Positions 1 to 64,000 of a stretch of 64,000 nucleotides of DNA are shown here, one piece after another. Both the position numbers and the translations under genes were made by a program. The notes beneath the pieces were generated by a model. The model did no database searches, was not told where the DNA came from, and saw nothing but the letters and a program-made list of their open reading frames with translations. The stretch covers positions 78,848 to 142,847 of the forward strand of contig CAKOOJ010000003.1 of the NCBI GenBank assembly GCA_934098385.1, in the 5' to 3' direction. Position 1 is the stretch's first letter. Each line of letters begins with the position of its first letter. Source of the stretch: an uncultured Bacilli bacterium. Its GTDB lineage: Bacteria; Bacillota_I; Bacilli_A; RF39; UBA660.

Positions 1-181
1 CATATTTAGCAAGTCTTGTTGCTATTAGAAAAGATGAGAAGTGTCCTATGTGCATTGAATCTGCTGTAGGATCTGTTCCTATATAAAAAGTTAATTTTTC
101 ATTATTTAATTTATCTTCTAAATCTGGACTGCTTACATCCTTAATTAATCCTCTCCATTTTAAATCGTCATATAATTTCAT
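1..181 (-). CDS. tyrS: Tyrosine--tRNA ligase, first 60 codons only (gene runs off the left edge of the window)
   Basis: Absent from the ORF track because it is edge-truncated. Hand translation of the reverse strand from ATG 181..179 gives MKLYDDLKWRGLIKDVSSPDLEDKLNNEKLTFYIGTDPTADSMHIGHFSSFLIATRLAKY. The Y-x-G-x-DPTADS-x-HIGH region is typical of bacterial class-I TyrRS. A GAGGG Shine-Dalgarno lies a few nt upstream. Confidence 0.85.
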   Translation of the reverse strand, partial: MKLYDDLKWRGLIKDVSSPDLEDKLNNEKLTFYIGTDPTADSMHIGHFSSFLIATRLAKY

Positions 182-194
182 AATATCCCTCTTC

Positions 195-815
195 CTATAA
201 TATATTTAATAATTCATTTAAATTATTAATTTCATTTTCTTTATTATTTTTACAATTTTTATTGTAATATATTGTTTTCATACCTAGTTTTTTAGGAACT
301 TCTATATCACTATTTAAACTATCACCTATCATAACACATTCACTATATAAATTATTTCCAATGGCTTTTTTAAATGCTTCTGGATTTGGTTTTTTTCCTG
401 CTTCTAAACCATATACTTCTTTGAAATATTTGTTTATACTTACTTTTTCTAGTCTTTTATATTGTATATCTTTATACCAATTTGTAAGTGCAACTATTTC
501 ATATTTCTTATCTAGAAATTTTAGTATATTAATTGTATTATCATTTAATAATGTACTATGTTCACTATATATTTTTAAAAGACTATGTAAAGCATTTTCA
601 GTATAAGTTATATTAAGTTTTTTTGAAATAAATTTTACTACATCTTCTTTTTTATAATTTCCATTATTTTTATCGTATTCTTCAAATATATTATATATAT
701 CCGTTGGTTTAATATTCATTTTAGATATATTTATATATTCTTTATAAGTGTCTATACAATCTTTATAAGTATCTAGTATTGTGTTATCAATATCAAAAAT
801 AATTCTTTTTATCAT
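195..815 (-). CDS. HAD-superfamily hydrolase (phosphatase-like)
   Basis: The ORF track gives 195..869. I place the start at ATG 815..813 (MIKRIIFDIDNTILDT), preceded by AGGAG at 825..821. It has the DxDxT motif I (FDIDNT) and a C-terminal GDSLNSDI motif. The upstream 18 codons of the tracked ORF run through the T-box terminator and are not credible. Confidence 0.8.
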   Translation of the reverse strand: MIKRIIFDIDNTILDTYKDCIDTYKEYINISKMNIKPTDIYNIFEEYDKNNGNYKKEDVVKFISKKLNITYTENALHSLLKIYSEHSTLLNDNTINILKFLDKKYEIVALTNWYKDIQYKRLEKVSINKYFKEVYGLEAGKKPNPEAFKKAIGNNLYSECVMIGDSLNSDIEVPKKLGMKTIYYNKNCKNNKENEINNLNELLNIL

Positions 816-825
816 ATTTACTCCT

Positions 826-957
826 AAAAAAACACCCATAAACTTAAGGGCGAAATTCCGCGGTACCACCTTAATTCTATGAATGTGTCATACTTTATTT
901 ATCTTAACGCGATGTAACGTTTTAACTCCAGGGTCGTAAATCCTTTCTTCGTTAACA
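826..957 (-). promoter_or_regulatory. T-box leader (tRNA-sensing antiterminator), probable Tyr specifier, controlling HAD-tyrS
   Basis: - **T-box sequence:** the reverse strand reads GAAUUAAGGUGGUACCGCGG (876..858), a near-perfect T-box sequence.
- **Antiterminator:** it folds into the canonical form, with helix A1 UUAAGG:CCUUAA, the 7-nt bulge UGGUACC, and helix A2 GCG-GAAUUU-CGC.
- **Competing terminator:** CGCCC..GGGUG followed by U7 (832..826), directly before the SD.
- **Stem I base helix:** UUAACG (955..950) pairs with CGUUAA (909..904).
- **Specifier candidate:** UAC followed by A (916..913) sits on the 3' side. This fits the downstream tyrS. Confidence 0.75.
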
Positions 958-962
958 ATGTT

Positions 963-990
963 ATTATACCATATTATATAATTTTGTAAA
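963..990 (-). promoter_or_regulatory. Sigma-A type promoter for the T-box/HAD/tyrS transcript
   Basis: The reverse strand has TTTACA (990..985), a 16-nt spacer, and TGgTATAAT with an extended -10 (TATAAT 968..963). The predicted start is near 956, just before stem I. Confidence 0.5.
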
Positions 991-993
991 TAA

Positions 994-1719
994 TTAACTT
1001 TCCTTAATATTATTTATATACCAATTTATTTTATCAGTCCACGTTGTACTACTTGGAGCATACTTACTTTGCATTAGTTCTGCGGTTGTTAATCCTTTAC
1101 TGTAATAATTATTAAATAGTATATTCAAATATCCATCTATACCTTCTTCTAATGTATTATATTTTATAAATTTTCCTCCGCTTTTTAATCCACCAATATT
1201 ATAATTATTTCTAACTAAGCTACTGCAAGTCCATTTACAACCAGTTTCATGTAATACTATTGCAACTGCTAAGTATGGATCTAGTCCAGTTTTCTTTGTG
1301 TAATTTGCAAAATATATTCCTGTATTTGTTAGTGTTGATGATAAATTTTTATTTAATTTTTCTGTTAAAAGAGTTAATGTCAATCCATCATATACTATGT
1401 TTCCGTCATCATTAATAACTTCATTATTAATAACTGGTTCTACTTTTTCTGTTTCTTGAATTTTAGTAGTAGTTACTAATGTTGTAGTCGTTTTTGTAGT
1501 TGTTGTAGTTTCTGCTTCTGGTATAATCAATTCTTCTTCAACTTTTTTTACTACATTGTATGAATTAGATTTTAATTTTACATCATTATATGCTAGATTA
1601 TATTTTTCTTTGTTATTAAAATAGTTTTTGTAAAAGTATTTTCTTACTCCTAGAAAGCCAGATATACTTAACATTATACCTATTATAATAATAAAAAATT
1701 GTATATTTATTTTCTTCAT
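994..1719 (-). CDS. Membrane-anchored cell-wall hydrolase with glucosaminidase-like domain
   Basis: Likely start is MKKINIQFF (ATG 1719). It has an N-terminal TM helix and a Thr-rich linker (ETTTTTKTTTTLVTTTK). The C-terminal AIVLHETGC..NNYNIGGLK..YNTLEEGIDGY resembles the mannosyl-glycoprotein endo-beta-N-acetylglucosaminidase fold. Confidence 0.65.
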   Translation of the reverse strand: MKKINIQFFIIIIGIMLSISGFLGVRKYFYKNYFNNKEKYNLAYNDVKLKSNSYNVVKKVEEELIIPEAETTTTTKTTTTLVTTTKIQETEKVEPVINNEVINDDGNIVYDGLTLTLLTEKLNKNLSSTLTNTGIYFANYTKKTGLDPYLAVAIVLHETGCKWTCSSLVRNNYNIGGLKSGGKFIKYNTLEEGIDGYLNILFNNYYSKGLTTAELMQSKYAPSSTTWTDKINWYINNIKES

Positions 1720-1766
1720 AATTATCACATTAAATATTATATCAAATAAAAAAAAGAAATACAAAT

Positions 1767-2483
1767 CTATTTCTTCCTATTATAATATCTTTTAACTGTG
1801 TTTAACCCATCTCTTATTTGATTTAAGTCATCTACATCTATTTCAGATTCTATTTTTTTATTTATATAACTTAATCTCATAAATTTATTATTAAATGCTA
1901 ATAATCTAAATAGTTTTATAAAGTCATATATTATTACGCCTAATGAAGGGATTAAAATTACTAATAACCACCCAAATTTATCTGCTATTAAAAATTGTAC
2001 TCTACCTAATTGTGGTATTTTGAATAGTACTTTTCCTAGAACATCATTTATGTTTACTGTTGCTTGATCTGCTTTTAAGTTATTATCTCCTTTTGTTATA
2101 TATGATTTTGTTCCATCTTCATTAGAAATTATATCTACTACTCTGTGTGTAACAGTTAATCCTTTTGAAACGTTACTGTTTGATACAAATGTTATAATGT
2201 CTCCTTTTTTTATATCATTTTGGTTAAATACGTTTAAATCAACAACTACATCATATACTTTTACATTTGGTTCCATACTGGGACTAATTATTGTATATAA
2301 TCCAAATTTAGGTATATTGACTGTGGGATTTTTTTCGTACATTTTTAATGATACAAAATAGTACGCGAAAAATAGTCCTAAAAATATTAGTACAACGATT
2401 ATTGCATATGATAATAGTTTCATTGCTTTATTAATATAGTATCTAATTAATTTTCTACGTTCCCTTTTATTCATTTTTTTCAT
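1767..2483 (-). CDS. sipW: Signal peptidase I, SipW/Sec11 (ER-archaeal) type
   Basis: It has an N-terminal TM helix and the catalytic-Ser motif ISPSMEPNV. TKGDNNLKADQ (GDNN) is typical of SipW/Sec11-type S26B peptidases. A second C-terminal TM helix is present. Confidence 0.8.
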   Translation of the reverse strand: MKKMNKRERRKLIRYYINKAMKLLSYAIIVVLIFLGLFFAYYFVSLKMYEKNPTVNIPKFGLYTIISPSMEPNVKVYDVVVDLNVFNQNDIKKGDIITFVSNSNVSKGLTVTHRVVDIISNEDGTKSYITKGDNNLKADQATVNINDVLGKVLFKIPQLGRVQFLIADKFGWLLVILIPSLGVIIYDFIKLFRLLAFNNKFMRLSYINKKIESEIDVDDLNQIRDGLNTVKRYYNRKK

Positions 2484-2567
2484 CTTATCACCGGACTAGT
2501 TTCTATATTTATTATATATTATCATTTAAAATAATTCAATAATAAATTTCACATAAAAAATAACTCA

Positions 2568-3407
2568 CTATGGAGTTATTTCATTAGATATTTCTGGTGA
2601 ATCTGTTTCAAGTTCTATAGTTGCTTTAAATCTTTTTCCTTGATCTTCATTTTGTACATCACCAGTTTCATATAACCAAATTTCAAAATACCACTCATTT
2701 GCAGCTTCGTAGTTACCAATAACGGCATTTTCACTTATTTTAAGCATACATACACCATCGTCATCTGTTTTAGTACAATTTGCTATATCGCTTGTAACTG
2801 GTATTATTCCAACTTCTACAGTATTGTTTTCAGCTTGATCACCTATTGTTATTATTTCTGAATCATTTAATAAACTATTATATTTAGTTTGATTAAATTT
2901 ATTATATGTTAACAAATCAAATGATGATGCAATATTACCTAATACATTAGGCTTTTTATTTGTACCTTCTGCTTTAGAGTCTGTCATTTTTACTTCTTTT
3001 AAGAAATAAACTAAATTTGTTTTTTTGCTTCCTGCTCCAAAGAATTTACTTTCTAAGAATTCATTTTCTGTTATTTTTAAGTAAATATCATATGTTGTAG
3101 GAACAGACATATTTGCTCCACTTGTTAATTTAAATTGCATTCTGTTGTTTGTTAACAAATTCCCTTCCTCGTCATAAACTGCTGGTCTTCCAGGAATTGC
3201 ACCTGTATAATCAATTTTATTTTTTGATGCAAATTCTACTATCATGTTTCCAGATACTGTTACAACATCTCTTGGTACATCATTATATTTAACTGTTGCT
3301 GTAAAGTATGCAAATGTAGCTCCTATAACTGCTACTAATAAAGTTGCGATACCTATTATTGTTAATATAATCATTGAACCTTTACTATTTTTATTATTAT
3401 TTTTCAT
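2568..3407 (-). CDS. Secreted protein with SipW-cognate (TasA/camelysin-class) signal peptide
   Basis: The N-terminus KGSMIILTIIGIATLLVAVIGATFAYFTATV matches the hydrophobic-core plus (A/T)-x-A-Y-F-T signature of SipW-dependent signal peptides. The gene lies immediately upstream of sipW in the same orientation. The mature part is not recognisably TasA. Confidence 0.6.
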   Translation of the reverse strand: MKNNNKNSKGSMIILTIIGIATLLVAVIGATFAYFTATVKYNDVPRDVVTVSGNMIVEFASKNKIDYTGAIPGRPAVYDEEGNLLTNNRMQFKLTSGANMSVPTTYDIYLKITENEFLESKFFGAGSKKTNLVYFLKEVKMTDSKAEGTNKKPNVLGNIASSFDLLTYNKFNQTKYNSLLNDSEIITIGDQAENNTVEVGIIPVTSDIANCTKTDDDGVCMLKISENAVIGNYEAANEWYFEIWLYETGDVQNEDQGKRFKATIELETDSPEISNEITP

Positions 3408-3456
3408 AACTACCTTCCTTTACTATAAAAATAGTATCATAAAAAATATTAAATTT

Positions 3457-3492
3457 CAACAAAAAAAGTATAATTTTTATCATTATACTTTT
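3457..3492 (-). terminator. Rho-independent terminator-like hairpin between the histidine kinase and the SipW-substrate gene
   Basis: Perfect 11-bp inverted repeat: aaaagtataat (3464..3474) and attatactttt (3482..3492) with a 7-nt loop. On the minus strand it is followed by a U-rich run. It could alternatively be an operator, because it contains TATAAT. Confidence 0.5.
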
Positions 3493-3634
3493 GGTATATT
3501 TATGGAAAAAGGAACAAAAAATAGTGTGAGTTTAAGTTTAATATATTTTAACGAACAAACGACAAAGTTCAAATAGTAAAAATAACAAAAAATTCCTTTT
3601 TCCGATTTAATATTATTATAGTAGTGTGAATTTT

Positions 3635-5011
3635 TTATGAAATTTTAGTGATTTCAAAATAAAATGTAGTTCCTTTGCCTATTTCACTTTTTACACCATA
3701 TTTGAAATTATGCTTATCTAAAATATTTTTTACAATTGATAAACCAACTCCAGTACCCACTTTATTTCTTTTATGATTTTTTTCATTCTTATAATATTTA
3801 TCCCATATTATATTTAACTCTTCTTTTTTAATTCCTTTACCTGTATCTATTATATTTACTAGATAAGTCTTTTTTTGTTCTATAACTTCTATTGTAACTG
3901 TTAAATCATCTCCCGTATAATTAATTGCATTATTTATTAAGTTGTATATTACTTGACTTATTTTATTAATATCCCCTTTTACTATTGCTTTTTTAGGCAT
4001 TTTTAATATAAAATTATAGTTTTCTGTTTCTTTTATAATGTTATATTTTTTTATTATATCGTTTATTAATTCTACTAAATCAAATTCTTTTAAATCTAAT
4101 GTTTCTTTATTTGCTTCTAATTTACTTAGGTTCAATATGTCATTTACTAGGATAGTCAATCTGTCTGTTTCATCAATTATTATATTTAAATTTTCATTTC
4201 TTTTTTCTTCATTATCTTTATTTATATCTCTTATCATTTCTGCATAAGCTTTAATCATTGTAAGCGGAGTTTTTAAATCATGGCTAACGTTAGCGAGTAG
4301 ATCACGTCTTAATTCATCTGTTTTATTTATTTCATGGCTTGCATAAATAAGTGAATCTCTTAAATCGTCTATTTCTTTTATCTTGCTTTCTGGAATATTT
4401 AATTCTCTATTACCTGTTGCTAACTTTTTTGCTTCTTTTGTAATATTTATTATTGGTTTGTTTAACATTTTAGAGATTATAGTTGATACTATGATAGAAA
4501 GTAGTAATACTATAAGTGTGATATATATAAGTTGGTTTCTTAATACGCTTGTAGTACTATCAACATCTTCTAAATTAGTATTTAATATTATATATTCATT
4601 GTCATTAAGTTTTAAATTATATAGTATACTTTTTGCATCATTGGTGGGATTGTTTATTTTTATTATTTCTTTATAATTATTTTTTTCTATAAAATTATTG
4701 ATTATATTTATGACACTTTTACTTTTTGAATTAAGTATACAATTATTATTTAATCCGTTAAATACATATACATCATTATCTGTTAAATATTCTATACATA
4801 TATTATTTTTATACGCAATTGCTTCTATTTCATCTATTGTATGTGTATTTTTTGTTAGTTTAAAAACTACTTTATTTAAGTTACTTATTTGATACCGTTC
4901 GTAAAATAATGTTAAAAATAGTATTTGGCTAGCCCACATTATTAAAAGTATTATACTTGAAAATATTATTAGACATTTTAATGTTTGATTTTGTATGTTA
5001 CTCTTTTTCAT
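3635..5011 (-). CDS. Sensor histidine kinase (two TM helices, HAMP, HisKA, HATPase)
   Basis: It has the H-box SHDLKTPLTMIKAYAEM, an N-box NLINNAINYT, and G-boxes DTGKGI and GTGVGLSIVK. It overlaps the upstream response regulator gene by 14 nt. Confidence 0.85.
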   Translation of the reverse strand: MKKSNIQNQTLKCLIIFSSIILLIMWASQILFLTLFYERYQISNLNKVVFKLTKNTHTIDEIEAIAYKNNICIEYLTDNDVYVFNGLNNNCILNSKSKSVINIINNFIEKNNYKEIIKINNPTNDAKSILYNLKLNDNEYIILNTNLEDVDSTTSVLRNQLIYITLIVLLLSIIVSTIISKMLNKPIINITKEAKKLATGNRELNIPESKIKEIDDLRDSLIYASHEINKTDELRRDLLANVSHDLKTPLTMIKAYAEMIRDINKDNEEKRNENLNIIIDETDRLTILVNDILNLSKLEANKETLDLKEFDLVELINDIIKKYNIIKETENYNFILKMPKKAIVKGDINKISQVIYNLINNAINYTGDDLTVTIEVIEQKKTYLVNIIDTGKGIKKEELNIIWDKYYKNEKNHKRNKVGTGVGLSIVKNILDKHNFKYGVKSEIGKGTTFYFEITKIS

Positions 5012-5663
5012 AAACGAATTTATATCCTACTCCTCGTACTGTTTTTATTGAGTTTTTATATTTTCCTAATTTTACTCTTAATAATTTAATATGTGCATCA
5101 ATGGTTCTATCTTCTGCCTCATATGTGTATCCCCATATTTTATCTATTATCATTTCTCTAGTAAATACTATATTTTCATTTTTTAAAAATAGTGTTAATA
5201 AGTCAAATTGAGTATGAGTTAATTCCACTTCGTTGTTATCTATATAAGCTGTTCTTGATAGTTCATCTAATTTTATATTACCTACTATAATTATTTTTGT
5301 ATGTTTGTTATTTCTCTTTGTTACTGCTTTTATTCTTGCAATTAATTCTTTTGGGCTAAATGGTTTGGTTACGTAATCATCTATTCCAAGATCAAATCCA
5401 GATAATTTATCAAATTCCTCTGTTCTTGCACTTAAAACGATTATTTTAGCATCACTTATTTTTTTTATTTCTTTAATAGCACTATAACCATCTAATTTAG
5501 GCATCATAATATCCATAAGTATACAATCATAATTATTGTTTTTTACTAACTCAATTGCATCAGCTCCATCACTTGCTTCATCGTATGTATAGTTTTCTAA
5601 TTTTAAATATTCTTTTATTACATTTCTTATAAGTATTTCATCATCAACAATTAATATATGCAT
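4998..5663 (-). CDS. OmpR/PhoB-family response regulator
   Basis: The receiver domain shows MHILIVDDE..DCILMDIMMPKLDG..KPF. The winged-helix output domain ends in VRGVGYKF. Confidence 0.9.
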   Translation of the reverse strand: MHILIVDDEILIRNVIKEYLKLENYTYDEASDGADAIELVKNNNYDCILMDIMMPKLDGYSAIKEIKKISDAKIIVLSARTEEFDKLSGFDLGIDDYVTKPFSPKELIARIKAVTKRNNKHTKIIIVGNIKLDELSRTAYIDNNEVELTHTQFDLLTLFLKNENIVFTREMIIDKIWGYTYEAEDRTIDAHIKLLRVKLGKYKNSIKTVRGVGYKFVYEKE

Positions 5664-5726
5664 AGTATCACTCCTCGAACATTATTATACTATAAAATAA
5701 ATGTGAATTTAATATGAAAAAAAGAA

Positions 5727-6443
5727 CTAATCAAGTTCTACGTTATGATATATTTCTGTTACATCTTCAATATCATCTAACATATTATAAAGTTTTAAGA
5801 ATAATTCTTTATCTTCACCTTCTAATTTTATTTTTTCTTTAGGATACATTCCTACTTCATCTATTTCATAATCTATATTTGGTATAAATGATTCTAAAGT
5901 ATCCTTGATTTTATGAATGTCTGTAGGATTGCATGTAACTACTAATAATTCATCTTCATTTTCTAAATCGATTATCTCTATTCCTTCATCTAATAATTTT
6001 TCAAATACTTCATCATAATTATCATATTTAAAACCAATTACTCCTAAGTAATCATAGTTATAGCTTACACTATTTGTTACTCCTAAACTTTTATTTACTT
6101 TATTAAATGCTGCTCTTACAAATCCTACTGTTCTATTAACATTATCTGTAAGTGTTTTTATTATAAGTGTACTTGCGCCTGGACCAAATCCTTCATATAT
6201 TACAGTTTCATAATTATCTTGACCTGCTCCTTTTGCTTTATCTATAGCTCTATTAATTATATCGCTTGGAACTTGACTTTTTTTAGCTTTTTCTACAATT
6301 CTTTTTAAGTGTATATTACTTTCTAATTCCGGATTACCTTTTGCTGCTAAATATATTTCTTTTGCAAATGTACTATATAATTTGGCTTTTGCTGCACCAG
6401 TTTTTTGTATACTTGCTTTTCTAACTTCATATGCTCTTCCCAT
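5727..6443 (-). CDS. YebC/PmpR-family transcriptional regulator
   Basis: MGRAYEVRKASIQKTGAAKAKLYSTFAKEIY is the conserved N-terminus of this family. The start is placed at the fourth codon of the tracked ORF. Confidence 0.9.
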   Translation of the reverse strand: MGRAYEVRKASIQKTGAAKAKLYSTFAKEIYLAAKGNPELESNIHLKRIVEKAKKSQVPSDIINRAIDKAKGAGQDNYETVIYEGFGPGASTLIIKTLTDNVNRTVGFVRAAFNKVNKSLGVTNSVSYNYDYLGVIGFKYDNYDEVFEKLLDEGIEIIDLENEDELLVVTCNPTDIHKIKDTLESFIPNIDYEIDEVGMYPKEKIKLEGEDKELFLKLYNMLDDIEDVTEIYHNVELD

Positions 6444-6486
6444 ATAAAACACCTCTTCTTAATTATATATTTTTTAATACTTTTTC

Positions 6487-6963
6487 TCAATCATATTTTA
6501 TTTGTTTTTTTAACGATTTTTGATTTTTTAATAGTTCTAATATACTTTTTAAATAATTAAAATACTTTTTTCTATTTACCAAGTCTTTTAAATAGAAATT
6601 TTTTATCATGTTCTTAAATTTAAAATATTCATAACTATGAAAATATTGTGTAACTAATTCTTCATTGTTTACTTTTATTGGTTTGTTACAATTACTATTT
6701 GTTATTAATATTGAACCTTTCTTATTTATTATTTTTTGTAAGTTTTCTTTATTTTTTAATTTATATGTATGTAGAACTGTATCATTTACTTTATAATATA
6801 CATTACAATCATAGATAGGTATGTTGTATCTTATATCTATATATCCAAATGGAACTTTTTTTGCTACTACTTTTGTTCTATATGGAATGGCACTTGTAAT
6901 AAATGAACTTTGTACTGTTCTATTATTTATAGCTATGACATCTATATAATAATAATTATTCAT
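6487..6963 (-). CDS. Hypothetical protein (158 aa, Lys/Asn-rich, no recognisable motif)
   Basis: The ORF is co-oriented with its neighbours and has a plausible intergenic context. I see no domain signature. Confidence 0.45.
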   Translation of the reverse strand: MNNYYYIDVIAINNRTVQSSFITSAIPYRTKVVAKKVPFGYIDIRYNIPIYDCNVYYKVNDTVLHTYKLKNKENLQKIINKKGSILITNSNCNKPIKVNNEELVTQYFHSYEYFKFKNMIKNFYLKDLVNRKKYFNYLKSILELLKNQKSLKKQIKYD

Positions 6964-7030
6964 GATAAATCACTTCTTTTCTCAATATTTAATTATTATA
7001 ATAAGTGATTAGTTAATTTTCAAGTATTTT

Positions 7031-8221
7031 TTATTCAGATAATACTTTTATTGCTTCATTTAATTGATTATCATTTTCTTCTACTGGATTATTTTTATAT
7101 TCTTCACTTAATTCTATATTTATATCTGGAGTTATTCCAATTTCATCGATACATTTTCCGTTTGGCATATACCATTTTGCAGATGTGTATTTTATCATGG
7201 TTCCGTCTTCTAATGCTCCCGTATTCTGAACTTTTCCTTTACCAAAAGTTTTTGTACCAATTATTTTTGCTCCATAGCTATATTTTAATGCTCCTGCTAA
7301 TATTTCACTTGCACTGGCACTATTTCCATTTACTAATACTACTATGGGATAATTTCTTTTCGTTTCTGTTTCATCCTTATATTTTGTTTCACTTTTTTTA
7401 GATTTTATACTATACATTAATTTATTTTTTTCTAGAAATAATTCGATTATATTTGTACAACTATTTAAATATCCTCCTGTATTATTTCTTACATCTATTA
7501 TTAGTGAGTCTATACCATCTTTTTCCATATTTAATAAATTTGTTTCAACTTGTGTATCTAGTGTATTTGAAAATGTTTTTAGGTATAGGTATCCTATTTT
7601 TTTACCATTTATTTCTTTTATACTACTTGTTATTGCTGGTACTATTAATGTTTTTCTTTCTAGATCAAAAGAAAGTTCAGCTCCATTTCTTAGTACTATT
7701 ATATTTATTTTTGCGTCTTTACTATTTTTTATAATATTTGAAGCTTCTTCAGTTGTTAATCCTTCTACACTAGTACCATTTATGTTTTTAATTATATCAT
7801 TCGTTTCTATCCCAACATTTTTTGCTGGCGAGTTATCTAGAACATTGTATACATAGATTTGATTTTGTTCATTTGTACTTATAGTAACACCTATTCCTTC
7901 ATAAGTACCTTCTAGTTTATCATTTAATGCATCCGTTGCATCTTCATTCATATAAATTGTATAGTCATCTCCTGCATAACTCATCATACCATTTATTGCA
8001 GCATCAATTAATTTATTTTCGTCTAAATCTTCATAATATTCATCTAGTAATTTATTATATGTACTAATAAATTCATTTACATATTTATTATTTGTTGTTG
8101 TTACTTTTCCTGTATTATGTAAACGACTATATACTAAAGAACCACCTATTATAAACGTTATAATACTTGGTATCAATACTAATAAAGATAGTTGTATGTA
8201 ATTTATTTTAATCTTTTTCAT
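7031..8221 (-). CDS. S41 carboxy-terminal processing peptidase with PDZ domain
   Basis: It has an N-terminal TM anchor and a PDZ-like region (NVLDNSPAKNVGIETNDIIKNING). The catalytic Ser lies in NGNSASASEILAGAL and the catalytic Lys in TFGKGKVQ. Confidence 0.85.
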   Translation of the reverse strand: MKKIKINYIQLSLLVLIPSIITFIIGGSLVYSRLHNTGKVTTTNNKYVNEFISTYNKLLDEYYEDLDENKLIDAAINGMMSYAGDDYTIYMNEDATDALNDKLEGTYEGIGVTISTNEQNQIYVYNVLDNSPAKNVGIETNDIIKNINGTSVEGLTTEEASNIIKNSKDAKINIIVLRNGAELSFDLERKTLIVPAITSSIKEINGKKIGYLYLKTFSNTLDTQVETNLLNMEKDGIDSLIIDVRNNTGGYLNSCTNIIELFLEKNKLMYSIKSKKSETKYKDETETKRNYPIVVLVNGNSASASEILAGALKYSYGAKIIGTKTFGKGKVQNTGALEDGTMIKYTSAKWYMPNGKCIDEIGITPDINIELSEEYKNNPVEENDNQLNEAIKVLSE

Positions 8222-8270
8222 ACTTTATATTTTAGCATAAAACAGCATTAAAAAAAAGATGATTGTTCAT

Positions 8271-8780
8271 CTATTTTAATATATTTACAATATTGTCTAC
8301 ACCACTGTAGCAATTTATTACTTTACCATCTTTTATTTTATATAAAGTTGCTTCTTTTATTTTTACATCATTTGTATTTTTAGGCTTTTCTACTAATTCA
8401 TCCCCTAAAACATATGAATTTATTTTTTTGTCTAAATCTATATAATATGTCTTTATATAGTTGTCACTACTTCTGTAAGTAGCTAGTACGCTATCTAGAT
8501 TACTTCCATCATTTTCTTTAGAATAAATAAGAACATAGTATTCATCTTCTATTCTATTGAACATAGTACCTATTGTTGCAATATCGTAATCGATTTTTGT
8601 TTCTGCTTTTGTAGAATTTTTATCTTCTTTTTTTAACATATGATCTGTTAGAAAATATAGTCCTAAACTTATAAGAATTACAAATATTAGTAGAAGTCCT
8701 ATGTTCCTTACTAAAGTCATATCTTCATTTATTATTCTTTTTTGTTTTAATTTATTTTTATTCTTTACCATTATAACCAC
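8271..8780 (-). CDS. Hypothetical membrane-anchored protein (single N-terminal TM helix)
   Basis: The ORF has a TM helix (IGLLLIFVILISLGLYFL). No catalytic motif was recognised. Confidence 0.45.
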   Translation of the reverse strand: MVIMVKNKNKLKQKRIINEDMTLVRNIGLLLIFVILISLGLYFLTDHMLKKEDKNSTKAETKIDYDIATIGTMFNRIEDEYYVLIYSKENDGSNLDSVLATYRSSDNYIKTYYIDLDKKINSYVLGDELVEKPKNTNDVKIKEATLYKIKDGKVINCYSGVDNIVNILK

Positions 8781-8856
8781 CTATAAATTATTTTATCACA
8801 TATTTTTAATATGTCATAACAAAAAAGTGATATTTCACACTTTTTTGTTGTTTTTG

Positions 8857-9882
8857 TTAGTTATTTGGATGGATTATTATTTTTATTGCATCATCTTTTC
8901 CATTAGTAAGTCTTACAAATGATTCTTGTACTTTATCTAATCCAACTCTATCGTCTATGTATTTTTCTACATTTATTTCTTTTTTACTGATCAAATCAAT
9001 AACATTTTCAAACTCATTTACTGTATATGCGATAGCTCCTTGCATAGTGATTTCTCCCATTACTGTCATTACTGTAGGTATTGTTACTGGTGTCATACTA
9101 ACACCTACTAAAACAATAGTTCCTCCTGGTTTTGTAGCCATAATTGCCTCACTTACGGCAGGAGTATTTCCACAGCATTCTAAGACAACATCAAATCCAC
9201 CAATAGTTTTTTCTACTAATTTTGGTACTGTATTTGCATCGATTGCATTGTAATATTCATCAACGCATCCATATTTTAATGATTTTTTTCCACGCATTTC
9301 ATTTGTTTCTAAAAGTGCAATATATTTTGCTCCTGCTTTTTTTGCAAATTCTGCACACATTAATCCTATTATTCCGCCACCAATAATTAGAACGTTGTCA
9401 TCTTTTTTGATTTTTCCTAAATTAACTGCATGTAAACTTACAGATGATGGCTCAACCATTGCAGCTTCATCATTTGATACATTGTCTGGAAGTTTTTTTA
9501 CCATGTCGCTACGACAACTTGAAAATTCAGCATATCCTCCTGGATTAGTTAATGAAAGTCCTACTGCTTTACTCCAAGTTAATTTACAATATTGAGGATT
9601 TCCACTTTTACATGCACGACACACGCCACATGGAGATATTGGAAGTCCTGTTATTCTGTCACCAACTTTTAAATCACTTCTTGAACCTGGATCGATTACT
9701 GTTCCACAAAATTCATGACCCATTACTAATCCGTTTGGTTCTCCCATATCCCAGTAATGTATATCACTTCCACATATACCACATGATTCTACTTTAAACG
9801 TCACGCTACCATTAGAACTTATAGGTTTATCTATTTCTCCACTTATAAATTCTCTTTTTCCATTTAATTTAACACATTTCAT
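8857..9882 (-). CDS. Zinc-dependent alcohol/polyol dehydrogenase (MDR superfamily)
   Basis: Likely start is MKCVKLNGK (ATG 9882). Catalytic zinc ligands are CGICGSD and GHEFCG. The structural zinc cluster is CGVCRACKSGNPQYC. The Rossmann motif is IIGGGIIG. Confidence 0.85.
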   Translation of the reverse strand: MKCVKLNGKREFISGEIDKPISSNGSVTFKVESCGICGSDIHYWDMGEPNGLVMGHEFCGTVIDPGSRSDLKVGDRITGLPISPCGVCRACKSGNPQYCKLTWSKAVGLSLTNPGGYAEFSSCRSDMVKKLPDNVSNDEAAMVEPSSVSLHAVNLGKIKKDDNVLIIGGGIIGLMCAEFAKKAGAKYIALLETNEMRGKKSLKYGCVDEYYNAIDANTVPKLVEKTIGGFDVVLECCGNTPAVSEAIMATKPGGTIVLVGVSMTPVTIPTVMTVMGEITMQGAIAYTVNEFENVIDLISKKEINVEKYIDDRVGLDKVQESFVRLTNGKDDAIKIIIHPNN

Positions 9883-9960
9883 AAATATGCCTCCTATCAT
9901 ATAAATTATAATACAAAGACATATTTTAAACAATAATATTGCTCAAATTAAACATTTATT

Positions 9961-10326
9961 TTACACAGATGGTGCACCAATAAAATCAGGATTATGACTT
10001 TGAAAATATATTAAACATGAAACTCCCGCTATTAAAAGTGCACTACCTAATAATTTAATTCTAAAAAGTCTTTTAGCCTCAATACTAGCTTTCTTATATG
10101 CATCATAATTTCTATATATAAAATATAAATATATTAATAAAACCACAATTAAAACAAACAAATATATATCATTTGCTGTTTTTTCATCTTTTTTATTTCC
10201 TGTTTTAACATAATTTTTTTGATATTTATTTGCTACTATATTAAAAGATATTGCAACTATAAAAATTATAAATATTATATCTTCAAATTTTAATCTAGCT
10301 AAGTCATTATTTAATATATCTTCCAT
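9961..10326 (-). CDS. Small integral membrane protein (3 predicted TM helices)
   Basis: The hydrophobic segments are IIFIIFIVAISFNIV, IYLFVLIVVLLIYLYFIY and LLGSALLIAGVSCLIYF. Confidence 0.45.
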   Translation of the reverse strand: MEDILNNDLARLKFEDIIFIIFIVAISFNIVANKYQKNYVKTGNKKDEKTANDIYLFVLIVVLLIYLYFIYRNYDAYKKASIEAKRLFRIKLLGSALLIAGVSCLIYFQSHNPDFIGAPSV

Positions 10327-10341
10327 AATAAATTATATGAA

Positions 10342-10390
10342 AAAAAGTAAATTTTTAATTTCCTTTTCGATTGATACTAGTATGTTTGTT
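10342..10390. repeat. Direct repeat copy A (degenerate copy of the 3' end plus terminator of the lipoprotein gene at 11865)
   Basis: Hand alignment with 11847..11895 at a constant offset of 1505 nt gives 43 of 49 identical positions and no indels. It retains the hairpin AAAAGgAAA..TTTaCTTTT on the minus strand, just after the Bro-N gene stop. Confidence 0.8.
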
Positions 10391-10392
10391 TT

Positions 10393-11247
10393 TTATTTAC
10401 CTTCTATTTTTTCATTTTGATCAATATATTTATATGTTAAATTATTATTATTTGAAACTGCTGATTTATTTGTTTCTTTCTCATATAAAACTCTTGCACC
10501 TTTAGCAACATGTCCTCCACGTTTTGCGACTTTCATATTTTCTTTAAATCCTTTTGGATGTTCAGAAGATGCTATATCACGAGTTGCAACTTCACCTAAG
10601 TTTGTTAAAAGAACTTCTATATCAGTCATATTATCTCTTAAGGATTCTTTTCTAAGTCCTTTATAAGTTTTATATTCACTTACTTTCATACCAGACCAAC
10701 TTTTATATATTTCATTAGTTAAAATTGCATATTCTTTATTTTCGTTTATTCCCCCATCTTTCCATATATCAGTTAGTTTATTTCTATCTAGTATTCCTTT
10801 TAATCTAGCTTCAATCCATTTATCAGAATATCCTCTTTTGCGATAATAATTAATTGCTCTTTTAATAGCTATTTCAGGATCAAATACTTCATCAATCCTC
10901 TCGCTACCTAAATGTGCTAACCACATCTTAAATGGTTCTGCTTTAGGACTAGGTATTGACTCAATAAGTCTTAAAATGTCATTTGTTTTCATAGCATCTC
11001 TTAATCTCATTTTTCCATCAGGTGCTAACATTTTCAACTGACTACAATTTGTAGTCACTTCACTACCTTCTTTTTTTAGTCTTGTTTTAAGTACAGACCA
11101 GTATTTTCTAGCATCTTTTGGATTTGCTAAAGCATTTACAACATCAACGACACTAAAGTAATAATCTTCCTTTTCATTATCCCAAATACTTCTAATTTCT
11201 TTTCCTTCAAACAAATCCACAATTGTTTCAAGTTTTTCTTGATTCAT
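10393..11247 (-). CDS. Bro-N domain protein, DinD-like (DNA-damage-inducible protein D / phage antirepressor family)
   Basis: The N-terminus FEGKEIRSIWDNEKEDYYFSVVDVVNAL is Bro-N-like. The segment PKAEPFKMWLAHLGSERIDE..AIKRAINYYRKRGYSDKWIEARL resembles DinD-family proteins. Confidence 0.7.
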   Translation of the reverse strand: MNQEKLETIVDLFEGKEIRSIWDNEKEDYYFSVVDVVNALANPKDARKYWSVLKTRLKKEGSEVTTNCSQLKMLAPDGKMRLRDAMKTNDILRLIESIPSPKAEPFKMWLAHLGSERIDEVFDPEIAIKRAINYYRKRGYSDKWIEARLKGILDRNKLTDIWKDGGINENKEYAILTNEIYKSWSGMKVSEYKTYKGLRKESLRDNMTDIEVLLTNLGEVATRDIASSEHPKGFKENMKVAKRGGHVAKGARVLYEKETNKSAVSNNNNLTYKYIDQNEKIEGK

Positions 11248-11837
11248 TCTTTATCACCTCACTTTTTTACTTAATATCCTATCATATTTTTTTATCATAT
11301 TTTGTCTAATAATATCTAAATTAAATATTTTTTTTGATTTTTCTTTTTTATTATTCATCATTTTTTATGTAATGGGTTTACTATAAACGTTATTATTCCT
11401 GGTAGTAACTAATTTTTACATTAACTTCTATTTTTACTACATTATTTTCTATTTTTTTTAATTAGGGTAATTTACTTGTTTTTTTGTATGTTTATTCTTT
11501 TTTAATAAATCTAACAAAATTAAACGTTTTACTTATAAGTGCTTATTGTTCATTGTTGGATAATATCTAGATTGATAAACAATGACTTGTTTGAATATTA
11601 CACTAACTTCTGATAAATAAAGAATATCATGAAATACATTTGTTTGTCAATAAAAATATGTATATTATATTTAAAATACAACATAAATGTTTTATATTGA
11701 GTTATCTTATTTATCACTATCAGAAAATTTGAACAAGTTATAATTAATAGAAAATTCATAAATACAAATATTAATATACTACCAATGTTTGAACATAAAA
11801 ATTATTAAAGAAAAATGATATCAATTTTATTATTTAA

Positions 11838-11872
11838 CTGTAAAATAAAAAGTAAACTTTTAATTTACTTTT
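11838..11872 (-). terminator. Rho-independent terminator of the lipoprotein gene
   Basis: The minus strand reads AAAAGTAAA-TTAAAAG-TTTACTTTT followed by TATTTTA. The 5' arm includes the last codons and the stop (GAA AAG TAA). Confidence 0.6.
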
Positions 11873-11895
11873 CGCTTGATACTATTACGCTTGTT
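11847..11895. repeat. Direct repeat copy B (authentic 3' end plus terminator of the lipoprotein gene)
   Basis: See copy A. The two copies bracket the Bro-N gene and a 600-nt non-coding stretch. Confidence 0.8.
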
Positions 11896-13022
11896 CCTGT
11901 TAATCCCTCAGCTATTGTCATTAATTCTTTACCATCTAAACTATTGCTACTTAGATAATAGTCTATTCCACTACTTGTAAAGTATAGTGAATTGTTTGAT
12001 AACGCTCCTATACAATCACTCATTATTATTGGATCTCCATTTACAGGAATTATTTCTAGTTCATCAAATCTTCTGCTTACTTCTTCTATAAGAACGAATG
12101 GACTATCTCCACTAAATGTTAATATTGCTCTATTTCCATTATCTGTACTGATAGTATCTTCAGTATTTAAATGTGTATTTTGTGGTATATATAAAGGATA
12201 TATGATGTCTTTTAATATATTGCTTGTATTTTCTTCATTAGTATTGTTTTCTGTTGTATTATTTTCTTTTCCATTATTCTCATCATTTTGTATTCTTTTT
12301 GTTGTTGTAGTTGTTGTTTCTCCAGCTTTTGTAGTAGTAGTTTCAGTTGTATTTTGTGGTTTTGTAGTTGTTTTATTATTATCTTTATTATCAATATTAT
12401 CTTGTTCTGATTTAACATCTTCTTTTGTTATTAAATTTTCTAATGAAAAGTATTTATCATTGAATTTAGCTTTATAATTTATACTAGAAACATTTAAAGT
12501 TATTTTTACATTTCCATCTTGGTCAAGTACTTCAACTTTTTTAACTCCATAATCTTTATCTAAATATATTTTTTCACTATATAATGTATTATTATTTGGA
12601 TAATTTACTTTACATTGAATATAATCTTTTTCAACGTGTACTTTATCATCATTAATTACATCATTTAATAAAACATCTAATAAATATGATTGACTTCCAT
12701 TATTAGGCCAGTCACTTTGAAATTTGAAACTTTTATTTAAATCTGGTGTAACAACATATACTCCGTCTTTATTTTTTAAAATAACTTGTTCATGATTGTT
12801 TGTTTGATTAATTAAACTAACTTTATAATATCCTTCTTTACTTTTACTAGCTTCTACTTTATAAGTAAATGTGTCTTCATTACTAACAATTGACATATTT
12901 CCTTTAAGTATATAATTGTTTGCTTTTTCAATTTTATTTTGAAATTTTTTAATAGCATTTTCCCCTTTACCACATCCACATAAGCATAAAAACATACAAA
13001 TTATTAATATATATTTTTTCAT
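11865..13022 (-). CDS. Lipoprotein with N-terminal LolA-like/DUF4367-like region, Thr/Asn-rich linker and C-terminal domain
   Basis: Likely start is MKKYILIICMFLCLCGCG (ATG 13022), with lipobox L-C-G-C. The low-complexity linker is TTETTTTKAGETTTTTTK. The fold assignment of the N-terminal half is tentative. Confidence 0.65.
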   Translation of the reverse strand: MKKYILIICMFLCLCGCGKGENAIKKFQNKIEKANNYILKGNMSIVSNEDTFTYKVEASKSKEGYYKVSLINQTNNHEQVILKNKDGVYVVTPDLNKSFKFQSDWPNNGSQSYLLDVLLNDVINDDKVHVEKDYIQCKVNYPNNNTLYSEKIYLDKDYGVKKVEVLDQDGNVKITLNVSSINYKAKFNDKYFSLENLITKEDVKSEQDNIDNKDNNKTTTKPQNTTETTTTKAGETTTTTTKRIQNDENNGKENNTTENNTNEENTSNILKDIIYPLYIPQNTHLNTEDTISTDNGNRAILTFSGDSPFVLIEEVSRRFDELEIIPVNGDPIIMSDCIGALSNNSLYFTSSGIDYYLSSNSLDGKELMTIAEGLTGTSVIVSSEK

Positions 13023-13124
13023 AAACTCCCCTTTTCTAATTAAATATATTGTTATAGTTCTTTTTTTATACATGATTGTTTTTATTTTTTATGAAAAAAG
13101 ATTAGTATATTTTTGCATATTGTA

Positions 13125-14321
13125 CTAATCTTTATTTTTTTTAAATAAGTAATCATATCCTTCTAAAAGCGTTTGACTTGTGTGTTCCCAACTTAGTTTA
13201 TTAATTATTCTATTTCTACCATATTCTCCCATTTCTTTACGTTTTTTTTCGTTGTTTAATAAATAAATAATTTTTTTTGCAAAATCTACAGAATCATTTT
13301 TATTTGCATATAATGAAGCTTTTTCAGCGGAATATCTACCTTCTGTTAAATCGAATTGTACTATTGGTTTCCCTAAAGCCATATATTCTAATATTTTATT
13401 CATTGTACTTTTATCATTCATTTCATTAAACTCATCTGAATTTACACATATATCCGCTGTATTTAAATATTTTAACATTGTTTTATCATCAACTCTGCCT
13501 GTGAATTCTATACAATCATCTAATCCCATTTCTTTTGCCAAATTGATAATATCTTTTAAATATGGGCCTCCACCAACAATTCCCCAGAAAACATTATTAT
13601 TACGTTCTTTTATATATTTAGCCGCTTCTAATATATATATTAAACCTTCTTGTTTTCCGATCACTCCTAAATAACCTACCATATATTTGTAACCTCTTTT
13701 TATATTTGGATATTTTTTTGTTATTTTTAATCTATTTAATGAAGGACCACTTCGTAGAACAAATACATTTTTAGGATTCATTTTATTTCTATTTATTGCT
13801 ATTTCTTTGTAACTTTCATTAGTTACAAATGCTATAGTGCTATTTTTATAATTTTTTCTTTCAAAATATAATTGACTTAAATATAATAATTTATATTTTT
13901 TACCAAATTTAGCTTTAAATAATTCTGGACAAATATCATGATGATCGAATACATACTTAACACCGTATTTTTTAAAATGTTTATATACCATGTAAATATT
14001 ATCTGGTGGATTACATCCTTGTATAACATCAAAACCTATTTCTTTATAAATTATTTTTGATAATCTTAATTCTTCTTTCAGTGCATACGAATATTCTTTT
14101 AAATAAGATAGAGGACCATTTCCTTCTTGTTGCATATTATGTCTATATATATTTACTCCATTTAATATTTCTTTTTCTTTGTCATAATTTTTACCTTTAG
14201 GACAAATCACTGAAACTATATATCCATTTTTTACTAAAGTAATTGCTTCTTGCCAAACTCTTGTATCAAATGGCACAGGTAAATTTTCAACAATTATTAA
14301 TATTTTTCTTTCATTTTTCAT
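13125..14321 (-). CDS. GT4-family glycosyltransferase
   Basis: It has a GT-B architecture. The C-terminal region (VNSDEFNEMNDKSTMNKILEYMALGKPIV) resembles the E-x7-E nucleotide-sugar binding segment. Confidence 0.75.
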   Translation of the reverse strand: MKNERKILIIVENLPVPFDTRVWQEAITLVKNGYIVSVICPKGKNYDKEKEILNGVNIYRHNMQQEGNGPLSYLKEYSYALKEELRLSKIIYKEIGFDVIQGCNPPDNIYMVYKHFKKYGVKYVFDHHDICPELFKAKFGKKYKLLYLSQLYFERKNYKNSTIAFVTNESYKEIAINRNKMNPKNVFVLRSGPSLNRLKITKKYPNIKRGYKYMVGYLGVIGKQEGLIYILEAAKYIKERNNNVFWGIVGGGPYLKDIINLAKEMGLDDCIEFTGRVDDKTMLKYLNTADICVNSDEFNEMNDKSTMNKILEYMALGKPIVQFDLTEGRYSAEKASLYANKNDSVDFAKKIIYLLNNEKKRKEMGEYGRNRIINKLSWEHTSQTLLEGYDYLFKKNKD

Positions 14322-16629
14322 AATTATTTTCCTTTATAAAACTTATCCTATTTATTGTATCATAATAATCTTCCATATGTTTATCAAAATAATATTTTGG
14401 ATAATTAGTATTTTTATAATTTTTTAGATTCTTTATATTATTATTATTTTCTTTTATTATATAATCTTTTATATAATTACTCTCTTGAATTAAATATTTA
14501 TCATTTTCTTTTATTCCATACTTATAATATAATTTATATAAATTATTTAAAGTATCTAATCTTTTTAGTAATTCAGTTATATTATATTTATTAGTAGGTA
14601 TAGAATTTTTCAAATAATTATGTAATGTATTAATATAATATTTGTTAGTTTTTCCATACTCTATTTCTTTTTCTATTAATTCATAGTATGTTTTAATAAT
14701 ATATTCACTATTATATTTTTCTTCTTCACTATATTTATATAAATATTTTAACTTTATATCCATATCATTTAAATTATATGTATTCATATTATTAATTTTT
14801 TTATATTTATATTCTTCATCTAATATAACAAATTTTGAATATTTATCGTTAAAATCCATTGTTTTTTTATAATTGTTGGTTCCTTTTAAGATAAGAATAT
14901 TTAAAATTACTAGGATTATATTTATTATTATTAATATATTATTTATTTTTATATTATTACCTTTATCATATTTAATAGAATTTAATATACTTATAAGAAT
15001 AAAAACATATACTTTGATTAATAAGAATGACATATCAAAATCTATAATACTATGAGTAATTAATAATAATAAACTAAATGCTATATCTTTATCATTTTTT
15101 TTATTAAATACACAATTTAGTATATATATTATAATTATAATAATTGATATAAATCCTATTATTCCATATGAAAGAAACGTATCAATTAAAAAACTATGTA
15201 CTTCTTTAGTATTATAATCATATTTTTGTATTGATTTGTATAAATATCTCCAACTATTATTGCCATAACCAAATAATGGATTAGTTTTTATTAATTTTAT
15301 TGCATCTTTATAATAGTCAAATCTATATTTAATGTTTTGTTCACCGTATATAAAAGATTTAGCCATATCTCCTAATTTTTTAGGGAGATATTTATAGTTT
15401 ACAATATATTCTTTGTCATTAATATATATTTTATTTAACCTAAATTTATTTTTTACATTATTAAACTCTATATAAAGTGAATTTATGTCTTTAGTAACGA
15501 TATTGTACTCTTTTACACTATTTATTTTATCTTCTAGATAAGTTTCTCTATAATCATTATTAGTTATTGTATAAATTTTTAATTGTTGTTCACTAGCACT
15601 ATCTATTTCAATTTTTAATTTTATTTTTTCTTTGTTTATATTTTTTATATCGAAACCTATATTTTTATCTATTATATATGGTTTACTATATTTTAAATTT
15701 ATTACAATTAATGTTGTAATTAAAATAAATGTACTTACGAATAGTATAAATATTTTTTTATAATTTATTTTATAAAATACTTTAAATATCATAAATAAAT
15801 AATTTATGGATATGTTTATTATGATTATAATTAATAATAGTATAAAACTAATACAATTATTCAATTTCAAATAAGTTGTTATATAAAATAATATAATGCA
15901 TATTACACTACTAATTATTGTTGAACTAATATTATATAACTTAATTCTTTCTTTTCTATTAAACATATAGTATAACATAGTAAATAGTATATATAAAATT
16001 ATACTAGCTTTTGATAAAGATAGACAAAGCAATAAAAATAGTATAAAAAAGTAGGTTCTATTAATAATATTTATTATATTATTTTTATTTTCTAGTTTAC
16101 CATATATTAAAAATATCAGACTTGCTAAATATATTCCTAAAGTATTTGGATAGTTGAAGTTAGCTAATATTCCTTCATCTCTATAAATTATTCTAAATGA
16201 ATCATAGTTTGAAATATAATTCCATATAAAATTAAAATATATTCTATCTATAGCTATTACTATTACAGGTATAGATGAATATATAATTATATTAACTAAT
16301 TTATCTTTGTTATTTATGCTTAAATTTTTTGCATAGAAATATAAAATAATTATATCAATATTTTCTAATATTCCTCTATATACATTTGAAAGAGAAACAA
16401 ATTTATTAAATATTAAGGGTATAAATGAACTAAGCATGTATATTAAAAATATAATATCTATTTTATTGTTGATAAATATATATTTTTTTCTATTAAAAAA
16501 AATATATATTATATTAATTAATATAATTATTACATTAACAAATATTAATGGTTGTGTGATATCACTTCCAATAAATATATTTAATATTAATAAAATTATA
16601 TACATTAATATGTACCATATATTTTTCAT
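14311..16629 (-). CDS. Large polytopic membrane protein, O-antigen ligase/polymerase (Wzy_C)-like with extra-membrane insert and C-terminal Lys/Tyr/Asn-rich region
   Basis: It has more than 10 predicted TM helices and lies within the polysaccharide locus. The assignment rests on topology and context, not on a sharp motif. Confidence 0.55.
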   Translation of the reverse strand: MKNIWYILMYIILLILNIFIGSDITQPLIFVNVIIILINIIYIFFNRKKYIFINNKIDIIFLIYMLSSFIPLIFNKFVSLSNVYRGILENIDIIILYFYAKNLSINNKDKLVNIIIYSSIPVIVIAIDRIYFNFIWNYISNYDSFRIIYRDEGILANFNYPNTLGIYLASLIFLIYGKLENKNNIINIINRTYFFILFLLLCLSLSKASIILYILFTMLYYMFNRKERIKLYNISSTIISSVICIILFYITTYLKLNNCISFILLLIIIIINISINYLFMIFKVFYKINYKKIFILFVSTFILITTLIVINLKYSKPYIIDKNIGFDIKNINKEKIKLKIEIDSASEQQLKIYTITNNDYRETYLEDKINSVKEYNIVTKDINSLYIEFNNVKNKFRLNKIYINDKEYIVNYKYLPKKLGDMAKSFIYGEQNIKYRFDYYKDAIKLIKTNPLFGYGNNSWRYLYKSIQKYDYNTKEVHSFLIDTFLSYGIIGFISIIIIIIYILNCVFNKKNDKDIAFSLLLLITHSIIDFDMSFLLIKVYVFILISILNSIKYDKGNNIKINNILIIINIILVILNILILKGTNNYKKTMDFNDKYSKFVILDEEYKYKKINNMNTYNLNDMDIKLKYLYKYSEEEKYNSEYIIKTYYELIEKEIEYGKTNKYYINTLHNYLKNSIPTNKYNITELLKRLDTLNNLYKLYYKYGIKENDKYLIQESNYIKDYIIKENNNNIKNLKNYKNTNYPKYYFDKHMEDYYDTINRISFIKENNYEK

Positions 16630-16711
16630 ATTTACCTCTTATTTTTTAATATAATATAACCCCCTAATTTATAAAAATTAGGGATAATAAGTAATTTGGA
16701 ATAATTAACTT

Positions 16712-18313
16712 TTATTTAAAAACGTATGCATTAGTTTTTAGTCCATTTCCACTTGCTATTTCAACATTATTTTTTATTATTATTGATGGACGTGCATATA
16801 ATAAGCCCGATATATTTTCCCCATAAGAAGTAGGAACATAATGTGATGAAACTTTATTTGAAATAACTGCGTAACTAGTATAATAACTGTTAGGATCACT
16901 AACAGAAGCAGTTTCAGCTAAAGTAGCACCTCCATATAAAGTAGTATTTTTTGTTAATGTCCAATAATCTTTGTTTGAACCATTATTTAAATATGAATTA
17001 TTATTGCTAGAGTTCATTCCAGAATACCAAACTTCATTAGCAGTTAATGTTGCTACGTTCATTGTTTCTCCATTTTTAAATTTTGGTGCTAGTGTTCCTA
17101 GACATTTGAATGTGTCCGATTGTTTATAAAAGTTATGGCCGGCTACACGACAAGTTTTATTACCACTAGGACACCCTTCTTTGCTTATTATTATATCACC
17201 GTCGTACATAACTCCGCTCTCATAATAATTATAGAATTCTGCTACTTCTTCTTTTTGGTCGTTAAGACACCAACTATCATTTGTTAAATATTTTTCTTGT
17301 AAAGCAGAAGAGATTTTTTCTGTTTGAAACTTATAAAATGCATCTTTTAAATAACCGTCTAAATATTCATAATCATGCTCTTTATCACTCCAAGCGTATA
17401 ATTTATATTTATTACCATCTTGAGTAGAATAATCTCCTATATTAGATGTTTTACAAGTATTGTTTTGATCTTCTAAAACTAGTTTTATTGAACCATTACC
17501 TTGTATTCTAACTATTCTCCAGCACATTCCAGCGAAATCAACATAATTATCTGTTACAGCGCCTCTATAATAATAACTAATTCCAAAATCATCTACAGCA
17601 AAACTTAATTCTTTTTCATCTCCTGTACTCGCCTCTGTAATTGGCTTAGATTTTGGAGTTGATAAGAATTTTGTACCATTAGTATTATTTTGAGCGTTAT
17701 TTATTATGTGATATGCTAATGAATTTTTATTTGAAGAATATGGATTAAGTCCATCAGAATTAACTATATTTACTTTTGCGCTGAATGTTTTTCCCATATC
17801 TTCTGATTGATCAACATCTAAATTCTTATAAGTTACTGTTAATGAATATGTTTGAGTCATATTGATATCAATAGAATTACTTATTAATAGTGATACATCC
17901 GATGTTGATGGAAATGTTGTTTCTGTTGATACTCCATTACAAGTACCAGTTTCAGTAGTTTCACCTGTTTTATATTGTTTACATGTCAATGTATATACTA
18001 AGTCATCTTTTCTACTTAATTCATTGACTACATTTTGTAATACAGCACTATAATCTACTTTCTTATTTCCTTTATTTGTTGCACTAAAAGTTTTTTCTAC
18101 ACTATATCCTGGTTCAGCATTTTCTATACCTTTTATAACATTTGTATCTTCACTATATTCTAGTATTAAATTTGCAGTTGTAACTTCTATAGATTTATTA
18201 TTTTCATTTCCTTTTATCTTTGTTAAAAAGTATGCATAAGTTAATCCTACTAATATCAATAATACTAAAAATATACCAGTTACACTTACTATAATCCTTT
18301 GTTTTCTGTTCAT
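16712..18313 (-). CDS. Secreted 533-aa protein with a second SipW-type signal peptide
   Basis: The N-terminus IIVSVTGIFLVLLILVGLTYAYFLTKIKGNENNKSIEVTTANLILEY parallels GATFAYFTATVKYN..VVTVSGNMIVEF of the 2568..3407 protein. The mature part is Cys-containing and Ser/Thr/Asn-rich. Confidence 0.6.
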   Translation of the reverse strand: MNRKQRIIVSVTGIFLVLLILVGLTYAYFLTKIKGNENNKSIEVTTANLILEYSEDTNVIKGIENAEPGYSVEKTFSATNKGNKKVDYSAVLQNVVNELSRKDDLVYTLTCKQYKTGETTETGTCNGVSTETTFPSTSDVSLLISNSIDINMTQTYSLTVTYKNLDVDQSEDMGKTFSAKVNIVNSDGLNPYSSNKNSLAYHIINNAQNNTNGTKFLSTPKSKPITEASTGDEKELSFAVDDFGISYYYRGAVTDNYVDFAGMCWRIVRIQGNGSIKLVLEDQNNTCKTSNIGDYSTQDGNKYKLYAWSDKEHDYEYLDGYLKDAFYKFQTEKISSALQEKYLTNDSWCLNDQKEEVAEFYNYYESGVMYDGDIIISKEGCPSGNKTCRVAGHNFYKQSDTFKCLGTLAPKFKNGETMNVATLTANEVWYSGMNSSNNNSYLNNGSNKDYWTLTKNTTLYGGATLAETASVSDPNSYYTSYAVISNKVSSHYVPTSYGENISGLLYARPSIIIKNNVEIASGNGLKTNAYVFK

Positions 18314-18364
18314 TTTCTTTTATTCCCTTCTTTATTATATATCAATTAAATTATATAAAAGTTG

Positions 18365-20167
18365 TTATATATTTGTCAATGTTATTTTTGTAATAAATTT
18401 ATTAGATTTTGTTTTTATTCTTATACTTTTCATTTTTTTCTCTGTATTATATTTTGGGGAATATTTATTATCTATTTTATTAATGGTATAAGGTTCGTTT
18501 GAAATATAATTTATTTTGACATATTTATTATCATCTAAAATATTAAAATTAATTATTTTATTACATTCTTTATTAAATTCGTCTATTATTATAAGTTTAT
18601 TTTTTTTATTAAATATAAATGTTCTAGTATGTATTATTTTCTTATAACCATTATGAGACACTTTTAATATTATTTCATCTTTTTTATTTTTATATTCTAA
18701 TATCTTGCATTTATAACTTTTTCCCCATAAAAATGGTCCCAATATTTTTGCTTGATCTTTATTATTTATTTCTACTGTATTATGGTTAATTGTTTTTCTA
18801 TAGTAATTTCTAGCCTCTATGTTATTATGATATACATATGTTCCCGGATCAATAAATATTATTTTATTATTTATTGATAATATAAAACTTAATGCATCTG
18901 CGTGACCATGAGCTTTTATACTTTTATAACCCAAATTACCATGATCTATTGCTATTTTTACTTTATTATCCATACTATTTAATATAGTAACTCCAGATTT
19001 ATAACAAATATTATTATATTCTTTTATGTTATTTTTTTTATTATTTATTTGTTTTTCTTTGTATAACCAGTTTATATTTTCATTATTACAATTTTTTATA
19101 TATTGTTTATTTAAAATTATACTATATAGTGATAATACGTATTCTAAATAATTAACATTACCATTTATATCTAATATTTTACCTTCATCATTGTCTCCAA
19201 AAATTATAATATTATCCCCTATTTTTAAATTATAAATGTAACCAATCATTTTTTTTAATAAAGTATACCAATTACTTGGTATATAAATATTATTATTTTT
19301 AAGTAATCTTATACTTAGTCCCATAGCTTCTAAATAAAATAATTGATAATGAGTAGACATTTCTTTATTAATTCCATCTTTGTAATTTTGTTTATATAAT
19401 TCTTTATTCAATATTTTATAACCTTTGTTTAACCATTTTTTGTAATTAAATAATATACCACTCTGTAATAAAATATAACTTTCTATAATTAAATGATTAT
19501 TTGCAGAGGAATATTTGGAATAATGTTTATAAATATAGTCTGTCATATTTATTATACTTATTTTTATTTTATTAAGTATTTCTTTATTTATATCAGTTTT
19601 ATATAAAAATGCATAAGCATATGTCCAACTGTTACATCTAATAGCTATTTCCATGATGCTTGTCCAACTTATTCCATGCAAAAAAAGATTATTTTCATTA
19701 TAATTATTAAATAAATATATAAATTCTTTTAAATATTTTTTATTTTTTGTTATAAAGTAATTTTTTGATAATATAATAAATTGATAATGTCTATTTAATT
19801 CCCAATTAATTCTTGCATCACCATATAATATATTGTTTTTATAATTTAAATTATAAGATAATGTATCTGGATATATATTATTTTTATTAAAACAGTAATT
19901 CCAACTAGTTTTATATTTATTATATTTATAATTCCCTAATAATTTTACATTTGTATTAAGTGTATAATTTTTATTATTATAATTTATATTTAATTTATTA
20001 ATATTTATATTAATTTTTCTTAATTTTCCACTTAAAACTTTATCATATATTTTTATGTTTTTATATTTTTTAGATTCATAAATATATTTTATTTTTTGTT
20101 TAATTCTCCAGATTATTTCTAATAAATTCATGGTTTTTAATCTATAAATATACCATTTCATTACCAA
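18365..20167 (-). CDS. Heparinase II/III-like (polysaccharide lyase / uronyl C5-epimerase-like fold) protein, no signal peptide
   Basis: NHLIIESY and the C-terminal AHGHADALSF resemble the heparinase II/III-like domain. I see no N-terminal TM helix or signal peptide. Confidence 0.6.
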   Translation of the reverse strand: MVMKWYIYRLKTMNLLEIIWRIKQKIKYIYESKKYKNIKIYDKVLSGKLRKINININKLNINYNNKNYTLNTNVKLLGNYKYNKYKTSWNYCFNKNNIYPDTLSYNLNYKNNILYGDARINWELNRHYQFIILSKNYFITKNKKYLKEFIYLFNNYNENNLFLHGISWTSIMEIAIRCNSWTYAYAFLYKTDINKEILNKIKISIINMTDYIYKHYSKYSSANNHLIIESYILLQSGILFNYKKWLNKGYKILNKELYKQNYKDGINKEMSTHYQLFYLEAMGLSIRLLKNNNIYIPSNWYTLLKKMIGYIYNLKIGDNIIIFGDNDEGKILDINGNVNYLEYVLSLYSIILNKQYIKNCNNENINWLYKEKQINNKKNNIKEYNNICYKSGVTILNSMDNKVKIAIDHGNLGYKSIKAHGHADALSFILSINNKIIFIDPGTYVYHNNIEARNYYRKTINHNTVEINNKDQAKILGPFLWGKSYKCKILEYKNKKDEIILKVSHNGYKKIIHTRTFIFNKKNKLIIIDEFNKECNKIINFNILDDNKYVKINYISNEPYTINKIDNKYSPKYNTEKKMKSIRIKTKSNKFITKITLTNI

Positions 20168-21465
20168 CTAATTCCTTCATATATGCCATCATATTCTTTG
20201 TCGATTTGATTTACTAGATCAATTATTATTTTATTATTATATTTTGTTAATATTTTATTATAATCTTTATCTTTATTGGTAATTATTATAATATCACTAT
20301 CATTAATACTATTTAAATTATTTGTTAATAAATTATACAAATAATTATATTCTTTTTTGTTATTTATATTATTCGTTACAGATTTATATACTAATTTGTC
20401 ATATATTTTAATATTATATTTTTCTTTTATTAATTTGTTTATAACTTCTATTATAGGGCTGTATCTTAAATCATCTGTACCACTTTTAAAACTTAATCCT
20501 AATATTATTATATTTTTTTTATTATATTTTTTTATTATATTAATTGCATTTTTTATTTGTATATTGTTTGATTTATCTATATTATCTATTATTGGTGTTT
20601 TTAATCCGTTTTCTTTAGATATTGTTTTTAATGCTCTTAAATCCTTTGGTAAACATGATCCTCCATAAGCAAATCCAGGTTTAAAATAATATGGAGAAAT
20701 ATTTAATATTTTATCTTTACAAAATATTTCCATAACTTTATGACTATCTAAATTTAAACTTTTACATATATTACCAACTTCGTTTGCAAAAACTATTTTT
20801 AATGCATGATAAGAATTATTTATGTATTTTATTATTTCAGTTTCTTCTATGTTAGTAAATATAATTTCTCCATTAACGTTTTCATATAATTTTTTTAAAA
20901 GATTTTCTATTTTTTTATTATCAGTTCCTATAAGAGTATATGGTGGATTTAGAAAATCATTAACTGCACTACCTTCTCTTAAAAACTCTGGATTATTAAC
21001 AACACAGAAATCTACATTATGTTTTTTTAATGAATATTTTTCAATTATATTTATTACTTTAAGTACTGTACCTGGTTTAGTAGTACTTCTTATAGCTATT
21101 GTGTGAAATTCTTGTTTATCTTTTAATACTTTTCCAACTTCTTTTGCAATATCATATATTTGACTCAAATCTAATTCATTATTTTCATTTAAAGGTGTTC
21201 CTACTGTAATTATTGTTAAATTACTATTATTTAATGCATATTGTATATCACAAGTTGCAGATATTAAATTATTTTTATATGATTCTTCTATTAATTTATC
21301 TACATCTTTTTCTATAATTGTAGCAATACCTTTATTTATTAAATTTACTTTATTAATATCTTTATCTACACCTATTATTTTATAACCAAAATTTGATAAA
21401 CATGCCATATTAACGCATCCAACATATCCTAATCCTATTATACTTATATTTTTAATTTTTTTCAT
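20161..21465 (-). CDS. Nucleotide-sugar 6-dehydrogenase, AlgD-like (probable GDP-mannose 6-dehydrogenase)
   Basis: ISIIGLGYVGCVNMACLSNFGYKIIGVDKDINKVNLINKG closely parallels the AlgD N-terminus (GLGYVG..CLS..G..VIGVD...K..LIN.G). The catalytic Cys context is GGSCLPKD. It overlaps the mannose-1-P guanylyltransferase gene. Confidence 0.75.
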   Translation of the reverse strand: MKKIKNISIIGLGYVGCVNMACLSNFGYKIIGVDKDINKVNLINKGIATIIEKDVDKLIEESYKNNLISATCDIQYALNNSNLTIITVGTPLNENNELDLSQIYDIAKEVGKVLKDKQEFHTIAIRSTTKPGTVLKVINIIEKYSLKKHNVDFCVVNNPEFLREGSAVNDFLNPPYTLIGTDNKKIENLLKKLYENVNGEIIFTNIEETEIIKYINNSYHALKIVFANEVGNICKSLNLDSHKVMEIFCKDKILNISPYYFKPGFAYGGSCLPKDLRALKTISKENGLKTPIIDNIDKSNNIQIKNAINIIKKYNKKNIIILGLSFKSGTDDLRYSPIIEVINKLIKEKYNIKIYDKLVYKSVTNNINNKKEYNYLYNLLTNNLNSINDSDIIIITNKDKDYNKILTKYNNKIIIDLVNQIDKEYDGIYEGISW

Positions 21466-22498
21466 ATTTTATCTCACTTCTATCACTGTCTTTTAATTTT
21501 AATACTATTTCTTTAATATCTTCCGTATTTTTTTTATTGCATACTAATAGTACATCATTAGTTTCTACAATTATTATATCTTTAATTCCTACAGTTGCAA
21601 TAAGTTTATTACTCGAATTAATTAAACAATTTTTTGTATTAATTGATATTACATCTCCACTTACTATATTATTATTTTTATCTACTTCTTTAATATCAAA
21701 AAATGAATTAAATGATCCAACATCATTCCATATAAAATCACCTTTAATTACATCAAGTTCATTTTTTATGGAACATGGTTCAAGTACGCTATAATCAAAT
21801 GATATATTCTCAATATTTTTATATATATTTTTATTATTTGTATCAATATATTTTGTTATATCTTCATAAATATTTTTTTTGTATTTTTTTATTTTTTTTA
21901 GAATATCATTTATATCACCTATTATTATTCCACTATTCCATAAGTAATTATTTTCTATATATTTTTTTGCAATTTTTAAATTTGGCTTTTCTACAAATTT
22001 AATAACTTTATTAATATTTTTATTATTTTTTCTGTATTTTATATATCCATAACTAGTACTTGGATGCGTAGGTTTTATACCTAAAATTAATAATTTATTA
22101 TTTTTAATATTATTAAATGCATAGTTAATGCATATATTATATTCTTTAATATCTCCTACAAATGAATCTGAGGGTGTTATTATTATATTACCTTTTTTAT
22201 TAATTTTTTTTAGTGCATATGTGATACATGCAGTGGTATTACGCACAAATGGTTCTTTAATTATATTTTGTTTTGGGATTAATTTTTTTGTCACTTCTAA
22301 TGTTTGGTTGTAGTATTCTTCAGTAGTAATTATGTATATATTTTGTTTTTTTATTTTATAAGACAATCTATTTATTGTTTCATTTAATAATATGCCTTTT
22401 CCTGTTATATTTAGAAATTGTTTAGGTTTGTCCCTTCTTGATAGTGGCCATAATCTTGTTCCACTACCTCCTGCCATTATAAGTGCATATTCTTGCAT
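21452..22498 (-). CDS. Mannose-1-phosphate guanylyltransferase
   Basis: Likely start is MQEYALIMAGGSGTRLWPLSR (ATG 22498), which is the canonical nucleotidyltransferase N-terminus of ManC/CpsB-type enzymes. No C-terminal isomerase (cupin) domain is present. Confidence 0.85.
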   Translation of the reverse strand: MQEYALIMAGGSGTRLWPLSRRDKPKQFLNITGKGILLNETINRLSYKIKKQNIYIITTEEYYNQTLEVTKKLIPKQNIIKEPFVRNTTACITYALKKINKKGNIIITPSDSFVGDIKEYNICINYAFNNIKNNKLLILGIKPTHPSTSYGYIKYRKNNKNINKVIKFVEKPNLKIAKKYIENNYLWNSGIIIGDINDILKKIKKYKKNIYEDITKYIDTNNKNIYKNIENISFDYSVLEPCSIKNELDVIKGDFIWNDVGSFNSFFDIKEVDKNNNIVSGDVISINTKNCLINSSNKLIATVGIKDIIIVETNDVLLVCNKKNTEDIKEIVLKLKDSDRSEIKYEKN

Positions 22499-22607
22499 AT
22501 AATCACCTTCTTTATAATTTTTATAATAACATATCATTTTTTTGTTGTAAATTGATTTTAACTACTTTATTTATAGCTATATAAAAAATTAAATTAGCTG
22601 TGAATAA

Positions 22608-23984
22608 CTAATTTAATTTTTTATTAATGATTTTTTTATTTATAATTAAATATATTGAATTTAATAATATGTATATAATTATACCTAATATCACTTTAAT
22701 TATTATATTATTTATCATAACTAATATTAATAGCATTATAATTCCATTTAATATATAACATAATATATTAAAATATATTTTTTTTACATTTATTTTGAGA
22801 TTTATAGTTTGATATATAGCAACAATAATTTCAGATATTACAGTTGCTATTGCAGCTCCTATACTACTATATTTAACTATTAAAAATAAGTTTAAAGATA
22901 AATTAATAATTGCACCATACAAAACAGATTTTAAATATATTTTATCTTTTTCTTTAGGTATAAAATATAACCATCTTAAACTATTTGACCAAGATATAAT
23001 GGGAATAGTTACACAAAGTATATTTGATAATAATATAGTATTGATATATTCTTTTCCAAAAAATATCGGTACAAATTGTTTTATTATTGAAAACATACCA
23101 AACATTATCCCTATACTTAACATCATAACAAAATTAATTGTTTTATTAAATAATTGTTTATATGATTCTTTCTTATTAACAATATATGTTATTCGAGGAT
23201 GAATTATTGTGAGAATTGATGTAATTATTCCTAAAGTTATAACAACTAATTTAGTTGCACATTCATAAAACCCTACATCTTGTTTAGTTTTTATTATACC
23301 TAACATAATTTTATCCATTTGTTGATATATACTTGAGGCTATAATTGGTATGAATAAAACTATACATTTTTTTATATTATTTTGTATTAGTTTTTTATTT
23401 AAAGTTTTTATTTTAAATTTATTTATAATTAATAAATATAATATAAAATTACAAACTATATCTTGAGAACATTTAAATAATATAAATACATTTAAATCTT
23501 TTTCTTGCTTTACAAAAATAAATATTAATATTAATGTTGCTAATCTATTTAATGTATTTAAAATTATTGGAGTTTTAAATTTTTCTCTCCCATAATAATA
23601 CCAATTAATATCAAATATACAATTAATAATATTAATTAAAAATATTGTGGATGTTATTTTATACTTTGAAATAATAATTATTATTAAATATAATAGACAC
23701 ATTACTAAAGATAATATTAATTGTATTACATAGATATTTGAAAATATTTTATTTATATTTTTATTATTTCTATTTTTAGATATTATTCTATTACCGTAAA
23801 TATTTATTCCAAACATACCTATGTATGTGAAATATAAAACTATTGAGGAATAGTATGAATATATACCTATACCTGTAGGTTTTAAAATTCTTGTTGCATA
23901 TGGTGTTATAATTAATGGAAATACAAGTATTAAAAATTGATGAATTAATTTATATATAAGGTTAATTTTAATATCTTTTTTCAT
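22608..23984 (-). CDS. Wzx-type oligosaccharide flippase (MOP superfamily)
   Basis: It has about 12-14 TM helices and lies in the locus next to the polymerase. Confidence 0.7.
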   Translation of the reverse strand: MKKDIKINLIYKLIHQFLILVFPLIITPYATRILKPTGIGIYSYYSSIVLYFTYIGMFGINIYGNRIISKNRNNKNINKIFSNIYVIQLILSLVMCLLYLIIIIISKYKITSTIFLINIINCIFDINWYYYGREKFKTPIILNTLNRLATLILIFIFVKQEKDLNVFILFKCSQDIVCNFILYLLIINKFKIKTLNKKLIQNNIKKCIVLFIPIIASSIYQQMDKIMLGIIKTKQDVGFYECATKLVVITLGIITSILTIIHPRITYIVNKKESYKQLFNKTINFVMMLSIGIMFGMFSIIKQFVPIFFGKEYINTILLSNILCVTIPIISWSNSLRWLYFIPKEKDKIYLKSVLYGAIINLSLNLFLIVKYSSIGAAIATVISEIIVAIYQTINLKINVKKIYFNILCYILNGIIMLLILVMINNIIIKVILGIIIYILLNSIYLIINKKIINKKLN

Positions 23985-25176
23985 AACATTTCTTCCCTAG
24001 TATGTTTTCGCAATATATTATTGTTAAATATAATTGTAATGTTTCATTATTATAAGAAACCATAAATAAATCTGTAACTATTATACATATAAATATTATA
24101 AATATTTGAATGTCTATTGGATTTTTATTTTTTATTCTTTTTAAAACCGAAACAAATATATTAAAATGGAGTGAGTAATATAAGATTGTTCCAATTATTC
24201 CTAGGTCCGCAAGTAATTCTAAAAATGTGTTTTCAGCCCATACAAATTCAGTAGAATTTACATATTGATATCCTCCAAGTCCTATTCCTATTATCGGATG
24301 CGATAGAAAAACATTCCAAGAATCTTTTAAAAAGTTCATTCTTGATACTGTTGATGGATCTACTGTTACTTTTAAATTATCAAAAAAATAACTTAACATT
24401 TGTAACATTCTAATACCTATTATATTATATAAAATGTTTACTTTTAGAATTAATATGAATAATAATATAATAAATATTAATCCTAAAAATATATTTTTCA
24501 TAATATCTTTCCTATTTTTTATTTTAAAAAGTAGAAGTAATGGTATAGAAATTGCTAAATATATTATCTGTTTTTTTGATCCTGAAAAAAATGAAAATAA
24601 AGTGAATAGTGTTAATAGAAAAATTTTTACTCTTTTATTTTTGATAAAATTTGATGTTATAATAAATATCCCGACTATCCCTAATACGTGCGTGATTCCA
24701 GTATTACCATATGTATGATCTTGACTATGTGCTAGGTAATTACCTACTCTTTTTTTCCCCCATGCTTCAATCGGTACGTTTATCAACAATCTTATACATA
24801 AAATAATACTAGCAATTATCATATAATATATTGTTTTTTTTAAATTATTTTTATCTCTAATGTATAATATAATTGTTAAACATATTGTTAATCTATAAAG
24901 TAATCTAAACACTAATGGATTTATTATATCTTTATTTAATGCCCATATTGTACTTAGTAAACCAAAAAGAATTAATGCTATTTTATTTATTAGAAAAGGA
25001 ATAATATTTTTTGATAACTTATTTTTTTTATAAGTTGATATTACTTCGTAAATAAATGAAATAATGGTCATAATATATATCATTATTGGATAATCTTTAA
25101 ATCCTAGTATTGTTACTATTAATAGTAATATTATTATATCTTCTAAATTTGTTATATATTTTCTGTATGTATTCAT
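23968..25176 (-). CDS. Wzy-type polymerase / O-antigen ligase-like membrane protein
   Basis: It is a polytopic membrane protein with a larger loop (AHSQDHTYGNTGITH). It sits between the priming transferase and Wzx. Confidence 0.6.
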   Translation of the reverse strand: MNTYRKYITNLEDIIILLLIVTILGFKDYPIMIYIMTIISFIYEVISTYKKNKLSKNIIPFLINKIALILFGLLSTIWALNKDIINPLVFRLLYRLTICLTIILYIRDKNNLKKTIYYMIIASIILCIRLLINVPIEAWGKKRVGNYLAHSQDHTYGNTGITHVLGIVGIFIITSNFIKNKRVKIFLLTLFTLFSFFSGSKKQIIYLAISIPLLLLFKIKNRKDIMKNIFLGLIFIILLFILILKVNILYNIIGIRMLQMLSYFFDNLKVTVDPSTVSRMNFLKDSWNVFLSHPIIGIGLGGYQYVNSTEFVWAENTFLELLADLGIIGTILYYSLHFNIFVSVLKRIKNKNPIDIQIFIIFICIIVTDLFMVSYNNETLQLYLTIIYCENILGKKCYEKRY

Positions 25177-25178
25177 TT

Positions 25179-26882
25179 TTACCTCATATATAATTTTAAT
25201 AATTCTTTTATTGTGGTCTCAATATTAAATTCTTTTAAAACTTTATTATATCCGTTATTCGAATATTTTTTTCTTAATTCTTTAGTATTTATTAATTCTA
25301 CTATCTCATCATATAATTTTTTTGTATCTCCGGGATTAATTAGAATACCATCTTTTTTTGAGGTTATTATTTCTTTTATACCATTTATATTTGTTGAGAT
25401 TGTTACACATTTATATCCCATAGCTTCTAAAACTGATAATGGTTGTCCTTCATTATAGGAAGGTAAAATATAATATGTACATTTTTTTAAATATTTTATT
25501 TTTTGTTTTTCATTCAACCATCCTAAATATGTAATATTATTTTCGAGATTATTTGACTTTATCAAATCTAGAAGTTTTTTTACTTCTCCATTTCCTCCTA
25601 TGTATAAATGAATATCTTTATATTTCTTTTTAAGTTTTTTTATAACTTCTATCAAATCGTATAATCCTTTTCTTTTTCCTATTATACCTAGAAATAAAAT
25701 ATTCTTATTATTTATATTTTTATTAAAATTACTGGGAACTTGAATTGAATTTTTTATAACGACTATTTTTTTCTTATCTGTAATATTGCTTAAAAATATT
25801 TTCCATTCTTCAGTAAGTGCAATTATTGTATTTGCTTTGTTAAACATTTTTTTTATATATTTTTTTTGAAAATCATTGCATTCTTCTTTATAAAAAATAT
25901 CAAATTCACTACCATGCATATGTAAAATAATTTTTTTATTAATTAGTTTTGATATATTTATGTAAATACTTTTTCTCCACGTGCTATACCTCGACGACAT
26001 ATGAATATGTACAATGTCATAGTTTTTTACATTAAATATAAATTGAAAAAAGCCTTTTATCATTTTTAATATTTTACTTAATTTATTTCCATCATTTACA
26101 GTTTCTATATATTTTAAATTTATTTTTTTGTCTAACCCAGCTTTATAATAACTATTTACTACAGTAGTTATTCCACCTTTAGTTTTTCTAGAAGTCCCTA
26201 TCATTAGTACATTAATTCTTTTATCATGATTTGGATTTCTATCTTTAAGTATTACGATAAATGTTTTAAGAAATATTTCTATATCAATTAATAAGTTACA
26301 CTCTTTTGAATATTTTTGTTCAATTTTTAATCTGTCATTAAAAGTTATATTATTGCGCCCAAAGGTTTGCCATAGTCCTGTAATACCAGGCTTTGTACTA
26401 ATTATGTCATGTATATAGTTCTTCATGTATTTTTTTTCACTAATTAAGTATGGTCTATTTCCTATTACAGACATTTCTCCTTTAATAACATTTATAAATT
26501 GGGGAAATTCGTCTATTGAAAAATTTCTTATAATTCGTCCTACTTTCGTCAATCTTGGATCATTTTGAAGTTTTTTGTATTTTTTATATTCATTATACAT
26601 TTTATGATTATTCGATAACACTTTTTCTAACTCTTCATCAGCATTATCTACCATTGTTTTAAACTTGTACATTTTAAATACTTTATTGTTTTTTCCAATT
26701 CTTTTTTGTGTATAAAAAATATTTCCTTTATCTTTATATATTAAGTGTAATATATAAACGTATAAAGTAATTGGTACTAATAATATACAACCAGTAATAC
26801 CAAATATTATATCAAATATTCTTTTTATAAAGTTATAAAGATATCTTTTTTTCAAAAACATCACCATCTTAATTTGTTTCAT
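25179..26882 (-). CDS. Fusion protein: polyprenyl-phosphate sugar-phosphate transferase (WbaP/EpsL-type) plus GT4 glycosyltransferase
   Basis: The N-terminal half has the bacterial sugar transferase signature: FIKRIFDIIFG..YTQKRIGKNNKVFKMYKFKTM..DEFPQFINVIKGEMSVIGNRP. The C-terminal half is GT4-like (INVLMIGTS..GGITTVV ... NEGQPLSVLEAMGY). Confidence 0.8.
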   Translation of the reverse strand: MKQIKMVMFLKKRYLYNFIKRIFDIIFGITGCILLVPITLYVYILHLIYKDKGNIFYTQKRIGKNNKVFKMYKFKTMVDNADEELEKVLSNNHKMYNEYKKYKKLQNDPRLTKVGRIIRNFSIDEFPQFINVIKGEMSVIGNRPYLISEKKYMKNYIHDIISTKPGITGLWQTFGRNNITFNDRLKIEQKYSKECNLLIDIEIFLKTFIVILKDRNPNHDKRINVLMIGTSRKTKGGITTVVNSYYKAGLDKKINLKYIETVNDGNKLSKILKMIKGFFQFIFNVKNYDIVHIHMSSRYSTWRKSIYINISKLINKKIILHMHGSEFDIFYKEECNDFQKKYIKKMFNKANTIIALTEEWKIFLSNITDKKKIVVIKNSIQVPSNFNKNINNKNILFLGIIGKRKGLYDLIEVIKKLKKKYKDIHLYIGGNGEVKKLLDLIKSNNLENNITYLGWLNEKQKIKYLKKCTYYILPSYNEGQPLSVLEAMGYKCVTISTNINGIKEIITSKKDGILINPGDTKKLYDEIVELINTKELRKKYSNNGYNKVLKEFNIETTIKELLKLYMR

Positions 26883-27969
26883 CTACAATTATATTATAAT
26901 GTGCATTATGTATATTTAACAATTCTATACTTTTTTTCAATTCATCACTTTTGCTTAAATTTATTTTAACAAATAAATATGTTTTATCTATAATATCTTT
27001 TATTTCAAAAGGCATACTTGATGTTAATATTGGTTCATTAATTATAATTATTTTATTGTATGTCTTTCTATATTTTTTTAATATTTTAGAAATATTATTT
27101 TTATCTTTATCTATATATATAATATTATTATTTGTTTTATAATCATTTAGAGTTTCATTATATTTAAAATGTATAAATAAACATTTATTATTTACATTAT
27201 TTTCTAAAATGTTAATAATTTTATTTATATTCTCATTATTTATTGCAGATATGCTAATTATTTCATTATCATCTATACTATTTAAAATTTTTAAACTTTT
27301 ATTTAAATCATTATCTACATATCCTATTATTTTATTTTTGCAAATATTTTTTATTTCTTGTTCAGTTCTTAGAGTTTTATCTAAATAATATAATAAAAGT
27401 ATAATACATAAACTTAGTCCAAAGGTAAATATTGTTGTTATTATCAAAACTTTTTTTATATTTAAATTAATTGTACTTTCAACATTACTAGCATTATCTA
27501 TAATTAAAATAGTTGTATTGTTGTTTTTTAAAATATTATCTATGTTCGTTATATATTTATCTATCAATGTATTTAATATTTTTTTTAAATCTTCATTTTT
27601 ATTACTTTTTATAGTTATAGAGATTAATCCTTTATCTTTAGAGTTAGTGACATTTATATTATTATAAATTTCTTTGTAGTTCGTTTTCAATTTTAATTCT
27701 TTTATTGTATCTTCTATATTAGTTCTAGATTTTATAATTTCAGAATATGTTTGTATTAAATCTCTATTAACATTTAAATTTTTATTCTCATTTTTACTAC
27801 CATTAGAATCTGTTAAAACAAGGATTTTTGCTTCGGAAGAATATATTATTCTTTTAGAATATTTATAATATATTCCTCCAAATAATAATCCTATGATTAA
27901 GCTAATAATTATAAATAATTTTCTTTTATAAATATATTTTAATAAATTTGTGATATCGATATTTTCCAT
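26869..27969 (-). CDS. Wzz/CpsC-type chain-length regulator fused to a degenerate BY-kinase-like domain
   Basis: The N-terminal Wzz region has two TM helices. The C-terminal 160 aa aligns by eye with the CpsD layout. IISISAINNENINK replaces Walker A GxxGxGKS, YNKIIIINEPIL stands for Walker B-like YDxVIIDTPP, and LFVKINLSKSDEL follows. It lacks the P-loop Lys and a Tyr cluster. Confidence 0.6.
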   Translation of the reverse strand: MENIDITNLLKYIYKRKLFIIISLIIGLLFGGIYYKYSKRIIYSSEAKILVLTDSNGSKNENKNLNVNRDLIQTYSEIIKSRTNIEDTIKELKLKTNYKEIYNNINVTNSKDKGLISITIKSNKNEDLKKILNTLIDKYITNIDNILKNNNTTILIIDNASNVESTINLNIKKVLIITTIFTFGLSLCIILLLYYLDKTLRTEQEIKNICKNKIIGYVDNDLNKSLKILNSIDDNEIISISAINNENINKIINILENNVNNKCLFIHFKYNETLNDYKTNNNIIYIDKDKNNISKILKKYRKTYNKIIIINEPILTSSMPFEIKDIIDKTYLFVKINLSKSDELKKSIELLNIHNAHYNIIVDETN

Positions 27970-28015
27970 AAACCCTCCGTTTTTATAATAACATTTTAAT
28001 ATATATTAGTAAATG

Positions 28016-29194
28016 TTAAAAATTTAACATTACCCAATCTGGTTTAAATATTAGAAGTAATCCCATTATAATCATTAGTATACCTCCTACTAGATTAACG
28101 AATTTATTATATCTAGTACTTATACCCTTAGATTTTAATGTAAATACTGCGATTAAAAATACTACTAAATCATCTATTAAGTAGAAGAATATATATATTA
28201 ATAAATATATTATTTTTGTTATTCCATGTATATTGTTTATTGTTAGTAATTCTAAATATATTGTTGGAAAGCCTAAGGAACATGCAAGTTCAATTAAGTT
28301 TACACTACTTGCTAGTATAATTGTTCCTATTATTGCTAGTAAAGTTGATTTTTTAGACATAATTTCATTTATTTTTTTTATTATGCCTTTTCTTTTCTTT
28401 TTATCAACTACATGACATCCAGTATCTTTTCTTGTTTTTATATATACATGTAAATTATATATTCCTAATATTATTGCAAAAATAGCGATAACATCTCTAA
28501 CTATATTAACCATTGTTAAATCTAATATATAACTAATTCCTAACATACTTAGAAAATATATTATTCCACTTGTGAATATAAATGTTAATCCTATAGACAT
28601 CATTTTCTTTTTATTTTTCATAGTTAGTGTCATATTTATTAGAAGTAATAAAATCCACATTGCACAAGGATTAAATCCATCTATAAAGCCTAATATTATA
28701 CCTACTAGTGTTAAACTAGTTTTTTTTGCATCTATTTTTCCTAAAATTGGTATAGTTTTTTCAGATATATTATTTTCGTTTGTTTTTTCTTCTAAATAAT
28801 TATCTATTATACTGGTGAATTCATCTTTTGTTGTTTCATTAAATCCTAATATGTACTCTTTACCTATAACAGTGAATGGTACTCCAGTACTTGATACTTG
28901 GAATAATTCTTTGGTAGCATTCATCATTTTTAAATTATTTTTATCTTTTATTACTTCGTATTTATATATGTTAATTTTATCTTTATATTTATTTTCTAAT
29001 TGTTTAAAATACTCTATTTCATCATGACAATGAGGGCAAGTATAGCTATAAAATAAGTATATATTAACTTTATTTTCTTCTATTTTTTCTCCTACAATAT
29101 TTGATACTACATCTTCATAATCTTTATTTAAAGCGAATATGTTAGTAGGAATTAAAAAAAGTATAGAGATTAATATTATCCATATTTTTTTCAT
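28016..29194 (-). CDS. Thioredoxin-fold domain fused to DsbD/CcdA-like transmembrane thiol-disulfide transporter
   Basis: It has a signal peptide and then YSYTCPHCHDE (CxxC). The membrane domain carries GFNPCAMW and ELACSLGFP cysteines. Confidence 0.65.
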   Translation of the reverse strand: MKKIWIILISILFLIPTNIFALNKDYEDVVSNIVGEKIEENKVNIYLFYSYTCPHCHDEIEYFKQLENKYKDKINIYKYEVIKDKNNLKMMNATKELFQVSSTGVPFTVIGKEYILGFNETTKDEFTSIIDNYLEEKTNENNISEKTIPILGKIDAKKTSLTLVGIILGFIDGFNPCAMWILLLLINMTLTMKNKKKMMSIGLTFIFTSGIIYFLSMLGISYILDLTMVNIVRDVIAIFAIILGIYNLHVYIKTRKDTGCHVVDKKKRKGIIKKINEIMSKKSTLLAIIGTIILASSVNLIELACSLGFPTIYLELLTINNIHGITKIIYLLIYIFFYLIDDLVVFLIAVFTLKSKGISTRYNKFVNLVGGILMIIMGLLLIFKPDWVMLNF

Positions 29195-29451
29195 AGTATA
29201 CCACTCAATTCTTCTAGTATTTCTTTTTTTGTTTTCTCTCCAATTATTCTTTTTACTTCTTCATTATTATCTTCTATAATTACAACTGGTAAAATTTCTC
29301 CTACTTTGTATTTTTCTACTTTTTCTTCGTCCATGTCATAATCTAAATTAATATATGTGTGATTTGGGTACATATTTTCTATATCGTTCCATATATTTTT
29401 TGAAATTAAGCATCCTGGACACCACATTGCATTTATTTTAATTATTTTCAT
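29191..29451 (-). CDS. Small thioredoxin-family protein
   Basis: It is 86 aa with the active site WCPGC. Confidence 0.7.
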   Translation of the reverse strand: MKIIKINAMWCPGCLISKNIWNDIENMYPNHTYINLDYDMDEEKVEKYKVGEILPVVIIEDNNEEVKRIIGEKTKKEILEELSGIL

Positions 29452-30583
29452 TACTTTTTAACTCCTCGTCATATATTTTTTTGAATGATGCAATAAATTG
29501 CTTTAATTCATTTATATTTGTTAAATGGCTTAAACTTATTCTAATGCTATTTTTTGCTAACTCTAAATCATTTGTTATAGCATATACTGATTTAGAAGGT
29601 GTGCTACCCAATGAACAAGCAGATGTTGTAGATAAGTATATTTGTTGTTCACCTAATTTTTTTACAATTTCTTTTGCATCCATATTTATTAAACTTATAT
29701 TTAATGTATTAGGTATACTACATTTAGGACTATTTATGTGTACGTTAGTGAATATACTAAGTTCTTCTCTTAAATATTTGTTTAAATTAGATATATATTC
29801 GTATCTATCCACTAAATTATCTAGTGCTAATTCTATAGATTTTTTTAGTGCTACTACGTTTGCTGTTACAGGTGTTCCACTTCTATATATTGTTGTTGAC
29901 TTCCCTCCATGTATTAATGGAATTAATTTCTTGTTATTTATATTTAATAGTACACCAAATCCATTTAAGCCATAAAATTTATGAGGTGCAAATGTTACAA
30001 AATCTACATTTTTAAAATCTACTTTTATTTTACCTACTGCTTGTGTTGCGTCAGTATGAAAGATACAATTTGGGTATTTATTTACTATGTTAGTAATTTT
30101 TTTAATTGGTTGAATTGTGCCTAATTCACTATCTACGTAACATATACTAACTAAAATTGTGTCATCTCTTATTGTTTTTTTTAATTCTTCAATATCTATT
30201 TCTCCATTATTTAAAATTGGAATTACTGAAATTTCATATCCTTTACTTGCTAAATAATTACATGGTGCAATTATACTTGAGTGTTCAATTGCGGAAATTA
30301 TAATATGTTTTCCTTTATCTTTATTTATTTCTGCTATACCTTTTATTACTAAGTTATTAGATTCACTTGATCCACTTGTATATATTATATTTTCTTTATT
30401 TATATCAAAGTATGATCCTATTACATTGCTACTATCATCAATAATTTTTTTTGCTTCTGTTCCTAATGGATGTGAACTATTAGGATTTGCGATATATTTT
30501 GTGGTTGCATTTACATATTCTTTTAAAACATCTTTTTCTACTGGAGTATTTGCTGCATAATCTAAATATATCATTTTTACCAC
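29438..30583 (-). CDS. Cysteine desulfurase (class V aminotransferase, NifS/IscS-like)
   Basis: IYLDYAANTP is present at the N-terminus. The PLP lysine lies in FAPHKFYG and the active-site Cys loop is STTSACS. Confidence 0.85.
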   Translation of the reverse strand: MVKMIYLDYAANTPVEKDVLKEYVNATTKYIANPNSSHPLGTEAKKIIDDSSNVIGSYFDINKENIIYTSGSSESNNLVIKGIAEINKDKGKHIIISAIEHSSIIAPCNYLASKGYEISVIPILNNGEIDIEELKKTIRDDTILVSICYVDSELGTIQPIKKITNIVNKYPNCIFHTDATQAVGKIKVDFKNVDFVTFAPHKFYGLNGFGVLLNINNKKLIPLIHGGKSTTIYRSGTPVTANVVALKKSIELALDNLVDRYEYISNLNKYLREELSIFTNVHINSPKCSIPNTLNISLINMDAKEIVKKLGEQQIYLSTTSACSLGSTPSKSVYAITNDLELAKNSIRISLSHLTNINELKQFIASFKKIYDEELKSNENN

Positions 30584-30667
30584 TTCCTAAACTAGAATTA
30601 TTATAACATATTTTTTATGTAATTTTTGTGAAATATAAAAAAAATTAAGAAAAAAAGCTTTTTGGCT

Positions 30668-31213
30668 TTAATTCTTAAATGTTATATCTCCATCACTAAT
30701 TGGGTAGTTTGGATAATTTGCATCATTTAATATTATGTTTCTACTTGTAGCTTCTGGATTAATTATTTCGATTTCTTTATTTTCACTATCCATGTCTATT
30801 TCTTTTACTGTTGATTCAAATGTATGAGAACCATCCGAAGATGTTTGTTTTATATATATTTTTTGTGGAGTACTTGTACCAAATGGTAAATGTTCTAATT
30901 TTGCATTTCCATCTACGTCTGTTGTAACTGGATTTCCATATTCTTGTCCAGTACTATCCGTTCTATAAAATATTGCATTTTCTACCGGAACTCCTGTTGT
31001 TGAATCTCCAGTATCACTAACTTTTATTGTTAAAATACCAGTTGCACTTATTGTAAAAGTATATTCATTTGTACCTTCTTTAATTTCCACATTTTTTGGG
31101 GCTATACTTGAATTATCATACCCTGGAACATTGCATGTAACTGCATAGTTTCCATTTTCTATCTCTTTGCTACCTTTACCATTAGTTATGGGAATTAGTA
31201 TTTCTTTTGACAT
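30668..31213 (-). CDS. Hypothetical protein with prealbumin/Cna-B-like beta-sandwich repeats, no signal peptide
   Basis: Likely start is MSKEILIPI. VENAIFYRTDSTGQEYGNPVTTDVDGNAKLEHLPFG looks like a carboxypeptidase-regulatory/Cna-B type repeat. This is tentative. Confidence 0.4.
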   Translation of the reverse strand: MSKEILIPITNGKGSKEIENGNYAVTCNVPGYDNSSIAPKNVEIKEGTNEYTFTISATGILTIKVSDTGDSTTGVPVENAIFYRTDSTGQEYGNPVTTDVDGNAKLEHLPFGTSTPQKIYIKQTSSDGSHTFESTVKEIDMDSENKEIEIINPEATSRNIILNDANYPNYPISDGDITFKN

Positions 31214-31541
31214 ATATATTTCCTTCCGTGATAGGTAAATTTTCATAATATAAATCTATTATTTTAAATGTAATCGAAATGTTTTTATTGCATTTTGGAA
31301 TAGGATTTCCTAAATATAATAAAATTGTATCTTTTATATTTTTTTTAATATATACAACAAATTGTTTACTCATAACTATTATTTTATATACTTTATTTAT
31401 TTCAAAATTGAAATTTATTGTACCATCAATATTTGTTTTGGTATTTAAAAGAATATTATCTTTATTGTCTTTAATGATAATACTAAATTTTGTAGCATTA
31501 ATATTTGTACATAAAATACATTTTATTTTTATATTTTTCAT
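31182..31541 (-). CDS. Hypothetical small protein with a similar beta-sandwich signature
   Basis: Likely start is MKNIKIKC. NTKTNIDGTINFNFEINKVYKIIV is present. It overlaps the downstream gene start by about 30 nt. Confidence 0.35.
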   Translation of the reverse strand: MKNIKIKCILCTNINATKFSIIIKDNKDNILLNTKTNIDGTINFNFEINKVYKIIVMSKQFVVYIKKNIKDTILLYLGNPIPKCNKNISITFKIIDLYYENLPITEGNIYVKRNTNSHN

Positions 31542-31681
31542 GTTAACACTCCAATTACATAATATTTTATGCAATATCATATTTTATAATTAGAATATTT
31601 GTCTAGTAATGAGTAGAATATTAATGTAGTTTTTGATATTAATTTATATTTTTTTATATAAATATTATTTTTATTTGATGA

Positions 31682-32482
31682 TTAGGTATTTGCGTTTGGT
31701 TTCTTTAATTGTTTTATTTTTATATCTATTAATTTATTTTCTGTTTGATTTATAGTGTCTTTCAAAGCTTTTTTTATTTCTTCATCAGAAATTTCTAAAG
31801 ACTTACCATTAGAAAATTTCATTGTTATTCTTCCGTAATTCATTTTAAATTCTTCTATCTTATTAATATTCTCTTCTATAAATTTTTTTGTTAATTTAAT
31901 TCTAGTTAAATTATGTTGGTTATTATTAGAAAAGCACAATAAAATAGTCTTATCATTTATATTTAATGCTTCACATCCGTTAAAATTTTTTGCATCGCAA
32001 ATGATTATATTGTCAAATTCATTTTTATTAAATATTTGAATAAGATTTTTGTTTGAATCTTTTTCTGCTTGTTTTTTAAATTCATAATATTTTATATCTT
32101 TTAAAAATTCTTTTATATTTTCATTTAATTCGTCATAAGTACATTTTATTGGAGTACTTATAATAATTTCCTTACTATTATTTAGTGTTATAACCATTCT
32201 TTCCATTTCAATATAGTCATTACTTTCATTAAATGTTTCTAATTTTGTTATCTGACTGCTAGATATCATTAAATTTATTAAATAATTAAATATGCTTTTG
32301 AAATCTCCATTATACTTTTTTTTTAATAATGTAAAAAATAAATCACTATTAGTTTTTAAAATATCATTACTTTTATATTTAGTTATGTACATGCTAATTA
32401 AAAGTTCATTTGTATTTTCATCTAAATTTACTTCAAATAATAAAGAATTTATATTTTCTAGTACTTGTTTTGTAACATTCAT
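31682..32482 (-). CDS. Hypothetical protein (about 266 aa)
   Basis: The ORF is co-oriented with its neighbours. No motif was recognised. Confidence 0.4.
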   Translation of the reverse strand: MNVTKQVLENINSLLFEVNLDENTNELLISMYITKYKSNDILKTNSDLFFTLLKKKYNGDFKSIFNYLINLMISSSQITKLETFNESNDYIEMERMVITLNNSKEIIISTPIKCTYDELNENIKEFLKDIKYYEFKKQAEKDSNKNLIQIFNKNEFDNIIICDAKNFNGCEALNINDKTILLCFSNNNQHNLTRIKLTKKFIEENINKIEEFKMNYGRITMKFSNGKSLEISDEEIKKALKDTINQTENKLIDIKIKQLKKPNANT

Positions 32483-32588
32483 AAAATCCCCTGCCATTTC
32501 TAAATATATTTTACTATATAATTATTTAAAATTAAAGGGTATACAGATATTATAAATTATTGTATAATTAAAAAATAGGAATGATGAT

Positions 32589-34601
32589 ATGAAAAAAATA
32601 TTAAAAAAATTTAAAAAATTAGATAAAAAATTTAAAATAATGTTTTATATAGTTAGTATTTTGTATATAGTTTCTATTGTTTTTATAAGTCAGAGTTTGT
32701 TACTTCTTAAAAATATAGAAACTGTTTTAAGGATTGTATTTCTTATATTTATATATTTAAGTTATTTTATATATTTATTTATCAGTATATTGTTATTATT
32801 TAGCAAAAGGAGTAAGAGCTATGTTGGTAATAGTATATTTATTAGTATTATTAGTATAGTCTTTATAGTTGTTAGTATATATATTAATAAAACTTATAAT
32901 ATTGTTGATAGAATGAATAAAGATGTTATTACTTATAGTAGTAGTTTAGTTGTTATGAAGGATACTGCATTTAAAAACGATAGCAATTTTACTGTTGGTA
33001 TGATAAGTGATGAAAATGATATTGAAGGTAATATACTTGCAAATAAATTAATTGACAAGAAGAAGTTAGATAAGATTGATGTTAAATATTATGATAATTA
33101 TTTGGAAATGCTTGGTGATTTATATAGTAGTAAGATTAAAGGTATTTTAGTTAGTTCTGGATATGTTGTTAGTTTTTCTGGGTATGATAATTATAATAAT
33201 ATAGGTAGCGAAACAAAAATAGTTTATACATATAAGGAAAAAAGAAAAAATGTTAGTTTAAAAAGTGGTAGTGGTAAGAAGTTAACTGAGCCTTTTACTA
33301 TTTTACTACTTGGCGTAGACTCTGAGGTAGATGGTTTGAAGGCTAATCAAGCTTTTAATGGTGATACTATGATGATGATTACTTTTAACCCTACTACACT
33401 TAATACTACTGTATTTAGTATTCCACGAGACACTTATGCTCCTATTGCTTGTAATGGTAAGAGAAGCAATAAAATAAATTCTAGTGCTGCAGGTGGTACT
33501 ACTTGCGTTATAAATACTTTAAAGGATTTAACTGGTATTGATATAGATTATTATGTTAAGATTAATTTTAAGGGTGTAGTTGATTTGGTTGAAGCTTTGG
33601 ATGGTATTGAGGTTGATGTTCCTGTTGATTTCTGTGAACAAGATTCTAACAGAGAATTTGGAGACCATGAAATCTGTCTTAAAAAAGGTGTTCAAACTTT
33701 AAATGGTGAAGCTGCACTTGCATTATCTCGACATAGGCATTCTTTACCGCTTGGTGATTTTCAAAGAGTTCAACACCAACAATTAGTTGTTGAAGCTATG
33801 GCTAAAAAAGTAAAAAATATAAGAAGTGTTAATAAATTTTATGAAGTGCTTGATGCTATTAGCAAAAACATTGAAACTAATGTTAGTACAGATGAAATGC
33901 TTAATTTATATAATGTTGGTAAAAAGATGCTTTTAGAAAATGATGCAAATATTAATATAGAAAAAACTTATTTAACTGGATATGATTTAACAATGTTAAT
34001 TCCTGGGTTGGGAAATGTTTATACTTTCCAATATTATCCTGAGAGTTTAAATGAAATTGTTAAGGCCATGAAAATTAATTTAGGGTTAGAAAAACCTAAA
34101 ATGATTAAAACATTTAATTTTAGTGCTAATTATACTTACGAAGTTCCTGTTATTGGTAAACAATATTATAGTGTTAAGAGAAATGAGGCATTGCCTAGTT
34201 TTGTTGGAAGTAGTTTAGAATACTTAAATACTTGGGCTAATGCAAGAGGTATTACTGTTAATACAAATTATGTTACCGAGGGTATGGATGGTTATGATGA
34301 AAATAAAAATGGAATTATAACAAGTCAAAGTGTTAGTAAAGGTACATTAGTAAGTGAAGTTAAAAGTATTACTGTTAGCGTTGTTAAATCTTCTAAAAGT
34401 GAAAATAATGTTGAAGAAACAAAAAATACTGTAAGTATTAGTGAAGACAATAAAGAAAATGTTAATGATACTAGCAATAATGTTGAGAATAGTAGTAGTT
34501 CTACTATAGATGATAGTCAAAATAGCAATACTAGAGAAAATGAAGGTGAGAATACTACAATTAGTAATGCTGAAGATAATCAATCTTTTGAGACAAATTA
34601 A
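32589..34601 (+). CDS. LytR-CpsA-Psr (LCP) family cell-wall glycopolymer ligase with C-terminal PASTA-like and Ser/Asn-rich regions
   Basis: It has N-terminal TM helices. The LCP core reads FTILLLGVDSE..GDTMMMITFNP..VFSIPRDTY..KINSSAAGG..IDYYVKINFKGVVDLVEALDGIEV. It is one of only two sizeable plus-strand genes. Confidence 0.85.
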   Translation: MKKILKKFKKLDKKFKIMFYIVSILYIVSIVFISQSLLLLKNIETVLRIVFLIFIYLSYFIYLFISILLLFSKRSKSYVGNSIFISIISIVFIVVSIYINKTYNIVDRMNKDVITYSSSLVVMKDTAFKNDSNFTVGMISDENDIEGNILANKLIDKKKLDKIDVKYYDNYLEMLGDLYSSKIKGILVSSGYVVSFSGYDNYNNIGSETKIVYTYKEKRKNVSLKSGSGKKLTEPFTILLLGVDSEVDGLKANQAFNGDTMMMITFNPTTLNTTVFSIPRDTYAPIACNGKRSNKINSSAAGGTTCVINTLKDLTGIDIDYYVKINFKGVVDLVEALDGIEVDVPVDFCEQDSNREFGDHEICLKKGVQTLNGEAALALSRHRHSLPLGDFQRVQHQQLVVEAMAKKVKNIRSVNKFYEVLDAISKNIETNVSTDEMLNLYNVGKKMLLENDANINIEKTYLTGYDLTMLIPGLGNVYTFQYYPESLNEIVKAMKINLGLEKPKMIKTFNFSANYTYEVPVIGKQYYSVKRNEALPSFVGSSLEYLNTWANARGITVNTNYVTEGMDGYDENKNGIITSQSVSKGTLVSEVKSITVSVVKSSKSENNVEETKNTVSISEDNKENVNDTSNNVENSSSSTIDDSQNSNTRENEGENTTISNAEDNQSFETN

Positions 34602-34640
34602 AAAAGACTTTAGTTTTTAAATTATTAAAGCCTTTTTTTT
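34601..34640. terminator. Bidirectional terminator between the convergent LCP and DUF4282-like genes
   Basis: aaagacttta (34603..34612) pairs with taaagccttt (34626..34635) at 9 of 10 positions. An A-run precedes it and a T-run follows it. Confidence 0.55.
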
Positions 34641-35208
34641 ATATTGTTTTTGGAGTTGTTTCTTCTCTATCCTTTTTTTCGATTTTTTCTTCTTTACTAA
34701 TTTTTTCTGGTTTTTTTATTTCATCTTTTTTTGGATTTTTTTTGTCTTCTTTTTTTATTAATGTTGGTTTTATATTTTGTTTTTTTAATGAATCTTTTAT
34801 TTCAGAAACATCTTTGAATAATTTTAGAACTAATAATAATAGTTCAAATGTTAGACGGGCTAATATGTTTCCAAATACTAATGTACCTATAAATTCAAAG
34901 AAATTTGTTGTTATATATGAAAATGATGCTAATGTTATTGCAATTGCAACTATTAGGTATAAAACTCTGAATATTGGTTCTATAATAGTTGTTTTAAAAT
35001 TTATAAAATCATATATTTTCTTTCTGTAGCCAGTATAAGTTCCTTCTTTGTCTTTTCCAAAATAATTAGTAAATAAGAATACTCCTCCTATTACAGCAAG
35101 TAATATACTTATTATTACCCATACTTCTGATATTGAGAATGATTTTGCTGTATTAGTTATTGTATCTGTTATTGCCTTTTCTGTATCATATTGTGGCATT
35201 TTAATCAC
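34639..35208 (-). CDS. DUF4282-like membrane protein with Lys/Glu-rich C-terminal tail
   Basis: IYDFINFKTTIIEPIFRVLYLIVAIAITL resembles the DUF4282 signature (F-x-F...I..LY). It has 3 TM helices. Its own promoter-like TTGAAA-17-TATATT lies at 35250..35222 (minus strand). Confidence 0.5.
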   Translation of the reverse strand: MIKMPQYDTEKAITDTITNTAKSFSISEVWVIISILLAVIGGVFLFTNYFGKDKEGTYTGYRKKIYDFINFKTTIIEPIFRVLYLIVAIAITLASFSYITTNFFEFIGTLVFGNILARLTFELLLLVLKLFKDVSEIKDSLKKQNIKPTLIKKEDKKNPKKDEIKKPEKISKEEKIEKKDREETTPKTI

Positions 35209-35279
35209 ATCCTTCTTTTAGAATATAGCACTGTGTTGTGAAATTTTCAAGAAATTTTGTTAAATAAGATGTGTGGGGT

Positions 35280-36020
35280 TTACATTTTTTCATATTTTCT
35301 AATTGTTTCTATTAATTCATTCAGACCTTCATTATAGTTTCTACTAAAATCAATATATTTTTTTGTTTGTAATATTTTAGGTATTTCACAATCTTCTATT
35401 TTAATTGGTATTATTTTTATTTTATTACTGCTGACTTCATCCCATAATATTGATTCCCACTCTTTTGTTACCCAATTTGATTTTACAGAATTTTTTGATA
35501 AAAATAGTAAAACGTAATCACACTCTTCTAATCCTTCATTTATTTTTTTTATGATAGATTCACCTGGTAATATATCAAAAGCATCTACCCAAGTATTAAT
35601 ATTCTCTTTATGCAAATCTAATGCAATTGAAATTACTAATGATTTGTCTAAAGAAGAATGTGACAAAAATAATTTTTTATTACTTATTTTGCTAGTATCG
35701 ATATAATTTTCAAGACTACTATTTAATACATTATCAATTAAAAATTTTTCTTCTAACAAATTTAGTCTTTGATGTTCAGATATCTTACTCCATAATTCTT
35801 TTATTATTTCTTTTTTTCTTTTATTTAAATCATCTATCGTATAATCATTAGTAATATATTCTTGATTTATTAAGTAATAATTTGCATTATCAAACATATC
35901 ACCAAAATATATTATTGATTTATTATCCTCATCATCGTCATAGTATCCAAATCTTCCTTTAAATTTTCCTTTTATTATTTTTACTATTCCATATTCTCCT
36001 ATACATAAATTTTCTTCCAT
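35280..36020 (-). CDS. TIR-domain protein with unknown about 110-aa N-terminal domain
   Basis: KKLFLSHSSLDKS starts the TIR domain (aa about 115-225, nt 35346..35678). LLFLSKNSVKSNWVTKEWE matches the S-x-N-x3-S-x-W-x3-E motif that carries the catalytic Glu (E187) of NAD-cleaving TIRs. Confidence 0.8.
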   Translation of the reverse strand: MEENLCIGEYGIVKIIKGKFKGRFGYYDDDEDNKSIIYFGDMFDNANYYLINQEYITNDYTIDDLNKRKKEIIKELWSKISEHQRLNLLEEKFLIDNVLNSSLENYIDTSKISNKKLFLSHSSLDKSLVISIALDLHKENINTWVDAFDILPGESIIKKINEGLEECDYVLLFLSKNSVKSNWVTKEWESILWDEVSSNKIKIIPIKIEDCEIPKILQTKKYIDFSRNYNEGLNELIETIRKYEKM

Positions 36021-36127
36021 ACTATACTCCTTACATTCAATATTATAATATCTTTATTTTTTATTATCAATCAATGTTAGAAAAATAAAAAATCACACTA
36101 TAATTAATTTAACATAAAATATTTTAG

Positions 36128-37669
36128 GTGATTAAAATGAACTATACAAGAGCTTTAAAGGGTATTGTTATTGATGCTGGACATGGCGGTGAAGATCAAG
36201 GTGCTTCAGGAAATGGTATAATTGAGAAAAATCTAACTTTAGAAATTAGTAAATATATGTATGACAGATTTAAGGAATTAGGTATTCCGGTTGCTTTAAC
36301 GCGTGATAGTGATTCAACTTTAACTAGTGATGATAGACCTGGTGTTGCTTTATCAAAGTTTGGAAATGATAAGGATGTGCTAATTATTTCTAATCATATA
36401 AATGCAGGTGGTGCTGAAGGTGCTGAAGTAATTTACGCTCTTAGAAATAATGACAAACTTGCTAGTAAAATATTAAATGCACTATCTGAAAAAGGACAAT
36501 TAGTAAGAAAATATTATCAACGTAGATTACCAAGTGATACATCAAAGGACTATTACTATATGTTAAGAAATACTCCAAATGCAGAAACTGTAATAGTTGA
36601 GTATGGATTTTTAGATAATGCAAAAGATGCTGAAAAATTAAAAAACAATTATAAAGATTATGCTGAAGCCGTTATAGAAGCCGTGTTAGATTATAAAAAT
36701 ATTCCATATGAACAAACTGGATATTATATAGTTAAAAAAGGAGATTCATTGTGGAGTATAGCAAACAAATATGGTACTAATGTAAACGAATTGAAAAAGT
36801 TAAATAATCTAACTTCTAATTCATTATCAATTGGACAAAAGCTTAAATTACCAACATATGATTACACAACAGAAATACCAGCACCAACACCATCTCCATC
36901 AAATACATATACGGTAAAAAAAGGTGATTCATTGTATTCTATAGCAAAAAAATATGATACAACAGTAGATAAATTAAAAACTACAAATAATTTAACTTCT
37001 AACAATTTATCAATTGGCCAAATTTTAAAAATACCAGGGACAAGTACAGAGTTACCAAATACTCATACTATTTCAAAAGGAGAAACTTTATATGGTATTG
37101 CATCAAAATATGGTGTATCAGTAGATGATATAAAGAAATTAAACAACTTAACTACAAATACACTTAGTATTGGGCAAGTACTTCTATTACCAGGTACAAC
37201 TGAAGAAAATATGGTAAATACTTACACAGTAAAAAAAGGTGATACACTTTATGGTATTGCTTCTAAATACAATTTAACAGCTGATGAATTAAAAAAATTG
37301 AATAATTTAACATCAAACACATTATCAATAGGACAAACTTTAAAAATTAGAAAAAGTGAATCAGATTTTATTACTGAAGATTATGATTTTTACACTGTAA
37401 AAGAAGGAGACACATTATTTAGCATCGCAAATAAATATAATACAACACCAGATAAAATAAAATCATTAAATAACTTAACTTCAGATACATTATCAATAGG
37501 TCAATTAATAAAAATACCATCATCCTCAACAAATACATATATAGTAAAAAAAGGAGACACATTATGGAGTATAGCAAAAGACAATAACACAACAGTAGAC
37601 AAAATAAAAGAATTAAACAATTTAATAAACAATTCATTAACAATAGGTCAACAGCTATTACTTAATTAG
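36128..37669 (+). CDS. N-acetylmuramoyl-L-alanine amidase (Amidase_3) with six LysM repeats
   Basis: The amidase domain shows VIDAGHGGEDQGA..ISNHINAG..VEYGFLDN. It is followed by six copies of Y-x-V-K-K-G-D-(S/T)-L-x-x-I-A..LNNLTSN-x-LSIGQ (nt about 36719..37666). Confidence 0.9.
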   Translation: MIKMNYTRALKGIVIDAGHGGEDQGASGNGIIEKNLTLEISKYMYDRFKELGIPVALTRDSDSTLTSDDRPGVALSKFGNDKDVLIISNHINAGGAEGAEVIYALRNNDKLASKILNALSEKGQLVRKYYQRRLPSDTSKDYYYMLRNTPNAETVIVEYGFLDNAKDAEKLKNNYKDYAEAVIEAVLDYKNIPYEQTGYYIVKKGDSLWSIANKYGTNVNELKKLNNLTSNSLSIGQKLKLPTYDYTTEIPAPTPSPSNTYTVKKGDSLYSIAKKYDTTVDKLKTTNNLTSNNLSIGQILKIPGTSTELPNTHTISKGETLYGIASKYGVSVDDIKKLNNLTTNTLSIGQVLLLPGTTEENMVNTYTVKKGDTLYGIASKYNLTADELKKLNNLTSNTLSIGQTLKIRKSESDFITEDYDFYTVKEGDTLFSIANKYNTTPDKIKSLNNLTSDTLSIGQLIKIPSSSTNTYIVKKGDTLWSIAKDNNTTVDKIKELNNLINNSLTIGQQLLLN

Positions 37670-37885
37670 AAATTATATAAATTATGAAATATATTTTATA
37701 TAATTTTTTATTTATTTAAAATATAATTTATGTTATTATTTTTAAAATAATTATCTAATTTCCTTTTTAATCCTTCCTCAAGTTTATCATTTGTATAGAT
37801 TGTAGATTTTTTTATCAGATAATTTTTAATCATATTTTTTCATAATTTGACAACCTCTGATTCTTGTATTAAATTTAGATAGATG

Positions 37886-37926
37886 AGTTATCTTGTATAG
37901 GTAATTGGAACCTATCCCTGATAACT
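37886..37926. other. Compound palindrome / stem-loop in a decayed intergenic region
   Basis: The outer arms agttatc (37886..37892) and gataact (37920..37926) pair. The inner arms ataggt (37897..37902) and acctat (37910..37915) pair, with a 7-nt loop. Function is unknown. Confidence 0.35.
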
Positions 37927-38359
37927 ATTTTTTATATCTAAATTTAAAGTAGATTGAATCTTTTTTATCTTATTTTTCATAAAATAATGGTAGCCTATTA
38001 CTTTTTTACTATAAACAATAAATTTTTTAATTTTTAAAAAATTTATACCAGTATTCTTTAAAATTTATTATATAATAAAACTAAAATAAAAAATCGTTCA
38101 AATGTATTCTCTTTCCATTTTTTGATGAGATTTAGTTCTTTTAGATTTTTAGGTATTATCTTTTCTTTGAAGTCTTTAAGCTAGACAAAAAATAGTGTAT
38201 GCAAAAAGCCGATATAAATGTCAACTTTATATTTATAAATAATATAGAATAAATACTCTCATGGTATGGCACACAACTATGTTCTCGTGTGCTGTTGATA
38301 TTCTCATTTCTGCCTGTTTTAAATTATTCTATGTTTTCACAATAAAAAGCACTTTATTT

Positions 38360-38596
38360 TTAAATGCTACTTTTATTTTTATGATATTCTCTCATATCCT
38401 TATAAAGTTGCTCTATTTCTTCTTCCGTAGGAATATAATCTTTCTCTGCAGTCCATACTTTATTAATTAGTTTTGTTAATGGACTTTTAGAATCAACTTC
38501 CACTTCATCACTCCAAAATTGTATTTCTAAAGAATTTCCATTTTTTAATTTATTATCCATATAATTTTTTCTCCAAACTAATATATATTTTACCAT
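38360..38596 (-). CDS. Small hypothetical ORF (78 aa; alternative start M13 at 38560) abutting the trailer end of the CRISPR array
   Basis: The ORF's ATG is 2 nt from the degenerate terminal repeat. The sequence is acidic (EEEIEQLYKDMREYH) with no recognisable motif. It could be a gene remnant. Confidence 0.3.
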   Translation of the reverse strand: MVKYILVWRKNYMDNKLKNGNSLEIQFWSDEVEVDSKSPLTKLINKVWTAEKDYIPTEEEIEQLYKDMREYHKNKSSI

Positions 38597-38598
38597 AT

Positions 38599-39820
38599 AT
38601 TTTAATACTATTAAAATGATATAGAACTAAAACCTAGAAGAAGAATAGAAAATCATTTGCATAGTTTCAATACCATTTAAGATGACATAGAACTAAAACT
38701 TCCATATCTAATGAATCATCATTATATATGTTTCAATACCATTTAAGATGACAAACAACTAAAACAAACTTCTGCTGATTTATTCCAAACAACGAGTTTC
38801 AATACCATTTAAGATGACATAGAACTAAAACACTTATTCCAATTATCTTTTAGTTTTTGATGTTTCAATACCATTTAAGATGACATAGAACTAAAACTTG
38901 CGCTTTAGAATAGTAACCAATTTGTAAGTTTCAATACCATTTAAGATGACATAGAACTAAAACATTTTAGTAATCATATCATATAATTGTTCTGTTTCAA
39001 TACCATTTAAGATGACATAGAACTAAAACAGACTAAACACTAGTAGTAAAAATTTTTTTGTTTCAATACCATTTAAGATGACATAGAACTAAAACCATTT
39101 TCCAAATATATTTTATTAAATAAATGTTTCAATACCATTTAAGATGACATAGAACTAAAACCTGTTAAGGTGGATGATTTAACTGATTATAGTTTCAATA
39201 CCATTTAAGATGACATAGAACTAAAACTAATTACATAAGGTTTCATTAAATCTAACAGTTTCAATACCATTTAAGATGACATAGAACTAAAACATTAGTC
39301 CCTAGTAAGTGTTTTTTGTTTTGTTTCAATACCATTTAAGATGACATAGAACTAAAACTCTTCTTCTATCTTCTTTCTTAATTTATCTGTTTCAATACCA
39401 TTTAAGATGACATAGAACTAAAACAGGAACGATAACAGGTTTGTCAAATATGAAGTTTCAATACCATTTAAGATGACATAGAACTAAAACTGATAATTAA
39501 TTCGATTACCCTCTGTTAATGTTTCAATACCATTTAAGATGACATAGAACTAAAACATATCTCCTAAGCCTTCATCATCATTAATTGTTTCAATACCATT
39601 TAAGATGACATAGAACTAAAACTACTGCAAAATCTAAATGGACAACATTTATGTTTCAATACCATTTAAGATGACATAGAACTAAAACTTACATTTATAC
39701 AAATAATTAATATTTGTAGTTTCAATACCATTTAAGATGACATAGAACTAAAACAGAAAAAGTTATAATACTTAAAAATTTTGCGTTTCAATACCATTTA
39801 AGATGACATAGAACTAAAAC
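38599..39820 (-). CRISPR. Type II-A CRISPR array: 19 repeats and 18 spacers, transcribed on the minus strand
   Basis: - **Repeat:** a 36-nt repeat, GTTTTAGTTCTATGTCATCTTAAATGGTATTGAAAC when read on the minus strand.
- **Repeat starts (plus strand):** 38664, 38730, 38796, 38862, 38928, 38994, 39060, 39126, 39192, 39258, 39323, 39389, 39455, 39521, 39587, 39653, 39719 and 39785.
- **Spacers:** seventeen of 30 nt and one of 29 nt (39294..39322).
- **Variant repeats:** the repeat at 38730 carries 2 substitutions. A degenerate 35-nt terminal repeat lies at 38599..38633.
- **Orientation:** set by the GTTTTAG...AAAC polarity, by the degenerate repeat at the far end, and by the cas operon and leader at the near end. 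Confidence 0.97.
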
Positions 39821-39900
39821 CTCAAATAAATTTTAATTCTATTATACCTTAATAGAGATTGGTATTTCTTAAATGATATATTTCTATTCATTTTTGATTA
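39821..39900 (-). promoter_or_regulatory. CRISPR leader
   Basis: An 80-nt AT-rich segment lies between the csn2 stop and the first repeat. On the minus strand a TATAAT (39846..39841) sits about 20 nt upstream of repeat 1. Confidence 0.6.
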
Positions 39901-40578
39901 TTATATCATATAATCTTCTAAATTTTCATCAATTATTATTAATTTTTCATATTCTTTAATACAATTATATTTAATAGAATCTATTAAAATAAAATTAACT
40001 GAATTGTATGTTGCATACTTGTATAACTCTTTTAATTCTTCTTTAGAAAGATATTGTTTTAAATTTATAAAACATAATATTTTATTAGAATTGAGTATTG
40101 TTTCTAAGTCAATTAATAATAATAAATTATCCAGCAATTCTTCTTTATTATTAATTGAATATTTTAACAATTTTATTACATTTGTTATACCTTCTTCTAC
40201 ATTTACAGAAATTGGTAAATCTAGTTTTAATAATTCTTTATTTAGTAATTCACATATTTTTCTATAAGTTTTTAATATTTTTTCACTCTCATATTGTTCT
40301 AAATTAGATATGATATATTTAATTATATCATTATTGTATTTTTTTGAATTAAAATTGAAATCAAAATAATTTGTAAAAAATCTTATTTTATTAGTAATTA
40401 ATATTTCTTCATTATTTTTATCATATGCTTTTAAGTCGTCAATGTTAATATCATTGCTAAGCATATAAAACAGTTTTGAAATTCTGTATAAATATTTTTT
40501 ATTATGCACTTCTAATGAATAAATATTAGATACACTAAAATCTAATTCACTATCTAAAAAACTAATTTTTATTTTCAT
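39901..40578 (-). CDS. csn2: Csn2 (type II-A adaptation protein)
   Basis: It is 225 aa and sits last in the cas operon, directly before the leader. Its size matches canonical short Csn2. It overlaps cas2 by 4 nt. Confidence 0.8.
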   Translation of the reverse strand: MKIKISFLDSELDFSVSNIYSLEVHNKKYLYRISKLFYMLSNDINIDDLKAYDKNNEEILITNKIRFFTNYFDFNFNSKKYNNDIIKYIISNLEQYESEKILKTYRKICELLNKELLKLDLPISVNVEEGITNVIKLLKYSINNKEELLDNLLLLIDLETILNSNKILCFINLKQYLSKEELKELYKYATYNSVNFILIDSIKYNCIKEYEKLIIIDENLEDYMI

Positions 40579-40904
40579 AATACAATTAATTTATCCTCAC
40601 TACTTATTATTTTACTATTGTTATTTCCAATAATATATTCTATTTGTGAATATTGTTTTTCTGTTATATTCATTACTTGAATTATACCTTTTTTAGGCGA
40701 TTTTTTTCTTATTCTTTCTATTAAAGAACTTGATTGAGTAGAATTTAAAACTATTTTAGAATATACCGATTCTTGCATCATAATGAATCCTTCATTAATT
40801 AAAAATTTTCTAAACATTAAATAATTTCTTTTATCCTTAGAATACACATTTGGTAAATCAAAAAATACTATTGTTCTCATAATTCTATTCCTCATAAAAT
40901 ACAA
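40575..40904 (-). CDS. cas2: Cas2
   Basis: MRTIVFFDLP..YLMFRKFLINEGFIMMQESVYSKIV..KGIIQVMNITEKQY parallels type II-A Cas2 (ILMFDMP..FRKFL..GF.M.Q.SVYSK). Confidence 0.9.
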   Translation of the reverse strand: MYFMRNRIMRTIVFFDLPNVYSKDKRNYLMFRKFLINEGFIMMQESVYSKIVLNSTQSSSLIERIRKKSPKKGIIQVMNITEKQYSQIEYIIGNNNSKIISSEDKLIVL

Positions 40905-41757
40905 ACCCTTTATAATTATCTATACTGTTAACAGAATCTAATGTATTTTTTACATATAATTTTATAATATCTTTTAGAGTATAATTTTTTGATTGATATA
41001 AAAATACTTTATTTAATAAATTAATTAAATCTAATTTGTATTCTGTATTAAATTTTTTATTTTTATTATAATAAACAAAATTATCTATGATAATTCTAAA
41101 TGGTTCCATTAGATCACACGATAAATTAAATTCATTAAATTCATTTTTATGATGTATACCAAGTTGAGTTAAATATCCATTATTTATAACTTCTTTATTT
41201 ATTGTAGATAATAAAATTGCATAACCGTAGTTTAAAGCAGCATTTATTTCATCATTAGAATTACGAATAAATGTGTTTCCAAATAACGCATTAAAATATA
41301 CTTTTGCAGCATGACCTTCTCTATTGGTTTTATCACCTGTAGTGACTTCTTTAATATAACTAAATATTAATTCATATTTTTTTGACTTTATTTTTTTTAG
41401 AAGCATAGATTGATTGATAATTTTATTTTTTACAATTTCTTTCCATAATCTATCTTTTTCTACTTGCTTCCACTTCATCTGTATTTTAATTATTTTGCTG
41501 TTATTATGTCTACCGTAGAATGGAATTAACTCACCAAATGGATTATGCTTCTCATCACAAAATATAATATTAATTTTATTAGCTGATAGTTCTTTTAATA
41601 AATATGCAGAAATAGATACTGATATTGAATCAACAATTATAGTATCTATTTCTGATAAGTGAATATATTTTTCATCTTCTTCTTGTTTTACAACTAAAAA
41701 TCTATTTTTATAATTTATTCTTGAATTTTTTGTTATTACTACTGTTCTAAAACTCAT
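40885..41757 (-). CDS. cas1: Cas1
   Basis: It is 290 aa. NALNYGYAILLS and GIHHKNEFNEFNLSCDLMEPFR are Cas1 catalytic-region motifs. It overlaps cas9 by 11 nt. Confidence 0.95.
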   Translation of the reverse strand: MSFRTVVITKNSRINYKNRFLVVKQEEDEKYIHLSEIDTIIVDSISVSISAYLLKELSANKINIIFCDEKHNPFGELIPFYGRHNNSKIIKIQMKWKQVEKDRLWKEIVKNKIINQSMLLKKIKSKKYELIFSYIKEVTTGDKTNREGHAAKVYFNALFGNTFIRNSNDEINAALNYGYAILLSTINKEVINNGYLTQLGIHHKNEFNEFNLSCDLMEPFRIIIDNFVYYNKNKKFNTEYKLDLINLLNKVFLYQSKNYTLKDIIKLYVKNTLDSVNSIDNYKGFVFYEE

Positions 41758-44700
41758 ATTGTTTCTCTCTTATTCCTGTTGTTGATTTGGAAATTATTAC
41801 TGCATGTTCTATCATTCTACAATTTTTCTTACCAAATGCTGATGAATATTTTTCATTTAAAAATTTAAAATTAGCATTATCACTTTTACAATTTAATAAA
41901 TTTAATATTTGTTTGATTATATTTTCTTTTTCTTCAATTGATAAACTAGCATATGCTTCATATTTTACAATATTTTTTAAATCATTTACTAGATTTTTAA
42001 ATAATACATATTCTTTTTCTATTTTGTTTACAAGGTAAGTTATTATATTTTCTAATTTTAACTCATAATCTTCAACATCTTTTATATATTTTTTATCCAA
42101 TAATTTTTTTAAAGCATATTTATTTTCTATCATAAAACTTTTATCAATTTTTAATTCCAATGCATTACATACTTCAACTCTATCTGATGCTCCTACCAAG
42201 TAACATATTTGATTATTCCAATTTAATAATGTAAAAAATGGTATTTTTTTGGAGTTAATAATTATATCATCTTTATTTTTTAGTTTAAATAAATTTTTAT
42301 AATAATCTTTTACTATACTTTCATTTTTATTTACTAAATATATTGGGAAGCCAACTAATCTTTCTATTATTTTTTCATTTTTAATGATTTTTGCATGAAC
42401 TGCATATGATGGATTAATATTTGTATATGAACCATAGATATTTGTTGGCATATTATTTTTTAGAGGAACTCCTTTTTTTCCTTTTTTATTTTTTGTTTCA
42501 TCAAATAATTTGCCAGTTCTATATTCTACTTTTTTACTGATAATTATATCATTTCTATATAATGTATTTTCAACTTTTTTATTAAAATCACATATATCAA
42601 ATAATATTTCCCCAGTTTCTTTATTAATCATACTTTCTGATAATTTGTATACAATATTACTTAAATTCTCATCCAAACTATTAATTACAAAGCCATATTT
42701 TAATTTGCTTTTTTTGCCTTCGTCTAATTCGATTATATTTCTATTTAGTTCTTTTACTATTTCAAAATTTATATTTTTTCTTAAATATTTTTCTTTATAT
42801 TCTCCTAGTACTGCTGCTAAATAAGCATCGTGAGCATGATGATAGTCATTTATTTCTCTAAATTTAAATAAATCGTATTTTTCTCTATACATGTGAGATA
42901 ATTCTGCTTTTAAATATATAACTTTTGTATTCTTATGATAGCTATTCAAAATATTTGCAACGTGTTTTGTTATTTGTCTTGTTTCTACCAATTGTCTATT
43001 TATGAAACCTTGTATATCTTCTTCATTGTATTCATTTCTTACTAAATTATGAAATTTTTTAGCAGATATTAACTTATTCTTTTTTAATTTTTTCCACCAT
43101 TCTATCTGTTTATTATTTCTAAATTGTTTTGGCAAGATAAAGTTTGCCTTTTTATCTTGATTACATTCTCTTAAAACTAGTGCTTTATTATCTATGGAAT
43201 CATCTTTAATTAATGATCTTGGTATTATGTGATCTATTTCGTATAAAGATTGATTTTCTATATCTTCTAAATTAAGTGGAATTCCAGAATATAAACATTT
43301 TCCTTCTTGTATAAAGTATAAAAATAAGCGTTGACTAGTTATTTCATGTCCATCTAGTTCATGTTTTAATCGATTATAATCTTCGATTTGATTTTTACAT
43401 TCTTCATATAATTTTTTTAGATAATCTTTTCTAGTATCTTTTCTTTCTTTTTTATCTTCGTTTCTAGCCATTTCTATCATAATATTCTTGGGTTCGTAGC
43501 CAATATAATCAACTATTTCTTCAACTATTTTTAAAGATTGATAAATGCCTCTTTTTGTTGCTGGAGAAGTCGATAATTCTTTTACAACGTTATAGTCTAA
43601 TTTGTTTTTTTCCTGGTAGTTATTTAATTCTTTAATCATGTTTTGAAACTTATATTCATCATCATTAATAATTTGCATAAAGTTTTTATCTGTCTCAAAC
43701 ATTAAATCACTAATAGATTTCGTAGTTTCAGTTTGTTTGTCTTTATAATATTTTGTTGTTAGTAATTTTTTTGATAGTCTTCCCCATCCGGAATATTTTC
43801 TTGTTAAAATTTTCTTTATTTGATTTTCACTTAAATCTATATATTTGTTTCTAACTTTTTTTTCTAATATTTCTTTATCTTCAAATATTGTTATCCATTC
43901 TATTATTTCTTCTGCATTATCCTCATTATAATTGGTATTTATAAATATGCCGTTTTCTCCAAAAAAATCTATATATGACTGCATATTATTTGCAAATTTA
44001 TTATCAGAAGAATAACCTATAATTTTTAAATCATCATACATTTCATATAAGCCTGATGAAATTAAATATTTTTTAAATTTTGTTTCTGTTAATGTACCAT
44101 TAGTATTCATAAAGAATTCATCAATTATTTTATGTTGAATATTATTTAATATTTTCTCTCCGTTTATTTTAATTTGTTTTAATTCATTCATTACTTTAAA
44201 TTTTGAATATAGTATAGAATTATTTGTTAAAGCATTTTCATCAATTAAATATGTACAATGTGATATCATTCTTTTAATAAATTTTTCTGCAGTTTTTTCT
44301 TTGTTAATAACTTCATCAAAATTATATGGTGTTATTTTTACATTATTAACTTTTCTTTCCATCCAAGCATTACTACTTTTCTTTTCATTTACTAAAGGAC
44401 CTACATAATACGGAATTTTAAATTCTAATAATTTAACAATCTTATATGTTCCATCATCTAATTTATTTAATAAAAATGGATAAAATTTTCCTTGATTTTC
44501 TAATATTTTTATTAATTCATATTTATTTAATTGATATGGATATTTTCCATTATCTGTAGTTGTTATTCTAGGTAAAAAAGTACCATTCTCTAATCTGTTG
44601 ATAACTTCTAATTGATATTTATTTATCAACTTATCTTCTAATTTAATTGTCTTATTATCGAATAATTTTTCTAATAATTTCTGTAGTTCTTTTTTAAATT

Positions 44701-45802
44701 CTTCATAATCTATTTTATTCGATGTATATTTTTCATATAAGCACATGTCTTTTTTTGTTCTAAATAGTTTGTCATATAATTTTCTATCATTATTAAATAA
44801 TTCTTTTAAAAATCTTAAATCTTTTTTATGTATTTCATAATAATCACACATTAATTCTGAAATATTTACATTTTCTTTACCTTTAAATAATTTTTTTATA
44901 AATATACAATCAAATAATTCTTTTAGTGTGTCCAAAATTTCAATGTTATCACCTAATATTTCTACACATTTGTCATATTTATCTTCATATTCAGTACCAC
45001 TAAAACCAATTTCTAGTTTTTCGGTATTATCTATTGACAACAATTTTGTTATATTAGCTTTATTACCTACCATTAATTTTCCAAATTCAGTTGCAAAATT
45101 TTTGTTAATAATATCTTCTAAGCTTTCTTTTAACAAAACTTTAACATCATTTTTAGATGGGTTTAATAATATCTTTTCAATGCTAAATAAATTAATTATG
45201 TCATTGTAATTTTCAGGTACGTTTAAATTAGGAAAATTGTTAACTATATATTCAAATAAATCTGTTAATTTGTCCATAATATTCAAATTTTCTATATTAA
45301 AATTAGAATTTTGATACAAAAAGTTTCCCCTGTATTTAATAATGTGATGTATAGCTAAATATACTAATCTTATATCTTCTTTACTTTTATCATTTATAAG
45401 TTTATTTCTTAAATGATAAATTGTTTTATAATTGTTTTGATAGGCTTTAATTTCTTTTAGTTCTAAATTTTCTAATAATAATGTTTTATTAATTTTGTCA
45501 TTTTTATGATATTTTGATTCTTGTAATTTTACAAAGAAATTTTTATCAATTTTTTCTATTTCATATTTGAATTCTTCTTGTAATAATTTTAATCTCTGTT
45601 TTCTTCTATCATATCTTCTTCTAGTACTTCTTTTAAGTCTTCTGTCAGCAGCAGTTTTTGCTTCTTCAAATAATCTTACGCCCCATAAAGCTTTATTTCC
45701 TTTTCTCATTATTTTTTGATTATCTGTTTCAACTACAGACCATCCAACAGATGTTGTACCAATATCTAATCCAATGTTGTATTCCTTTTTTTCATTTTTC
45801 AT
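41747..45802 (-). CDS. cas9: Cas9 (type II-A, 1351 aa), all nuclease motifs intact
   Basis: The four nuclease motifs are RuvC-I YNIGLDIGTTSVGWSVV, RuvC-II IMIEMARNED, HNH YEIDHIIPRS..DNKALVLRECNQDK and RuvC-III INDYHHAHDAYL. An AGGAGG RBS lies at 45816..45811. Confidence 0.97.
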   Translation of the reverse strand: MKNEKKEYNIGLDIGTTSVGWSVVETDNQKIMRKGNKALWGVRLFEEAKTAADRRLKRSTRRRYDRRKQRLKLLQEEFKYEIEKIDKNFFVKLQESKYHKNDKINKTLLLENLELKEIKAYQNNYKTIYHLRNKLINDKSKEDIRLVYLAIHHIIKYRGNFLYQNSNFNIENLNIMDKLTDLFEYIVNNFPNLNVPENYNDIINLFSIEKILLNPSKNDVKVLLKESLEDIINKNFATEFGKLMVGNKANITKLLSIDNTEKLEIGFSGTEYEDKYDKCVEILGDNIEILDTLKELFDCIFIKKLFKGKENVNISELMCDYYEIHKKDLRFLKELFNNDRKLYDKLFRTKKDMCLYEKYTSNKIDYEEFKKELQKLLEKLFDNKTIKLEDKLINKYQLEVINRLENGTFLPRITTTDNGKYPYQLNKYELIKILENQGKFYPFLLNKLDDGTYKIVKLLEFKIPYYVGPLVNEKKSSNAWMERKVNNVKITPYNFDEVINKEKTAEKFIKRMISHCTYLIDENALTNNSILYSKFKVMNELKQIKINGEKILNNIQHKIIDEFFMNTNGTLTETKFKKYLISSGLYEMYDDLKIIGYSSDNKFANNMQSYIDFFGENGIFINTNYNEDNAEEIIEWITIFEDKEILEKKVRNKYIDLSENQIKKILTRKYSGWGRLSKKLLTTKYYKDKQTETTKSISDLMFETDKNFMQIINDDEYKFQNMIKELNNYQEKNKLDYNVVKELSTSPATKRGIYQSLKIVEEIVDYIGYEPKNIMIEMARNEDKKERKDTRKDYLKKLYEECKNQIEDYNRLKHELDGHEITSQRLFLYFIQEGKCLYSGIPLNLEDIENQSLYEIDHIIPRSLIKDDSIDNKALVLRECNQDKKANFILPKQFRNNKQIEWWKKLKKNKLISAKKFHNLVRNEYNEEDIQGFINRQLVETRQITKHVANILNSYHKNTKVIYLKAELSHMYREKYDLFKFREINDYHHAHDAYLAAVLGEYKEKYLRKNINFEIVKELNRNIIELDEGKKSKLKYGFVINSLDENLSNIVYKLSESMINKETGEILFDICDFNKKVENTLYRNDIIISKKVEYRTGKLFDETKNKKGKKGVPLKNNMPTNIYGSYTNINPSYAVHAKIIKNEKIIERLVGFPIYLVNKNESIVKDYYKNLFKLKNKDDIIINSKKIPFFTLLNWNNQICYLVGASDRVEVCNALELKIDKSFMIENKYALKKLLDKKYIKDVEDYELKLENIITYLVNKIEKEYVLFKNLVNDLKNIVKYEAYASLSIEEKENIIKQILNLLNCKSDNANFKFLNEKYSSAFGKKNCRMIEHAVIISKSTTGIREKQYEF

Positions 45803-45832
45803 TTGACATACCTCCTAATAATGTGATACTAT
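45803..45832 (+). promoter_or_regulatory. Putative tracrRNA promoter
   Basis: TTGACA (45803..45808, abutting the cas9 start codon), an 18-nt spacer, and TGaTACTAT (TACTAT 45827..45832). AT-rich context, so only moderate confidence. Confidence 0.45.
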
Positions 45833-45839
45833 TATATTG

Positions 45840-45931
45840 TCTTAATACCATTTAAGATGACATAGAGAGTTAAAATAAAGGTTTTACCCTAAATGCTTAC
45901 TCTTGTAAGATACTGCTTAGGCAGTTTTTTT
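45840..45931 (+). ncRNA. tracrRNA
   Basis: - **Anti-repeat:** AATACCATTTAAGATGACATAGA (45844..45866) is identical to the plus-strand repeat. It is therefore fully complementary to the minus-strand crRNA repeat.
- **Nexus-like segment:** GAGTTAAAATAAAGG follows (compare S. pyogenes AAGTTAAAATAAGG).
- **Hairpins:** GGTTTTACC, CTTAC-TCTT-GTAAG and the terminator CTGC-TTAG-GCAG plus T7 (45914..45931).
- **Position:** it is divergent from cas9, as in canonical II-A loci. Confidence 0.85.
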
Positions 45932-45973
45932 ATATCTTTTATATAACGACACATTATAGTATCAAGTAGTTTC

Positions 45974-46002
45974 ATTATATAATATATTTTTCATACTTTC
46001 AA
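45974..46002 (-). promoter_or_regulatory. Putative cas9 operon promoter (would drive transcription antisense through the tracrRNA gene)
   Basis: The minus strand has TTGAAA (46002..45997), a 17-nt spacer and TATAAT (45979..45974). Such hexamers are frequent in AT-rich DNA, so confidence is moderate to low. Confidence 0.4.
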
Positions 46003-46011
46003 TTATTTTTT

Positions 46012-46043
46012 AATAAAAAAAGTGTTCACAAATTATAAACACT
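46012..46043 (-). terminator. Rho-independent terminator after the SWIM gene
   Basis: The minus strand reads AGTGTT-TATAATTTGTG-AACACT followed by TTTTTTT. Confidence 0.6.
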
Positions 46044-46048
46044 ATATT

Positions 46049-47023
46049 TTAATCAATATCATCATAGTAGTAATCATTTTCGTTCAATTCTCTATCACAC
46101 TTTGATGCAAAATTCCAAGGATTATATCTTCCTTCTCTAACTAAATTTTTTTCAAAATCTTCTAATTCTAATGCTTTCATTTCTTTTTCTAAATTCTCTT
46201 GTGTTTGTTCATCTAAACTATCATAATATGCATATCCAGTCTTTTTCTTTTCTTTTGTAGTATTTATAATTTCGTTATTCTCATAAGCTTGATCAGGTTC
46301 ATCATTAATATATTTATTTTTTATACTTTCATATTTATTTCTTAATTCATTCTTTTTTTCATGATAATTGTCCATTTCATTATAACATGCTTGTTCAATG
46401 ACTTTTATTAAATTAGTTTTATAAAATAAAAATTTTCTTTTCATATTATCAATTAATGTTATAGTTGTTTCTATACCATAAGTATTATTTAATTTATCAA
46501 TATTAGAATTATAATATGCTATATCTTTATTTAACAATTCTATGTTACATTCAATATTAAAGTCTTTTAAATATTTCATGTATTTATTATATAATTCTTC
46601 TATATTATTTTTAAATTCAGTTAATGTTTTATTATTGTATTTTAATTCTTCTATTAATATACTTTTATTATCTGATCCTTTATCTTTATAGATAACAGCA
46701 TATATGTGTTTGCAGTAATTATCATCTTTATAATACGGACAAGTGCAAGTAGCAGTTAATTTATTGTTATTTTCATATTCTACTATTACTTTATATTTTG
46801 AAGTGCCTTGTACATTAGCTTCTATTTTATTATCATTATATACTAAGTCCGATACTTTATTTTTAAAATAATATTCTCTTCCTTTATAACGTATTTGTGA
46901 TTTAAATATATTATCATATGTTGTTTCATTAAAATAATTATCTCTTAATTCAATATAATTTAATTTTTTTATTAATCTATCATACTTATTAATTATTCTA
47001 GCTAATCTAATTGCATAAAACAT
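46049..47023 (-). CDS. SWIM zinc-finger protein with coiled-coil/acidic C-terminal half
   Basis: Likely start is MFYAIRLA. CTCPYYKDDNYCKHIYAV is the SWIM CxCxnCxH motif. Confidence 0.7.
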   Translation of the reverse strand: MFYAIRLARIINKYDRLIKKLNYIELRDNYFNETTYDNIFKSQIRYKGREYYFKNKVSDLVYNDNKIEANVQGTSKYKVIVEYENNNKLTATCTCPYYKDDNYCKHIYAVIYKDKGSDNKSILIEELKYNNKTLTEFKNNIEELYNKYMKYLKDFNIECNIELLNKDIAYYNSNIDKLNNTYGIETTITLIDNMKRKFLFYKTNLIKVIEQACYNEMDNYHEKKNELRNKYESIKNKYINDEPDQAYENNEIINTTKEKKKTGYAYYDSLDEQTQENLEKEMKALELEDFEKNLVREGRYNPWNFASKCDRELNENDYYYDDID

Positions 47024-47081
47024 ACTTTCACCTTCTAAAAACATTATATCATTAAATTAAAAAAGATACATTAACTGTACC

Positions 47082-48578
47082 TTAATTTATTAAAGAACCA
47101 TAACATAATCCATCTTTATATTTAAATCCATTTGGACATTCATTACTTGATGGCTTATTTTCGTAATCATTTACACAATTTTCATCTGTTAAATAGTTTG
47201 TTTCATCACATCCAGGATAATAACATTTACCATCTATTTCATTTAAATATCCACATGATCCTGGAGATACGTAGCTGTTTTTATCATAACAATCTCCATC
47301 AATATAAACTGCATTATTTGAACATTTATTATTTTCAACTACTTTTGTTGTTGTTATAGGTTTAGTAGTTTTAGAATTTACTTCATTACTAGAATTATCT
47401 GTTTTAATCTTAGTAGATTTTATTGGTGTAGATTCACTTGTCCAATTTATCACGTCAGAATTTTTTTCTTTTTCACCATAAAGATAAAAGTCGTTACTTG
47501 TATTGTATTTTTCATATGAAATCATTATTTTGTTATTTAGTTCATTTTCCGTTAAATAATTTAGTATTTTTATAATATCTTTTTCAGCACTATTAAAATC
47601 TATATCATTTGTTGTTGATAACATTATTAATAGCCCTTCTTTTTTGCATTCTATTATATTATCTTCATAATTATCTTTAACATAATCTTTTATATTATTT
47701 AATGAATTTTTATTTATGCATGAAGTATCATATTTTACTGGTTCAAGATTATCATCTTTATTGTTAATTTTATTTGAAATATTTTCAAATATATTTTTAT
47801 CTATTTTAATATTAGGTATTATTAGTACAATTAAGACTACTAAAACTATTATTAATATCGGAGATAATATGTATGGTAATTTTGATTCTTTTTCTACTAC
47901 TTCATCTTTTAATTTAATATGAGTATTTTTTATTTTCCAGCCATATACTTTCATTGGAAGCCATATCCCATATATTCCGAATGTTATAATTGTTAATAAA
48001 TACCACAATAGATAATGGCCTATTAAACTTATAGATTTTCCATTAAAGACAATTCTTTTTTTATTAATAATTGTATGATTTGCAATCCATTTGTATTTAT
48101 AACATACTGCAAATGGGAATAATAATCCTAAAGATAATAAACTTACTAAGTAGGTAAATATATTTACTCCTATTATACCTAATATTTTTCCATCAAAATA
48201 ACTTTCACCTACGATTAAATCTTCATCTTCAAAATGTGTATTTGATGCTATCCATTTTTCCATATTAAGTGGAACCCATATGTAATATATACCTAATGTA
48301 ATTATTGTAAATAAAATCCATTTAAATCTTAATACAAAAAGACTTGTTCCTTTTCCTTCAAATTTTAATCTTTTACCATTATATACAGTGTGGTTGATTT
48401 GATATTCCAATAATATTTTGTCAGCCCATGGTTTTGCAATTCCTATACTTACTAAACTTATAAGAAGTGCCAATATTTTATATCCTAAATATTCTATAAA
48501 TTTTCCATCAAAGTAGGAATCTGTCCTGATAACCTTTTCTACTTTTACCTCATCAAAATTTTTTTCGTTGTTTTCCAT
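47082..48578 (-). CDS. Membrane protein with two DUF898 (YjgN)-like repeats and a Cys-rich extracellular C-terminal region
   Basis: YFDGKFIEYLGYKILALLISLVSIGIAKPW..YNGKRLKFEGKG..ITLGIYYIW is repeated as YFDGKILGIIGVNIF..INKKRIVFNGKS..ITFGIYGIW. The C-terminal 100 aa contain about 12 Cys. Confidence 0.6.
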   Translation of the reverse strand: MENNEKNFDEVKVEKVIRTDSYFDGKFIEYLGYKILALLISLVSIGIAKPWADKILLEYQINHTVYNGKRLKFEGKGTSLFVLRFKWILFTIITLGIYYIWVPLNMEKWIASNTHFEDEDLIVGESYFDGKILGIIGVNIFTYLVSLLSLGLLFPFAVCYKYKWIANHTIINKKRIVFNGKSISLIGHYLLWYLLTIITFGIYGIWLPMKVYGWKIKNTHIKLKDEVVEKESKLPYILSPILIIVLVVLIVLIIPNIKIDKNIFENISNKINNKDDNLEPVKYDTSCINKNSLNNIKDYVKDNYEDNIIECKKEGLLIMLSTTNDIDFNSAEKDIIKILNYLTENELNNKIMISYEKYNTSNDFYLYGEKEKNSDVINWTSESTPIKSTKIKTDNSSNEVNSKTTKPITTTKVVENNKCSNNAVYIDGDCYDKNSYVSPGSCGYLNEIDGKCYYPGCDETNYLTDENCVNDYENKPSSNECPNGFKYKDGLCYGSLIN

Positions 48579-48641
48579 TTACTCCTCCTATTATAATCAT
48601 ACTAAAAAAAATATAATTTTTATATGCCATTTATATTTTTT

Positions 48642-48839
48642 CTATTTCTTTTCATTTTTTGATATAGATGCAACTGAAATAATTATTCCTAATAAATTTA
48701 ATCCTACACTTACTCCTAGTAATAATCCTGATATGAAATCATTAAGATTAGTATAATTTTTACTTAAATAACTTTGTAAAAAATATAATACCTCACCTAC
48801 TATTATCAATATAATTCCTATTTTTGTTTGTTTTTTCAT
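48642..48839 (-). CDS. Small 2-TM membrane protein (65 aa)
   Basis: The ORF has two hydrophobic helices. No motif was recognised. Confidence 0.4.
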   Translation of the reverse strand: MKKQTKIGIILIIVGEVLYFLQSYLSKNYTNLNDFISGLLLGVSVGLNLLGIIISVASISKNEKK

Positions 48840-48884
48840 ATATATTCTCCTTAAATTAATTATATCTTACTAAAATAAAAAATA

Positions 48885-49079
48885 CTAGAATTTTCTAGTA
48901 TTATTTGAAAGAGTTTTTCTTTTTATATCATTTTCATTTTCTAACATATCTAGTTCTCTTTCTTTAAGTTCATTTTGTTTTTCAATAGCTATTGCAAGTC
49001 TTTTCATTACTTCAGTACTTTTATTAAGTCTATCTATTGAATGTTTTAAACTCATCATTACATCTGTTTCGTATGACAT
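48885..49079 (-). CDS. Small coiled-coil protein (64 aa)
   Basis: This rests on the ORF only. The sequence is charged and helical. Confidence 0.3.
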   Translation of the reverse strand: MSYETDVMMSLKHSIDRLNKSTEVMKRLAIAIEKQNELKERELDMLENENDIKRKTLSNNTRKF

Positions 49080-49175
49080 ATAAAATCCCCCTTTGGTAAG
49101 ATGTATTATAGCATAAGTTTTAGTGATGTCAAGAAAATATTTATTAAAGAAAAAAGAACTAGTAAATACTAATTC

Positions 49176-49952
49176 TTATGAACCTGCACTCGTATATTTT
49201 TTTATGCCTTTTTTAAATAAATATAGAGATGGTATAAGATATAATAAAACTAATAGAGGTGTAAAACAATATAATTTATTATTACTTTTACCTACTAAAT
49301 ATAGTAATGGATAATAATTTATACATGCATATGGAATAAGATAAGTAAATATAAATCTAAAATACTTATTAAATATTCCTATTGGATATTGTGCTACATG
49401 TTTTCCACCATCTGTAAATAAATTTCTAACTTCTAAACCTTGTACTGTAATAAAACAATAAGAAGCCATAATTAAGAATATAGAAAAGAATATAAAACTA
49501 GAAGACAATAACATTAAAATTAGAGTTATTAATTTTAAAATATTAAAATTTATATTTAAATTTATTAAAGATATAAATAGTATTACAATAGCTTGTATTA
49601 TTCTTGATATTTTAACAAAGTTTATTTCTGATGCGATACTTTGTATTAATATACTTTGTGGTCTTAGAAGTATTCTATCAAAAGTTCCATTTATAATTAA
49701 ATTATCAAATTGATCTATTCCTCTTGCGAAAGCTTCATTCATACTAAAACCGAATTGTACTATGCTAAAGCATAATAATACTTCATATAAAGTAAATCCT
49801 TTTATATTATTAAATTTTGTAAATAAAGCAATAATTATAAAATAATATGTAAATACTACAAATATTTGTGATATAAATCCTATTATGAATGATTTTTTAT
49901 ATTCTAATAAAGATGTTAAATGCATTTTAAATAAACTAAAATATATTTTCAT
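49176..49952 (-). CDS. ABC-2 family transporter permease
   Basis: It has six predicted TM helices. It is the third gene of an ATPase-permease-permease operon, with a 1-nt start/stop overlap. Confidence 0.7.
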   Translation of the reverse strand: MKIYFSLFKMHLTSLLEYKKSFIIGFISQIFVVFTYYFIIIALFTKFNNIKGFTLYEVLLCFSIVQFGFSMNEAFARGIDQFDNLIINGTFDRILLRPQSILIQSIASEINFVKISRIIQAIVILFISLINLNINFNILKLITLILMLLSSSFIFFSIFLIMASYCFITVQGLEVRNLFTDGGKHVAQYPIGIFNKYFRFIFTYLIPYACINYYPLLYLVGKSNNKLYCFTPLLVLLYLIPSLYLFKKGIKKYTSAGS

Positions 49953-50758
49953 TATCCACCTTGTACTATTACTTTCTTTGATATATTATTTGTTAATTTA
50001 TTGCCTATTATTAATAAAACTATTAACCATATTATTGCACCTATTAAATTTGGTAAAATATTTGTTATATTAAAATTTCCTGAATATATTCTAAATGGTA
50101 AATCAGCTATATATCTAAATGGTAATAAGTTTGATATAATTCTTAAAAATTTAGGAAAGAATGCAATTGGTATTGTTCCACCTGCAAATATTTCTCCTAT
50201 TACCATAAATAGTGTAATTATTCCTTTTTCATCTAAAGTATAAAATATTAATAAATGATAAATCATTGTAAATGCATTAATTAATAAACTAGATATTATC
50301 ATAAATATTATAAATAATATAACTGAATTAATTGAATTTGGTAATGTTAAATTATAAGGTTTTGGTAAGAAGAATGCTATTAGAATAACTAATGGACTTC
50401 TTAGAATTACTGCAGATAATCTATCTCCGTACATTGATGAAAACCATTTTTTATAAAAATTTATTGGTCTTATAAATTCATAAGATATGTTACCATTTTT
50501 TATTAAGTTTATTAAATTTTTATCTTTGTACCAAGTATATACTAATGCAAAGAAAGCTTGATTTAACCATAAATAATTTATTAATTCATTTAAATTCATG
50601 GGTAATTTTGTATTATTTGTTGAAGAATAAAATGCTAGATAGACTGAAATAAATACAAATCCAAAAAAGAATTGAGTACATATTCCAGCTATTGCTGCTT
50701 TTCTATATTGTATACTATTTATAAATCTTAGTTTAAATAAAGATATATATGTTTTCAT
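49952..50758 (-). CDS. ABC-2 family transporter permease
   Basis: It is polytopic and overlaps the ATPase gene by 4 nt. Confidence 0.7.
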   Translation of the reverse strand: MKTYISLFKLRFINSIQYRKAAIAGICTQFFFGFVFISVYLAFYSSTNNTKLPMNLNELINYLWLNQAFFALVYTWYKDKNLINLIKNGNISYEFIRPINFYKKWFSSMYGDRLSAVILRSPLVILIAFFLPKPYNLTLPNSINSVILFIIFMIISSLLINAFTMIYHLLIFYTLDEKGIITLFMVIGEIFAGGTIPIAFFPKFLRIISNLLPFRYIADLPFRIYSGNFNITNILPNLIGAIIWLIVLLIIGNKLTNNISKKVIVQGG

Positions 50759-51738
50759 ATTTCACAATCTTTATATAATTTTAATATTATATTATCTATG
50801 TTTTCATTTTCTATTTCTATATCTTTTATATCTATTAAATTAGATAAATATTTTAAGAAGTTAGATATGGATAAAAGGTTTGTATCTAATATAAAATTAT
50901 ATCCATAATCTTTTTTTGTTTGTTTTATTATTCCTTTTTTATTTAATTTATTAAGTTTATTTTTTGTAATTATTTGTATTTCTTTTGTATTATCATATTT
51001 CTCTTTTAATTTTTTTATATTTCCATCATATAATATTCGTCCTTTTCCAATAAGTATAATTCTTTTTGCAAGTGCTTCGATATCACTCATATCGTGCGTT
51101 GTTAATATAATAGTTGTATTCATTTCCTTATTGATTTTTTTGATAAAATTTCTTACATTTATTTTGCTTTCGGCATCAAGTCCTATAGTAGGTTCATCTA
51201 AAAACAATATGGATGGTTTATGAATAAGTGAAGCAGCAATTTCACAGCGCATCCTTTGACCTAGACTAAGTTGTCTAACAGGAATATTAACTATATTTTT
51301 TAAGTCTAATAATTCTATTAGTTGTTCCCTAGTTTTATTAAATTCAGATTCATCTAATTTATATATATCTTTTAATAAATCAAATGTATCTGATGCAGGA
51401 ATGTCCCACCATAACTGGCTTCGTTGTCCAAATACTACACCGATATTACTAACATATTTGATTCTGTCTTTAGATGGTGATAATCCGTTAATGTTAATAG
51501 TACCTTCGTCTGGTGTAAGAATTCCACTAAGCATTTTTATGGTAGTACTTTTTCCTGCTCCATTAGGTCCAATGTATCCAATAATTTCCCCTTTTTCTAT
51601 TTCAAAAGAGACATCTTTGACTGCTTCTATATAGATGTAATTTCTTTTGAAAAATGATTTTAAAGATGCTTTTAATCCAGATTGACGTTTGGCAACTTTA
51701 AAAGTTTTTGATATGTGGTTTACATTGATGAATGACAT
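50755..51738 (-). CDS. ABC transporter ATP-binding protein
   Basis: It has Walker A GPNGAGKST, the signature LSLGQRMR, Walker B LFLDEPTIGLD and the H-loop TTHDM. Confidence 0.9.
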   Translation of the reverse strand: MSFINVNHISKTFKVAKRQSGLKASLKSFFKRNYIYIEAVKDVSFEIEKGEIIGYIGPNGAGKSTTIKMLSGILTPDEGTININGLSPSKDRIKYVSNIGVVFGQRSQLWWDIPASDTFDLLKDIYKLDESEFNKTREQLIELLDLKNIVNIPVRQLSLGQRMRCEIAASLIHKPSILFLDEPTIGLDAESKINVRNFIKKINKEMNTTIILTTHDMSDIEALAKRIILIGKGRILYDGNIKKLKEKYDNTKEIQIITKNKLNKLNKKGIIKQTKKDYGYNFILDTNLLSISNFLKYLSNLIDIKDIEIENENIDNIILKLYKDCEI

Positions 51739-51762
51739 TTTTATCTACACTCCTTTCAACGC

Positions 51763-51808
51763 AAAAAAACACATTATATTTTCACATGAATTTGAGTAAT
51801 ATGTGTTT
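51763..51808 (-). terminator. Weak hairpin plus U-run between the GNAT gene and the ABC operon (terminator or attenuator)
   Basis: aaacacat (51767..51774) pairs with atgtgttt (51801..51808), leaving a large 26-nt loop. On the minus strand it is followed by T-rich sequence. Confidence 0.3.
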
Positions 51809-51865
51809 ATATATGTGTTCTTTCACAAATGTCAATTTAATATTATCATTTGGTAGTTAATGTTG

Positions 51866-52624
51866 TCAATCTATTTTTTGCTCGTTTAGTAATTTTTTTA
51901 AAGAATTTGCATTTAAGATTGTATTTGATATAAATTTTTCTTTATAAAAGTTTGCCCAATTATTAAATATGCATGGAGCATTTTTTGCTTTATCTAGGGA
52001 ATCTATTTTTATAAAATTAATTTTTATATTATTATCTTTTGCGTAATTAGTTAATTCTTCTACTTCATATTCTACATAAGGGCATTCATTACTGTAATAA
52101 ACGATAAAATCTTCATTATCAATTTTCATTTGTCTTGCTGTTTCATTAAATTTAGGAGTTTCATTATTATCAAATTGTAGTGCTAGTAGTTCATAATCTC
52201 TTATTTCGTCTACAACTTTAAAACCAAAATGTTCATAAAATTTTTTATCTCCTATGAAAGGTTTTTTCTTCTTTGATGAAAGTGTACAAATTCCACTAAG
52301 TCCTTTTTCTTTTGTATCATTTATTGCATATTCTAATAATTCTTTTCCAATACTTTTTCCTTTGAAACTACCTGCAACCCATAAACAATAAATGTAATTG
52401 TAATTGTTTCCGTTTATTGGAACCCATGCATTATTAAGATTTTCATATTCTATAAATGTTTTTCCTCTAGCATTTAATTTTCTAAATACATGTCCATCAT
52501 TTAATTTATTTTTAATCCATTCTTTTTTTCTATTAACACCATTTTGATGTTTTTTATCTCCTATTGCACAACAAATGTGTTCTTCATCTATATTGTCTAG
52601 TGTTAAATTAATATACTCATTCAT
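51866..52624 (-). CDS. GNAT N-acetyltransferase with C-terminal YoaP-like domain
   Basis: It shows the EEHICCAI N-terminus and an acetyl-CoA binding region (WVAGSFKGKSIGKELLEYA). The C-terminal YYSNECPY..FIKIDS..AKNAPC resembles the YoaP-type thioredoxin-like extension. Confidence 0.7.
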   Translation of the reverse strand: MNEYINLTLDNIDEEHICCAIGDKKHQNGVNRKKEWIKNKLNDGHVFRKLNARGKTFIEYENLNNAWVPINGNNYNYIYCLWVAGSFKGKSIGKELLEYAINDTKEKGLSGICTLSSKKKKPFIGDKKFYEHFGFKVVDEIRDYELLALQFDNNETPKFNETARQMKIDNEDFIVYYSNECPYVEYEVEELTNYAKDNNIKINFIKIDSLDKAKNAPCIFNNWANFYKEKFISNTILNANSLKKLLNEQKID

Positions 52625-52718
52625 ATAAATTACTCCATTCTTTGTTATATTTATAATTTTGTTATAACAAATTAATTATTTATTTTACAACTACCACTAT
52701 GTTCTTTAAAATAATCTT

Positions 52719-53048
52719 CTATATGTGCTTTCTATTTTGAACTAAGTATTTTAGTACTCTAAATTCATTTTTTGTATGTTCTATTATAGTGTTATCTTTT
52801 TCTATTGTACTTTTGTTAATGTTTAAAATAAAATCTTTCGCATCTATTTTATCTATGTTTTCTTGTGATTTAGTTCTTCTTAGTAATGAATTAATTTTTG
52901 CAAGCAGAATATGTATATTAAATGGTTTTGTTATGTAATGGTCTGCTCCATTATTTATACTTAGTAATTCATCTATTTCATTATCTCTACTAGTTACGAT
53001 TATTATAGGTATATTTGATTTTTTTCTTATTTCTTTAATTATTATCAT
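52719..53048 (-). pseudogene. Fragment of an OmpR-family response regulator (lacks the phospho-acceptor region and most of the DNA-binding domain)
   Basis: The 109-aa ORF begins at the alpha3/beta4 part of a receiver domain (IPIIIVTSRDNEIDELLSINNGADHYITKPF). It stops early in the winged-helix domain (TKNEFRVLKYLVQNRKHI*). No receiver N-terminus is present in any frame upstream, and no partner kinase is present. Confidence 0.65.
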
Positions 53049-53091
53049 TTTTCTTCTTATATTTTTATTATATAAATAATATTAATGTAAG

Positions 53092-53124
53092 CAAAAAGCA
53101 CTCAATCTAGCGTAGATTAAGTGC
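53092..53124 (-). terminator. Rho-independent terminator downstream of metK
   Basis: A 12-bp stem forms between gcactcaatcta (53098..53109) and tagattaagtgc (53113..53124), with one G-U pair and a 3-nt loop. On the minus strand it is followed by UUUUU. Confidence 0.65.
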
Positions 53125-53249
53125 TCAACCCATAAAGGCGAGTACTCAACGTACCATGTTAAGTATTCCCTTTTTTATTTTATTCAAGTCTCCTTGACAT
53201 ATTCATGATAACATATTGTTTATACATTTTCAAATAGAATTTATCATAT

Positions 53250-54356
53250 TTATAATAAATTATTTGTTTCTTTTATTTTTTCCCATGGTAAATTTAAATC
53301 TGTTCTTCCAAAATGTCCGTATGATGCTAAATCGTAATATATTGGATTTAATAAATCTAATTCTTTTATAATATTATCTACACTAAAATTAAAATTATTA
53401 TTTACAAATTCATATATTTTATCTATATCTACTTTATTCGTATTAAATGTATTTATGTAAACTGAGATTGGATATTCTTTTCCTATTGCATATGCTAATT
53501 CTATTTCACATTTATCTGCTAAGTTATGAGCTACAATATTTTTTGCAACATATCTTGCATAGTATGCTCCACTTCTATCTACTTTAGATGGGTCTTTACT
53601 GCTAAAGCATCCTCCACCTACTTTTCCTATTCCTCCATAAGTGTCTACAACTATTTTTCTACCTGTTGTTCCACTGTCTCCAAACGAACCACCTATTGTA
53701 AATTTGCCACTTGTGTTTATTAATATTTTTGTGTTTTTATTAAGTAGATTGGTAGGAACAACTTTGTTTATTACTTCATTAATAATTAAATTTTCTAATT
53801 CTTTTTTATCTATATTTTCTTTATGTTGAGATGCAATGATTATTGTATCTATTCTTTTTGGAATATCATTTTCATATTCGATAGTTATTTGTGTTTTACC
53901 ATCAGGATTTAGTATAGAATTTTTGTCTTTTTTTCTTACATCTGATAATCTTTTTGCTAGTTTATTTGCTAAAAGGATTGGTAGTGGCATATATTCTTTT
54001 GTTTCATTTGTTGCATAACCAAACATTATTCCTTGATCTCCTGCCATAATTTTATCTTGTTCTACTGCATTATTTATTTCAATAGATTGTTTATTTACTT
54101 TAACAATTACATTATATTCTTCTTCATAGCCAATATCTTTTAATACTTTTTTTGCTAGAGAACTATAATCTAATTTTGCTTTAGTTGTTGTTTCTCCGTA
54201 AATAAATATTAAATCATCTTTTATAGTTGCTTCTACTGCCATTTTGCTACTTTTGTCTTGTCTTAATGCTTCATCTAATATGTAATCACTGATTTTATCA
54301 CATATTTTATCTGGATGTCCTTCCGTTACTGATTCACTTGTTAAATAATATTTCAT
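53250..54356 (-). CDS. metK: S-adenosylmethionine synthetase
   Basis: YLTSESVTEGHPDKICDKISD, GDQGIMFGYA, GGSFGDSGTTGRK and GGGCFSSKDPSKVDRSGAYYAR are canonical MetK motifs. The C variant replaces the usual GGGAFSGKD. Confidence 0.95.
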   Translation of the reverse strand: MKYYLTSESVTEGHPDKICDKISDYILDEALRQDKSSKMAVEATIKDDLIFIYGETTTKAKLDYSSLAKKVLKDIGYEEEYNVIVKVNKQSIEINNAVEQDKIMAGDQGIMFGYATNETKEYMPLPILLANKLAKRLSDVRKKDKNSILNPDGKTQITIEYENDIPKRIDTIIIASQHKENIDKKELENLIINEVINKVVPTNLLNKNTKILINTSGKFTIGGSFGDSGTTGRKIVVDTYGGIGKVGGGCFSSKDPSKVDRSGAYYARYVAKNIVAHNLADKCEIELAYAIGKEYPISVYINTFNTNKVDIDKIYEFVNNNFNFSVDNIIKELDLLNPIYYDLASYGHFGRTDLNLPWEKIKETNNLL

Positions 54357-54385
54357 ATAATCTCCCTCTTTCTCTTTTTATCAAA

Positions 54386-54508
54386 AATAAAAAACTCTTG
54401 AAAGAGTTATTGTTATAAAAATCTCTTTCATCGATATTAGCATTACCACCTTACTGTTGCAGGTTGGTATGAGTTCTTAGAGCTAATTCTCTCCCTCATT
54501 CTTGATAA
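54386..54508 (-). promoter_or_regulatory. SAM-I (S-box) riboswitch with terminator, upstream of metK
   Basis: The minus strand reads UUAUCAAGAAUGAGGGAGAGAAUUAGCUCUAAGAACUCAUACCAACCUGCAACAGUAAGGUGGUAAUGCUAAUAUCGAUGAAAGAGAU (about 54508..54421). It contains the S-box hallmarks AUCAAGA, GGGAG, GCAAC, UGCUAAU and GAAAGA. The P1 3' strand AAAGAG can alternatively pair with CUCUUU of the terminator AACUCUUUCAAGAGUU plus U-run (54408..54386). Confidence 0.8.
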
Positions 54509-54582
54509 AAAATTATAATTATTTAACGTATTATTTCTAATACAATTTTATTTTAACATTATTTTTATATTTTGTATATATT

Positions 54583-55476
54583 TTATTTTTTCTTTTTAGT
54601 ACTATTCTTTTCACTATTCTCTAACACAAATTCATCAAGTAAAGGCATAGTATCTGTTAAATATGAATATATTTCAAAATACATTTGGACTTCAGAAGAA
54701 TCTCCTTTTTGATAATATCCAGCCATAACATCTTCATTTTTTTTAATTGTTTCTTTAAAAAAATTTATAAAGTGTTTGTTTGATTTATTAATCCTATTTA
54801 AATAACTTTTAGCCTTGGTTTCATCACCTAATTTATAATATAGTGCAAATAATGGAAATAACATTTCTAAATTTTCTTCAGGATATTTTTTATATAAATC
54901 TAATGCTGGTTTTTCTTCTTCTAAATATGCATAAGCTGCCATCAATTTATATCTAGCACCAGTATTATCACTCTCATTTAATCTTAGTATTTCTTTGCAT
55001 ACTTCTATTCCTTGTTTTATTTTACCAGTTAAAAGTAAAATATCTGCTTTCATGTAATGTCCACCAATATATGGTCTTGTTTCAAAAATACCATAAAAGT
55101 GTCCTATGTTATCTTTATCAAAATAATTTTCTTTTTCTAATCTTTTCTTTTCTTCAATTAATCCTTGGTTTAAAAGTTTTAATTTTTTTATAAAATTATC
55201 TTCTAGTTTAACTTGTAGTAATAAGGCATCAAAACATTCAGGATATTTTTTATAAACTTTTTTAGCGATATTTATTCTTTCTTTTATATCTTTATTTCTA
55301 TCTTCTGCTTCTTCTAACATTTCATAAGCGTCATCTAATGGAGTGTTTTCATATTCAATTTCTCCATTATTATATTTTTCTAAAAAGCCTTGCATTTTTT
55401 CATTTAATTCGTCAATATTATCTATGTTGTTGTCCTCTATAAATTGTTGTATCATATTATTTAATTTATTATCCAT
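54583..55476 (-). CDS. TPR-like helical-repeat protein
   Basis: Likely start is MDNKLNNMIQQF. The sequence is a helical repeat (ARYKLMAAYAYLEEEKPALDLYKKY..LYYKLGDETKAKSYL). Function is unknown. Confidence 0.5.
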   Translation of the reverse strand: MDNKLNNMIQQFIEDNNIDNIDELNEKMQGFLEKYNNGEIEYENTPLDDAYEMLEEAEDRNKDIKERINIAKKVYKKYPECFDALLLQVKLEDNFIKKLKLLNQGLIEEKKRLEKENYFDKDNIGHFYGIFETRPYIGGHYMKADILLLTGKIKQGIEVCKEILRLNESDNTGARYKLMAAYAYLEEEKPALDLYKKYPEENLEMLFPLFALYYKLGDETKAKSYLNRINKSNKHFINFFKETIKKNEDVMAGYYQKGDSSEVQMYFEIYSYLTDTMPLLDEFVLENSEKNSTKKKK

Positions 55477-55575
55477 ATTTCTCCTTCCAAATAAATTATT
55501 AATATATTTATATTTTATCAAGAATAATATTTAATATCAATTAAAAAGAATCCAATAATTTATTGAAAACTTTTT

Positions 55576-56922
55576 TTATCTCATTTCTGTATAATCTATA
55601 TATCTTCCTGTTTCCCCCGTACTAATAATATAATAGTAATGATAACACGTATAATCTATGTTTGTTTCTGGATTGTTCTTTTTATATTCTTCTTTTTCTT
55701 TATCTGTATATTCTCTTTCATTTGTCATTGGAATGACTATTGCATCTTTTCCATTTACTTTTCTTATTTCAGGTCTGTGTACAGCATAATCTGATTTTAA
55801 TTCAGTTAATGTTGTAATGTATGTTTCATCTATTTTTTCGATAATTAACTTATTATTTTCATTAACTGCTATGTAATCTGAATTAATAAAAAATATGTCA
55901 TTATATTTTTTACTTGTATATTTTAAAACATCATCTTCATAAATTAAATATATATTATTATCATCTAAAATAATTTTATCATTGTATATTTTCATTTCTT
56001 TATAAGTTCCTTTATATATTTCTTTTAGATTTTCATTATATAAATTTGTTATAATATTGTAAGTAGATTTATCACAATAATATAATTTACCGTTTACAAT
56101 TTCTGAAGTATTCACGTTTTCTAACAATACTTGTCCAGTGTTAATATTTATTAATCCACTCTTATTATCTTTTGTTTGGAAAAGAAATAAATTTTTTTTG
56201 ACAGAAATATAATCACTTGTTAAGTAAGAATAATTCCCGTAATCAATTAACATTTTATTTTCTTTTAAATCATAATATCCTGCTGAATAATTATTTTTAT
56301 TATCAACTTTCCGTAAAAATAAGCCAATCAAATTTTCATCATTTTTTTCTGCTAGTATGTTTATGTAACTATATTTTATTAAATCTATATTAAGTTTTGT
56401 TTTTTTATTTGTATTGTAGTCATAAGTAAAGTATTCGTTATTGTCAAAACCAACTATAAATCTTCCATTTTCTGATACGTCAAAGATTTCACAATTATTA
56501 GTTGTGCAGCTATAACACCTAGTATTAGTTGAGTTACGATCTTTCTCAATATAGTAGTGATTATCATATTCTTTTATACAAAATGAATCACCTTTTTTTC
56601 CTTCATAGCTAATTTGAGAAACATTATTATTTTCATTGTTATTATCATTATTATAATCTTTTTTATTGTCATATTTATATTCAAACTTATTATCAGTTTC
56701 ATTTAATATATCTTCTATTATAGAAAAAGTAAATATAAAATTAAATATTAACATGATACTAGATATAATTATACCTATAATACTTAAAGTTTTTCCTTTA
56801 TCGTTTAGTTCTTTTGATTTGCTTAATCCTATTATTGATAATATTAGTCCTACTACCGGTATTATAAATGACAAGATAAACCCTATTATTGACATTGTAT
56901 TGTTTTCATTATTATTTTTCAT
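55576..56922 (-). CDS. DUF4190-type two-TM anchor fused to a 380-aa variable domain
   Basis: The N-terminus is MKNNNENNTMSIIGFILSFIIPVVGLILSIIGLSKSKELNDKGKTLSIIGIIIS. It resembles the DUF4190 signature and is nearly identical to the next gene. Confidence 0.55.
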   Translation of the reverse strand: MKNNNENNTMSIIGFILSFIIPVVGLILSIIGLSKSKELNDKGKTLSIIGIIISSIMLIFNFIFTFSIIEDILNETDNKFEYKYDNKKDYNNDNNNENNNVSQISYEGKKGDSFCIKEYDNHYYIEKDRNSTNTRCYSCTTNNCEIFDVSENGRFIVGFDNNEYFTYDYNTNKKTKLNIDLIKYSYINILAEKNDENLIGLFLRKVDNKNNYSAGYYDLKENKMLIDYGNYSYLTSDYISVKKNLFLFQTKDNKSGLININTGQVLLENVNTSEIVNGKLYYCDKSTYNIITNLYNENLKEIYKGTYKEMKIYNDKIILDDNNIYLIYEDDVLKYTSKKYNDIFFINSDYIAVNENNKLIIEKIDETYITTLTELKSDYAVHRPEIRKVNGKDAIVIPMTNEREYTDKEKEEYKKNNPETNIDYTCYHYYYIISTGETGRYIDYTEMR

Positions 56923-56927
56923 TTCTT
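56769..56927. repeat. Direct repeat (5' end of the DUF4190 paralogue), copy 1
   Basis: Hand alignment with 57521..57679 gives about 139 of 159 identical positions with no indels. It covers the start codon, a few 5'-UTR nt and the first about 50 codons. Confidence 0.8.
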
Positions 56928-56951
56928 CACCTTACTTTTCAAAACATTTAT

Positions 56952-57674
56952 TTAATCTTTTTCACTTTCAATTTTTATTTGTTTTAAATATAACACTGTT
57001 GATTCATCAATATACATTTTTAATAAAATTGTATTATTTTCTTTTTCTGCTTCTATTTTTATATTAGTATTTGTATTAAGTGTTATATTTATAATATTTT
57101 TATTTATTGTGTATTTGCCTGTTATTTCATCTTCATTTGCATACATCGTTAAATAGTTTTTAAATGTATTATCATCATTAAATATGATATACGATTTTTC
57201 ATCATGGTTATTGCCCAAATAGTTTTCTACCGATTCTGATACACCATTTACTTTTAAATCATATGGTTCATAATATCCAACTAAATCTTCTTTAGTTAAA
57301 TAAGTGTTATTTTCACAAGTTATTTTTTTAATTGTACCATCATTGTTTAAATATTTACAACTATAATTTCCTGTACTATCTAATTCACAATCATATGCTT
57401 TTTCACACATTAATTTATTTGCATTATTCTTTGCTGTATCTAAAGTACTTGAAACTGTTCCAACGCTTATTAAAAGTAATAATACTAAGAACTGGAATAT
57501 AAATAACAACGCTGATATTATTATACCTGCTATACTTAACCCTTTTCCTTTATTATTTAATTCTTTTGATTTATTTAATCCTATTATTGAAAGTATTAAA
57601 CCTACTACTGGTATTATAAACGACAAGATAAAACCTACTATTGATATTGTATTGTTTTCATTATTATTTTTCAT
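56952..57674 (-). CDS. DUF4190-type two-TM anchor fused to a 170-aa variable domain
   Basis: The N-terminus is MKNNNENNTISIVGFILSFIIPVVGLILSIIGLNKSKELNNKGKGLSIAGIIIS. The C-terminal domain is unrelated to that of its paralogue. Confidence 0.55.
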   Translation of the reverse strand: MKNNNENNTISIVGFILSFIIPVVGLILSIIGLNKSKELNNKGKGLSIAGIIISALLFIFQFLVLLLLISVGTVSSTLDTAKNNANKLMCEKAYDCELDSTGNYSCKYLNNDGTIKKITCENNTYLTKEDLVGYYEPYDLKVNGVSESVENYLGNNHDEKSYIIFNDDNTFKNYLTMYANEDEITGKYTINKNIINITLNTNTNIKIEAEKENNTILLKMYIDESTVLYLKQIKIESEKD

Positions 57675-57679
57675 TTCTT
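57521..57679. repeat. Direct repeat (5' end of the DUF4190 paralogue), copy 2
   Basis: See copy 1. Confidence 0.8.
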
Positions 57680-57700
57680 TACTCCTTTTTCATTTTTATA

Positions 57701-58135
57701 TTATTGGTCTTTGATTTCTAAATTATCTATTTGTTTAGCTAAGCCATTGAACCAACTTATTGTAACTATATAATCGTTATTTAGTATTAAATCATTATTA
57801 CCTATCGTATAACAATAAACTGGTTTCAAAGATATTTTTTTTGGATTAGTTTTTGGTATAGTAAAAACCATTTGACAAATTTGTTTTCCCTTATAATTTT
57901 CAATATTTTTTTGGACTAGTGTCATACGCATCTTTCCAGATTTTGCAAATAACCTTACATCGAAATAAATAATAGCAACGCATAAAATTATTCCACCTAT
58001 AAATTCTGGATTTCTATCTATCAATAGTTTTATTGAATAAATAGGTGTTGAAATACTAAATAAAATCATCATAAATAAAGCATATACGTTCATAATAAAT
58101 GAGTTCCATATTCCTTTTTTTGTATATACTTTCAT
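57701..58135 (-). CDS. Hypothetical membrane protein (2 TM helices, 144 aa)
   Basis: The ORF starts 4 nt after the upstream gene. No motif was recognised. Confidence 0.45.
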   Translation of the reverse strand: MKVYTKKGIWNSFIMNVYALFMMILFSISTPIYSIKLLIDRNPEFIGGIILCVAIIYFDVRLFAKSGKMRMTLVQKNIENYKGKQICQMVFTIPKTNPKKISLKPVYCYTIGNNDLILNNDYIVTISWFNGLAKQIDNLEIKDQ

Positions 58136-58139
58136 TCCC

Positions 58140-58448
58140 TTACTCCTTACTAATATTGTTTTTTAATTCTTTAAAGTCTTCATTCTCGTAGCCTTTAAAA
58201 ATTATTTTTGTTATATTTTTTTCTGTATAAAAATTTGTTGATTCTAAATAAAAATTATATTTTTTCAATTCTTTATTTTTGTATTCTATATTTATTAAAT
58301 TAAATGGCCAAGACGTAAAATGATAAATGCTTATATTTTCATATAAATCATAAGTCAAATTATAATTTTGATTATAATAGCCATCAATCATAACTATATA
58401 TTTGTTGTCCAATTCTACTATTGAACCAATTGGTAAAAGTTCTTTCAT
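58140..58448 (-). CDS. DUF4176-like small protein (102 aa)
   Basis: MKELLPIGSIVELDNKYIVMIDGY matches my recollection of the DUF4176 N-terminal signature (LLP-x-GS-[VI]-V ... [LV]MI-x-G). Confidence 0.5.
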   Translation of the reverse strand: MKELLPIGSIVELDNKYIVMIDGYYNQNYNLTYDLYENISIYHFTSWPFNLINIEYKNKELKKYNFYLESTNFYTEKNITKIIFKGYENEDFKELKNNISKE

Positions 58449-58449
58449 A

Positions 58450-58836
58450 TCAATTTTCCTCTTTAATTAAATCTTTATCATTCATAAATTTTTGTCTTAT
58501 TTCATTATCATAACCTAAATATATAACTTTACTTATTTCTTCTGTATTAATATTTATATAATTGTAGTTATCATCGGTTGTTCCTAATGGATATTCCAAG
58601 CACCAATAATCGATTGTTTTTAAAACACTTTTCTTAATATATATTGCTCCTCTATAATTATTAATCATATATAATTTGTCATCATTATTTCTTTTTATTA
58701 TTGTACCTATTGGTAATAATTTATTGAATGAAGTATTACTTTTTATTAATTCACTTTTTTTATATTTATAATAGTCAAAAAGAATTTTAAATATAGAAAT
58801 TAATATAAAAAATATAATTATAATTATTGGTATCAT
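58450..58836 (-). CDS. DUF4176-like protein with N-terminal TM helix (128 aa)
   Basis: After a TM helix it reads LLPIGTIIKRNNDDKLYMINNY, the same signature as the neighbouring gene. Confidence 0.45.
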   Translation of the reverse strand: MIPIIIIIFFILISIFKILFDYYKYKKSELIKSNTSFNKLLPIGTIIKRNNDDKLYMINNYRGAIYIKKSVLKTIDYWCLEYPLGTTDDNYNYININTEEISKVIYLGYDNEIRQKFMNDKDLIKEEN

Positions 58837-59363
58837 GTATTTAATGTATCCTTACATATCTTTATCATTTTATTTAATCTATGATTATCAACTAAAGACC
58901 AAATTATAAAATTTATACAGAAGAAAATAATTAATAAAGAGTCTAAATCAAAATCAATTATTGTAAATATTAATGTAAATAATAATATTGGAAATAATAT
59001 TATTATTAAAATGTTATTTTTTCTTTTTTTATTTTTAGAATATTTATATGATATATTAAATAGGTATTTTTTATGGTTAATATCTAAAGATTGAAAGTTA
59101 TTATTTAATTCATTTAAAAACTCCTTATAATGTATGTTAGTTTCAAATTCATTTTTTATAATATTTAAAATAACTTTATTTTCATCATTGTTATATACTA
59201 CATAAAAATATATTGTGCATAAATCTTGATATGTTTGTACGGTACTTATTAATTGTCTTAAATTACTAATACATTCATCATATTTTTTCTTTTTTATATT
59301 TGTATTTATTTTATCTAAACTAAGCTTATTTGTTTCTAAAAAATTTAAATAATTATATTCCAT
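58833..59363 (-). CDS. Hypothetical protein with C-terminal TM helices (176 aa)
   Basis: It has an ATGA overlap with the downstream gene and an 11-nt overlap with the upstream gene. Confidence 0.45.
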   Translation of the reverse strand: MEYNYLNFLETNKLSLDKINTNIKKKKYDECISNLRQLISTVQTYQDLCTIYFYVVYNNDENKVILNIIKNEFETNIHYKEFLNELNNNFQSLDINHKKYLFNISYKYSKNKKRKNNILIIILFPILLFTLIFTIIDFDLDSLLIIFFCINFIIWSLVDNHRLNKMIKICKDTLNT

Positions 59364-59838
59364 CTTTCTTTACTCCTAACTTATTGATACAATCTTCTAA
59401 ATATTTTAAGTCTTCTAATACTACTCCATTAAGTATACATGGTCCATTTTTATTAATACTTCGTTCTTTACCATATAAATTAAGCCAAACATAAAAATTT
59501 ATTGTATTATCTGTTATTTCATATTTTAAATATCTAGAACTTGATGTTATATCAACGTAATAAATTGTTTTATATGCATAGTATGCAGTTTCTTTTCTAT
59601 ATCTATTTTCTTTATATAATAATTTTTTTAACATTTCTTCTATATTTTTTGATATTTCATCTTTAGATATATTCTTGGGGATAGGTAATTGTATGCAAGT
59701 TCTAGAGATTTTATTTTTTCCTATAAAACAAATATAAAATAGTGCTATTATTATTGAAAGTACTATAATAAAGATTAAAATATTTTGTACTATTTCAATT
59801 AAGAAAAATTTATAAAAAAATATACTTACTATTGTCAT
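59353..59838 (-). CDS. Hypothetical membrane protein (161 aa as tracked; frame is open upstream to 59916 without a start)
   Basis: It has an N-terminal TM helix. See the finding on the A7 tract: one extra A would fuse it with the 31-codon ORF at 59865..59960. Confidence 0.45.
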   Translation of the reverse strand: MTIVSIFFYKFFLIEIVQNILIFIIVLSIIIALFYICFIGKNKISRTCIQLPIPKNISKDEISKNIEEMLKKLLYKENRYRKETAYYAYKTIYYVDITSSSRYLKYEITDNTINFYVWLNLYGKERSINKNGPCILNGVVLEDLKYLEDCINKLGVKKDGI

Positions 59839-59864
59839 TAAAAGAGCTATAGGTACAATAATTT

Positions 59865-59960
59865 TTATATATTGAGAATATTTTTTTCTTCTCCAATTAA
59901 TATTTCTGTTTCTAATTCATTTAATGTTTTATATTCTATGTTTACGTTATTATTTTTCAT
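59865..59960 (-). CDS. 31-codon ORF immediately after the rSAM gene (either a 5' fragment of the next gene or a stand-alone peptide)
   Basis: Hand translation gives MKNNNVNIEYKTLNELETEILIGEEKNILNI*. An AGGAG lies 7 nt upstream of the ATG (59960..59958), which is 12 nt after the rSAM stop codon. Confidence 0.3.
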   Translation of the reverse strand: MKNNNVNIEYKTLNELETEILIGEEKNILNI

Positions 59961-59972
59961 GTTATTACTCCT

Positions 59973-60962
59973 TTATAAATTACATCCTATATCTTTATAA
60001 TTTAAGTCATTATATATTGCGTATGTTAAACATTTAAGTCCGCCATGACATGTTTCTGAATGTTCACATTTTTTGCAATCGTTGGGTATTTTATTTTTTC
60101 TTAATTCTTTTAATAATTTATTATTTGTATATAAATCATACATATTGTTTTTAAATAAATTTCCTATAAGTATAGGCATTCTACGACATGGAACTAAATC
60201 TCCATTTTCCATGACAGTTAGTAATGTATCACCTGCTGTACATCCATATGCAAAATCATTTGTCATTTGAAATTGTAAAGCTCTGCACATAGATATACGT
60301 GTATTATTTTTTTTAAGTGTCATTTTTTTTCTTTCATTATTCATGATTTTTAAATATTCTAATGTTTGTTCTTTATTTAATATTAATGATTTATCTATAT
60401 TATCACCTAATGGTATATATCTGTCAGACCAAACATTATCAACCTTATGTTTTTTAGCACATTTTACCACTTCTGGAAATTCCTTATAATTTATACCTGT
60501 TGCTGTAAAAGATATAGATGTAAATATATCATGTTTTTTTAAGTTGTCTATTCCTTTTTCTATTAATTTATATGAACCTTTTCCTCTTATATAATCGTTT
60601 GTTTTCTCGCTACCTTCTAAACTTACTTGTACATAGATGGGACTATAAGTTTTTATTTTTTTTGCTATAGTATCATCAATTAGAGTTCCATTTGTTAATA
60701 TCGAAAAAGTTATTAAATTTTTGTCTTGTCTTATTAAATCTAATATTTTAAAAAAATGTGGATTACATAATGGTTCTCCACCTGTTATGTTAATGTGGCC
60801 TTTCATATTTAATTTAATTAATAAATCTTTATATTGATTATAAATTATTTTTAATTTTTCATAACTCAATTCTACTGGTATGTGTTTTTCTTGATAACAA
60901 TGTTTACATTTCAAGTTACATTTTTCACTTAAGTGCCATTGTAAAACAAATTTTTTTACCAT
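59973..60962 (-). CDS. Radical SAM enzyme with C-terminal SPASM-like Cys-rich domain (329 aa)
   Basis: The start is placed at MVKKFVLQWHLSEKCNLKCKHCY (ATG 60962..60960), which carries the CxxxCxxC cluster. GGEPL is present. The C-terminal region is CRALQ..YGCTAGDTLLTVMENGDLVPCRRMP..CKKCEHSETCHGGLKC. The 20 extra codons in the tracked ORF are an out-of-frame reading of the DUF2207 tail. Confidence 0.85.
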   Translation of the reverse strand: MVKKFVLQWHLSEKCNLKCKHCYQEKHIPVELSYEKLKIIYNQYKDLLIKLNMKGHINITGGEPLCNPHFFKILDLIRQDKNLITFSILTNGTLIDDTIAKKIKTYSPIYVQVSLEGSEKTNDYIRGKGSYKLIEKGIDNLKKHDIFTSISFTATGINYKEFPEVVKCAKKHKVDNVWSDRYIPLGDNIDKSLILNKEQTLEYLKIMNNERKKMTLKKNNTRISMCRALQFQMTNDFAYGCTAGDTLLTVMENGDLVPCRRMPILIGNLFKNNMYDLYTNNKLLKELRKNKIPNDCKKCEHSETCHGGLKCLTYAIYNDLNYKDIGCNL

Positions 60963-62725
60963 GAGCCACCTCCACCACATGATGAACAACCGCCACCGCA
61001 AGATGAACAGCCTCCACCACATGATGAGCCTGAATTATTACCGAAATGTGAAAAATTAGATGTTTTTTTATGAGTTGTTTCGTCTTCATAAAATGTGATA
61101 TTATCATAAATATCATAAAATGAAGAATCGCTATCAAATTCAAAATTACCCATATCAATTTTTGGCATTTTTATGTTCTCAAATTTATCTATCCATTTTT
61201 TTGAAACATTAAGAACATATGTGTAAGGTAAAATATCATAAAAATAGCTTGGGTTTTCATTTACTAATTTTTCTAACCTATCTTTTTCAGCGGTTACTAA
61301 AAAATCTCTAAATCCTAAAACTTGTGCTGTGATTTTTTCTCCATACTTTGTTTTTCTTTTCATAAGCATAGCAAAGATAATATTTATAAAGATACATAAG
61401 AATGATAAATTATATAAAATATTCCATGAGGGATCCATATCTTCTATTGTGTAATAAGATAAAGTATTTAAAATAATTACGGCAATTATAATAATTATTA
61501 TGTTTAGTTTCTTACGATTGCTTACTTGGTCATTAATCACATCACTAAATTTATTTTCTAAATTAATTTCAGTATATTCGAATGCTTCATATATTATTTT
61601 ATTTTCACTTAATATAGTTTCATCGCTTTCTCTAAATAATTTATCATATACAGTTCTTTCTAAAATTGATAATGAAGAATATTTTATGTCACTTGTTGCT
61701 ACCTTAGAAATTTTTATTTGTTTCTTTTTATCTTTAATCTCATCTATTTTTATTATTCCTTTACTAGCAAGTTGTATTATTAAAGATATAGTTAATTTTT
61801 TACTTGTTTGTTTTGCATATATATATCCTATTTCTGCAGAATTCATATTTTCAGGAGGATAAAATTCTACAGTTTTTGGTACTTTTGGGTAATTTTTTCC
61901 ATATTTAAACCAAATTAGAAATGAAAAGAAAGTTAATCCAAATATTATTAATGATGTAAAAACAGAGCCATAACCATAGTTCCAATTACCTTGAGTAAAA
62001 TACCCTTCAGGTAACTCTATATCAACAGTTAAAGATTTTTCTAAATGCTTATTTGTATTTTGAAAATATTTTTCTTTATTTAACGTAGCGTAAATTTTGT
62101 TATCTACTATGTTATAATTTACATATTCGGTTATATTTTCTTGTCTCATTTTGTCTGCAAAGAAATTTATATTTGGATTATTTAGAGATTTGGGCATTAT
62201 TATCTCTAAAGATGCATTTTTTATTTCTGTATTCCAATAATCTCCATAAGCGTGAAATATAAATTCATCATATCCTTTGTAAGGATCTGTACCCATATCA
62301 TATGTATATTTTATAACATATGTTTTCTCGCCTAAGTCAACATACTCATAAGCATTTCCTAATCTTATTCTTACTTTCTTTTTCACTCTATCAACTGTAT
62401 ATGGATCACTGCTACTTCTTAAATTTCGCACTGAAGATTTTCTTTTTATAGTATTGTCATTTTTATCAGTATATTCTAACCATTCAGGAATAAATCTATA
62501 AATGCCATGATGATTTATATCATTCCAATTTACGGTGATATTTTCAGTAACGTCTATAACATTATTAGGTAAAACATTTAATATTACGTCATATTTGGAA
62601 ATACTATATCCACTTTCTTCAGTTGTTTCTGTTGTATCTATTTCATTTCCCATAATACCTATTACAACTATTAGACATAATGTAAACCACAAAAATATTT
62701 TTCTTTTTTGTTCTTTTACACTCAT
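60956..62725 (-). CDS. DUF2207-family membrane protein with Cys-studded Gly-rich C-terminal tail
   Basis: It has a signal/TM helix, then YSISKYDVILNVLPNNVIDVTENITVNW..HHGIYRFIP (the DUF2207 hallmark) and several TM helices. The tail is NNSGSSCGGGCSSCGGGCSSCGGGGSW. Confidence 0.8.
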   Translation of the reverse strand: MSVKEQKRKIFLWFTLCLIVVIGIMGNEIDTTETTEESGYSISKYDVILNVLPNNVIDVTENITVNWNDINHHGIYRFIPEWLEYTDKNDNTIKRKSSVRNLRSSSDPYTVDRVKKKVRIRLGNAYEYVDLGEKTYVIKYTYDMGTDPYKGYDEFIFHAYGDYWNTEIKNASLEIIMPKSLNNPNINFFADKMRQENITEYVNYNIVDNKIYATLNKEKYFQNTNKHLEKSLTVDIELPEGYFTQGNWNYGYGSVFTSLIIFGLTFFSFLIWFKYGKNYPKVPKTVEFYPPENMNSAEIGYIYAKQTSKKLTISLIIQLASKGIIKIDEIKDKKKQIKISKVATSDIKYSSLSILERTVYDKLFRESDETILSENKIIYEAFEYTEINLENKFSDVINDQVSNRKKLNIIIIIIAVIILNTLSYYTIEDMDPSWNILYNLSFLCIFINIIFAMLMKRKTKYGEKITAQVLGFRDFLVTAEKDRLEKLVNENPSYFYDILPYTYVLNVSKKWIDKFENIKMPKIDMGNFEFDSDSSFYDIYDNITFYEDETTHKKTSNFSHFGNNSGSSCGGGCSSCGGGCSSCGGGGSW

Positions 62726-63264
62726 AAATTTACCTCTATATTTTCTCTTTCATTTTCTTCGACGTAAAACATTTTTTGTGGTTTTAGTCCCATTAATTTT
62801 GCAATTATATTGCTTGGGAACATTTGAACTTTATTATTAAACTCTCTTACTACTGCATTATAGTACTTTCTTGACTGTGCAATTTCATCTTCCAATTTTA
62901 CTAATGTATTACTCAAATTAATAAATTCCTCATTTGCTTTTAATTCTGGATATTTTTCAGATATTGCGATAAATTGTGTAACATTTTTACTTAATTGTTC
63001 ATTTTTATTTATTTTTTCTTCATTACTTAAATTTGCGTAATTAATATTTCTTAATACAGTAATATTTTTAAAAGTATTTTGTTCATGCTTTGTATATCCT
63101 TTAACGATTTCAACATAGTTCGGAATTAAATCCCATCTTTTTTTCAAATATACATCCATTGTTGCAAAACTTTCTTTAAATCTATTATTTAGTTTTATAA
63201 ATTTATTAACAGTTATTATAAAATAACTAAATAAAAGTATTATTATTAAATATATTACATCCAT
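62722..63264 (-). CDS. lemA: LemA-family protein
   Basis: It has an N-terminal TM helix. KKRWDLIPNYVEIVKGYTKHEQNTF...AQSRKYYNAVVREFNNKVQMFPSNIIA is the LemA signature. Confidence 0.9.
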   Translation of the reverse strand: MDVIYLIIILLFSYFIITVNKFIKLNNRFKESFATMDVYLKKRWDLIPNYVEIVKGYTKHEQNTFKNITVLRNINYANLSNEEKINKNEQLSKNVTQFIAISEKYPELKANEEFINLSNTLVKLEDEIAQSRKYYNAVVREFNNKVQMFPSNIIAKLMGLKPQKMFYVEENERENIEVNL

Positions 63265-63278
63265 ATTTTTACCACCAT

Positions 63279-64000
63279 TTATATTTTTTTAAATAAATTA
63301 TTATTTTTTATTGATTTAAGTATTATGAACGCTAGTGATGATATCATTAGGAATGTTAACACATATTCTTTTACTCCTGTTTTTTTATTTTCTACTGTAC
63401 CTTTTATTCTTTCATCAACTTCGACTGGTTCTTCTTTTGATTCATCTTCAAAAATATATTCAAATTTAGAATCATTATAACTCAAAAACATTTTACCTAA
63501 AAAAGATGTGTAACCTTGTAATAAATCTATATCTGTAACTGGGTAATATTTACCATTTTCATCTTCTAATTCATAATATCCATAATAATAAGCTTTATCT
63601 TGAATATTTATTTTATCAGATATTTTGTAGTTAATTAATTCTGCATCTATTGTATCTGTAATTCCATTACTATCATTCTTCGCATAATTAATCAAATCTT
63701 TAATTCCTTCATAGTTTTTATTATATAATTTTTTTAATATTGCATAATCTGTCATTCTTCCAATTTTATATTTTAATTTTCTTTTTGTTGTTATACCTTT
63801 AGGTGCATAAATTGTTGTAGATACAGTATCTTCACTAAAATATACATTTAATTGTTGATTTATTTCATTTTCTAATTTGTCTATATCGTCTCTTTTTATC
63901 ACAATTACATCTGATGTATTTATATAATAAGTTGCATCTTTGTACTCAAGTACATAAAAGTAAAATGTATCTTTATTTAATTCAAATATAGAACTTAAAC
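63279..64000 (-). CDS. Hypothetical protein with C-terminal TM anchor; 5' end lies beyond the right edge of the window
   Basis: The tracked ORF starts at a GTG (63902..63900). The frame stays open to position 64000 (..LSSIFELNKDTFYFYVLEYKDATYYINTSDVIVIKRDD..), so the gene is probably longer. The C-terminal helix is YVLTFLMISSLAFIILKSI. Confidence 0.5.
   Translation of the reverse strand, partial: LSSIFELNKDTFYFYVLEYKDATYYINTSDVIVIKRDDIDKLENEINQQLNVYFSEDTVSTTIYAPKGITTKRKLKYKIGRMTDYAILKKLYNKNYEGIKDLINYAKNDSNGITDTIDAELINYKISDKINIQDKAYYYGYYELEDENGKYYPVTDIDLLQGYTSFLGKMFLSYNDSKFEYIFEDESKEEPVEVDERIKGTVENKKTGVKEYVLTFLMISSLAFIILKSIKNNNLFKKI

What the first reader, a model, noticed from the sequence alone, without database searches (positions are those of the whole stretch)
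59973..63264. LemA / DUF2207 with a Cys-Gly tail / radical SAM-SPASM enzyme, translationally coupled: candidate protein-tail maturation module
**Seen in the sequence**
- On the minus strand, LemA overlaps the DUF2207 start by ATGA (62725..62722).
- The DUF2207-type membrane protein ends in NNSGSSCGGGCSSCGGGCSSCGGGGSW.
- The ATG of the next gene (60962..60960) lies inside the last codons of that tail (TC-ATG-G-TAA).
- The Gly codons GGAGGT, 6 nt upstream, double as its Shine-Dalgarno.
- That next gene is a radical SAM enzyme (CNLKCKHCY) with a SPASM-like C-terminal Cys cluster.

**Established knowledge**
- LemA-DUF2207 (or LemA-TPM) pairs are widespread, and Gly-rich tails are typical of them.
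- rSAM/SPASM enzymes are peptide/protein maturases. Their Cys- or Gly-rich substrates are usually encoded next door (sactipeptides, SCIFF/ranthipeptides, GRRM-type Gly-rich repeat proteins).

**Inference**
- The Cys-studded tail of the membrane protein itself may be the substrate. That would be a cross-linked tail on a LemA-partner protein rather than a free RiPP.
- I am not aware of this three-gene module having been described.
Basis: partly seen in the sequence, partly recalled or inferred. Interest (0 to 1): 0.72.

Follow-up and report, generated by a model that had tools for sequence, protein, structure and literature searches.

The report
Radical SAM enzyme paired with Cys-tailed DUF2207
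A radical SAM/SPASM enzyme gene is translationally coupled, in nearly every relative examined, to a DUF2207 membrane-protein gene whose cytoplasmic tail ends in an invariant Cys-Ser-Ser-Cys-Gly motif, so the enzyme most likely modifies that tail chemically; this pairing was not found in the literature searched.

Summary

- **Linkage to the enzyme:** in 80 species-level genomes with a 62-79% identical rSAM, 77 of the 78 loci with upstream DNA have a DUF2207 gene directly upstream, and in most its stop lies 7 nt into the rSAM gene.
- **Tail conservation:** all 78 tails examined end in GGGC(S/G)(S/G)CGGGG(S/A)W. Their codons vary freely, so selection acts on the peptide.
- **Linkage from the tail:** a motif-only metagenome scan found this tail only on DUF2207 proteins. 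In 14 of 15 usable cases the rSAM followed.
- **Contrast group:** DUF2207 proteins from other lineages carry Cys-free GGFSGGGFGGGGGSW tails. None of the six loci read has an adjacent rSAM.
- **Distant relatives:** four of seven rSAM relatives (41-45% identity) also follow an ORF with a Cys/Gly tail, on unrelated carriers. The tail, not the carrier, is the conserved partner.
- **Accessibility:** the tail is predicted cytoplasmic and disordered.
- **Enzyme type:** it has no RRE, folds like anSME, SuiB and CteB, and scores nearest to the ACGX-system rSAM and SbtM, below both cut-offs.
- **LemA:** it is a generic DUF2207 partner, present in about half of the loci.

The chemistry is unknown (thioether or thiooxazole are candidates). 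I rate it a new variant of a known kind.

The parts
62722..63264 (-). LemA family protein (180 aa, N-terminal TM helix). It is a generic partner of DUF2207 and is not specific to the rSAM system.
   Evidence: PF04011, 159.6 bits. LemA is present in 40 of 80 related loci. It also sits upstream of Cys-free DUF2207 genes that lack an rSAM.
62722..62725 (-). ATGA overlap between the LemA stop and the DUF2207 start.
   Evidence: Read directly from the sequence.
60956..62725 (-). DUF2207 membrane protein (589 aa). Layout: N-terminal TM helix, beta-rich ectodomain, TM2, cytoplasmic winged-helix-like region, TM3-TM4, cytoplasmic helical C-terminal region, then a disordered tail.
   Evidence: PF09972 and PF20990. 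Hydropathy and K/R distribution. AF2 model with pLDDT 81.7. Published topology for a homologue (PMC10457818).
60959..61027 (-). C-terminal tail SSCGGGCSSCGGGCSSCGGGGSW: three Cys pairs (one CGGGC, two CSSC) in a Gly run, ending in Trp. This is the proposed substrate of the rSAM.
   Evidence: All 78 orthologous tails end in GGGC(S/G)(S/G)CGGGG(S/A)W (75 are exactly GGGCSSCGGGGSW) while codons vary synonymously. All 120 closest DUF2207 homologues carry the tail. Residues 547-582 have pLDDT below 50 in the AF2 model. The region is predicted cytoplasmic.
60956..60973 (-). Translational-coupling junction: GGAGGT (60973..60968, Gly codons doubling as a Shine-Dalgarno-like site), the rSAM ATG (60962..60960) inside the Ser-Trp codons, and the DUF2207 TAA (60958..60956).
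   Evidence: Sequence. The overlap position is always NTG: TTG 43, ATG 32, GTG 3, and never CTG.
59973..60962 (-). Radical SAM/SPASM enzyme (329 aa) with no N-terminal RRE domain. It belongs to a clade with no curated model, nearest to the ACGX-system rSAM and SbtM.
   Evidence: PF04055 and PF13186. TIGR04340 161 bits (cut-off 400) and TIGR04082 142 bits (cut-off 350). AF2 pLDDT 93.9. Best structural matches are SuiB, anSMEcpe and CteB, with TM about 0.8.
60897..60920 (-). CxxxCxxC motif (C15-N-L-K-C19-K-H-C22) that binds the SAM-cleaving [4Fe-4S] cluster.
   Evidence: Sequence. C15, C19 and C22 are invariant in 47 relatives.
59982..60242 (-). SPASM region with seven conserved Cys (C241, C259, C296, C299, C305, C311, C327), enough for two auxiliary [4Fe-4S] clusters.
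   Evidence: PF13186 at residues 241-300. Invariant columns in the alignments.

Best explanation
The 329-aa radical SAM/SPASM enzyme is a dedicated maturase. Its substrate is the disordered, cytoplasmic C-terminal tail of the DUF2207 membrane protein encoded immediately upstream.

Proposed sequence of events (inferred):
1. The ribosome that finishes the tail (…CSSCGGGGSW-stop) re-initiates 7 nt back on the enzyme's start codon. Enzyme and substrate are therefore made together at the membrane.
2. The enzyme lacks a RiPP-recognition domain, as anSME does. It binds the Gly-flanked Cys motif directly. A substrate thiol probably ligates the first auxiliary cluster, which appears to have only three protein Cys ligands.
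3. The 5'-deoxyadenosyl radical abstracts a hydrogen, and one or more Cys residues of the CSSC-GGG units are oxidatively modified.

What is shown: the gene linkage, the tail conservation, the predicted topology and the enzyme class. What is inferred: that the tail is the substrate.

The chemistry is a guess between two main options:
- A Cys-derived thiooxazole at Gly-Cys, as made by SbtM, one of the two nearest curated families. This would give a metal-binding group.
- An intramolecular thioether (sactionine/ranthionine type) that staples the tail.
For: **1. Linkage from the enzyme side.** 77 of 78 informative species-level loci have DUF2207 directly upstream, and most DUF2207 stops lie 7 nt past the start of the rSAM match. 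The same holds in two different genomic neighbourhoods.

**2. Linkage from the tail side.**
- A DNA-pattern scan for CxxCGGGGxW-stop gave 17 genuine ORF ends.
- All 16 that could be tested are DUF2207.
- The rSAM follows in 14 of the 15 with enough downstream sequence.

**3. Selection on the peptide.** All 78 tails end in GGGC(S/G)(S/G)CGGGG(S/A)W (75 are exactly GGGCSSCGGGGSW), with free synonymous variation.

**4. Contrast group.** The intact tails of other DUF2207 lineages are GGFSGGGFGGGGGSW-type with no Cys in the tail. Zero of six such loci have an rSAM nearby.

**5. Independent lineages.** rSAM relatives at 41-45% identity follow ORFs that end as listed below.
- …SSCGSSCGSSCGSSCGSGCGGM, on a 111-aa protein.
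- …GCGGGGCGGCGGGGD, carrier unknown.
- …GCGGGGGGCGGGGGCGGGGAG, on a DUF2207.
- …GGGCGGCGGGD, on a TIGR04222-like membrane protein.

The DUF2207 and TIGR04222-like carriers are almost unalignable with the window protein.

**6. No competing substrate.** There is no conserved small ORF and no other conserved neighbour.

**7. Accessibility.** The positive-inside rule puts residues 455-589 in the cytoplasm, in agreement with PMC10457818. The tail is disordered in the AF2 model.

**8. Enzyme class.**
- The best NCBIfam hits are the ACGX-repeat-system rSAM and SbtM.
- SbtM makes a thio(seleno)oxazole at a Gly-Cys/Sec motif (PMC9204691).
- The best structural matches all act on peptides or proteins: SuiB, anSME, CteB, SkfB.

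**9. Precedent.** TIGR04222 membrane proteins with Ser/Gly/Cys tails are proposed MNIO substrates, and MNIOs make Cu-binding thiooxazoles in bufferins (PMC12452194).
Against: - There is no biochemical evidence. No mass or structure of a modified tail exists.
- Three of seven distant rSAM relatives (P0241 at 55%, P0242, P0243) have no Cys/Gly-tailed neighbour.
- One CSSC-tailed DUF2207 (L106) is not followed by the enzyme. L016 has a second tailed copy without its own enzyme.
- CxxC pairs could simply bind a metal or an Fe-S cluster without any covalent modification.
- Not all SPASM enzymes act on peptides (NirJ and AhbD also score about 93-107 bits).
- The enzyme is below the curated cut-off of every named family, so no chemistry can be transferred.
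- The topology is only predicted. PMC12452194 predicts periplasmic tails for TIGR04222 proteins.
Confidence: 0.68

Rival explanations
1. The tail is not covalently modified. Its CxxC pairs bind a metal ion or an Fe-S cluster. The tail serves as a docking, electron-transfer or cluster-donor site that tethers the rSAM to the membrane, where the enzyme acts on another substrate (a lipid, a cofactor or another protein).
For: - CxxC spaced by Gly runs resembles metal-binding knuckles (established knowledge).
- Some SPASM enzymes act on non-peptide substrates: NirJ and AhbD score about 93-107 bits, and GDGT-MAS is a weak PDB hit.
- The enzyme has no RRE.
- DUF2207 itself has no known function (PMC10457818).
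Against: - Some orthologous tails keep only a single CSSC pair, too few ligands for a cluster on a monomer.
- The nearest curated families and all top structural matches are Cys/peptide-modifying enzymes.
- Across lineages the carrier protein changes completely, down to a 111-aa soluble-looking protein, while the Cys/Gly tail stays. This is what is expected of a substrate rather than a membrane scaffold.
- No other conserved gene that could supply a substrate pathway is present.
Confidence: 0.17
2. The tail is a RiPP precursor in disguise. DUF2207 acts as an oversized leader or scaffold. After modification the C-terminal peptide is cleaved off and released as a free, bioactive or metal-binding peptide.
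For: - In one distant lineage the carrier is a small 111-aa protein in a phage-like neighbourhood, closer to a classical precursor.
- From memory of the TIGRFAM description (not checked here), the ACGX system (TIGR04340/TIGR04341) pairs such an rSAM with a short repeat peptide.
Against: - No protease, exporter or immunity gene is conserved next to the pair in 80 loci.
- The Trp-terminated Gly tail is a general, ancestral feature of DUF2207 proteins that have no maturase. This argues that the tail functions as part of the protein.
- The AF2 model gives the terminal GGSW a higher confidence than the rest of the tail.
Confidence: 0.08
3. The adjacency is operon compaction without functional meaning. 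The rSAM has an unrelated housekeeping role, and the Cys residues in the tail are a lineage-specific compositional quirk.
For: - Most of the 80 close loci come from one group of low-GC gut Bacillota MAGs, so shared ancestry inflates the counts.
- P0241, the next-closest relative (55%), is not linked to DUF2207.
Against: - The pair sits in many different neighbourhoods. It also occurs in Pseudobutyrivibrio (38% GC) as well as in 21-30% GC MAGs.
- Four independent distant lineages repeat the enzyme-behind-Cys/Gly-tail arrangement.
- The invariant Cys residues are encoded by varying codons.
- The overlap start is always preserved.
Confidence: 0.05

Closest known systems
ACGX-repeat system (rSAM/SPASM TIGR04340 with ACGX-repeat peptide TIGR04341; bioinformatic family, chemistry uncharacterised to my knowledge)
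   Same: - It is the best-scoring curated family for the window enzyme (161 bits, match covers profile positions 2-319 of 341, so the same RRE-less architecture) and for several of the distant relatives tested.
- The partner carries tandem small-residue-Cys-Gly-x units. SSCG/SCGG in the window tail and (SSCG)4 in L218 fit that pattern.
   Different: - The score is far below the 400-bit cut-off, so the window enzyme is not a member.
- The repeat is not on a short peptide. It forms the last ~25 residues of a 570-730-aa four-TM membrane protein.
- The tail gave no hit to any NCBIfam model.
- No paper mentioning ACGX was found in the library.
SbtM (TIGR04082), thio(seleno)oxazole-forming radical SAM maturase
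   Same: - It is the second-best curated family for the window enzyme (142 bits) and the best for two distant relatives.
- It acts on Cys/Sec in a Gly-rich motif (GGUG, Gly-Cys), abstracts the Cys beta-hydrogen and carries SPASM clusters (PMC9204691).
- The window tail has an invariant GGGC and CGGGG.
   Different: - The score is below the 350-bit cut-off.
- The match starts at profile position 198, so the ~195-residue N-terminal part of SbtM is absent.
- The SbtM substrate is a free selenopeptide in Geobacter and Desulfobacteria, not a membrane-protein tail.
- No selenocysteine is present here.
TIGR04222 membrane proteins with Ser/Gly/Cys-rich C-terminal regions as putative MNIO (DUF692) substrates (PMC12452194)
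   Same: - It is the same idea: a multi-pass membrane protein whose unstructured C-terminal S/G/C-rich segment is encoded next to a Cys-modifying enzyme and is proposed to be modified as a bona fide protein.
- One distant rSAM relative (L222) follows a protein that hits TIGR04222 (35 bits) and DUF2207_C (26 bits), both below cut-off.
   Different: - The enzyme here is an O2-independent radical SAM/SPASM protein, not an O2-dependent MNIO.
- The hosts here are mostly low-GC Bacillota from gut and rumen samples, whereas TIGR04222 proteins are mostly in Actinomycetota.
- The window DUF2207 does not hit TIGR04222 even at E=10.
- The tail here is predicted cytoplasmic rather than periplasmic.
Anaerobic sulfatase-maturing enzyme (anSME) and thioether-forming SPASM maturases (CteB/SCIFF, PapB, SkfB)
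   Same: - The fold is the same (TM 0.77-0.82).
- Like anSME, the enzyme has no RRE and would act on a Cys within a full-length protein.
- Like CteB, it has seven rather than eight SPASM Cys. By analogy (my inference, not tested) this leaves an open auxiliary-cluster site for a substrate thiol. Direct substrate contacts at auxiliary clusters are reported in PMC10177961 (title only).
   Different: - NCBIfam scores are 61-107 bits against cut-offs of 340-350.
- There is no sulfatase C/S-x-P/A-x-R motif.
- There is no Asp/Glu acceptor as in ranthipeptides.
- The substrate is a Gly/Ser/Cys low-complexity tail.

Membership tests
Radical SAM superfamily (PF04055) | CxxxCxxC cluster motif and a Pfam score above the gathering threshold | tested here: met
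   C15-x3-C19-x2-C22 is invariant in 47 relatives. PF04055 scores 86.5 bits against a threshold of 29.5.
SPASM subgroup (PF13186) | C-terminal Cys-rich domain (CX9-17GX4C ... CX2CX5CXnC ... C) for two auxiliary clusters | tested here: met
   PF13186 scores 30.1 bits against 21.5. G254-x4-C259, C296-x2-C299-x5-C305-x5-C311 and C327 are conserved. The fold matches SuiB, anSME and CteB.
TIGR04340 (rSAM of the ACGX system) | Whole-protein score at or above the curated cut-off (400 bits) | tested here: not met
   161.3 bits. The distant relatives score 135-152 bits.
TIGR04082 (SbtM) | Score at or above 350 bits, with the full-length architecture including the ~195-aa N-terminal region | tested here: not met
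   142.1 bits. The match covers only profile positions 198-497 of 516.
TIGR03942 (anaerobic sulfatase maturase) | Score at or above 349 bits, with a sulfatase partner carrying the C/S-x-P/A-x-R motif | tested here: not met
   60.8 bits. The tail has no such motif.
Classical RiPP cluster (sactipeptide/ranthipeptide type) | Short precursor with a leader, an RRE domain on or beside the maturase, and usually a protease or exporter | tested here: not met
   - The enzyme starts directly at the rSAM core. Matches to AlbA and StsB begin after their N-terminal ~100-117 profile positions.
- There is no conserved small ORF, protease or transporter in 80 loci.
- The Cys motif sits on a 589-aa membrane protein.
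DUF2207 (PF09972 + PF20990) | Both Pfam domains above threshold, and a Gly-rich C-terminus ending in Trp | tested here: met
   72.9 and 100.8 bits. The terminal G-x-W is shared with distant Cys-free members.
LemA (PF04011) | Pfam domain above threshold, N-terminal TM helix, and a gene adjacent to DUF2207 or TPM | tested here: met
   159.6 bits. A TM helix lies at residues 1-19. The gene overlaps the DUF2207 start.
TIGR04222 domain membrane proteins | Score at or above 43 bits to TIGR04222 | tested here: not met
   The window protein gives no hit even at E=10. Only L222 (35 bits) and P0421 (31 bits) give sub-threshold hits.

The most novel reading that the evidence does not exclude
Low-GC gut and rumen Bacillota (anaerobic habitats) use a radical SAM/SPASM enzyme to install Cys-derived heterocycles (thiooxazole-type) or cross-links on the cytoplasmic tail of a DUF2207 membrane protein. 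This would be an oxygen-independent counterpart of the MNIO-TIGR04222/bufferin chemistry of aerobes. It would turn the enigmatic Gly-rich, Trp-terminated tail shared by DUF2207-type proteins into a metal- or redox-active module, and give the first mechanistic handle on the LemA/DUF2207 family.
Probability: 0.22. Interest if true: 0.82.

Novelty: new variant of a known kind. Interest (0 to 1): 0.66.

Why it matters
**A handle on an unknown family.** DUF2207 proteins and their LemA partners are widespread in bacteria, yet have no known molecular function (PMC10457818; PMC12631010). Their Gly-rich tails are unexplained. A dedicated, translationally coupled radical SAM enzyme acting on a Cys-bearing version of that tail would show that the tail is a functional element. 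It would also offer a tractable in vitro system: a 25-residue peptide plus a 329-aa enzyme.

**A protein rather than a peptide substrate.** It would extend radical SAM/SPASM 'peptide' maturases to a membrane-protein substrate. To my knowledge only a few protein-substrate cases are known, such as anSME and QhpD.

**Possible convergence.** Together with the MNIO-TIGR04222 proposal, it suggests that two unrelated enzyme families modify the same kind of Ser/Gly/Cys tail, one under aerobic and one under anaerobic conditions.

**Annotation.** The rSAM clade is below the cut-off of every NCBIfam model. Gene callers can also mis-frame these G/C/S tails.

Tried and rejected
- **Locus search with a 47-sequence alignment (A1).** An 11-sequence alignment (A2) worked.
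- **NCBIfam scan of the isolated tail at E=10.** No hits, so it could not be tied to the ACGX-repeat peptide model.
- **31-aa ORF right after the rSAM (59960..59865) as an alternative precursor.** It has no Cys and is not conserved in the 80 loci. Rejected.
- **Copper link.** The Pseudobutyrivibrio locus lies beside a CopA-type ATPase, and the P0241 locus lies near CsoR and an HMA-ATPase. Only 1 of 80 close loci has such a neighbour. Treated as coincidence.
- **Promoter/terminator scan of 59300-64000.** Fewer promoter-like sites than in shuffles and no terminators. Uninformative in 22% GC DNA.
- **Viral-contig scan with P0253.** No relatives found.
- **Lenient TIGR04222 scan of the window DUF2207.** Negative.
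- **Longer 349-aa rSAM ORF starting MWWRLF….** This is the alternative frame of the Gly/Cys codons. tblastn matches to relatives begin at or near the overlap NTG. Rejected as the start.
- **Literature searches.** 'DUF2207 + radical SAM' and 'ACGX + radical SAM' returned nothing. 'LemA + SPASM' returned only medical papers.

Full report
**1. What is in the window**

Three co-directional, overlapping genes lie on the minus strand.
- LemA: 63264..62722, 180 aa, PF04011.
- DUF2207: 62725..60956, 589 aa, PF09972 and PF20990.
- A radical SAM/SPASM enzyme: 60962..59973, 329 aa, PF04055 and PF13186.

- LemA and DUF2207 overlap by ATGA.
- The DUF2207 protein ends …NNSGSSCGGGCSSCGGGCSSCGGGGSW-TAA.
- The rSAM ATG is formed by the last base of the Ser codon and the first two bases of the Trp codon (TC-ATG-G-TAA).
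- GGAGGT lies 5 nt upstream of that ATG.

The enzyme starts directly with the rSAM core (CNLKCKHC at residues 15-22). It carries seven conserved SPASM cysteines.

**2. Is the pairing more than chance?**

*Close homologues.* The enzyme has thousands of close homologues at 74-99% identity. In a library clustered at 50% identity, the best full-length hit is 55% identical and the next are 45% or less.

*From the enzyme side.* A scan of one genome per species found 311 relatives, and the best 80 (62-79% identity) were kept.
- They are mostly low-GC gut and rumen Bacillota MAGs ("uncultured Bacilli", Ca. Coprosoma, Ca. Faecisoma).
- The set also includes the isolate Pseudobutyrivibrio sp. YE44.
- Of the 78 loci with upstream DNA, 77 have an intact DUF2207 gene directly upstream. 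In most of them its stop lies 7 nt past the start of the rSAM match.
- The remaining locus (L055) has a fragmented DUF2207.
- Two metagenomic contexts with entirely different flanking genes show the same thing.

*The overlap start.* The position inside the last DUF2207 codons is always a legal start: TTG 43, ATG 32, GTG 3. The Ser codon is never TCC, which would give CTG.

*Other neighbours.* No other gene family is conserved around the pair. No small ORF downstream is conserved either. LemA is present in 40 of 80 loci, so it is not an obligatory part.

**3. The tail is under selection as a peptide**

- All 120 closest DUF2207 homologues (43-100% identity) end in one to three CSSCGGG-type units followed by …GGGGSW, with two single-residue variants.
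- All 78 genome-derived tails end in GGGC(S/G)(S/G)CGGGG(S/A)W, and 75 are exactly GGGCSSCGGGGSW. The codons vary freely: TGT/TGC, TCT/TCA/TCC/TCG, and all four GGN.
- The constraint is therefore on amino acids. It is not on an RNA element, and not only on the Shine-Dalgarno-like sequence.

**4. The reverse test, starting from the tail**

I scanned metagenome contigs for the DNA pattern of CxxCGGGGxW followed by T-R-R, which covers all three stop codons.
- Eighty of the 120 matching stretches were read.
- 63 were chance matches in short or non-coding frames.
- 17 were true ORF ends, all from 25-29% GC contigs.
- The 16 long enough to test are all DUF2207.
- The rSAM follows in 14 of the 15 with enough downstream sequence.
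- The exception is L106, which is followed by an unrelated ORF.
- It may be a second paralogue, like the extra tailed copy in L016.

**5. The contrast group**

DUF2207 proteins from other lineages end in Cys-free tails such as GGFSGGGFGGGGGGSW or GGGGGGGGGW.
- These lineages are Subdoligranulum/Ruthenibacterium-like Clostridia, Sinorhizobium and Sulfitobacter.
- Six of these loci were read. Five have LemA upstream, and none has an rSAM nearby.
- The Gly-rich, Trp-terminated tail is therefore a general DUF2207 trait.
- The Cys residues mark the rSAM-linked clade. In the generic tail the spaced residues within the Gly run are Phe rather than Cys.

**6. Distant relatives give the strongest argument**

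I looked up the contexts of seven rSAM representatives at 41-55% identity.

| Representative (locus) | Identity | Upstream ORF | End of upstream ORF | Junction |
|---|---|---|---|---|
| P0253 (L218) | 45% | 111-aa protein | …SGSSCGSSCGSSCGSSCGSGCGGM | stop overlaps the rSAM start |
| P0246 (L217) | 43% | carrier unknown; gene caller chose the wrong frame | …GCGGGGCGGCGGGGD | TGATG overlap |
| P0245 (L220) | 43% | bona fide DUF2207 (Pfam) | …GCGGGGGGCGGGGGCGGGGAG | called genes overlap |
| P0244 (L222) | 41% | 354-aa membrane protein, sub-threshold hits to DUF2207_C and TIGR04222 | …GGGCGGCGGGD | 105-nt gap |

- Three representatives (P0241, P0242, P0243) lack such a neighbour.
- The DUF2207-type carriers in L220 and L222 are almost unalignable with the window DUF2207.
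- Across deep divergence, the partner that stays with the enzyme is a C-terminal Cys/Gly(/Ser) tail, not a particular protein.
- This is the signature expected of an enzyme-substrate pair.

**7. Can the enzyme reach the tail?**

- Hydropathy gives four TM segments: 10-28, 255-273, 409-427 and 436-454.
- The K/R distribution places the N-terminus, the 274-408 loop and the C-terminal region 455-589 in the cytoplasm.
- A published Protter analysis of the S. mutans homologue gives the same topology (PMC10457818).
- The AF2 model (pLDDT 81.7) shows residues 547-582 as disordered. The last four residues are modelled with higher confidence.
- The enzyme has no signal peptide or TM segment.

**8. What kind of enzyme is it?**

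- NCBIfam places it nearest to the ACGX-system rSAM (161 bits, cut-off 400) and SbtM (142 bits, cut-off 350). It is below every curated cut-off.
- For each of the five distant relatives scanned, either the ACGX-system rSAM or SbtM is the best hit, and both are among the top six.
- SbtM oxidises Cys/Sec in a Gly-Cys (GGUG) motif to a thio(seleno)oxazole (PMC9204691).
- The AF2 model of the enzyme (pLDDT 93.9) superposes best on SuiB, anSMEcpe, CteB and SkfB, with TM about 0.8. All of these modify peptides or proteins.
- Target coverage is highest for anSME, which likewise lacks an RRE and acts on a whole protein.
- Seven rather than eight SPASM Cys suggests one open coordination site on auxiliary cluster I, as in CteB. 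This is my inference.

**9. Most likely mechanism**

Translational coupling delivers the enzyme next to the nascent, membrane-anchored substrate. The enzyme binds the Gly-flanked Cys motif directly and modifies one or more Cys residues by radical chemistry.

I put about 0.68 on "the tail is the substrate". Within that, I cannot separate the following:
- a thiooxazole-type heterocycle, favoured by the SbtM kinship and the invariant GGGC;
- a thioether staple;
- less likely, a formylglycine-type oxidation.

The rivals are a metal- or cluster-binding docking tail (0.17), a released RiPP (0.08) and meaningless adjacency (0.05).

**10. Relation to what is known**

- No paper in the library combines DUF2207 with radical SAM.
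- Only nine papers mention DUF2207 at all.
- The closest published concept is that TIGR04222 membrane proteins with Ser/Gly/Cys tails are probable substrates of MNIO enzymes. In bufferins, MNIO enzymes make Cu-binding thiooxazoles (PMC12452194).
- The present system looks like an anaerobic, radical-SAM version of that idea on the DUF2207 scaffold.
- It is not a member of any curated rSAM family, and it is not a classical RiPP cluster. It has no RRE, no short precursor, and no protease or exporter.
- I therefore classify it as a new variant of a known kind.

**11. Limits**

- Everything rests on comparative genomics and prediction.
- The 80 close loci are phylogenetically clustered, so the counts overstate independent events. 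The four distant lineages are the independent replicates.
- Whole-genome co-occurrence could not be computed with 16-kb loci.
- The chemistry and the biological role (metal handling, redox sensing or tail stapling) remain open.

Noticed in passing
window 59865-59960 (-): A 31-aa ORF (MKNNNVNIEYKTLNELETEILIGEEKNILNI) starts 12 nt after the rSAM stop and is preceded by an AGGAG. It has no Cys, no family hit, and is not conserved in the 80 related loci.
   Followed up: yes
window 56952-59838 (-): A run of six small co-directional genes (102-240 aa; several look membrane-anchored from their sequences) lies downstream of the rSAM. Only the 161-aa product (59353-59838) was scanned, and it had no Pfam or NCBIfam hit. 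Function unknown.
   Followed up: partly
L016 9009-11075: A second DUF2207 gene with a full CSSCGGGCSSCGGGCSSCGGGGSW tail lies immediately downstream of the rSAM. One enzyme may therefore serve two tailed paralogues.
   Followed up: partly
L106 (tail ends at about 2466): This is the only CSSC-tailed DUF2207 with enough downstream sequence that is not followed by the rSAM. An unrelated ORF (MFSFFKKKYNK…) follows instead.
   Followed up: partly
L076 3162-6079 and L089 8652-10999: In Pseudobutyrivibrio sp. YE44 the pair lies beside a CopA-type Cu-ATPase and a Cys-rich 112-aa protein. The 55% rSAM relative P0241 lies near a CsoR-type repressor and an HMA P-type ATPase. Only 1 of 80 close loci shows this, so it is probably coincidence, but it is worth remembering if the product binds copper.
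   Followed up: partly
L005-L008 8000-8800: An additional 266-aa radical SAM/SPASM gene lies about 1 kb downstream of the pair in one lineage. It was not detected in the 80 genome loci.
   Followed up: partly
window 60959-60970 (-) (DUF2207 residues 585-588): In the AF2 model the terminal GGSW is predicted as a short strand with clearly higher confidence than the disordered 35 residues before it. The terminal Trp is invariant in the 41-sequence DUF2207 alignment, which includes the Cys-free relatives. The tail end may dock back onto the protein.
   Followed up: no
L217 1-198: The gene caller translated the Gly/Cys/Ser-rich ORF upstream of the rSAM in the wrong frame (as VVVEVAVAEAV…). Such tails are therefore probably under-annotated in public protein sets.
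   Followed up: yes
L218 127-7504: The 45% rSAM relative and its (SSCG)4-tailed 111-aa partner sit among many small ORFs, a DNA methylase and an SNF2 helicase. This looks like a phage- or mobile-element-like neighbourhood.
   Followed up: no
L001 2925-3737 and about ten other loci: Where LemA is missing, a family-less protein of about 265-295 aa often occupies the position directly upstream of DUF2207.
   Followed up: no
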